64,000 nucleotides of DNA from Eledone cirrhosa (Eukaryota). Below the pieces are notes generated by a model. That model saw only the letters and a list, made by a program, of their open reading frames with translations, ran no database searches and was not told where the DNA came from. The position numbers were made by a program, and so were the translations under genes. How positions within the stretch are numbered: position 1 is the first letter of the stretch; each line of letters begins with the position of its first letter. Shown one piece after another: positions 1 to 64,000 of this stretch. Location: positions 104,718,001-104,782,000 of the forward strand of contig OZ024745.1 in assembly GCA_964016885.1 (NCBI GenBank), written 5' to 3'.

Positions 1-13624: not shown

Positions 13625-14075
13625 CATCATCATCATCATCATCATCATCGTTTAACGTCCATCTTCCACGCTAGCATGGGTTTGGACAGGAATTTTCCCA
13701 CTTGAGGCAAGATTGGTTGTCTTGCTCGTATAGGACTGTCTGGCGGGTTTTCTATGGCTGGATGCCCTTCCTAACACCAACCATGTTTACAGTGTGGACT
13801 GGGAGGTTTTTACCGTGTTACCTACATGGCCACATTACAGCGTGGACTGTGTGTTTTTTTTATCGTGACACCTACACGACCTCATTTGTTTCGGACTGGA
13901 TGTTGTGGCACCAACATAACTTTACAGAGAAAGGGGTGGTGTGGATGGGGTGGGGGTAGTGGGACGGGGGGTGTATTTTGGTAAGAGGTGCCTACTGACT
14001 GTAGGTTTCGCTTTGCACTTAGGCAAGGCGAGTCTTCTGTATTACTGCGTAGCGCCAAAGATCTCGGTCCAGTGA
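13625..14075 (-). mobile_element. RTE LINE 3' end (same family as 6508-7330)
   Basis: Reverse complement of about 6915-7330 including the tail. Further copies lie at 24800-25210(+), 26195-26512(+), 43430-43830(+) and 60440-60716(-). Confidence 0.85.
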
Positions 14076-14192
14076 CATTGTCATTGCTTTTCATTATTGA
14101 TCCTTTTGCTTTCAGTGATCCATACCTATAAATTTTCTTAATAATTTACATATATATCATCATCATTGTTTAACATCTATTTTCCATGCTTG

Positions 14193-17183
14193 AATGGGTT
14201 CAACAGGTTGTCATGTAGTGAGACAAGTCAGGTCAGGAAACTATGGGTTAAACAGGTTGTCATGTAGTGAGACAAGTCAGGTCAGGAAACCATGGGTTAA
14301 ACAGGTTGTCATCTAATGAGACAAGTCAGGTCAGGAAACTATGGGTTAAACAGGTTGTCATGTAGTGAGACAAGTCAGGTCAGGAAACCATGGGTTAAAC
14401 AGGTTGTCATCTAATGAGACAAGTCAGGTCAGGAAACCATGGGTTAAACAGGTTGTCATGTAGTGAGACAAGTCAGGTCAGGAAACCATGGGTTAAACAG
14501 GTTGTCATCTAATGAGACAAGTCAGGTCAGGAAACCATGGGTTAAACAGGTTGTCATGTAGTGAGACAAGTCAGGTCAGGAAACCATGGGTTAAACAGGT
14601 TGTCATGTAGTGAGACAAGTCAGGTCAGGAAACCATGGGTTAAACAGGTTGTCATGTAGTGAGACAAGTCAGGTCAGGAAACCATGGGTTAAACAGGTTG
14701 TCATCTAATGAGACAAGTCAGGTCAGGAAACCATGGGTTAAACAGGTTGTCATGTAATGAGACAAGTCAGGTCAGGAAACCATGGGTTAAACAGGTTGTC
14801 ATGTAATGAGACAAGTCAGGTCAGAAAACCATGGGTTAAACAGGTTGTCATGTAGTGAGACAAGTCAGGTCAGGAAACCATGGGTTAAACAGGTTGTCAT
14901 GTAGTGAAACAAGTCAGGTCAGGAAACCATGGGTTAAACAGGTTGTCATCTAATGAGACAAGTCAGGTCAGGAAACCATGGGTTAAACAGGTTGTCATGT
15001 AGTGAGACAAGTCAGGTCAGGAAACCATGGGTTAAACAGGTTGTCATGTAGTGAGACAAGTCAGGTCAGGAAACCATGGGTTAAACAGGTTGTCATGTAA
15101 TGAGACAAGTCAGGTCAGGAAACCATGGGTTAAACAGGTTGTCATGTAATGAGACAAGTCAGGTCAGGAAACCATGGGTTAAACAGGTTGTCATGTAAGG
15201 AGACAAGTCAGGTCAGGAAACCATGGGTTAAACAGGTTGTCATGTAATGAGACAAGTCAGGTCAGGAAACCATGGGTTAAACAGGTTGTCATGTAAGGAG
15301 GCAAGTCAGGTCAGGAAACCATGGGTTAAACAGGTTGTCATGTAGTGAGACAAGTCAGGTCAGGAAACCATGGGTTAAACAGGTTGTCATCTAATGAGAC
15401 AAGTCAGGTCAGGAAACCATGGGTTAAACAGGTTGTCATGTAGTGAGACAAGTCAGGTCAGGAAACCATGGGTTAAACAGGTTGTCATCTAATGAGACAA
15501 GTCAGGTCAGGAAACCATGGGTTAAACAGGTTGTCATGTAGTGAGACAAGTCAGGTCAGGAAACCATGGGTTAAACAGGTTGTCATGTAGTGAGACAAGT
15601 CAGGTCAGGAAACCATGGGTTAAACAGGTTGTCATGTAGTGAGACAAGTCAGGTCAGGAAACCATGGGTTAAACAGGTTGTCATCTAATGAGACAAGTCA
15701 GGTCAGGAAACCATGGGTTAAACAGGTTGTCATGTAATGAGACAAGTCAGGTCAGGAAACCATGGGTTAAACAGGTTGTCATGTAATGAGACAAGTCAGG
15801 TCAGAAAACCATGGGTTAAACAGGTTGTCATGTAGTGAGACAAGTCAGGTCAGGAAACCATGGGTTAAACAGGTTGTCATGTAGTGAAACAAGTCAGGTC
15901 AGGAAACCATGGGTTAAACAGGTTGTCATCTAATGAGACAAGTCAGGTCAGGAAACCATGGGTTAAACAGGTTGTCATGTAGTGAGACAAGTCAGGTCAG
16001 GAAACCATGGGTTAAACAGGTTGTCATGTAGTGAGACAAGTCAGGTCAGGAAACCATGGGTTAAACAGGTTGTCATGTAATGAGACAAGTCAGGTCAGGA
16101 AACCATGGGTTAAACAGGTTGTCATGTAATGAGACAAGTCAGGTCAGGAAACCATGGGTTAAACAGGTTGTCATGTAAGGAGACAAGTCAGGTCAGGAAA
16201 CCATGGGTTAAACAGGTTGTCATGTAATGAGACAAGTCAGGTCAGGAAACCATGGGTTAAACAGGTTGTCATGTAAGGAGGCAAGTCAGGTCAGGAAACC
16301 ATGGGTTAAACAGGTTGTCATGTAGTGAGACAAGTCAGGTCAGGAAACCATGGGTTAAACAGGTTGTCATCTAATGAGACAAGTCAGGTCAGGAAACCAT
16401 GGGTTAAACAGGTTGTCATGTAATGAGACAAGTCAGGTCAGGAAACCATGGGTTAAACAGGTTGTCATGTAATGAGACAAGTCAGGTCAGGAAACCATGG
16501 GTTAAACAGGTTGTCATGTAGTGAGACAAGTCAGGTCAGGAAACCATGGGTTAAACAGGTTGTCATGTAGTGAAACAAGTCAGGTCAGGAAACCATGGGT
16601 TAAACAGGTTGTCATGTAGTGAGACAAGCCAGGTCAGGAAACCATGGGTTAAACAGGTTGTCATGTAATGAGACAAGTCAGGTCAGGAAACCATGGGTTA
16701 AACAGGTTGTCATGTAAGGAGACAAGTCAGGTCAGGAAACCATGGGTTAAACAGGTTGTCATGTAATGAGACAAGTCAGGTCAGGAAACCATGGGTTAAA
16801 CAGGTTGTGATGTAATGAGACAAGTCAGGTCAGGAAACCATGGGTTAAACAGGTTGTCATGTAATGAGACAAGTCAGGTCAGGAAACCATGGGTTAAACA
16901 GGTTGTCATGTAAGGAGACAAGTCAGGTCAGGAAACCATGGATTAAACAGGTTGTCATGTAAGGAGACAAGTCAGGTCAGGAAACCATGGGTTAAACAGG
17001 TTGTCATCTAATGAGACAAGTCAGGTCAGGAAACCATGGGTTAAACAGGTTGTCATGTAATGAGACAAGTCAGGTCAGGAAACCATGGGTTAAACAAGTT
17101 GTCATGTAAGGAGACAAGTCAGGTCAGGAAACCATGGGTTAAACAGGTTGTCATGTAATGAGACAAGTCAGGTCAGGAAACCA
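14193..17183. repeat. 49-bp minisatellite, ~61 units
   Basis: Unit CATGGGTTAAACAGGTTGTCATGTAGTGAGACAAGTCAGGTCAGGAAAC. Starts at 14243 and 14292 give a period of 49. Confidence 0.97.
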
Positions 17184-17254
17184 TTTCTTGCTCATACGGA
17201 TTTGTATTTGGCTTGGTTTCTACAGTTAGAGGCCCTTTTTAATGCAAACCCTGT

Positions 17255-18081
17255 TACAGTGTGGACTGGGTGCTTTTTAGTGGTGTAACCAGCACAATCA
17301 CCTTACAGGGTGGACTGGGTGCTTTTTAGTGGTATAACCAGCACAATCACCTTACAGGGTGGACTGAGTGCTTTTAGTGGTGTAACCAGCACAATCACCT
17401 TACAGGGTGGACTGGGTGCTTTTTAGTGGTGTAACCAGCACAATCACCTTACAGGGTGGACTGGGTGCTTTTTAGTGGTGTAACCAGCACAATCACCTTA
17501 CAGGGTGGACTGAGTGCTTTTAGTGGTGTAACCAGCACAATCACCTTACAGGGTGGACTGGGTGCTTTTTAGTGGTGTAACCAGCACAATCACCTTACAG
17601 GGTGGACTGGGTGCTTTTTAGTGGTATAACCAGCACAATCACCTTACAGGGTGGACTGAGTGCTTTTAGTGGTGTAACCAGCACAATCACCTTACAGGGT
17701 GGACTGGGTGCTTTTTAGTGGTATAACCAGCACAATCACCTTACAGGGTGGACTGAGTGCTTTTAGTGGTGTAACCAGCACAATCACCTTACAGGGTGGA
17801 CTGGGTGCTTTTTAGTGGTGTAACCAGCACAATCACCTTACAGGGTGGACTGGGTGCTTTTTAGTGGTGTAACCAGCACAATCACCTTACAGGGTGGACT
17901 GAGTGCTTTTAGTGGTGTAACCAGCACAATCACCTTACAGGGTGGACTGGGTGCTTTTTAGTGGTGTAACCAGCACAATCACCTTACAGGGTGGACTGGG
18001 TGCTTTTTAGTGGTATAACCAGCACAATCACCTTACAGGGTGGACTGAGTGCTTTTTAGTGGTGTAACCAGCAAAATCACC
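17255..18081. repeat. 48/49-bp minisatellite, ~17 units
   Basis: Unit TTACAGGGTGGACTGGGTGCTTTTTAGTGGTGTAACCAGCACAATCACC. Confidence 0.95.
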
Positions 18082-18279
18082 TGGTCTGCCCAGCAAGGTG
18101 GTAGTGTTGGTACCTCATCAAGGAAGCACCTAGTCCACTCTATAATGTGATAATGCTGGAGTCACAATAAAATACTCCCAGTACTTGTAAAGTGGTTGGC
18201 GTTAGTAAATATCTTCGCAACATAGATTATCACCCTTTTATTCAAGCAGGGAAAAGTATTTTAAGAATAGTTAGTCTTC

Positions 18280-18935
18280 ACTTGCAATTGCTTTTGGCAC
18301 AAGGCCAGCAATTACCTAGTGCATTACTGGTACTTTATTTTATCGACCCCGCAAGGATGAAAGGCAAAGTTAACTTGCAATAATAATTGTTTCTACTTTG
18401 GCACAAGGCCAACAATTATCCCAGTATATTACTGGTACTTTATTTTATCGACCCTGTAAGGATGAAAGGCAAAGTTAACCTCGGCGGGATTTGAACTCAG
18501 TCCGTAAAGGGACGTAACTGTGCTGCAAAGCATGGCGTTCGACCCTCTACCGATACTGCCAAGCCACCGCCTTTTGCAATAATAATAGTTTCTACTTTTG
18601 ACACAAGGCCAGCAAATAGCCAGTGCATTACTGGTACTTTATTTTATCGATCCCGTAAGGATGAAAGGCAAAGTTAACCTCGGCGGGATTTGAACTCAGT
18701 CCGTAAAGGGACGTAACTGTGCTGCAAAGCATGGCGTTCGACCCTCTACCGATACTGCCAATCCACCGCCCTTTGCAATAATAATAGTTTCTACTTTTGA
18801 CACAAGGCCAGCAATTACCAACCAGTGCATTACTGGTACTTTATTTTATCGACCCTGTAAGGATGAAAGGCAAAGTTAACCTCGGCGTAATTTGAACTAA
18901 TAATTGTTTCTACTTTAGGCACAAGGCCAAACTAA
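18280..18935 (-). mobile_element. Head-to-tail cluster of Meta-like SINE copies (2 full, 3 partial)
   Basis: Repeated AATAATTGTTTCTACTTT...GATTTGAACTCAG...GCCAATCCACCGCC units. Confidence 0.88.
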
Positions 18936-18989
18936 TAATGTTTACAAAACATGACAAATCTTATGTAGTGCCTTTATTAAAATGTTTTA

Positions 18990-19200
18990 ACAACTTCGTG
19001 TCTGAGGTTTGGAAACGAACGGGCCTTCCTTGCGTCTCCGCTATAATCCAGACCGAATCGTCCACTGTTCTGACCAAAACGTGGCTATGAATTGGCGGTC
19101 GAACCCTGATATAGTGTCACTCGTTCCAATAAGGCGTTACCTATCTTCCGGCACCAACTTTTCGGTATCTTCACAATGTCTTTGAAACAAACGACGTTTA
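18990..19200 (-). promoter_or_regulatory. CpG-rich unique segment; candidate first exon/donor on the minus strand
   Basis: High CpG density relative to the flanks. An ETS-like CCGGAAG (19145-19151) is followed by AG|GTAACG at 19141/19140. Confidence 0.35.
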
Positions 19201-20329
19201 ATTACACTGATTCACTAATAACACATATTGCCTATATATAAATACCATTTGTAAACAATTCTAATTAACAATTATTTGCAATCTTGTCAAATGATATGAG
19301 TATTTTTAAGCTCATTAAAAAAAAACTTGAAATCATTTACTCGAGTATAAAATACACCTCCTCGCTATTCCCCACCGCCCTTAATTTTAATTAAAAATTT
19401 CTCATCTTATACACAAGAAATACAGTACCTACATGTAGACATTGGTGTAGTTTCGAATTCGATAACACTGCGTGATACCTTGGACAAGTATCTTCTATTA
19501 TCACGTCGGGTTGATCAATACTTTTGCCAGTGGAACTTGGTAGACGGAAACTGTTTTGTTTAAAGTATGTAAAACGGAAGACAATAAAATGAAAGTGAAA
19601 GGAAAAGGCCAATATCAAAATGAATGTACATGTCTTATTGAGACCTTAAGCAATATTTTTTTTTTTCCTCGACTGCCTCGTCTTGTTGAGCTAATTTATT
19701 GACAGTAAACAGTATATTGCGAAGAAGGTTGGTATACACAAAATTTCACTCGGGAAAAAATGTTAACAAATAAATCTTTCAGTTATTCGATTAAGAATAT
19801 TTAAAAAACAACAAAGAATTACAACTAAAAAGCAGGTACCTTTCAGTCCACCGCCTGTATTTTATATACCTAGAACGAAACATCACTTTGTGTAGAAGCT
19901 AGTTGTACATATGTGAGCCCGTGTTTGTGATTAGTGCTCTAAAAACAGGTGTTTTTTATGTGTCACGTTCGCTTATACCCCATAACTTAGTGGTTCGACA
20001 AATAAAAATTGACAAAATAAGTACTATACTGGGATCGGTATTGAAGTGGTACCACAATCAAATGACAGAACTCAAGAAAAATACAAAATGTAAGAAATAC
20101 GATTAAAAGCTGAATTCTAAACCAAGGGAAATAACTTTTCATGTTTAAAAGCAGATGCAAAAACAAGATGAAAATGACTGTAAGCGTCTAGTTTCCAAGG
20201 AGACCTGTCCGAGCATTGTAATCAATAAAGTCCCGAATGACTTGTTTGTCAGATATGAACTTGACATGTATCTGTTTGGTCCAGTCCGATCCATATCAGC
20301 CAGTAATTAGCTCACTCAGTTCGCCGCCA

Positions 20330-20844
20330 GTTATTTGTTTGGCTAGTGAATAGTTGGCGGTTTTACTTCGTGAAATTGCTTCTGAAGGTCTCCTTTTTCG
20401 GCGGCAACACGAAATTTGAAAAATAATAACCAAACCGACAGCAACAACAATAATAGTACAAGTAAAACTTTGATATTTTCAAGAAAATAAACAGAAAGAA
20501 TAGAATGAAAAGTAAAATAGAGAGGAGAGGAAAACAGCAACTCCACAAACACCACGTAGAATTAAATTGACAGCTCCAAATTAGATATTTGACTTAAAAT
20601 AAAATAAACTAGATATTTGTCTTGAAATTATAAACGAAGATATAAATAAATATATGAAGTATAGAAGCAGATACACAAGAGGAAAACATTAACTTTATAA
20701 ACATTAGTAAAAGCAACAGTGCAAGAATTTGAGGAGACCAAGAAGAACGTCATGTTTATTTTTTTTAACAACACCAATTTGGAAATATGTACCCTTATAG
20801 CATTAACGGCGACTGGAACATAGCCTTCATCTAGGGAGGTAAGT
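20330..20844 (+). promoter_or_regulatory. Candidate non-coding first exon of a host gene
   Basis: CpG-rich unique start and a perfect donor GAG|GTAAGT at 20838/20839. A short uORF lies at 20787-20834 (MYPYSINGDWNIAFI*). Confidence 0.45.
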
Positions 20845-21767
20845 TAAGAAAACTTTTAAAATCCATTCATAATGAAGTGTTGTTAGTTTGAATGTTTCCA
20901 TACATAACTCCTCGGCCTCCGTCTCATACCCCGCACAGACTCATCCACACCCAGTCGGCGATTTATTTGACTAACACTCATTTAGCAGACAGACTTATGG
21001 TCATGGCGTTCCAGTCCTGACTACCCCGTCTTTCTTTTCAGGCACACTATATATACGACTACATTATCCAATGCGTCCTCAAAGAGAGAATGTGTGTGTG
21101 TAGTTTGCAAGAGGTTTTGGCTGCTATTTCTAGCAGGTTTAACGACTATATAAAAACTCCCTTGCTTTTTCATTGTTGTTGTTGTTTAGACTCGGGTCAG
21201 CTCAGACAAGCAGACCTATGAGCAAAGAGGTTTAAGCCAGGACCATATTTTTTCTCCCTGTAAAATGTACATCTACGACTAAACTATATGTCTATACCTC
21301 CCTTCTTTTTCATTAGGGTATAATTTGAGGGGCATTTGGCTGCCATTTTTAGCAGATTGAACGATCATTAGCGAAGTGGTGAGGAACCTTTTTCTGTATC
21401 TATGTATAACGGACGTAAACTCAAAAGCAAATGAAAATAAACCAGAATATAACATATTACAATACAAACTAAGTTTCCTGAAAACTTCTTCCCTTACGAA
21501 AAGTTTTTTTTTTTTTTTTCAGTAAATATATTCATCTTTATATTCATTTTACATAAAATCAGTGTAGTAGCCCAAACCAAAGGCGGATTAAACTTGTATG
21601 GGGTTCCTAACAGAACATTTTATCGGGAGCCTTGCGTCAGACTGATTTTAATTTACCAATGAAAAAGGGGTTTATATTGGCCGTTGTTTGCTACTCACAC
21701 ATGCAATTCTTCCTTCCCTCCTTATTACGAAATTCATCTAGGTATAATTATTATTTATGGTCGCAGA

Positions 21768-21801
<34 letters not shown>

Positions 21802-22023
21802 TATATCGTCAGTCGATTGACTTTCGTCAAATCGGACCGAGGAAACAATGTTTCCATGGGTCTTTCCAATTGCTAATACTATCTATCCGTCGCAACTCCA
21901 GGTAGAAGGAACAACGTAAAATAAAGTGTCTTGCTCAAGGGCATAACGCATCACCCGGTCCGGGAATCGAAATCACAACCTCATGATTGCGAATCCAATT
22001 CTCTTACCACTCAGCCACGCGCC

Positions 22024-22061
<38 letters not shown>

Positions 22062-24242
22062 AAATGAAGTAACGGGGTAAAGGAGTCGCGTTGCTCCCTG
22101 TAATATAATGAGCTCATTGAAAAAGCATGTTCTTTTCATGTATTCTCTCCTATATATTTTGAAGAGCCTTGAAAAATTTCCTTGAGCCCATTATAATTCA
22201 CAGATTGTCTTTCACTCTGGTGGTAAAAATACCCTGTAATGAAAAACCATGTTCTTTTCATGTATTCTCTCCTATATATATATATAAAGACCCCCAAATA
22301 TATATATATATTTGGGGGTCTTTTAAATATATTGTGGGTAGGATGAGGGGTAACTACACCCTATTCAGCTTAATCCACCACTGGTTGAAATGATAAAGTG
22401 CAGACCCAGTTCATTGCAGCATTCAGTTATTTCCCTTTATTATGGGTGTTCTATTTCATACCCAGGTTGACTTAACTTTTTATCCATTCAGGCCGGTAAA
22501 ATATGTACGAGATATGCAATACGGTGGTGGTGGGTTACATTGACCAAAAACACTATCCTCTAAAATGAGAGGCCTTGTGCATATGTTACAAAACAGTATG
22601 TGGTAATGACCTTTTATGTTTTGTGTTCAAATCCTGCTTAAGTTGACTTAGATTTCCAACTCTAGGGTTGGTAAAGCAACTACATCATCATCATCATCAA
22701 CATCATCGTTCAACTAGGTATTCAGCTCAACTGATTGGAAAAATAAAATAAACCTCATTTCCCCCTTACAAATCTACAACATTTAATAATTGTTTCTACT
22801 TTTGGCACAAGGCCAGCAATTATCCAGTACATTACTGGCACTTTATTTTATCGACCCCGTAAGGATGAAAGGCAAAGTAACATTTAATAATACTAACTTA
22901 ATGATTACTCTCCACTTAAAAACAAAAGCAACTCAATTGCTGTTGTTTAACCCTGGGTTAACACGGACCCAGCCGATGTCTAATCAAATGTATTCCAGCC
23001 GTGACCACCCTTTTATATATCAAGGATACATTTTGAACTGTGGCTTTCTTTGTTGTTTAACAAAGTTCAACCCTGATTAAGCAGACCTATGATTAAAGGT
23101 ATTCTTTGGTTACAATCTATTTTGTACTACATTAACCGGTTTAAAAACCGGCCGTATCCGACCAGAATTCTCTCACTTCTTTCTGTTCAAACCGGTCGTA
23201 ACTGGGTCCTCAGACTTACGTTAAAGTGTTGTTCTCAAAATAATTATCAAAATCTTGTAGATTTAATATTATGTAAGGTATTATGTGAAATAAAGCCTTT
23301 ACCATGAAAATACAATAGTAAATATAGAGTAATATAAATGCTAAAGGGCTAAATCAGTGTGTGCTTTAACAAAAAAAAAAAAAAAGGCCATGGGCACAAC
23401 CCTTCCCTCATGACTAGTGGTTGTCAAACTTATTTTTGTGCGGAACCTTTACTCAAGGATAGCTATAAATGGACCACAGTTGTTCTTAATGAAGGCATAT
23501 TTGATTCATTGTTAGTTTCAGTGACTTGTCATGTCCTAGCAGGAATACCTTTAAACATAGATCTGTTTAATCACTGTTGAACTTGGGTTAAACAACAAGG
23601 AGAGCCATATTTCAAAATGTATCCTTGATATACAAAAGGGAGGTCAATGGTTGGAATGCCTGTGATCATATGTCTGCTCCATCCAAGTTGACCCAGGTCT
23701 AAGCAATAAAAAATAACTGATGTTTCAGTCACTTTTGAGTATTTTTTGTTTTTGTTAGCTTGCAGTCTTTGCTCTCATTGCTCACCCATTTCTGCTGCTC
23801 CCCTGTTTATGTTTGTTTGACTGCTGAAGAAATTGTAATTGTGGGACATCTTTTATGGATAAAAGAGAAATTTTTAGTTACAAAAAAATGAACTTTTGAA
23901 TAGAATTGCAAGGTAAAAAGAAAAAGGCAAGGATTTACAAATGTGAGCACTGTTGTCTAATTTAAGTTACAGAAAATATCTGGAAACAAAATGTTGAAAG
24001 TGCCAGAAATGGAGAGCACGAAAATCTATGAGATAGTGATAATGGGATAGATAGAACACAATAAAGAATAGAAGAGCAGGAGAGGAAGTTAGTAATAGTA
24101 TGGGAGATAGAGTGGCAATAATAGAAGCTAAAATGATTGATAAGATATTGAAGGTAAGCATAAATGACAATGATGGAGAGGACATTGTAATTATGGTACA
24201 TCTTTTCAATGGCATTATTGATGCCTTTTATCCTTCTATTCA

Positions 24243-24480
24243 ATCATCATTATCATGATTTTATGTCCGCTTTTCCCAGCTTGCAAGGGTGGGACTGGTC
24301 CTCTTCAGCACAGTATCTCTCCATTTGTCATGGTTCTTCGTCATCTCCTCTGTGAGCTTCAGTGATCTGAGGTCTGCTCCCTCTACCTCCGCCCATGTTT
24401 TCCGTGGTCTTCCTTCCACTAGGATTACTTGGCACTTCTTCACCCAGCAGTCATCATCCATTCGCATCACATGGCCAGAC
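24243..24480 (-). mobile_element. RTE LINE 3' fragment (family of 8285-8970)
   Basis: ORF 24261-24509 (WSGHVMRMDDDCWVKKC..GRPRKTW) closely matches 8658-8954. Confidence 0.88.
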
Positions 24481-26143
24481 CAATATAATCGACTATTCCC
24501 TACTCCCAAATTTCTTGGACTATGGACCTATGTCAGGAATCGTTAGTGATGGAAATATCATTAATATGAAAGAAATTTTAGAGTTATAAAAACATTTAAG
24601 AAATAGCAAGATGTAAACAAATATAACATGACTGATAAAGTAAACAAATATAAATATGACTGATAAAGGAAATGGAAAGAATAAGTGATAGAGAGACATG
24701 GAAACCTCCCCGGTGTTGGTGCAAGGATAGAATGTACCCGGTTCACTCTGTAAAATGCAGGAACATTTATTAATGAGATACCTTTGGCGGTACTCAGTAA
24801 TAGAGAAGACCCGCCTTACCTAAATACATAGTAAAACCTACTACAGTCAGTAGGCATCTCTAACAAAATACACCCCCGTCCCACCACCCCCACCCCATCC
24901 ACACCGCCCCCTTCTATGTAAAGTTATGTTGGTGCCACACCATCCAGGCTGAAACAAATGAGATCGTGTAGGTGTCACAACAAAAAAAAACACAGTCCAC
25001 GCTGTAATGTGGCCGTGTAGGCAACACGGTAAAAACCTCCCAGCCCCACACTGTAAATGTGGTTGGTGTTAGGAAGGGCATCCAGCTGTAGAAAACCCGC
25101 CAGACAGTCCTATGCGAGCAAGACAATCACTCTTGCCTCAAGTGGGAAAACCCCCGTCCAAACCCTGCAAGCGTGGAACACGGACGTTAAACGTTGATGA
25201 TGATGATGATGTCTTCTTCTTCGTCCTAGTTTACACTCGCAAAGATTCAGCACACCTTCTCCAACCATCCTGGTCGAGCATTACATTTCTCAGTTCGCCA
25301 AAGTTCTCAATGTTGGCATCTCTCAGCAGGGTATCAATGAATGAGACAGCTTGTCTTCCCACGCTTCTTTGTCCGACCGCTGGTTTCCAGAGCACAGGTT
25401 GTGGTAGCCCTGATTAAGTACTTACTTGGCCTGCAACAACATGTCCAATCCTTGCGAGCAGGGAAAACAAGAAAATTAAATTATAATAATTGTTTCTACT
25501 TTTGGCACAAAGCCAGCAATTACCTGAGTGCATTACTGGTACTTTATTTTATTGACTCCGTAAAGATGAAAGGCAAAGTTAACCTTGGCGGGATTTGAAC
25601 CCAGAGTGCAAAGGGCCATAACTCTATGCTGCAATGTAGTTCTCAATGTGATTCAATATGACACAGAAAGTGACAAGGCTAGCCTTTCAAATTACACTTG
25701 AGTAGACAGACTCGAGCAATGTGAAATAAAGTATCAATATGCGGCACTAGGAATTGAACTCACAACCTTACAACCACGAGCCAAATACTCTAACCATTAA
25801 ATCATGCATCTTCACATACATATATAAGTAGCGACAATCCATTGGTTATGACAAGGAGTGTTCCAGTTGATGCGATCAACAAAACAGCTTGCTTGTGAAA
25901 TTAACCTGTAAGTGGCTGAACATTCCACAAACCCACATACCCTTAATGTAGTTCTCAGGTGCATTCAGCATGACACAGAATGTGATAAGGCTGGCCCTGT
26001 AAATTACCAGTACCATTCATTTTTGCCAGCTGAGTGGACTGGAGCAATGTGAAATAAAGTGCCTTGATCAAGGGCACAACGTGCTGCCAGGAATCTAGAC
26101 CTTACGATTGTGAGCCAAATACCCTAACCACAAAACCATGTGC

Positions 26144-26198
<55 letters not shown>

Positions 26199-26668
26199 GT
26201 ACAAGCTGAAGCATATAGACAATATGCCCCCACACCCCCCACCGCAAGGTGGTCGTGGAGGTGTCACGGCAAAAAAGCACCCAGCCCACACTGTAAAGTG
26301 GACGTGTAGGCGCCACGAAAAAGCACCCAGCACTCACTGTAAATGAGGTTGGTGTTAGGAAGGGCATCCAGCTGTAGAAATCAAGCCAAATCAGTTCCTG
26401 TATGAGCAAGGCATGGTCAGCCGACCAGACACTGCCCACAACAGGACAACCCGTCTAACCCATGCTAGCGTGGAAGAACGGACGTAAAATGGTGATGATG
26501 ATGATGATGATGATATATATATATATATATATATATGCAAAAGTTCTATTTAAAATTGTTGGGATACAACAAATAAATATTTTTATAACTGATATAAAGC
26601 ACTCGACAAGTATTTGGAGTAGATATACGATATTAATAAATGGAAACTATATTTATAAAACCATATTT

Positions 26669-26731
26669 ATTTCATTATACATATTTCAGGGATACCAAAT
26701 TAAATTATGGTATGCCTTCATCAGACAAAAT
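26669..26731 (-). ncRNA. Type I minimal hammerhead ribozyme
   Basis: Exact reverse complement of the motif at 26874-26936. Confidence 0.8.
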
Positions 26732-26873
26732 ACAATATATAACAGTTTTACAAATAAGCTTTGACGTACCCTTTTAAAATGCAACCATTATGGCTTCCAG
26801 ATGGCTTCCAAAAATAATGGTTGCATTTTAAAAGGGTACGTCAAAGCTTATTTGTAAAACTGTTATATATTGT

Positions 26874-26936
26874 ATTTTGTCTGATGAAGGCATACCATAA
26901 TTTAATTTGGTATCCCTGAAATATGTATAATGAAAT
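26874..26936 (+). ncRNA. Type I minimal hammerhead ribozyme
   Basis: ATTTTGT, CTGATGA (26881), stem II AGG.ATACCA/TGGTAT.CCT, GAAA (26918), TATGTA-TA, ATGAAAT. Stem I is 7 bp with 2 G-U pairs; AUA cleavage site. Confidence 0.82.
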
Positions 26937-26976
26937 AAATATGGTTTTACAAATATAGTTTCCATTTATTAATATC

Positions 26977-27052
<76 letters not shown>

Positions 27053-28366
27053 TAAGAACAGATTAACGTTTATATATATATATATATGGATGAGATGCTA
27101 TTAGTTGAGACCATTCATATATATTCACTCACACACATACACCTCACACACATGTATATATATATATATATATGCATAAATAAAGGAAGGTATAAACCCA
27201 ACAGCACTGCTTAGTGGTTTGGTTTGTACCTTCCTTTATACCCACTCTACTTCTTTCTATCCATATTTCTGGTCTCCCTGGTCTCACCACTACAGATTTT
27301 ATATATATATATATATAGACACACATACATTTATACATACACATTTGTATGCATACATGCATACTCATGCAAACACACACTTACATATACACATGTATAT
27401 ACAGTAGATTTTCTTTTATATAAGCCAGATTGAACAAATTACTGGAAAGTGTGTGAACCTATTTTATATTGATCCATTTGTATTCTCAAATGGTGCATTT
27501 GCTTTGAATAGGAATTGGATATAATATATTTCCCATGCTAAAGGATCGGCATTGATTAAATGAATGTTTGGCAATGTAACCATCTTGTTAATAGAAGTAC
27601 CAATAGGAGATTGATATTAGTCTGTTAGTGAGCAAGTAGTTGTATGTGCAAATGCAATGCTCTCATGGACCTGTGAAGGTATGTGACTTAGTGGTTAAGG
27701 CATTTAGCTAATGATTGTAAAGTTGAGAGAATGAACCCTGAACTGTGAGGTTCCTTAAATTCTTGAGCAAGTCACTTTACTTTACATTGCTCCAGTTATT
27801 TCAGCTGGCAAAAGTTGGTTGTGCCCATAATTTAAAGGTCCAGCCTGGTCAAACACTGTCTCACTGAATCTCCCTGAGAACTATATTAAAGGTGCACATG
27901 TCTGTGGAATGCTAATAGATTCACATGTTAGCTCTGTTGTTTGAACAACTGGAATACTCCTCTTCAGAACTGATGGAGGCCCAACAATATATCTCATAGA
28001 TCTTGTCAGTTATATTCAGATGCAGGATATAATTATCTATATTTATTAATATATATATATATTTATAATAAAGAGTCATGATCTAATGGCTAAGCTCTTG
28101 CTGTTTCAACAGCTAGTTCCATGGCAAGAGCTCAGTCGTTGGGTTCCAATGCTTTATAATATAGCCATACCCTACTATCCCAAGTATTGAGTACTCGGTT
28201 AAGTAATGGGCTGACAAATTTTAAACTGCTTCTATCCTGATATATATATATATATATATAACATATATATATATAACATATATATATATATATATAACAT
28301 ATATATATATATATATATATAACCACTAAGTCACATTTTTATAATGCACCAACCAGCATTATATAT

Positions 28367-28552
28367 GCAGTGGATTGGTAGTATTGGTAGAGGGTTGGAT
28401 GCTATCCTTTGTAGCAAAGAGTTACGGCCCTTTATGGTCTGAGTTCAAATCCCGTCGAGGTTAACTTTGCCTTTCATCCTTACGGGGGGTCGATAAAATA
28501 AAGTACCAGTAATGTACTGGTTATTTGCTGGCCTTGTACCAAAAGTTTAAAC

Positions 28553-28556
<4 letters not shown>
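28367..28556 (+). mobile_element. Meta-like tRNA SINE
   Basis: GTGGATTGGTAGTATTGG (A box), GAGTTCAAATCC (B box), then GCCTTTCATCCTTACGGGGGGTCGATAAAAT. Confidence 0.88.
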
Positions 28557-28585
<29 letters not shown>

Positions 28586-28774
28586 GATAATTTAATATAT
28601 CAACTAACATAAGCGCACAGATGCACGCCTATGCCAGCAAATACACAGGTTATGTCATAGTACCTAGGTGGTTCAATGCAGGAGGATGCAGAACAATAAT
28701 ATAAAAGACGTAAAATAAGAAAATCTTAAAAAAAATTTTTTAAAAAAATTTTTTACTTACTTACTTAAATTTTC

Positions 28775-28856
28775 ACTCCAACTAATTAGTTTCTGCAATG
28801 GGATAAAGACAGTTACGTAATCTAACTGTCGAGAATTCATTGCGTCATCAGGGAGT
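28775..28856 (-). ncRNA. Hammerhead ribozyme with extended stem II
   Basis: Minus strand reads ACTCC-CTGATGA-C-GCAATG..GACAGTTA/TAACTGTC..CATTGC-A-GAAA-CTAATTAG-TT-GGAGT. Stem III is palindromic; GUU site. Confidence 0.82.
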
Positions 28857-29012
28857 CTATTCTCAGCTAAGTCTCCAGGCAATGCGCGGACACTGGCATA
28901 TATATATATATATATAAGCAATGAGTTATTTAATTTGTTGATTATTCAACAACAGAACTCAAAACGTTAAGTTCTAGTTTTGAATATGTCACTATCTGTT
29001 AAACAACTTTTG

Positions 29013-29074
29013 TATTTTATCTGATGAGAGCGTAACCAAAATTTTGGTACCCTTGAAATATATATAATAAAATA
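29013..29074 (+). ncRNA. Type I minimal hammerhead ribozyme (diverged Naiad-end family)
   Basis: TATTTTAT-CTGATGA (29021)-GAGCGTAACCAAAATTTTGGTACCCTT-GAAA (29055)-TATATA-TA-ATAAAATA, with a perfect 8-bp stem I. Confidence 0.85.
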
Positions 29075-29266
29075 AATATGGTTTTATAAAGATAGTTTCA
29101 GGAAGGGCATCCATCTGTAAAAAACATGCTCGAGACACTTCTGTATGAGCGAGACATGGTCTCCCGACCATTCCTGCATCAAATGGAACAAAACCGTCTA
29201 ACCCATGCTAGCATGGAAGACGGACGTTAAATGATGATGATGATGATGATATATATATATATATAT

Positions 29267-29620
29267 GGTTTTTTAGAAAACTAGGAGTAGATGAGTGGTT
29301 GTGAAAGCTGTACAAGCCATGTATGGGGAAGCAGTCAGCAAAGTTAGAATTAACAACTATAGCGAGGAATTTAGTGTGTAGGTTGGCATCCACCAGGGCT
29401 CTGCTCTTAGTCCTTGCAGGCTATAACAGAGGAGTTTAAGACCGGCTGCCCTTGGGAACTCCTGTATGCAGACGATCTTATACTCATAGCTGAGTTCATG
29501 GCAGAACTAGAGAAATAATTCCAAACCTGGAAGCATGGCCTAGAAACAAAAGGTCTTAAAGTCAACCTGACAAAGACAGAGCCCTGATCCCCTCAGGGAA
29601 ATCACATTGCTCAGTATATA
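29267..29620 (+). pseudogene. Degraded RTE RT fragment
   Basis: Reads LRKLGVDEWL and EFKTGCPWELLYADDLILIAE, matching the RT at 39537-40511; contains stops and frameshifts. Confidence 0.8.
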
Positions 29621-30307
29621 GGTTTGTTTAGATAATGAGAAGCAAGGAAGAGAACTCTTACAACCTGAGCTGACCCAAGTTTTTGGAACAATTTAAGACA
29701 ATGAAGTGGGAACAGACCTCGTCTATAAACAAACTTGGTGAAAGCAACGGTCATGTTTTAATGTTATTAGTTTCCTCAGTAAAGCATATTCACTCAGCAA
29801 ATTGGTTAGACTGACTATATTCTATTTAATAGAACTCCATTGGCTTTCTCATGAAAAGTTAATTTTCATATAAGAAATGAAACGGTTGTCTACTATGTTT
29901 ACAACATTGTTGTGTCTCATGCATTCTGATACAGATGTGTTTTTTACTTTGTTTCTTAGTTTGTTAAGCATTAGTATTCTTATTTAATCATATGTTTTTA
30001 TACTTTTATGTTCAAATGGATTCTTTTTATAATCATCACTGTCAAATAGTCATATTACTTTACTGGCATTGGTTGGCTGGTCGGATATATCCTGATCATA
30101 TATATGAGCTATATCATCCTGAGATATATCAACACTTCTTCCCATGTAATCTTTGTCCTTTTCTTGCTGCCATGTTACCTTTCAGTTGTCAGTACAAGCT
30201 TCTTGTTTCCCAAACTCTCATCTTTTATTTGTATATTTTGTCTTGTTATTTTTCATTTTTTTAATAGATATGTTTAGTCCCCAGTATTTAAAGACCATAT
30301 TAAATTA

Positions 30308-30835
30308 CCATATATGCCGGCGTACAAGTCGACATTTGGAGCCTAAAACTACTTCTCCAAAATCAGGGGTCGACTTGTCTGCCGAATATAAAATGTGAAC
30401 CTTTACCACTGAGGGGTAAACAATGAAACTGCCTGCCTAACACTCGTTGTACACCACTTACCATAACTCTAACAGCCCACCATAATTATTTCCTACTGAA
30501 TCTCATATTTGTTATGTCTATTTAATGTAGAGATGGTAATAATATCAATGACTTGTTGTAGATCATAGGGTAGGTTGCCATAGGGTAGGTTACCATAGGG
30601 TAGGTTACCATAGGGTAGGTTACCATAGGTTCGTTAATGTTAGGCTAGGCTAGGTTAGAACTCACTTGCGACCGAAGGTTTTTAGAAGTGTTTTAGCCTT
30701 AGGGTTGGAGAGATGGTTGCCGTATTTTTGGGGAGGCCTTCTTATCCGGCGAATATAGGCCTAAACCTGAATTACACCTCACAACTTTAGAGGTCAATTT
30801 ATGTGCTGGATCAACTTGTATGTCAGCATATACAG
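30308..30835. mobile_element. Tc1/mariner (pogo/Tigger-like) MITE
   Basis: Imperfect TIRs CCATATATGCCGGCGTACAAGTCGA / TCAACTTGTATGTCAGCATATACAG flanked by TA. Internal (CATAGGGTAGGTTAC) x4. Confidence 0.75.
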
Positions 30836-33555
30836 TAATTTGTTTATATTGATACAATATATTTTTTTAAATATTAAATATATTATGAATATATTAAATT
30901 TGGAGGGCTATGTAACAAATGATTGGTAATATTTCAATTTCTATGCTTGAGGTTACGGGCAGAGTAAAATGTTGTATTAAGTTACTTTCCATTGTCAACA
31001 AGATGAGGTTTAAAGAGAATATTGGTACAGGATAGCTTGAATACCTTGAAGAACATTTTGTAATTTCAACATTTTAGTTAAACTTGCTTAAAAAAATCTC
31101 TTATATGTTTAGAATCCAGGAAGATGAAGTATTCAGAAATGCAATCAGTTAAAATTATGGAAGAAAGAATCCACTTTAGATACATGGGGACATCATGATA
31201 AATGTCTATTTTGCATGGGTATTATAGAGTTGAGAGAACTATAATAAGAGTTGAGTCAATTGGAATTAGATCTAAAAGCATATAACTACAAAACTACTCT
31301 GTTGTTGCCACTTCACATTATCATTAGTAAATAGGAATGGAAATTGCTTTGATTATAACCATTACAGAACAGGGATTAATCTTTTTGAAAGAGGGTGTAA
31401 AGAAATCTTTCCAATCAGTTACTGAATCATAGATTCTGGAATGTTTTGTGTAGCACTGTCGATAATAATTGGTAATTTCAACATGAAGACAAGAAAAATT
31501 ATTGATATCGATGACAAGATGATTGATAAATTACACCAAATCCATAAATCAATATTTAAAACCTCAATAAGAGAATTGCAATGTGTATTGTACATCATGT
31601 TTTAAAAACTTTGCTGAATTTCAAACCTATTTTTCACTGAACAATCTGAACTTTTGGGAATACCAAAGCAAGTGAAAAAAGATATCTTCTAGGTATATGA
31701 CTATTTGATATAGCCATGTTTCATCATGTAACTTAATGGAAATATGCAAATGTGTGCAAACTTCATTTTGACATGCAATCTGCACATAATACAAATACAA
31801 TAGATAAAATGGAAAAGAATTCAGGACTTATATTCTCCACATTTCATTTTAGTTGAACCATCTACTGATATTTAGGTGGTGAAAATCTATCATCTAAATA
31901 AGCAACATAAAACAAAATCCCTCCCTTTAAAATTTCCTGCCTGTTTCTGAGTACAGATCTATGACTGAACCCAGCAAAAGAATTACAATGCATTATAGTT
32001 AAAAATGTTATCAATCCAGCAGGGATGAAAGACTTATTTATTTGACTAGTTGATTCAGGATATACCTCAGATAAATCAGATAGATCCTGATTGCCTGTTG
32101 TTGAATATTTTGGTGAATATATGAGTAAATGAGTTGTGTGTTCCTGGGAAGCAATATTGATTTTTAACATGGATACAATGTCTCCTTTCCCTGTTAGCAA
32201 GAGTTGGACAGGTTTACATAGACCAAGTCAGTGCGGAAGCTGAGCCACAGATCTCCCAGGCAGGCTTGGGATCTGTGTCTCACTTTATGTACAGTTGATG
32301 CTCCACTGAGTGCACAGGAGTGGTTGTCATGTCTTTGTCACAAGTGAAGGTCCTCCTGACCCTTTTTGTTTGGAAAGATTTCTACAGCTGGAAGCCCTTC
32401 CTATCATCAACCACTTTACAGCTTGAACTGGGTTCATTTATTGTGTAGATCACCCACACTAGGGAGCCTGTTATATATATACATATACATATATATATAT
32501 AAATATTCAATATCATGATGCCTATACGAAATAATGAAATCAGTATTAATTTTGAAAATTAAAATAGTTATTGACTTGAACAAACAAATAAATAAATAAA
32601 TAAATAAGTAACAATGTGTTTTAATATGGCTGCATTTCTCCAAAACAATTCACAACATTGCTAATACTGAAACATTACAAGTATAGCATTAGAGGAAGTG
32701 ACAATCTGAGGAAAAAAGAAAAGAAATTGAGAAACAAAATATTATTTTCTTATACATATGTGAATTCCAGGAGAATCTTACTTTGTAGAAACACTATAAG
32801 CATTTGCTCTTCATTTGTAAGTTCTTCTGCATGTATGTGTGTGAGGGTATGTGTGTTAGATAGTGGGTATGTGTGTGCGTTTGTATAAGAGTGTGTAGGT
32901 GTGTTTTTGTGAGAGTGTGAGGGTATGTATGTGTGAGGGTGTGTGTGTGTGTGAGATACTGTGTGTGTGTGTTTGTGTGAGAAAGTGTATGTGTGAAGGT
33001 GTGTGTGAGGGAGTGTGTATGTGTGTGTGTGTTTGTGTGAGAAAGTGTATGTGTGAGGGTGTGTGTGAGAGAGTGTGTAAGTGTGTGCATTTGTGTGAGA
33101 GTGTGTGTGTGTGTATGTGTCAGTTTGTTATTTAATTCAGTGAGAATATTTTTAATGTTCCAAGGGTGATGGACAGAGATTACACATTAGAAATTATATT
33201 AATAGAATGTTGCTGCTGTTATAACTTATCATTAAATGTATTTATCGCATTTTAAAAACAGTTCTTCAATTTTTCCCAGTTGAACTTCATCTTCTTATAA
33301 TGTGTTGCTGTTGAAAACACTTCATACTCTTCTTCTTATGCTGCAAGTGAAGTGAATGGCAAACCAACTAATTGTTTCTACTCTCTGGCAGGTGAATTTG
33401 ACACCTGCTCATCAATCTTTCTGCCTATCCCTACTAGTGATAGTCAGTTGTTTGTGAACTCAGTATGGCTAAATGGTTAAGAAGTTCGCTTTCCAAATCA
33501 TTAGATCCCAGGTTCAATCCTACTGTATAGAATGGATTTAATCATATGTCTACAC

Positions 33556-33895
33556 CAGGGGTTCTCAACCTGGTCCATGTGGACCACTAGTGGTCCACAG
33601 GAAAATTCAGGTGGTCCACAGGAAAATTTTCAAAAGCAAATTCTTTTTTGATCCATGCATTTGACTTAAAGCGGAGTTCTTCTTCTTCGCATAAGTACGA
33701 CTTCAGCTGTTTATTTGCGTAGAATTTTAGGCACTGCGACATGATAATAGCATTTTCTAATTCATTGAAAAAAAAACATCTACTGATGCTTATAAGTAGC
33801 AGTTCTATTACAAAAGATTTTAAAGTTTAGGTGGTCCACAGGAAAAAATTACTTATTTTGGTGGTCCACAGCGAAAAAAAGGTTGAGAACTCCTG
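33556..33895. mobile_element. hAT (Charlie-like) MITE
   Basis: TIRs CAGGGGTTCTCAACCT / AGGTTGAGAACTCCTG and a perfect 8-bp TSD GTCTACAC (33548-33555, 33896-33903). Subterminal GTGGTCCACAG repeats. Confidence 0.93.
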
Positions 33896-33922
33896 GTCTA
33901 CACAATCAGGATTAATTTAGAC

Positions 33923-34322
33923 TTAACTCTTTACAATATACATTACTCTATATTTACTATTACATTTTCACGGTAAAAGCTTTATCTCACATAATATCTG
34001 AGATTTTGATATCATTTATTAGGGTGGTGGATTGACAGTATTGGTAGAGGGTCGGACGCCATGCTTTGCAGCATAGTTACAGCCCTTTATGGTCTGAGTT
34101 CAAATCCTGCCGAGGTTAACTTTGCCTTTCATCCTTACGGGGGTCGATAAAATAAAGTACCAGTTATGCACTGGGGTAATTGCTGGCCTTGTGCCAAAAG
34201 TAGAAACAATTATTTATTTTGAGAACAATACCTTAACATTAGTATGAATGGCCAGTTACAGCCCATTTGAACGGAAAGAGGTGAGAGAATTCTGGCTGGA
34301 TATGGCTGGTTTAAATGCTAAA
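33923..34322. mobile_element. piggyBac-like MITE interrupted by a Meta-like SINE (34021-34213, +)
   Basis: The uninterrupted homolog at 52929-53138 starts TTAACCCTTTAGCATTTA. The SINE sits in the ATTTATT site. Confidence 0.6.
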
Positions 34323-35438
34323 AACAACAACAGCATCAATAATATCTCCCCCAGTTAAAAGAAAAATAATGTGGGATGGTCACACAGAACAACTATAATC
34401 ATAGGTCATAGGTCTGCACAAGGCCAGCAATTACCCAGCACATTACTGGTACATATCCGTAAGGATGAAAGGCAAAGTTAACCTCGGCGGGATTTGAACT
34501 CAGATCATAAAGGGACGTAACTCTATGCTAGAAAGCATGGCGTCTAACCCTCTACCGATACTGCCAATCAACAACAGCATCAATAATATCTCCCTCAGTT
34601 AAAAGAAAAAAATGTGGGATGGTCACACAGAACAACTATAATCATAGGTCTGCTTGCTCATTGCTGACTTGTGGTTAAACAACGACAACAACAGCAACAA
34701 CAGCAACTACCAGTACTAGATCTGCGTAAATCTGGTTGCTGTGTTCATTTATTGTCTTGAATTGTTGTGGTGTTTGTATAGCCTACAGTTGCTGTGAGGT
34801 GGTTTAACAAAAATCAAAATAAAATACCAGTAATGCACTGGGTTTTTGCTGGCCTTGTGCCAAAAGTAGAAACAATTATTTATTTTGAGAACAATACCTT
34901 AACATTAGTATGAATGACCAGTTACAGTCCATTTGAACGGAAAGAGGTGAGAGAATTCTGGCCGGATATGGCTGGTTTAAATGCTAAAAACAACAACTGT
35001 TTCTACTTTTTGGCACAAGGCCAGCAATTACCCAGTGCATTACTGGTACTTTATTTTATCGACCCCGTAAGGATGAAAGGCAAAGTCAACCTCAGCGGGA
35101 TTTGAACTCAGATCGTTAAGGGACGTAACTATGCTGGAAAGCATGGCATCCGACCCTCTACCGATACTGCCAATCCACCTAAAACAATAACAGCATCAAT
35201 AATATCTCCCCCAGTTAAAAGAAAAAAATGTGGGATGGTCACACAGAACAACTATAATCACAGGTCTGCTTGCTCATTGCTGACTTGTGGTTAAACAACG
35301 ACAACAACAGCATCAACAGCAACTACCAGTACTAGATCTGCGTAAATCTGGTTGCTGTGTTCATTTATTATCTTGAATTGTTGTGGTATTTGTATAGCCT
35401 ACAGTTGCTGTGAGGTGGTTTAACAAAAATCAAAAATA
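34150..35438. repeat. Imperfect tandem duplication (~620-670 bp x2) with nested SINEs
   Basis: TACCAGT.ATGCACTGG...TTTAACAAAAATCAAAATA is present twice. Confidence 0.85.
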
Positions 35439-35469
35439 GTTATATCTTTCATGTACACGTATGATTCTT

Positions 35470-38400
35470 TATACACACACATATATACACACACACACAT
35501 ACACATAAATGCATACACACACATACACATACATACATACACACACACACACACAAATACATACTCATAAAAACACACATAAATACATACACACACAAAC
35601 ACATACACATAAATACACACACGGATACATACATACATACACATAAATACATATACACACACATACACATAAATACATACACACACACAAATACATACAC
35701 ATACAAACACACAAATACACATAAAAACACATGTAAATTCATATACACACACACATACTCATAAATGCATACACACACACAAATACATGCATATAAAAAC
35801 ACACATAAATGCATATACACACACAAACACATACACATAAATACATACACACACACACACAAATACATACACATATACACACAAACACATACACACACAA
35901 ACACATACACACACACACAAATACATACACAGAAAAACACACATAAATACATACGCATAAAACACATAAATACATATACACACACACATACACAAATACA
36001 CACACACACATAAATACATACATATAAAAACACACGGAAATACATATACACACATATACATATGCATACACACAAATACATACATAAAAACACACATAAA
36101 TACATATACACACAGAAACACATACACATAAATACATACACACACACACACAAATACATACACATAAAAACACAAATACATACACACACACAAACACATA
36201 CACATAAATAACCACACACACACACACATAAATACATACACATAAAACACACAAATACATATATACACACAAACATACACATAAATACACACACACACAT
36301 ACACATAAAACACACATAAATACATACACACACAAACAGATACACATAAATACATATACACACACACAAACACACATAAATACATACATACACACACACA
36401 CACAAGCACACATAAATACATACACATAAAAACACACATAAACACATACGCATAAATACATACACACACACACACACAAACACACATAAATACATACACA
36501 CACACAAACACATAAATACATACACACACAAACACATAAATACATACACACACACAAACACACAAATACATACACACACACAAACACACATAAATACATA
36601 CACACACACACAAACACACATACACATATACACACATGTTGTAAATAAAGTGTCACAATGTACAATGGTTCAGTTGAGAGACTGTAAAGAACTATGTGTG
36701 TGTCTATATGTGTGTGAGTGTGTATGTGTGTGAGTGTGTATGAGAATGTGAGAGTGTGTGTGTGTGATGGGTGAGTGTTTGTTTCTGTGTGAGTGTGTGT
36801 ATGTGTGTATATATGAGAATGTGAGAGTATGTGTGTGTGAGTGTTTGTGTGTATGCGTGTGTGAGTGTGTATGTGTGTCTGTATGTGATGTGTGAGTGCG
36901 TGTATGTATGTGAGAGTGTGTATGAGTGTGTCTGTATGAGAATGTGAGAGTCTGTATGTGATGTGTGAGTGTGTGTATGCGTGTGAGTGTGTGTATGTGT
37001 GTTTGTATGAGAATGTGAGAGTCTGTGTGTGTGAGTGTTTGTGTGTATGTGTGTGAGAGTGTGTATGTGTGTCTGTATGAGAATGTGAGAGTCTGTGTGT
37101 GTGAGTGTTTGTGTATGTGTGTGAGAGTGTGTATGAGTGTGTCTGTATGAGAGTGTGTGTGTGTGTGTGTATGTGTATGCGTGTGAGTGTTTGTGTGTAT
37201 GTGTGTATGAGTGTGTTTGTATGAGAATGTGAGTGTTTGTGTATGTGTGTGAGAGTGTGTATGTGTGTGTGTCTGTATGAGAATGTGAGAGTCTGTGTGT
37301 GTGAGTGTTTGTGTGTATGCATGTGTGTGTCTGTATGAGAATGTGAGTCTGTGTGTGTGAGTGTTTGTGTGTATGCATGTGTGTGTCTGTATGAGAATGT
37401 GAGAGTCTGTGTGTGTGAGTGTTTATGTGTGTGCGTGTGAGAGTGTATGTGCATGCCTGTATGAGAATGTGAGAGTGTTTGTGTGAGTGTTTGTTTGTAT
37501 GTGTTTGTGTGAGTGTTTGTGTGTGTGCATGTGAGTGTGTATGTGTGTGTCTGTATGAGAATGTGAGAGTCTGTGTGTGTGTGACTTTTTTTGTGTGTTT
37601 GCATGTGAGAGTCTGTGTGTTTGAGTGTTTGTGTGTTTGCGTGTGAGGGTGTGTATGTGCATGCCTGTATGAGAATGTGAGAGTGTGTATGTGTGAGTGT
37701 TTGTTTGTATGTGTTTGTGTGAGGGTTTGTTTGTGTGTGTTTGTGTGAGGGTTTGTTTGTATGTGTTTGTGTGAGGGTTTGTTTGTATGTATTTGTGTGA
37801 GGGTTTGTTTGTATGTGTTTGTGTGAGGGTTTGTTTGTATATGTTTGTGTGAGGGTTTGTTTGTGTGTGTTTGTGTGTGTTTGTGTGAGGGTTTGTTTGT
37901 GTGTGTTTGTGTGAGGGTTTGTTTGTGTGTGTTTGTTTGTGTGAGGGTTTGTTTGTGTGTGTTTGTGTGAGGGTTTGTTTGTGTGTGTTTGTGTGAGGGT
38001 TTGTTTGTGTGTGCTTGTGTGAGGGTTTGTTTGTGTGTGTTTGTGTGTGTTTGTGTGAGGGTTTGTTTGTGTGTGTTTGTGTGAGGGTTTGTTTGTGTGT
38101 GTTTGTGTGTGTTTGTGTGAGGGTTTGTTTGTGTGTGTTTGTGTGAGGGTTTGTTTGTATGTGTTTGTGTGAGGGTTTGTTTGTGTGAGGGTTTGTTTGT
38201 GTGTGTTTGTGTGAGGGTTTGTTTGTGTGTGTTTGTGTGAGGGTTTGTTTGTGTGTGCTTGTGTGAGGGTTTGTTTGTGTGTGTTTGTGTGTGTTTGTGT
38301 GAGGGTTTGTTTATGTGTGTTTGTGTGAGGGTTTGTTTGTGTGTGTTTGTGTGAGGGTTTGTTTGTGTGTGTTTGTGTGAGGGTTTGTTTGTATGTGTTT

Positions 38401-38768
38401 GTGTGAGGGTTTGTTTGTCTGTGTTTGTGTGTGTTTGTGTGAGGGTTTGTTTGTGTGTGCTTGTGTGAGGGTTTGTTTGTGTGTGTTTGTGTGTGTTTGT
38501 GTGAGGGTTTGTTTGTGTGTGTTTGTGTGAGGGTTTGTTTGTGTGTGTTTGTGTGAGGGTTTGTTTGTGTGTGTTTGTGTGAGGGTTTGTTTGTGTGTGT
38601 TTGTGTGAGGGTTTGTTTGTATGTGTTTGTGTGAGGGTTTGATTGTGTGTATGCATGTGTCTGTATGAGAATGTGAGAGTGTGTGTGTGTGTGAGTGTTT
38701 GTTTGTGTGTGTGTGTATGCATGTGAGAGTGTGTGTATGCGTGTGATATGAATGTGTGTATGTGTGTG
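35470..38768. repeat. Complex (CA)-rich then (TG)-rich satellite; includes a 26-bp GTGTGAGGGTTTGTTTGTGTGTGTTT array
   Basis: CA-rich at 35470-36637, a ~56-bp unique spacer, then TG-rich at 36694-38768. Confidence 0.95.
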
Positions 38769-38879
38769 TGGTAAAAATAGAAAACAAAACATCTAGCTGG
38801 AAACAGAATTCTAGAGATTGTCGAAAAGTATTTGTTTGACCTTCATGACTTGGGTTCTGTATTGATTTGTGATGGAAAA

Positions 38880-39420
38880 TATAACAATAATGACTGCAAT
38901 GGTTATAATGATGATGGTGTTGGTGATGATGGTGATGATGATGGTGATGGTGATGATAATGACTGCAATGGTTATGATGATGATGGTGATGGTGATGATA
39001 ATGACTGCAATTGTTATAATAATGATGATGGTGGTGGTGGTGATGGTGATGATGGTGATGGTGATGATAATGACTGCAATGGTTATAATGATGATGATGA
39101 TGGTGATGGTGATGATGGTGATGGTGATGATAATGACTGCAATGGTTATAATGATGATGGTGTTGGTGATGATGGTGATGGTGATGGTAATGACTGCAAT
39201 GGTTATAATGATGATGATGTTGGTGATGATGATGGTGATGATGTTGGTGATGATGATGGTGATGATAATGACTGCAATGGTGATAATGATGATGATGTTG
39301 GTGATGGCAGTGATGATGATGATGATGATAGTAATGACAATGACTGCAATGAATTATAATGATGATGATGTTGGTGATGGTGATGGTGATGATGATGATG
39401 GTGATGATGATGATAGTAAT
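38880..39420. repeat. (GAT/GGT)n satellite punctuated by AATGACTGCAATGGTTAT
   Basis: About 8 recurrences of the punctuation motif. Confidence 0.9.
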
Positions 39421-39541
39421 GATAAATGTTTCTACTATTGGCACAAGGCCAGCAATTACCCCAGTGCATTACTGGTATTTTATTTAATCGACCCCGTAAG
39501 GATGAAAGGCAAAGTTAACCTCGGTGGGATTTGAACTCAGA

Positions 39542-42500
39542 ACAATCTGCCTTTCATTTTTAGAGAGAAACCTTTTGTGGCCAACAGCGGTATAAGCTCT
39601 CTGAACTTTTTCCATCCCGTTGTGACTCTGGCTTCTGTACTTTCAGAACACCCTCCACCACTGCTGATTTCGTCACCCAGGTAACGGAAAGTGTCCACTA
39701 TTTCTATGGAACCATCTGAGCAATAGAAGGAGTTAGTATCCTTTGGACACTTGCTACTTATTGCACCTGAACATTTGCCACATATAAAGTCTACGTTCTT
39801 AGATAGTTTACCTGTGATCCCACTACATCTTTTATGTACCCATACTTTGCATTTGGGACATAAAATGGAATTTCTGTCTACTCCTTTCCTGCACACTGAG
39901 CATGGCCATTTCCCTGAGGGCACCTGTGCCCTATTTTCCTTTTTACAAACTAGAACTTTAGTCTTAGACAAGTTAACTTTAAGGCCTTTTGATTCTAGAC
40001 CATGCTTCCATGTTTCGAATTTCTTCTCTAGTTCAGCCATTGATTCAGCTATGAGCGTTAGATCATCTGCGTATAGGAGTTCCCATAGGCAGCCGGTCTT
40101 GAACTCCTCTGTTATAGCCTGAAGGGCAATAATAAATAAGAGGGGGATAAGGCCAGAGCCTTGATGAACGCCAACTTTTACACTAAATTCTTCACAAAAT
40201 TCATTGTTAATTCTAACCTTACTGGCTGTTTCATTATACATAGCTTGTATAGCTCTCACAAGCCATTCATCTACACCTAGTTTTCTAAGAGCCCACCAGA
40301 TAATGGAGCGGGGGACTCTGTCAAAAGCTTTCTCCAGGTCTACAAAAGCTAAGTAGAGGGGTTTACTTTTAGCTAGGTACTTCTCTTGTAGTTGTCGTAC
40401 AAGGAAAAGAGCGTCTGTGGTACTTTTACCTGACACAAACCCAAACTGCATTTCATCTAGATCAATTCGCTCTCTGATTAGTTGCGCTATAACTCTGTCT
40501 GTGACCTTCATGACCTGGTCAACTAACTTAATGCCTCTATAGTTCCCCCATCTAGAGCATCCCCTCTACCCTTGTAGCAGTTAATGATGCTGCTGCTACG
40601 CCAGTCTTTCGGTATGATCCCATTCTGTATTACTTGGTTAACTATACGGGTGACCATAGTGTGTCCCACTATACCAGATGCCTTCAACATCTCAGCAACT
40701 ATCTCCGAAGGCCCAGCTGCCTTGCCTGTCTTCATATCTTTGATTGCCTTACTTATTATACTACCTTTAACTTGCCCCACTGGTCCTTCTATTGGATCGA
40801 TTTGGGGCAGACTATCTTTTTCCCATTTATTCTCCTCATTTAATAGTCTCTCGTAGTGACACTTCCAGGCTATCTTCTTATCAGTATCAGTGAGCGCAAG
40901 TACACCATTACCATTACGGACACACTTCTCCCCGACAATATCACGGTTTTTCTTGACACATTGTCTAGCAATCCTGAACACCTCACTTTTTGGTCCTCAC
41001 ATTGTAGAACATGCTTGAACTTTCTATCCTCTGCTACCCTTTTTGCAAAGTACACTTGTCTCCTAGCTTCTCTCCTGGCCACTTGATAGTGCTCTCTACT
41101 TCCCCCATCCTGCCATACTTTCCAAGCCTGCTTTTGGCCTTGAGTGTCTCTTCCACCTTACTGTTCCACCACCAAGTTACTCTCCTCCTGTCAATAGGTC
41201 TGTTCCAGCCACAGATTTCATCCGTTGCTTTCAGCAGGTTCACTTTCAAGAATTTCCACTGTTCCTCTATATTGCACGTCTCTAATTGCTCTTCCTTATT
41301 GTCAAAGGCATCAAGTAATAAGCTTTTAAATTTGTCACTGGCTATGGGGTCCTTCAACTTCCATATTCTTCTCCTCAAGGTATGCCTCCTCTGTCGTCGA
41401 GTACGTCTATTCCTGACTATGAGGTCAGTAACTACTAGGCTATGTTGGGAGGTGCATTCTTCACTGGGGAGGGATTTAGTGTTTACAACAGACATTTTGT
41501 CCCGTCTTCTAGTAAGGATATAATCTATCTGGCTGGCGTATTCCCCTGATCTATAGGTGATCAAGTGGTTTTCACGTTTTTTGAAGTTTGTGTTACAGAT
41601 AGTTAGGTTATTAGCGTCACAGAATTCCAGGATTCTGAATCCCTCCTCATTTCTATTTCCAACCCCATAGCCTCCATGGATTCCATCATAGCCATCACTA
41701 TGTTGTCCAATGTGACCGTTTAGATCGCCAGCAATAATTAAGTAGTCACTGTCGGTTATTTGGGAGGTAGTGTGCATTAGCATCTCATAGAACCTGTCCT
41801 TTATAACGCCAGGTAGACCAGATTGGGGTGCACAAGCAGATATTATTGTCACAGTAGTTCTATTTAGAACTAGTCTTAATTCTGTCATTCACTCTATTTA
41901 CGTCGATTACCTTATCTACCCATTTTTCAGCTAACATAATTCCTACACCACCCTGTCCGTTGTCATTTCCCACCCAGAAAAGTTTATAGCATCGTTTTTT
42001 TACCCACGATGAATCTGGCAGACCCACCTCTCCACTTAGTCTATTGAATACAACAAACATCAACTTCTTTACGTTCAAGCATCTCTACAACCTCATTTGA
42101 GCGACCTTTCAATGTGCCTACGTTCATGGTACCAACTCTGAAGTTGCGAGGGTGGGATGGATGGGTTGGAGGGACAGGGAGGGGTGTGGGAGACGGGATT
42201 TTGTTGGTCATCTGTGTCTGAAATAAAGAGGGGTCCTTGTATTCTCATCTTGCAGCGGGAGGTGAATTTATCTTTATCTATGACATTGTCATTGAGTGCT
42301 TAGACTTTTCAAATTTCTGCAGTCAACCCATCAAACAGGTCTAAACTTAAGGAGTAGTAACCGGGGTGGTAGCTTTGCTATACTAATTTGTTAGAGAACT
42401 TACTAAAGCCGCTGAGTTATGATTGGACCATATAGGAATGGTGGTGTGTGGGGGTGGGAGGGCGAGTAATGGTGGTGTGTGGGGGTGGGAGGGCGGGAAA

Positions 42501-42600
42501 TGGATGACTTTAGGAGAAGTTTAGTTTTTAGGAAGGGTCCAACAGATTGAGAGGAGAAGTTTAGTTTTTAGGAAGGGTCCAACAGATTGAGACATATTTA
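39542..42600 (-). mobile_element. Near full-length RTE-clade LINE (APE endonuclease + RT), frameshifted, 3' end missing
   Basis: APE motifs (TMNVGTL near 42120, GDLNGHIG, SQIDYIL, SQHSLV) and RT motifs (QFGF, FVDLEKAFDRV, GVHQGS, LLYADD, FRYLG) across ORFs 41860-42078, 41034-41888, 40523-40981 and 39537-40511. Confidence 0.95.
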
Positions 42601-42611
42601 AAAACATGTAA

Positions 42612-42800
42612 AATAATTGTTTCTACTTTAGGCACAAGACCAGCAATTACCCAGTGCATTACTGGTACTTTATTTTATTGACCCCGTAAGGATGAAAGGC
42701 AAAGTCAACCTCGGCGGGATTTGAACTCAGATCGTAAAGGGACGTAACTATGCTGAAAAGCATGGCGTCCGACCCTCTACTGATACTGCCAATCCACCGT
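42612..42800 (-). mobile_element. Meta-like tRNA SINE, full length
   Basis: Near identical to 50941-51125. Confidence 0.9.
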
Positions 42801-43828
42801 GTAAAATAATAATTTAAAATCAGAGAGGAAAACGGAGAATTCGAATTTTAGAGTGGTATAAATAACATTTTAAAACATTGCTTAATTGAGGAGACTACGG
42901 AAATAAAGAAAAGAGAGGTTTTGCTTACATTCTCAAAATCGACAGATCGCCCGTAGGATAGTTTGATAGATACATTCTGTCGTTGGGAGCCAGCAAGATT
43001 TATTTTATACTTGCGATCAAGCAGGGGGGGGGGGGGGCATATATATATACATATATATACACACAAACAAGCCCTTTCCCTACAGTGGGTGTACGTACAC
43101 ACACACACTGGCTCATATACACTCTTACAAATATGCACCTATTACCTACAGGCCCACGCATGTCTACAAAGATACATACATACATATATCTGTCTATACA
43201 CAAATATGATATACACACAAAGTCATATAAGGCTACACAATGGGTCATACAAAGGGTCATACATGAAAGGATGCATCTTGTTATACAGACCAGAATCAGA
43301 CAGATCCACACAATGATCATGTCTTGAGCTGTCTGCCGGCGAAACAATTGTAACACAATAAATTGAGTTCAGATGCATCACTGATTTTTCGTTTTATATT
43401 ATATACATATAAATATATATACATATATACGCCGACCTTACCCAATTACACCTCTCAAAGACAATGACACACGACCGTGACTTCTGGCGTCACGCAGTAA
43501 TACAGAGTACCCGACCTCCCATGGGTACATGCCGAAGCATATAAACAATATGCCCCCCCCCCCCACCGCAAGGTGGTCGTGGAGGTGCCACGGCAAAAAA
43601 GCACCCAGCCCACACTGTAAAGTGGACGTGTAGGCGCCACGAAAAAGCGCCCAGCACTCACTGTAAATGAGGTTGGTGTTAGGAAGGGCATCCAGCTGTA
43701 GAAATCAAGCCAGATCAGTTCCTGTATGAGCAAGGCATGGTCAGCCGACCAGACACTGCACACAACAGGAAAACCCGTCTAACCCATGCTAGCGTGGAAG
43801 AACGGACGTAAAACGGTGATGATGATGC

Positions 43829-43894
<66 letters not shown>

Positions 43895-44120
43895 CCTATC
43901 TTCGGTTTGCTTTTATCCTTCTATGTTGTTTACTTGTCTCACTCGCTTTACGCGATTCACTTGTCCCAATAGCTTATTTTAGTTATTGCTCGCACCAACC
44001 TGAGGTATATGATTTTTAATGCGATGAAATACCAATGATGGTTGGCAAATCACTGACGAGGGACTTATTTTATAATATGTAACCCATGTGCAACCACGCA
44101 GTATTCCTCTTTCTTCTCAT

Positions 44121-44171
<51 letters not shown>

Positions 44172-44172
44172 C

Positions 44173-44326
<154 letters not shown>

Positions 44327-44330
44327 CTAT

Positions 44331-44968
44331 CTAAGGCGGGTAAAATTTCCGAGATCCATGGACGAGTTCTCTCCAGCGGTCTCTGTCCCTCATTATCGCT
44401 GCCATGTCCTGCATCTCCAACAGACCAGTGTCTGTCCTTAGGACATCAACATACGTTAACCTTGGTCTTCCTCTTCTAGTGTGTCCATGTAGGGGCTCCC
44501 ACAGGAGCACTGAGTGCAATGTCAACTCTGGATGTCGGTGAGCATGTCCAGCTAACCTCAGTCTCCTCTGTGTCACTTTTGAGCTGACTTTTGGGATGCT
44601 CCCATACAGCTTTGAGTTTTTCATCCTCAGTGTATACTGATTAATGTTCAGAGCCATCCTCAGCATTCTCGTGTAGCACCTATCCACCATCTGAGTGAGT
44701 TTCTTGGTCAGTGTCCAAGTCTCAGACCCGTACAGTATCACAGACTCCACTACAGCAATGAAGAGGCAGATTTTCAGGTCTTTACGAAGATCCGACTTCC
44801 ACACCGATCTCAAGCTGTGGAACGCCGCCCAGGCTTTGCTCTTCCTCTCAACCACATCATCTTCCGTATTCCCAATCTTTGCTCCTAAATACAGGAAGCC
44901 CTCAACCAATTCTAGCGGCTTCCCGCCTACATTAGTGATCCCCTCTGACTTCTCAACATTCTCTACCA
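44331..44968 (-). mobile_element. RTE/RTEX-like LINE 3' fragment inserted in (TA)n
   Basis: FLYLG, ESVILYGSETWTL, RRLRLAGH and RGRPRLTY in an open frame ending at 44331. Confidence 0.88.
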
Positions 44969-44981
44969 TATATATATATAC

Positions 44982-45067
<86 letters not shown>

Positions 45068-45096
45068 ATATATATATATATACACACATATATATA

Positions 45097-46420
45097 TACA
45101 ACAATTTCGACATCACCATGGGTTCGTCAGATTCAGCTCAACTGACTGACTTGGTTGGAATTTTCACTCTTTAAACCGAAAAATTCCTCAACTTTGCGGT
45201 GGAATTTATCGCGATGATGCTCTTTTTACTGTCTCTAATTGTAACAAAATAAACTTTAATATTAAGAAAAATATACTTAAAAATTCGAATCTAATGCCAA
45301 CTATTATAATAATGCGCTATCTAGGGCTGGATATCCAGACAAAATTAGGTCTACTAAGGAAACTAATCTTGGCAGAGCTTATAGTAACTCTATTAATGTA
45401 GCTAGTAATAATCATACCACTAACAAAAGGAGGAGACCTAGATATAAAAATATCCTTTGGTACAACGCTCCCTTCTCTCTTTCCGTTATTAATAATATCC
45501 CTAAATTATTTTTTAGGGATTTATATAACAGCTTCCTTCCTTCACATATATATAGCAAGATTTTCAATAAGCATACTATTAAATTCTCATATTCTACTAC
45601 CTCGAACATTTCTAATATTATCTCAAGACATAATTCTAAAATATTAAAGAATAACTCATATGCATCCAACCATGAGAGTCATAATAATAACACTATAAGG
45701 CCCGACGTCAATGTAAACTCTAGGCAAAATAACACAAGTATAAATACGACGTCAAACGTAACTTTGAGGAATGCTTCAAATAGTAATGTAAATCTGGAAA
45801 CTTTAGCACCTCCTTTAGTTAATTCCACCACTCCAGTTCCTAATATAATTAACCCTGGGCCACTTGCCAATAACACTGTAAATAATCTTAATCGTAAATG
45901 CAACTGCCCTATTAGAACTAATTGTCCTCTTAGTAATTTTTGTCTCGATAAAAACCTAGTATACGAATGTAAAGTGGTAACTAGTACAATACCTATACCT
46001 ACATTGACTCTACTTCTACCTCTTTTAAAGCAAGATTCTATAATCATTCTTCTACATTTAAATATCCACTTAAAAGGACCAGCACCGCACTCTCAGAACT
46101 TATTTGGTCCTTAAAAGACAAACACATTAATTACGAAATTTCTTGGCGTAAAATCTACAACGCATCTCCATACTCCAATGCTTCCATATCTAGTGTTTGT
46201 AATTTATGTATAGTTGAAAAATTTACCATTATCTCGAATTTCAACTCTATAATAAATAAAATAACAGATTTATTTGGTCTTTGCAATCATAAATCCTTCA
46301 AGACCTTTCACAAAGTATATAGCTTTGTCCTATAACATATTCCACGAATAACGGTTAATGTTTTATACATATTTTTTACACATATTTCATTATATTCTAC
46401 AATGTATTAATTTAGTTTAG
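45097..46420 (+). mobile_element. Degraded Naiad-type Penelope-like element (RT + GIY-YIG)
   Basis: [49 protein letters not shown] and CNLCIVEK; frameshifted. Confidence 0.88.
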
Positions 46421-46477
46421 TAAAAGCATTTTAGATAGGATTATACCTGAAACTAGAAGTTTGGCCCCTCTTGCACT

Positions 46478-47290
46478 GTGGAACAATTCTTTCGCGGTGA
46501 TTGATTGGTTCAACAGCATATGTAACAAGGAACATTGCCGTTTTATCCAATTCGACATCAATAATTACTACTCCTCCATCACTTTACCACTTCTCCTTAG
46601 AGCTATCAATTTCGCTAAAACACTCACAGTGGTTAAGGATTTCGAAGTTGATGTCATCCTCAATGCCCGTAAATCGGTGATTATTTTCGACGACTCTATT
46701 TGGATTAAAAAATCTAATAGTACCCCATTCGACGTGAGTATGGGCGCCAACGATTCTGCGGAGGTTACTGATCTTATCGGCCTTTTCCTTCTTTTCTCTA
46801 TCAAGGAAGAATTCCCCAACGTGGGCGGTGGTTTGTACTGTGATGACGGTCTTTTGACCATGACAAAGTGCGGCCCACGTGCTTGCGACAGGTTCAGAAA
46901 AGAACTCACAGCCTTCTTTAAAGGCTTCAACCTCTCCATACAGGTTGAGGCCAACCTCTCGGTCGTTAATTACCTCGACGTTACCCTCGATTTGTCGAAT
47001 GGCTTGCACTACCCGTATAGAAAGCCGATTAATTTCATAAGTAAGCATTCTAACCATCCTGCCAGCATAACCAAGATCCTGGTAAGAAACGTTTCTTTGA
47101 GGCTTTCCCGTCTATCTACAAACGAGCATATTTTCAACGACCATTCCATATATTACAATGAAGCTCTTGTTTGGAGTGGATTTGTCGATAAGGTAGCTTA
47201 TACAGAGTACGAGAATAAACCTAGGAAAAATAGATCCCGACGCACGGCGACCAAGAAGATGTCATCATTGTTTACGATGGACAACCAAGA
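46478..47290 (+). mobile_element. Naiad-type PLE reverse-transcriptase fragment (different subfamily)
   Basis: FIQFDINNYYSSI, FDVSMGANDSAEVTDLIG, GLYCDDGL, VNYLDVTLDL and SNHP in ORF 46461-47408. Confidence 0.9.
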
Positions 47291-47312
47291 GATATATATA
47301 TATGTATACATA

Positions 47313-47400
<88 letters not shown>

Positions 47401-48985
47401 CGGGATAATAGGTTATCGTTATAGGCAGTCCACTTAGATGTAGTCCAGTTAAAGTACTCTGTGTTGTGGATGATATTAACGTATGGCTTAGTTTGACTCA
47501 ACAAGACGTTTCCATAGTGATGTTGCGAGTTCGCGGTGATTTCTATGTAGGTTATACTTGGAGTAATAATAATTCAAGAAAGAAGAGTGACATGGTTGGC
47601 TATACAATAAGGGCTTTATTCACATTGCTGACAATTGTTTCTTTGATCTGGTAGGTCTAGAGTTCGCTAATCGCTTGATGTTGCGTCAATCGATCTCCAA
47701 TACTTTGTTTATAACCAGTCGTTTCACCAGAGCGTGTGGAAGTGAGGAAAATACGCAAGGCATGGCGTTTATAGAGGAGTGGTGTTAAACCAGAACAATA
47801 ATATCAATAATAAAATAACTAGATACTGAATAGTTAAAATAATAACATTAATATAAGTAAGAAATAGAGTGTAATGATAAATCTAGCATATTAAACGAAC
47901 TGATATGATACAGATGTATGAAATTGACATGTGAAAACTACTATAGGGTACATTAGATGTAGTATTAAAGTGGTGAAGAGATAACTGGTAAAATGTACTT
48001 GGAGTCAGGATTTAGGAGTAATTATGAGGGATATAAGTGTGCTGTAGGTCTAAAAGCACACTAGCAATAAACCGGAGATTGATTTATAGTTTGACAGATA
48101 AGTATTTCCGTTGTATCAACTTAGTGAGATTGATAGAGTGGGTGTATAGAGGTATGTGGTTCTTATGTGGTATTAAGTGAAGTTGTAGATTCGGTATTTA
48201 AAGGTTTAGGTGGCCTATTCTAAAAGTTGGGATTGTTAGTTTGAATCATGGGGGTTTAGTTTTCACAACATCAATGACAAATAGTGTATAAATAAGACAA
48301 TAATAACAACAATAAAAGTAATAAAAACAATAAAATATGCATGGTAAATAGAGAGAACATGATGAATAAAATTAGGGATACATTGAGATGATCATAATAA
48401 TAAAAATAAGAAAATAAGATTTCAAGGAGTGTAGGAGTAATAAGATAATGTACTTAGAATTAAGTTCATCTGTTAGAGATCATGAGTGCTAATATGAGAT
48501 ATGTAGATATAATTGTTTGGTCCGAAAGAATAAACAACTACAAAGATGGGATTGATTTATGGGCTGACAAGATAATTGTAGACATTACTGCCCCATCCTG
48601 GTGGTATATATGTAGGGAGGCTAGAAGGTGTTTATAGAAGATTATGGTTCTGAAGTGGGCTGTGTGAGAATGCGGATTTCATATGTTAAATGCTAAGTGA
48701 TTTTCCATTAATATAGGGGATGCTGGTTCGAATCACGGTGGTTTAAATCTCGTAAATTTAGTACCAATCCATTGACCTTTCTATTTTGCTGTTGAGTAGC
48801 ATTTTATCGTACCTTAAGATATGTAGCAATTCAAGGTTGTAGAGCCCGCAATGGGACATACCGCTGCTATAGGCCTTTGCGGCCGCTAATTTCGACCAGC
48901 TAATATTGTAATCAAGATTTTTGTCCTTAAGTTGCCAGATTTTATTGGCAAGGGTTGTAGAATTTACCAGTGCACGGTTCTTCAA
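47401..48985 (-). mobile_element. PLE 3' portion (GIY-YIG C-terminus plus long 3' UTR)
   Basis: ORF 48758-48985 (STTLANKIWQLKDKNLDYNISW..AYSSG..CGL) aligns to the endonuclease end in 59018-60307. The UTR extent is inferred from the (TA)n boundary. Confidence 0.7.
47627..47733 (-). ncRNA. Candidate degenerate hammerhead with very long stem II
   Basis: Minus strand reads GCT-CTGGTGA-(~82 nt, CTGGT/ACCAG)-GAAA-CAATTG-TC-AGC; the core has A6>G. Confidence 0.4.
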
Positions 48986-48989
48986 CTCT

Positions 48990-50115
48990 ATAATAAATAG
49001 ACGTACAGATTTATTTGGTCTTTGTAATCATAAATCCTTCAAGACCTTCCACAAAGTATATAACTAATGCCCTATAACATATTCCACGAATAAGGGTTAA
49101 TTTTTTACACATATATATTTTTTTACACATATATTTTTTTCACACATTTTTTTCACACATATTTCATTATATTCTACAATGTATTAATTCAGTTTTCTCA
49201 GAATATTTTAAGCCTTTCACCTTTTTCTCTATAACCTTAAATTTTCGTTCAAACCTTCTTAGATTTTGTAAACAAACTATGACGTCATATGTTTTTCTAC
49301 GTTTATAAATCATTCTAGCAATTTCCTTCATTTACTTGTTCATATAAAATATTAATTAAATAGTATACCCCACATATATAGATTTTTAATAGAAATTTTT
49401 AATTTTGACATAGATAGACTATTCTTATTTTTATTTTTTTTATTCTATCTTATTTTATTTTATTTTATTTTAAAAACCTTTTTTAATTATTAATTTTTAA
49501 TTTTTAATTTTTAATATTTGATTTCTGATTTTCGATTTTTAACTTTTAATTTTTAGTTCTAATTTCCAACTCTCATTCATAACTTCCACTGTGAAACCAT
49601 GATACCTAGAATTAAGTATATTTTCTCTTAGAGGTTGATGGTCAATTATACTGTCCATGCTTAATGAGGGGTAGTATTGAGACCTATTGATACTCACACT
49701 CTCCCATCCCCACTGGCTTTCGGCTAAACTGCAACTGACGGGGTGGCTAGCAGAAAGCTATATATAACAGGCCTGAATGGGCCATTGTTTGTTTGAGAGG
49801 GGGAACTGATTAGGCGAATTTTGTTGAAATCGGCGGTAGCTAATGGTCAACTTCGGACCTGCGCCTGCGCAGACCGGTGGGAGTGAATTGGTACTCACAA
49901 GGGAACGGATGAAGAACCCAAGAGCACACACTTTGTCTGTTCCCATGTCGATTCAATTTGGATTGCCTCGGAAACATAACCTTATTATGTAACAAGCTGT
50001 CTGATGATGTCGCGTCACTGGCGCACGGAACAGTGTGGCCACTGTCGCATTGAAATATATATCACACCATTATTATTAAAGGACTTGAACATCTGAAACT
50101 ACTTTGCTTTCCCTT

Positions 50116-50120
<5 letters not shown>
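48990..50120 (+). mobile_element. PLE 3' end/UTR of the 45097-46420 family
   Basis: 48990-49195 matches 46255-46420 (ACAGATTTATTTGGTCTTTG.AATCATAAATCCTTCAAGACC...). It ends with an HHR and a short tail at (TA)n. Confidence 0.8.
49996..50068 (+). ncRNA. Hammerhead ribozyme with branched stem II
   Basis: GCTGT-CTGATGA (50001), hairpins GCGTCA/TGGCGC and ACAGTG/CACTGT, GAAA (50052), TATATA-TC, ACACC. AUC site; stem I is short. Confidence 0.65.
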
Positions 50121-50167
<47 letters not shown>

Positions 50168-50177
50168 TATACATATA

Positions 50178-50351
<174 letters not shown>

Positions 50352-50674
50352 CATATATATACATATATATGTGTATATATATATATATATATACATATAT
50401 ATACATATATATGTGTATATATATATATATACATATATATACATATATATGTGTATATATATATATATACATATATATACATATATATGTGTATATATAT
50501 ATATATATATATACATATATATACATATATATGTGTATATATATGGAAAGTTATATTTAAATTGTTGGGTTACAACTAGTAAATATTTATAACTGATATA
50601 AAAGCACTCGACAAATATTTGGAGTATATTTACAATATTAAATAAATGGAAACTATATTTATAAAACCATATTT

Positions 50675-50738
50675 ATTTCATTATATATATTTCAGGGATA
50701 TCATATTAACAATATGCTATGCCTTCCTCAGACAAAAT
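50675..50738 (-). ncRNA. Type I minimal hammerhead ribozyme
   Basis: Minus strand reads ATTTTGT-CTGAGGA-AGGCATAGCATATTGTTAATATGATATCCCT-GAAA-TATATA-TA-ATGAAAT. Confidence 0.8.
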
Positions 50739-50940
50739 ACAATATAAACAGTTTTATAGATAAATAGATTTGACATACCGTAACAACATCGACTTGTATT
50801 TGAAAAATCAACCTTTTCAAATACAAGTCGATCTTGTTACGGTATGTCGAATCTATTTATCTATAAAACTGTTTATATTGTATTTTGTCTGAGGAAGGCA
50901 TAGCATATTGTTAATATGATATCCCTGAAATATATATAAT

Positions 50941-51125
50941 TGTTTCTACTTTTGGCACAAGGCCAGCAATTACCCAGTGCATTACTGGTACTTTATTTTA
51001 TCGACCCCGTAAGGATGAAAGGCAAAGTCAACCTCGGCGGGATTTGAACTCAGATCGTAAAGGGACGTAACTATGCTTGAAAGCATGGCGTCCGACCCTC
51101 TACCGATACTGCCAATCCACCACCC
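50941..51125 (-). mobile_element. Meta-like tRNA SINE with TAAT target duplication
   Basis: Full-length copy; TAAT at 50937-50940 and 51126-51129. Confidence 0.9.
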
Positions 51126-51176
51126 TAATGAAATAAATATGGTTTTATAAATATAGTTTCCATTTATTTAATATTG

Positions 51177-51216
<40 letters not shown>

Positions 51217-51224
51217 TATACATA

Positions 51225-51256
<32 letters not shown>

Positions 51257-51486
51257 CATATATATACATATATATACATATATATGTGTATATATATATA
51301 TATGTATATATATACATACATATACAGTATATATGTGTATATATATGTATATATATATGCATATACAGTATATATGTATATATATATATATAACTGGAAA
51401 AGTATGTAAATAGTATTTATTTAGTTTCTGTATAAGAAATAAAAGAACAAAAAACAATAGTTAAATATGACTTTCAAAGAAAAAAG

Positions 51487-51725
51487 TGGTGATGATGATG
51501 GCGGTGGTGGTGGTGTTGGTAGTGGTCATGATGATGATGGTGGTAGTGTTGTTGGTGATGATGTTTGTGGTGTTGGTGGTGATGTTGGTTATGAAGGTGG
51601 TGTTGGTGGTCATGATGATGATGATGGTGGTGGTGTTGGTAGTGATGATGGTGGTAGTGTTGTTGGTGATGTTGGTGGTGATGTTGGTTATGTTGGTGGT
51701 GGTGATGGTGGTGGTGCTGGTGGTA
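51487..51725. repeat. (GGT/GAT)n low-complexity tract
   Basis: Read directly from the sequence. Confidence 0.9.
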
Positions 51726-52169
51726 GTCAGGTGGGGGCTGATAAGATTGCTTAAGTTAAATAAAGTACAAATAAGAATCTCTGAAGCATATAGTCAAATG
51801 TAGTGGCAGTATTCCTTATACTTGAATTCATAGAAAAATGAGAAACCTCAATGTTAAAACAGCCAAATGCTGTCAATGACAGCGTTGAGTAAAAATACCT
51901 CAAAATACAGAGATCAGTGGCTAGTGGTTGTTAGAGGGACAATCCACAAGAGGATATATAGAAATGATTGAGAGTGGAAGAGGACAATAAGAAGTGTGTT
52001 GGCACATAGAAGTGACCAGAAGAAGGAAATAAGGAAACGCAATGTACAAGATAAGTTCATACACACATCTTTAACCTCATCAGCTACAAGCCAGCAAAAT
52101 GGTCCTTTATTAACAAAGCTGTGATACATATTTCAATGGTGCTCATGGTTACTTGATTGTTCAATCATA

Positions 52170-52600
52170 TCATCATCATCATTCGGTGGCTTCAGCTGAA
52201 ATGGACTCAACAATTGATCTCCATGTGGGTCTGTCATTCATTGCCGTTGTCAAGTCCTGGATTTCAATACCAGAATCTCTGGAGATGACATCGAGACAGG
52301 AGAGCTTGCACTCCCTGTTATTAGTGACTGCTTGTGGTTTCCAAAGCACTAATGGGGACACAGCCTCATAGGTGGCACGATAGCAATGACCAGCAAATCT
52401 TACTCTCCATTTATGTACAATGACAGATATACATGGGAGGCCGGCATATATCTCTCTCAAAGTCACATGTTGCCAGCTTATGTTCTGAATGTGTTGAAGC
52501 AGGCGAGTGTAAGTGCCATCAAGGTGTTTTTATTGTTTGGCTGAAAGCTTCCATGTTTCACTTCCATATAGCAAGATTGGCTGAATTGTTACTTGGAATC
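52170..52600 (-). mobile_element. Degraded RTE/RTEX-like 3' fragment
   Basis: RVRFAGHCYR..LVLWKP..MNDRPTWR followed by a (GAT)n tail. Confidence 0.8.
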
Positions 52601-53435
52601 ATATGACCAGTCACATGATATCATCAAACAGTATCTTATGTAATAAGGTAACGTTTCTAAGGCAATCCAATCCAAGGGAACGAACAGAAATGATATTTTC
52701 ATAGCCGAAAATGGATTTCAGCAAGACATTTCATTTCATGATTGTTTTCATGATAGAACTGAGATACCTATCATTAAAACACCCAAGAAACCTTTTATGA
52801 GATACAACCTTGTAGGAGGTCAGCAAGAGCTGTACATTTTCCTTTCACATTTTAATGAGTGCAGTCCAATAACTGAGACCAGAATAAAAGTAATGAACAT
52901 ACGAAGGATGCAACATTGATTTTGTTGCTTAACCCTTTAGCATTTACATTACTCTATATTTACTATTATATTTTCATGGTAAAGGCTTTATCTCACATAG
53001 TTTCAAATCTATAAGATTTGATATTATTTATTTTGAGAAAAATACCTTAACATAAGTATGAGCAGCCAGTTATCGCCGGTTTGTAGAGAAAGAGGTTAGA
53101 GAATTCTGGCCAGATATGGCCAGTTTAAATGTTAAAGCATGGGTTCAAACTCAACTTCTGGCATTATGTTTTTAGCCACCAAATGCTATTTTGTTAGTTT
53201 CAGTCAATCCACGTGAAAATAGATATTACTCACTTTTGCACACTTAGCGTTTGCAAAAATATTAATTTTCTTTATGTTGCAATTTCAATTTATGCATAAG
53301 CATCCATAGACAAAATAAAGCTTATATATATATATATATATACAATATATAGGTGTGTGTATATATATATATATATGTATTATCTTCATTACCATCATTA
53401 TCATCTAATATATGCATACATACATACACATGCAT

Positions 53436-53483
<48 letters not shown>

Positions 53484-53606
53484 GCAAATATATATGCATA
53501 GATACATATATGCACACACACACACACAAATATATATATATGCATATGTACACACACACACACATATATATGCATATATATATATGCATATATATATATG
53601 TATATA

Positions 53607-53676
<70 letters not shown>

Positions 53677-56600
53677 TATGTACACACACACACATCATCA
53701 TGTATGTTTATATAAATATATACACAACCAGTTATACATGCATGTACAACACTCCTAAAAAAGAAATCACTGCACAACTGGTTATGTGAATGTTTGGGTC
53801 AATGACCAAATGTTGTTATTAAACTAAAAGATATCTATCATGTAAGGGTATTTATTATTATTATTGTTATTTGTTTGTTTGTTGTTTCCATTAAAGAAAT
53901 CAACATATCAAAAGAGCCTTTCTTTTGTTAGTTTTTGATATATCAATAAAAGGGAATCAATAAATCCTAGTCGTAACTAAATGTAACATTAGTGGGTTTT
54001 TTGTTCTTTTTATTTCTGAACTTTTCACATGGCTAACCCATCACAGGTTCATAATTCCTCTGAAAAGAATAACATATTGGCGCTCATATAAAGTTCTAAA
54101 GATTTTTCCTACTATTATCGTTACTAATGTTGTTGTTGTTGTTATCATCATCATCATTGTCATTATTATTATTATTAAATGTATTTTTTTCCAGTCAAAG
54201 TATTTTCATTATAAAGATTAAATGAAACTCCCAAGGGTGGGGAATAAATCTATTATCAAAATATTCAATATTTTCCCAAATCCATTTTTATGTTGAGTGA
54301 TTGCAAAAAGTTTTAATTAATATTGAAAAAAAAGAGAAAAGATAAAGGAAGTGTAATTCCGTTGTCTATAAGATTAATGGCTAGGATAAGATAATACTTA
54401 TTGTGATCATGCTCTCAGATTCAATAGGATTGTATTCTATCAAAGCATATTTCAATTGATAATATATTTTTTATTGCTAAATATATTTTTTACATTGCTT
54501 TATGTGACTTCATGACATATTGAGAAACAGTTTATTACAATTTGGTTGTTTTCTAGGCTAAGGTAATGATTTACGAGGCTCAGCTCAAATGCTGATAGGC
54601 TGACCAAGATACTCTCATGGAATGACCAAATTTTTCAACATAGTCACTGGAAAGAAACAATGCAATTATTAATAAAGAAGAGTTGAAATTATTGCATGCA
54701 TGATTTCACAGCTTTAGTATCACTCCTTCATAATCAGCCTATGAACTTTTCAGCCTACCCTGGTATGATTATAAGCCCTCTAGCAATGACCATCACCTAT
54801 AAGCTATCAAAGTAGGTTTAAGCTTATGGATACCAAACTACCTGAAACCACTTCTGGTTCTACAATATATATCTGTTTGTTTAAAGTGTTTATATTTATC
54901 TAAAAACCTTCCATCATAATTTTCTGTAAGAACCTTTAAGTTAATCTCCAGATACTAATTTCATAATTCTTGATTATTTTCAAAATTAATTGAAAATCAT
55001 AGGCAGTGTCTTTCATCTGACATGTGCTAATGAAAGGGTTAAAACTGACATGTTTTCATTGCTAGATATTGAGAAAGGAAGTTTATTAGAACTCTGTTGC
55101 TGTTTAGACGAAGGTCATTTATAATCAAAAAGGCTTCATCCATTACCATGATACCCCCCCCCCCCTCCATTTTCTTTTTTGCAGGCATGGTGCATTCAAG
55201 ATTATATTATCCATGCCTTTACTTTTTTGTTAAGATGGCAAGATGTGGTTTGAGGAAGATTTGGCTCTTATTCTTCTATTATTCTTCTATTATTCTTCTA
55301 TTATTCTTCTATTATTCTTCTATTATTGACAATGAAGATACTGCTTTGATGGCTTGTAACTCTTTTTGTTAGAATATGTATGACCTTCAGCATTTATAAC
55401 TCTACTAAACTACTGTTCCATGTTAACAAAATAGGAAGGAACCTCTTTGTTGTCACTCAACTTGCTAGAAATAGCCAGAAGGTCTCCTTTAAATCATACC
55501 CAGCTGTCCTAAGTAAAAATAAAAACCAAAACAGAAGACATTTGTTTATGTAATCTTCAAAATACTGTGTCTGGAAAAAAAGATGGGATAGTCAAGTTTG
55601 GATTGCCACTCATTCTAGGCTAGCTCAGTCAGGTTGGCATATGGCTAAACAACAGCAGTAACAGATGATAGACTTTTCTTATACAATATAGCTTATTGAA
55701 ACAATCCATTTCTTTATACCTTTGCCACAAACAACAAATAAATGTAACAAAACTTTAATGAATTGAAGTATTTTATAGAAAACTGGTGACTTCAAAGTGA
55801 TCACCCATTGGCTAGAAATAGCAGCTAAATCCTCCTGAAATCATGCCATACTCTCTTAATAAGTAGAGGAAACATGTATGAAATATAATGCCCTAGATAC
55901 ATGATGAGTAAAACAAATACTGCATGGTCATGGCTGTAACATCATTTGATCATAGGTCTGCTTGATCAGGGTTGATCTGGGGCTAAATAAATACAAAAAC
56001 TGAAATTGTTTAGGGTGATTAAAACAGATATAAGAATTTACAAATGATTTAAGTAAATAAAATCAGAATGTATAAATCCTTGGATATTTCTCAGACGAAT
56101 CGAAAATACAGTAAATCCTGTTAGAATGTTCTTTTATGTTTGTTTTGAAATTCTTTAATGGATGGTATTAAGTTGCCTGGTTTGTTTGAAGATCAGTGAT
56201 TCTTCCCCATATAGAAGACAAAAAGAAGGTAGTTGTTTAATATTAGAAGATGAAGAGAAGCTAATGACAGATATAAAAGATTAAATATTACATATGACTC
56301 TACCAGAGAGAAAATAGAAACAATAGGATCAAGACAAAAGAAAGCTAAATTAAACAATATTGAAGAAGCAATTGAGAATAATTCTATAACGGGACTAAAA
56401 GGATTTTTAAAAGAGTTTGTTGAACTCCAGGAAATTCTTAAAACAAAGAATAACAAAAATGTGCTCTTAAAAACAATGAAGCATAATTATTGAAAGTTTC
56501 TGATTAATATAATCAAACCAGTGAAAACTTGGCTATCAATGAAATGTTTTCCATTCAGACATAAAAACTTATATATGAACAATGAGAATCTAAAGAGGTA

Positions 56601-56779
56601 ACTTTAATTAAAGAAACAGCTTTGACAGCACTAAATCAAGTAAAAAATATGTAATGATCATTGATGGTGCAACAAATCAACAATTTAGCTTAGAGCTCTT
56701 ACAAGTTTTCACAAGAATCTATTTCTATATTAAATATTAGAAATATGTTAAATCTAAATTGTTGACCAGAATAAGGATC

Positions 56780-57425
56780 AGAAATTTGGATATGAACATT
56801 CAAAGAAGCCTGCACAGTGTAGTCTACATGTGAATGGAGTTCCAGTGAAGCAGGTGAAGAAGTTCAAGTGTCTCGGAGCTGTGTTCACGAGTGATGGAAG
56901 GCAGGAGGCTGAATTAAGTGCAAGAATTGCAGGAGTTGGTGCAGTAATGTGCCAATTTCAGCATGCAGTAATCAGAAGAAAAGAAGTAGGCGTAAAAGCT
57001 AACTTGCTTTCTTCAACTTGGTATTCGTGCCAATTTGGTATTCGTGCTAACCCTTACCTATGGTGATGAAGCTTGGGTAATGGCTGAAAGAATACAATCG
57101 CGAATACAAGTGGCCAAAGGGTGTTTGGAATAACTCAGGTTAAGTTGCTACTTCTCTGAATTGAGAGATCACAGCTCCGATACTATGGGCAGTGGCTTAG
57201 AATGTCTAAGGAAAGAGTCGCTGGACAGATTTTACAGACAAAACCAACTGGCAGGAGACCCAGAGGTAGACCTCGAGGAAGATGGTTGATAAGATACATG
57301 AGCTTGGCTGGTCTTGTTTAGGGACCAGTTAGAGACAGCTGCTTCTGACAGGACTTTCTGGAGGGAGTGTTTGAGGACTCTGCTCCTCATGACCCTTTTA
57401 CGGATAAGTAGGCGAAGAAGAAGAA
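56780..57425 (+). mobile_element. Degraded RTE 3' fragment
   Basis: QVKKFKCLGAVFTSDGR and GRRPRGRPRGRW, with a (GAA)n tail. The same family end appears at 13395-13530(-). Confidence 0.82.
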
Positions 57426-57670
57426 CTCATAATGAACTCATGATTGATTTTGCTGATGTTGAAACATCTGCCGTGAACAAACAATGTCTTCATAGAGAAA
57501 ATGATCTGAACTTCATTAAGCAATGTTATGTTTTTAAAAGGACAGCTTTTTATATTGGTATCAAGAGAAATATGGTTAGAAACCAATTATATTACTCCTC
57601 ATTATAATATATATATATATATATATAACGATATTAAACAAATGGAAACTATATTTATAAAACCATATTT

Positions 57671-57734
57671 ATTTCGTTATATATATTTCTGGGATATCAT
57701 ATTAAAAATATGTTATGCCTTCCTCAGACAAAAT
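57671..57734 (-). ncRNA. Hammerhead ribozyme at the PLE 3' end
   Basis: Minus strand reads ATTTTGT-CTGAGGA-AGGCATAACATATTTTTAATATGATATCCCA-GAAA-TATATA-TA-ACGAAAT, on the same strand as the ORF. Confidence 0.8.
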
Positions 57735-58245
57735 ACAATACATAAGCTGTTTTATAAATAATTAGTGACATACCTTGTGAGAATGCAATTTCCTTTTAAA
57801 AAAGTTGATTTGGTAGTGAAACTGTTATGATAGTTATATAGAAAGAAAACGAAGATGAGAAGAAGAAGGTGAAGAGATGTATGTAAATAAAAAAGAAGAA
57901 GATGAAGAGATGTATGCAAAGAGAAAAGAGATGTATGTAAAGAAAAACAACGGAGCGAGATAGAGAGACAAGGATAGAGAGAAATACATTGATGGTGAAA
58001 AAAAAACATAGTAGGCTGCATTTTGACAGATGATCATCGTATATGTGAGAGGTTAAGGGAAGGGATACAGTTAGATTAGTGTATAGGAGAAAAAGAAAGA
58101 AAGATGATATTTAAAATATATTAAAAATATATTATGTCTCATCCATTTGAATTATCAATTTTTATGAATTAGGCACTATAATGTAAATACCAGTATTCAT
58201 GAATGAGACACATATCTATAATGTGTAAAAAAAAAAAATATCTAT

Positions 58246-58279
<34 letters not shown>

Positions 58280-59017
58280 TGACCACATACTCAGTTTAAA
58301 AATTCTTAGGTCTATAAGCAAAATCTGAGACAAAACTTCAAACATAAGTATATATGCATTCTCGTGAAAAATGAGAAAAGAGAAGGTTATCTCAAATTCA
58401 AGTTGATAAATAAAGACGCACATGTGAACCTAGGTGATACGCTGCACTGATTCTTATATTTCATGAAAAACTTCAATGTGTCAGAAAAGAAAAACTTCAA
58501 TGCGTTAGAAGAGATTCCACCCTACATACATTTACATACATATATACATATATATAGACACAAAACATATAAGATATACATTAACATCTAAAACAATCAT
58601 CGATCAAGCATAGAGTAGACAACAGATATCAATATTAAAATTAAAACGCCAAGAATATCTTCGTCACTCCACAGAGTATCTAGGGACGCAAGAGAACATA
58701 GTATGCCACGCATATCGGTCATAGAATCAGAGTCAAAAGCAAACAAGACCAAAATTGCTCACCAAGAAATCATTCAAAACTTATTCTACATTCAAAACTT
58801 ATTCTACAAATGCTCTTATATTTATTATAGAAGTTTATCCAGCTTAAAAATGTATTCAAAAGATTGGGACCAACGCCAATTTTAGGGTAGTTTATTTAAT
58901 CTCATTAATTATATATTCATGCGGAAAGGTTTTTAAAAAAAATTAAAGGAATCGAAAGATTTATCGCCAAGTATCACAAATAGTCAAATACCTTAAGTAA
59001 ATATACTACATTTTATA

Positions 59018-60237
59018 CTACATTTTAAATTTATATTTATATTTAAATGTTGAGTTCAATCTATGTCTGCAACAGCTGAATAAATTGGTTCGTAAATTAA
59101 GGGAATTTTTAGATTTTAATATAAAGAATATCTCCTCCGCGCAGAGGTCACAAGTCTCAGAAGAGGAATTAAAAGGAATCCCTTTTGAGACTATATTCCA
59201 AACCATCGAATATCCAACTTTATCATGCTTAAGTTGCCAGAGAAGCCCTGACAGCGATGTTGATGATTTTTTATTTGGATCCGTGAAAGAATTTTTGTGA
59301 TTATTATAGCGAAGTTTAAATTCTGTCGAGGTGGAACCAACATAATTAAAAGAATTTAAATCAGTTCTAACATTACAGTTGTATATTATATTTTTAACTA
59401 AGCAATTGTTATTTAGTGGACATTTAGATCTATCTCTACAGTTACAGTTTTTTAGTTGAATATTGTTTAGGCTATTTTCGGTATTTTGGCTAGGTTTTAG
59501 ATTCCTATTATTTATTCTATTAATATTTTGTGCTAAATTTTTGGTGGACGAGTACGTTAATTTTATAGTATGTCTATTAAAAATTGAGTGATACTTATGT
59601 GTTCTAGGGAAGCGTTTGTCAAGAGCATTAAAAAATAGTTTAGCGATGTGGGTTTTAATGTTTAGTGAGAAGGGGGGGGGGGCAAACCATATTATATTTC
59701 TAGTTCTATTTCTTTTCTGGTTTTTGAAATTATTGTAGTGCTTTCTATTATAGTTGTTAAAGTTGTTACTGTAATTAAAATTGTTGTTATTTTGGTTACT
59801 TTGTCTATTATCGATGTACATAATTTTATCACTATATCCTGCTCTAGCTAAAGCATCATTATAATATTGGGCTTTTTCGTCAAAAATATTTTTATTGGAA
59901 GAGATTCTAGAGATACGTTTTTGAACAGAGTTTACTATAGTATTTTTGACAGATCTGGGGTGATTGGAGCTAAAATTGACATAATTCAAGTTTTCATTTA
60001 ACTTGTGAAATGGATAGTGAAGACATGTGTTGAGATTAAATGTTACGTCTAGGAAATTGACTATTCTATGGTTATTCTCAATTTCTATTTTTAGATTAAG
60101 GTAATTAAAAAATTGTATAATTTGTTTTCTTTTCTTATTTAGTTCAGAGTTATTATTTTCAATAAGTAAAAGCATGTCATCTCTATATAAACCTCCGGTA
60201 ACACCGGGTATTTTCCTATGCAGCGAATTAATTATAA
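59018..60237 (-). CDS. PLE polyprotein C-terminal part: RT (YRDD, thumb) + GIY-YIG endonuclease; 5'-truncated
   Basis: GLYRDD, VNFLDVTFNL, SNHP, CNCRDRSKCPLNNNCLVKNIIY..YVGST..FKLRYNNH, CDLCAEE and SCCRH; about 405 codons without a stop. Confidence 0.92.
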
Positions 60238-60407
60238 ATATTTTTAATATGATATCCCAGAAATATATATAACGAAATAAATATGGTTTTATAAATATAG
60301 TTTCCATTTGTTTAATATCGTAAACCTACTCCAGAAACTGTCGAGTGCTTTTATATCAGTTATAAAATATTTACTCGTTGTAACCCAACAATCTTAAATA
60401 AAACTTT

Positions 60408-60441
<34 letters not shown>

Positions 60442-60880
60442 CATCATCATCATCAACATCATCGTTTAACGTCCATCTTCGATGCTAGCATGGGTTGGAT
60501 TGATTTGTCCCACTTGAGGCAAGATTGGTCGGGTGACTGTGTCTCGCTCGTATAGAACTGTTTCTGGCAGGTTTTCTACAGTTTCATGCCCTTCCTAACA
60601 CTAACCACATTTGCAGTGTGGACTGGGAGCCTTTTTACCATGTCTCCTACACGACCACTTTACAGTGTGGACTGGGTGCTTTTTGTTGTGTCACCTACAC
60701 GACCACTTTACAGTGAGAAGGAGAGAGAGTGAGTGAGAGAGAGAATCTGTGGTGCAGAGGAGTTATAGAGATAGGTAAAATCCTGACCGTGGTGCCAGAC
60801 ACTTATCCTTGGTGGTGCTAAGGAAAGGCATTGGCCAAAATTCTTTGAGAGATAATCTTGTTTTTCACTTTTTCATAAAT

Positions 60881-61230
60881 ATCATCATCATTGTTTAACA
60901 TCAACTTTTCATGTTTGCATTGATTAGACAGGTTGTCACATTATGAGATAAGTTTAGTCAGGTGAACATGTCTTGCTCATACAGATCTGCTTTAGGCTTG
61001 GTTTCTACAGCTGGATGCCCTTCCTAACACCAATCATACTACAGAATGGACTAAGTGTTTTTTATTGTGGTATCAAAACGATCCTTTTAAAAGGGTGGAT
61101 TGGATGCTTTTTGTCATGTCAGCAGCATACAACCATACAGGGTGGACTGGGTGCTTTTTGTCGTGTCACCAGCATAACCACCTTACAGGGTGGACTAGGT
61201 TCTTTTTTTGTCATGTCACATAACACGAGA
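60881..61230 (-). mobile_element. RTE-tailed SINE-like element; unexpanded homolog of the 14.2-18.1 kb element
   Basis: Single copy of ACAGGTTGTCAC.TTATGAGATAAGTTTAGTCAGG followed by TCTTGCTCATAC and ~4 GGTGGACTGGGTGC-type repeats. Confidence 0.75.
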
Positions 61231-61924
61231 ATATCAATTTAAAATGTTTTTTTTTTCTTCTGGTAGTGCAATTACAGTATTTCAAAAACAACATTGAGAT
61301 GCTGGAAAAAGATTTTAATGAATTGAATGCATTGCCTCGTTGGTGTCAATTACATTGCATTCATGTATTTACAAGGTATTCTTATGAAATAAATGTCATA
61401 TCATGATAGCATTTTTTGTGAAAAAATAATCTTGGCATGATCATTTATTAAAACCTGTATGCAGTTCCAAAATCTCTATTATGCAGGCATTTAGCAGGTT
61501 TCGTGAAGAATTTCAAAACAATTCTTTGAATAATAAACATCATGTTGAAATTGATTGTCAAAAACACTTTTTAAAACCACACAGAAGCATCATTTTAGGA
61601 TTAGAATGGAATAGATGTCATTTAGTTTTGATAATGAGTGTTTGAGTTGTTTAATCAACAGAACAGCCTGCTCATGAAATTAAATAGTAAGTGGCTAAGC
61701 ATTCCATAGGCATATGTACTCTTAACGTAATTCTCAGGGAGATTTAGCATGACACTGTTTAACAAGGTTAGCTATTTTAGTTATAAGTACCGTCCAACTG
61801 ATAGACTTTCAAACAGTTTGCATCTTCACAGTTTTAATGGCAAGGCACAGGTTGACCTAAAACTATGGTAAAAGACACTTACTTGCCCAAGGTGCATTGA
61901 AGTGGGATCAAATTCCAAAGCATC

Positions 61925-62490
61925 GCTTGGATGCTGCAGGCTTCACCTCGCTGGCTCAAGCTGGACTGAGGGGACGACAAAAGTCCAGATGGCATGACCA
62001 TTTTCCTATTCCACAGTGGTAAATCTCTTGCCTGGAATGCCACATGCAGCGACACAATCTTCAGCGGCAACATGGTACACTCTACAACTAACCCAGGCTC
62101 TGCTGTACTTCGGGCCGAGGAGGGTAAACTCGCTAAATATCGGTCGCTCTCTGACAGGTTTGTGGTCGAGCCTGTAGCAGTGGAGACATCTGGTGTCCTT
62201 GGTCCTAGAGCCACTTCCCTGCTCACCACCATTAGCACAGTGTTGGCTACCTACAGGTATGAGCTTCATGAGCTGGAATGGTTCTTCCAGCGCATCTCAC
62301 TCACCTTCCTCTGGGGAAATGCCTTCTCTAATCTGTCTGCCAGAGCCGCAGGGCGGCCAGCGTGTGGGCCCCCATTTGTTCACAATAGTGAGAGATGGGG
62401 AGAGTGGGAGAGATGGGTACAGTGTCAGTGGGGGTTTGGTCCTTTATGTGTTCGGACCTGGTGTTTATATGTTTATATAAGAGAGAATAA
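61925..62490 (+). mobile_element. CRE-clade non-LTR retrotransposon 3' fragment (restriction-like endonuclease)
   Basis: KSPDGMT..GKSLAWNATCSDT..AEEGKLAKY..PVAVETSG..QRIS....GNA matches the PD..D RLE domain pattern of CRE elements. Confidence 0.8.
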
Positions 62491-64000
62491 GACTGTTTAT
62501 TTTCATAATGTTTTTCCAAGATGATTACAACCACTGGTGGACATCGCTGGTGCCTATGTAGAATTTAAAGACAGTACTGTACTTCTACCACTATACTGTT
62601 CAAAATGAAATATGTTTTATGATAATCTAATGATTGTGCAGCAAACTTCTTACCATTTCAACCTTATTGCAGGCACATTTTGGTATTTCATATCATCAAT
62701 CATTAGATTCTTGTAGAAAATAGACAAAAGAACCAACTAAATTTCTTGCAGTATGATGTCAGACTTTTGTTGTTCCATTGGTTTCACTCTTTGGGCGGCA
62801 TCCCTGCTGGGGAACTGTTATGAAAGGATTTAGTCACTCATATTGACCTTAGTATTTGTCTCGTACTTATTTTATCAATCTTATAAGGGACAAAATGGCT
62901 CAGTAAATTTTGATGTAAAGTAGTGTAACTCAGACTAAATACCACAAGTTTTTTTTTTTTTGCTTGCTGCATTAATTTTTATTTGACTATCCTGCACCAA
63001 CACACACACACACACACGCACACATTTACACATGTAATTTTGTGTGATTACATTTGATGTGTGAAGAGAGAGGCAATTTGAAAGATCAATGAATGTGAGT
63101 GCTGAAATATCAATATGTATCTATTCTCTAGAGTTATTTTACTTGATCAAGATCTCTACTAAGTTTTTTACTCCTAGAATATGTTTGCAGGTCAATAATA
63201 AATTCTATTCTAAAATTTATAGTTCAATAATCACAATGAGGAATTGAAAGTTTAATTACCTTGTATACTAGAATCTAAGTCGACCCCTTAAAATCCAAAC
63301 CCCGTGTATAAGCTGAGGCAGCTAATCAATACATTGTGTTTAGATGGCATGATTTTGACATTCTCATGATTTGAAAATGTATTTATGAAGTTTTAATATT
63401 TTAATATTTAAAATGTTTTACATGTCGTTTAGAGTAGAGTTTTTCTTGCACAACTCCATTACGTAAAGATTTTTTAATCAATTTCTGACCGTTTTCAAGG
63501 CCATACTCATTCAAAACATAAAAACAAGAAAAAAAACAAAGTGAAAGCAGTGTAATATTCACTTCCAATTCTTTAGCATCTCTAGAAATTTTGTTTCTTT
63601 TACTTTCTATGGTTTTCCCTAATAAAATATAAATCAGACACAATGAATAGATCTGATTGCTCATGAAAACAGAGTTCCCTGTAGGAGTTATGAATGTTAT
63701 TCAATGTGTATACGTTTGATATGTGAAGAGAGCGAGCAGTTTGAAACATTTTCATCTTCTTTTACTCAGCTAAAATCTTTGAACTTTTTTCCTTATAGAA
63801 ACGTTTACTTACTATAGCGATACCCCTCCCCATCCCAATAAAAAAGTAATACATTTATGAAGTATAACACATAGTTTTATCAGGATGCACTTATATGGAG
63901 AAAACAAACCTTACAACTTCTTGGTTGAGATTAAATAAATTATAGTAAAGTATATTCAATATATCTGAGAAAACTGGAACTAGAAAAGAAACATTTTTCA

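What the first reader, a model, noticed from the sequence alone, without database searches (positions are those of the whole stretch)
49690..49950. Densely structured GC-rich domain in a PLE 3' UTR just upstream of the hammerhead
Seen, within otherwise very AT-rich UTR: CTCTC/GAGAG enclosing CCATCCC/GGGGTGG, a GGCT-TTCG-GCT hairpin, TAGC-AGAAA-GCTA and AACA-GGCC/GGCC-TGTT. These are followed by GGTC/GACC, CTGCGC/GCGCAG, GAGTG/TACTC and a 9-bp GGGAACGGA/TCTGTTCCC helix. An unpaired TATATA linker sits at about 49761. Established: PLE RTs are the closest relatives of telomerase RT. Inference (speculative): an undescribed cis-RNA such as an RT-binding scaffold, an IRES or a second ribozyme. The TA linker could pair with or template the (TA)n target, or simply be the pseudo-LTR TATA box.
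Basis: partly seen in the sequence, partly recalled or inferred. Interest (0 to 1): 0.7.

Follow-up and report, generated by a model that had tools for sequence, protein, structure and literature searches.

The report
Conserved hairpin in protein-less Penelope parasite
The GC-rich block belongs to a protein-less, hammerhead-bearing jumping-gene family with thousands of copies; only one 75-base hairpin keeps its fold through the family's history, and a nearby DNA motif likely marks the element's promoter, so this is not a large new ribozyme or translation signal.

Summary
The listed stems are in the sequence, but the block is not the 3' UTR of the Penelope-like element (PLE) beside it: 0 of 29 other copies of that Hydra-type family carry it. 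The window is a chimera. The block belongs to a separate, ORF-less 1.3-kb repeat with a type I hammerhead, pseudo-LTR tandems, inverted truncated copies and (TA)n targets (2,223 exact hammerhead-frame matches in the genome). Ten subfamilies, down to about 60% identity, allowed a covariation test. The 5' half (49690-49838) folds no better than shuffles and has no shared structure; TATATAA is in 2 of 10 subfamilies. One rod hairpin (49885-49959) folds in all 10, with four two-sided changes, and 5' truncations pile up at its foot (12 seen, 4.8 expected). The CTGCGC/GCGCAG 'stem' is an exact NRF1 site, kept in 9 of 10; two other PLE families here carry NRF1 sites upstream of their hammerheads, two do not. 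Best reading: likely promoter plus one conserved RNA hairpin in an unusually long retrozyme-like element. IRES, second ribozyme and TA-templating are unsupported; protein binding to the hairpin is untested. The scan holds no look-alike sequence. Interest 0.38.

The parts
48954..49490 (+). 3' end of a Hydra-type PLE ('family A'): endonuclease tail and AT-rich 3' UTR, cut off before its own hammerhead. Not part of the element that carries the block.
   Evidence: 29 other copies match to about 49430-49555 and continue with a different UTR and a minimal hammerhead (core found in 23 of 30 loci). Linker CxCX5C and C-terminal CxxC..E..N..CxH read in window ORFs 45281-46335 as described in PMC8557442 section 11.
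49480..49491 (+). AT-rich overlap where family A sequence switches to the ORF-less family; likely a template switch or recombination.
   Evidence: Side-by-side copies of both families; match ends.
49480..50119 (+). 5'-truncated copy (3' half) of an ORF-less, hammerhead-bearing 1.33-kb repeat, subfamily B3.
   Evidence: 39 other full-length matches at 91-94% among the 40 best of 2,936 candidates; full unit and pseudo-LTR layout; tree of 164 copies.
49690..49838 (+). 5' half of the block: GC-rich, fast-evolving, no fold shared across subfamilies; local stems come and go.
   Evidence: z = -0.28; consensus-fold index 0.26, z = 0; z from -1.3 to +1.1 in ten subfamilies; helix tallies.
49747..49760 (+). 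Sequence motif whose core TAGCAGTAA is invariant in all ten subfamily majorities while its 4-bp hairpin holds in only 3; role unexplained, possibly a protein site.
49761..49767 (+). TATATAA: present in 2 of 10 subfamilies, at the edge of a deletion of about 35 bases relative to the oldest subfamilies; not a conserved element.
49843..49849 (+). ATGGTCA, invariant in all ten subfamilies, with no conserved pairing partner found; possible factor site (not identified).
49861..49870 (.). GCGCCTGCGC: exact NRF1 consensus (GCGCNTGCGC); likely promoter element.
   Evidence: Exact in 9 of 10 subfamilies, one mismatch in the oldest; consensus and the same 10-mer in the TFAM promoter from PMC10810270 passages.
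49885..49959 (+). Conserved rod hairpin, 24 consensus pairs (lower stem 49885-91/49953-59; upper stem 49901-14/49931-44), variable 14-24-base loop.
   Evidence: Folds in all ten subfamily majorities at -30 to -38 kcal/mol with four two-sided changes; 13 real copies 92.6% paired; truncation peak at its 3' arm.
49996..50068 (+). Type I hammerhead: stem I 49996-50000/50064-68, core 50001-07, long branched stem II 50008-51, GAAA 50052-55, one-pair stem III with palindromic loop, predicted cut after C50063. This copy has a mismatch in stem I.
   Evidence: Read from the sequence; stem I holds in 10 of 10 subfamilies and stem II covaries. Missed by Rfam.
50120..50545 (.). (TA)n tract at the 3' end, the usual target of this family.

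Best explanation
The block is the pseudo-LTR portion of an ORF-less, hammerhead-bearing Penelope-type repeat, and holds a likely RNA polymerase II promoter (NRF1 site) followed by one conserved 75-base RNA hairpin; the rest has no conserved fold. Shown: the element is non-coding, multiplies with PLE-type insertion structures into (TA)n, and keeps the hairpin and the NRF1 motif through ten subfamilies. Inferred steps: (1) NRF1 bound in an upstream pseudo-LTR copy likely starts transcription just downstream of 49870; (2) the RNA runs through hairpin and hammerhead into the next unit; (3) the protein of an autonomous PLE, likely of the Hydra type, copies it in trans; (4) the hairpin likely works as a self-contained folding unit that keeps upstream GC-rich RNA from mispairing with the hammerhead domain, may be contacted by the borrowed protein, and likely stalls the reverse transcriptase, which would explain the many short pseudo-LTRs that begin at its foot.
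For: Architecture: 27 of 30 full-length loci have the unit's own 3' end directly upstream, 2 more an inverted copy; arrays of 4-5 units with 1,322-base period; no ORF and no Hydra-profile match inside the units. Hairpin: consensus-fold index 0.81, z = -6.7 for the 3' half, close to the hammerhead control (0.84, -5.4); stepwise paths C-G>U.G>U-A and A-U>G.U>G-C, whose wobbles work on the + strand only; 7 of 9 changes from a paired state keep pairing where 0.34 is expected (p = 0.009); 14 changes in 36 stem columns against 16 in 16 loop columns (p = 0.008); 4 two-sided pairs in 13 real copies. Truncations: 12 of 77 breakpoints in 49940-55 against 4.8 expected (p = 0.004), 8 of them in 49944-49. 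Promoter: NRF1 motif kept while its flanking pair breaks in 3 of 10 subfamilies; 3 of 4 NRF1 sites outside this lineage in 1.05 Mb of fetched loci lie within about 110 bases upstream of other PLE hammerheads; one autonomous PLE family has NRF1 and YY1-like motifs there (6,609 pattern matches); the Drosophila Penelope promoter lies in the pseudo-LTR and is TATA-less (PMC2377424 passages); NRF1 acts from upstream of start sites (PMC11269187 passages).
Against: No transcript, start site, binding or cleavage data. The NRF1 comparison rests on two other families only; family A and another Hydra-type family have no such motif upstream of their hammerheads. The NRF1 palindrome also sits in a hairpin that shows one U-A>U.G>C-G path and an outer helix, so it may be kept as RNA. 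CpG observed/expected in the block is 0.47-0.75, not the highest in the unit. The ten subfamilies are one ladder, so events are few, and column shuffles favour any conserved inverted repeat. The truncation window was chosen after a first look at partly the same loci, and a second peak at 49900-09 (9 events) suggests fold-back or microhomology effects. No autonomous partner was found; likeness to family A is borderline (p from under 0.002 to 0.44 over 12 comparisons). The hairpin's role is a guess.
Confidence: 0.55

Rival explanations
1. The hairpin, with the neighbouring GC-rich palindrome stem, is the main handle by which the ORF-less RNA captures a PLE reverse transcriptase, in the manner of a telomerase-RNA protein-binding domain.
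For: A non-coding parasite must carry a protein-recognition signal; the hairpin is the best-conserved structure beside the hammerhead; the PLE hammerhead tested in vitro cleaves only with protein present (PMC11167929).
Against: In the one PLE reconstituted in vitro the needed RNA lies in the first 172 bases of the ORF and the full pseudo-LTR is dispensable (PMC11167929); the matching region here is the unit's tail and 5' body, not the block. Autonomous family A lacks the block. The loop is not conserved in sequence. No template, pseudoknot or Rfam likeness to telomerase RNA.
Confidence: 0.2
2. The structure matters only as general self-pairing of a retrozyme-type circular or unit-length RNA (stability, or a substrate for double-strand RNA enzymes); the NRF1 match is a by-product of a GC-rich hairpin.
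For: Retrozyme circles are predicted to be highly self-paired (PMC7229834 passages); different long stems appear in the 5' half of different subfamilies; the rod has pre-miRNA size (weak Rfam match, 17.6 bits against a cut-off of 80).
Against: The 5' half folds no better than shuffles in any subfamily, so pairing is not general; the NRF1 motif outlasts its flanking pair and recurs in unrelated PLEs without a surrounding hairpin.
Confidence: 0.15
3. Everything in the block acts as DNA: factor sites and an old inverted duplication that forms a cruciform or a single-strand DNA hairpin; no RNA structure is selected.
For: Minus-strand folds are also favourable in several subfamilies (z down to -5.0 in the oldest); fold-back on cDNA could produce the breakpoint peaks.
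Against: Kept changes are G.U-type on the + strand and would be A.C mismatches on the other; the window copy folds on + only.
Confidence: 0.06
4. The whole 260-base block is one new catalytic RNA or IRES.
For: Whole-block z of -2.25; no Rfam match; short invariant sequence motifs exist.
Against: No shared fold in the 5' half; indels of about 35 bases between subfamilies; no ORF to translate; the conserved part is a plain rod.
Confidence: 0.04

Closest known systems
Non-LTR retrozymes of animals (Cervera and de la Pena 2020, PMC7229834; Li, Clavereau and Pollet 2026, 10.64898/2026.07.22.740005)
   Same: Non-coding, one type I hammerhead per unit, head-to-tail repeats, proposed derivation from PLE pseudo-LTRs; a U.U at the base of helix II is also described for one axolotl hammerhead.
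   Different: Unit is 1.3 kb or longer against about 300 bp (the 2026 pipeline looked for periods up to 1,000); most copies are dispersed, 5'-truncated and inverted like PLE insertions; stem II is about 44 bases and branched; expression and circles are untested.
Pseudo-LTRs of EN+ Penelope-like elements, Hydra clade (Craig et al. 2021, PMC8557442; Cervera and de la Pena 2014, PMC4209133)
   Same: Partial tandems, inverted truncated copy, optional 3' tail, (TA)n targets, hammerhead with short palindromic helix III.
   Different: No RT or endonuclease; no autonomous partner found; the local Hydra-type families have minimal hammerheads and no GC-rich block.
Penelope internal promoter of Drosophila virilis (Schostak et al. 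2008, PMC2377424)
   Same: Regulatory sequence in the 3' UTR / pseudo-LTR drives the downstream copy; TATA-less.
   Different: That promoter is an Inr/DPE type with an intron; here the candidate is an NRF1-type GC-rich promoter and is untested.
RNA recognised by the Anolis Poseidon protein (Frangieh et al. 2024, PMC11167929)
   Same: A PLE protein uses structured RNA near the hammerhead, and the two start sites explain the 'tail', which this family also shows.
   Different: The needed RNA lies downstream of the hammerhead; the hairpin here lies upstream.

Membership tests
3' UTR of the adjacent Hydra-type PLE | Block present in other copies of that family | tested here: not met
   0 of 29 other loci continue into the block; one holds a separate 79% fragment elsewhere in the locus
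Non-autonomous PLE | Partial-tandem pseudo-LTR upstream of the full unit | tested here: met
   27 of 30 loci
Non-autonomous PLE | Inverted 5'-truncated copy, optional 3' tail, (TA)n target | tested here: met
   Inverted copies and two 3' ends about 68 bases apart
Non-autonomous PLE | No RT/endonuclease ORF of its own | tested here: met
Non-autonomous PLE | Ends shared with an identified autonomous partner | tested here: inconclusive
   Short shared motifs with family A, borderline scores; no ORF-bearing relative among 19 matches to the oldest 5' region
Non-LTR retrozyme | Type I hammerhead in each unit of a tandem repeat | tested here: met
   Arrays of 4-5 units in L235/L236; most other copies are partial tandems
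Non-LTR retrozyme | Short monomer of about 300 bp | tested here: not met
   1,322-1,326 bases against PMC7229834 passages
Non-LTR retrozyme | Self-cleaved, circular RNA expressed | not testable with these tools
   needs RNA work
Type I hammerhead ribozyme | CUGANGA and GAAA boxes, NUH triplet, helix I | tested here: met
   Read in the window; helix I holds in 10 of 10 subfamilies; this copy has one helix I mismatch
Type I hammerhead ribozyme | G10.1-C11.1 pair closing helix II next to the core | tested here: not met
   U opposite U, or extra bases before GAAA, in the subfamily alignment; activity uncertain
NRF1-type promoter | GCGCNTGCGC motif | tested here: met
   49861-70; 9 of 10 subfamilies
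NRF1-type promoter | Factor bound and start site downstream | not testable with these tools
   needs ChIP, CAGE or a reporter
IRES | An ORF downstream to be translated | tested here: not met
Known ribozymes, telomerase RNA, other Rfam families | Covariance-model match at the family threshold | tested here: not met
   0 matches at gathering score; best 18 bits. Rfam also misses the real hammerhead here, so this test is weak
SECIS element | Conserved AUGA/GA core in the 3' UTR of a UGA-containing ORF (features recalled) | tested here: not met
   18.1 bits against 50; AUGA absent in the four older subfamilies; no ORF

The most novel reading that the evidence does not exclude
A long-lived lineage of kilobase-sized, protein-less Penelope parasites has kept a dedicated hairpin beside its hammerhead as the handle for a borrowed telomerase-related reverse transcriptase, with the same hairpin setting pseudo-LTR length by stalling the enzyme, and is transcribed from a housekeeping-type NRF1 promoter that unrelated PLEs in this genome also use. 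It would give a compact, covariation-mapped RNA for testing how PLE proteins choose templates in trans.
Probability: 0.2. Interest if true: 0.65.

Novelty: new variant of a known kind. Interest (0 to 1): 0.38.

Why it matters
How PLE proteins recognise their RNA, and what drives PLE transcription outside Drosophila, is barely known: the papers read describe one PLE reconstituted in vitro and one promoter dissected. An ORF-less family that survived ten rounds of subfamily turnover shows which cis elements are kept when no coding constraint hides them: an NRF1 motif, one hairpin, a hammerhead with an enlarged stem II and a 3' tail. That narrows experiments to a few hundred bases. It also extends retrozymes from about 0.3 kb to 1.3 kb. 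It does not give a new ribozyme, an IRES or a telomerase-like template.

Tried and rejected
Rfam at gathering score on the window and at E up to 10 on the block and on a full unit: nothing above threshold. A first reading of the hammerhead with GGAA as the second box was dropped once the true helix I partner was found. Pfam did not recognise the PLE proteins; a profile from 10 of 18 homologues was used instead. Metagenome scan with a conserved motif: 0 matches. Sequencing-run search: no RNA holder listed, which says nothing about expression; no reads were laid. Search for an autonomous partner: the ORF next to one copy (L279/L381) is a separate Hydra-type insertion with its own hammerhead; none among relatives of the oldest 5' region. 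A long 5' hairpin closing on the TAGCAGTAA motif looked compensated between three subfamilies but its C-G/U-A pair is a C.A mismatch in four of the other subfamilies, so it was not accepted. CCATCCC/GGGGTGG shows one C-G>U.G>U-A path in younger subfamilies but holds fully in only 3 of 10. SECIS and pre-miRNA matches are far below threshold. TA-templating was rejected because subfamilies without TATATAA also end in (TA)n. The scan's earlier findings hold no look-alike sequence.

Full report
OBSERVATION. The 261 bases fold at -88.5 kcal/mol, z = -2.25. Split up, 49690-49838 gives z = -0.28, 49838-49962 gives -1.16, and 49883-49962 gives -2.56 on the + strand and +0.32 on the - strand. Rfam finds nothing at threshold, not even the hammerhead.

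WHAT THE BLOCK BELONGS TO. The host genome is 3.0 Gb; I did not determine the species and searched papers on the guess that it is a cephalopod. A search with 49620-50090 gave 2,936 candidates; the 40 best were scored and the 39 other full-length matches are 91-94% identical. None of the 29 other loci fetched continues into the window's upstream sequence beyond about 49400. Conversely, 0 of 29 other copies of the upstream sequence continue into the block; they carry a different UTR and a minimal hammerhead (core in 23 of 30 loci). That upstream family A has the CxCX5C linker and the CxxC..E..N..CxH tail that PMC8557442 gives for the Hydra clade (section 11 and passages read); I built no tree. 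The window is therefore a chimera, joined in an AT-rich overlap at about 49480-91. The block's own family is a 1,326-base unit without an ORF. In 27 of 30 loci chosen by its 5' start, the unit's own 3' end lies directly upstream, in 2 an inverted copy, in 1 neither. Copies end in (TA)n at one of two points about 68 bases apart. A profile of 10 Hydra-like proteins hits only separate fragments beside the units. This is the PLE insertion pattern without the protein.

THE HAMMERHEAD. Helix I is 49996-50000 with 50064-68, the core 50001-07, GAAA 50052-55, helix III one pair with a palindromic loop, the predicted cut after C50063, and helix II a branched 44-base domain (read). A pattern for this frame has 2,223 exact matches, the reversed control 0; a narrower pattern for the window's own subfamily group has 123. 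Helix I holds in all ten subfamilies and helix II covaries. The usual G-C pair at the base of helix II is missing; PMC7229834 (passages) describes a U.U there in an axolotl hammerhead. Activity is untested.

SUBFAMILIES. Searches with diverged fragments gave older and younger relatives. 164 copies span the block and form a ladder-like tree; 151 of them were grouped into ten subfamilies, the most distant about 60% identical over this region. The oldest group also has the head-to-tail junction and no ORF. One young group forms arrays of 4-5 units, neighbours about 99% identical where compared in register.

COVARIATION. On three family majorities the 5' half has a consensus-fold index of 0.26 (z = 0 against column shuffles), the 3' half 0.81 (z = -6.7), the hammerhead control 0.84 (z = -5.4). 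Each subfamily on its own gives z from -1.3 to +1.1 for the 5' half and -2.0 to -4.3 for the 3' half on the + strand. TATATAA is in 2 of 10. One structure stands out: a rod at 49885-49959 that folds in all ten majorities at -30.4 to -38.3 kcal/mol, with two-sided changes at four pairs, three of them through a G.U step. In its upper stem 7 of 9 changes from a paired state keep pairing (chance 0.34, p = 0.009; events listed by hand), and the stem takes 14 changes in 36 columns against 16 in 16 loop columns (p = 0.008). In 13 real copies, picked by hand to span the subfamilies, 92.6% of cells pair and 4 pairs change on both sides; 14 of 500 shuffles reach that count. Against: an A.A mismatch arose in the stem and stayed, the loop-closing pairs break in the oldest and youngest groups, and the groups are one lineage, not independent samples.

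TRUNCATION POINTS. In 130 loci chosen by hammerhead pattern only, 140 copies carry the core; 57 run beyond the region or the locus edge, 83 have a 5' breakpoint. Twelve of the 77 breakpoints between 49660 and 49999 fall in 49940-55 against 4.8 under a constant rate (p = 0.004); eight fall in 49944-49, at the foot of the GC-rich upper stem. This is where an enzyme copying the RNA 3' to 5' would meet the stem, so I infer that the hairpin forms on the template. Caveats: the window was picked, which shares 30 loci; a second peak of 9 lies in the 5' arm.

PROMOTER. It is exact in 9 of 10 subfamilies, with one mismatch in the oldest; one copy of the oldest group has the perfect palindrome. In 1.05 Mb of fetched loci the script listed 22 further sites; by eye 18 are copies of this lineage that escaped my filter and 4 are not; 3 of the 4 lie upstream of hammerheads of two other PLE families. 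A genome pattern for NRF1 site, 75-105 bases, hammerhead gave 6,609 matches, control 1; all 100 listed belong to one family, an autonomous PLE with RT and GIY-YIG frames (Neptune-type by recalled motifs) whose UTR carries the NRF1 motif between ETS-like and YY1-like motifs (motifs recalled). That is one independent case, not thousands. Family A and another Hydra-type family lack the motif. The Penelope promoter lies in the pseudo-LTR and is TATA-less (PMC2377424 passages); NRF1 sites act upstream and YY1 sites downstream of start sites in human cells (PMC11269187 passages). I put the promoter reading at about even odds or slightly better.

MECHANISM. Shown: non-coding PLE-type repeat, conserved hairpin, conserved NRF1 motif, hammerhead frame. 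Inferred: transcription from the upstream pseudo-LTR, copying in trans by a PLE protein, an insulating or protein-contact role of the hairpin, enzyme stalling at its foot. The partner is not identified; likeness to family A is borderline. In the PLE studied in vitro the protein needs RNA downstream of the hammerhead, and the hammerhead cleaves only with protein (PMC11167929, parts 1-2 of 4), which lowers but does not exclude a binding role for an upstream hairpin.

COMPARISON AND NOVELTY. It works like a non-LTR retrozyme or non-autonomous PLE, both described (PMC7229834 and PMC4209133 passages; 10.64898/2026.07.22.740005 part 1 of 5 and passages; short non-autonomous Penelope elements mentioned in PMC6685494 passages). 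It differs in unit length, in the enlarged helix II and in the conserved upstream hairpin. The paper searches listed no description of this family or of NRF1 motifs in PLE pseudo-LTRs; only listings and the passages named were seen. An octopus repeat annotation (PMC13282606 passages) does not use the words ribozyme or non-autonomous in its main text. I did not open the supplements of PMC8557442 (Hydra families and hammerheads) or PMC13282606, the preprint's supplements are closed, and Dfam and Repbase were not available; the family may be deposited there. Verdict: new variant of a known kind; interest 0.38.

Noticed in passing
L382-L411 (e.g. L383:1480-1620): An abundant autonomous PLE (RT plus GIY-YIG, Neptune-type by recalled motifs) carries ETS-like, NRF1 and YY1-like motifs in its short 3' UTR just upstream of a minimal hammerhead; 6,609 genome matches to the NRF1-hammerhead pattern. 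A cleaner test case for the promoter idea than the block.
   Followed up: partly
L235 and L236: Two opposed head-to-tail arrays of 4-5 full 1.32-kb units each, neighbours about 99% identical where compared in register; could reflect copying of a circular or multimeric RNA, or local duplication.
   Followed up: partly
window 50001-50055: Helix II of the hammerhead is about 44 bases, branched and covarying; in several subfamilies its 3' end is complementary to the catalytic core, which could hold the ribozyme in an off state.
   Followed up: partly
window 45070-49027: Cluster of Hydra-type PLE fragments: RT end plus endonuclease (45070-46335, +), RT piece (46416-47280, +) and the inverted 3' end of another family (47400-49027, -); possibly one composite insertion with several template switches.
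   Followed up: partly
window 52590-52700 (-): Short fragment of the oldest subfamily of the same ORF-less lineage.
   Followed up: yes
window about 50945-51130; many loci such as L003, L005, L016, L021: A roughly 180-base SINE-like repeat is inserted again and again at the same AT-rich spot just 3' of the hammerhead in independent copies of the family; a target preference.
   Followed up: no
L381 and L213:474-1300: Two further Hydra-type PLE families, each with its own minimal hammerhead; the L213 family has an NRF1 motif about 50 bases upstream of it, the L381 family none.
   Followed up: partly
L028:752-1010 (5' start of the full unit, absent from the window): The first 260 bases of the unit are recognisably kept from the oldest to the youngest subfamilies and lie where the in vitro PLE study places the protein-binding region; folding and covariation were not tested.
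   Followed up: no
window about 28790-28860 (-): A hammerhead-like pattern match also seen in L005; not checked.
   Followed up: no
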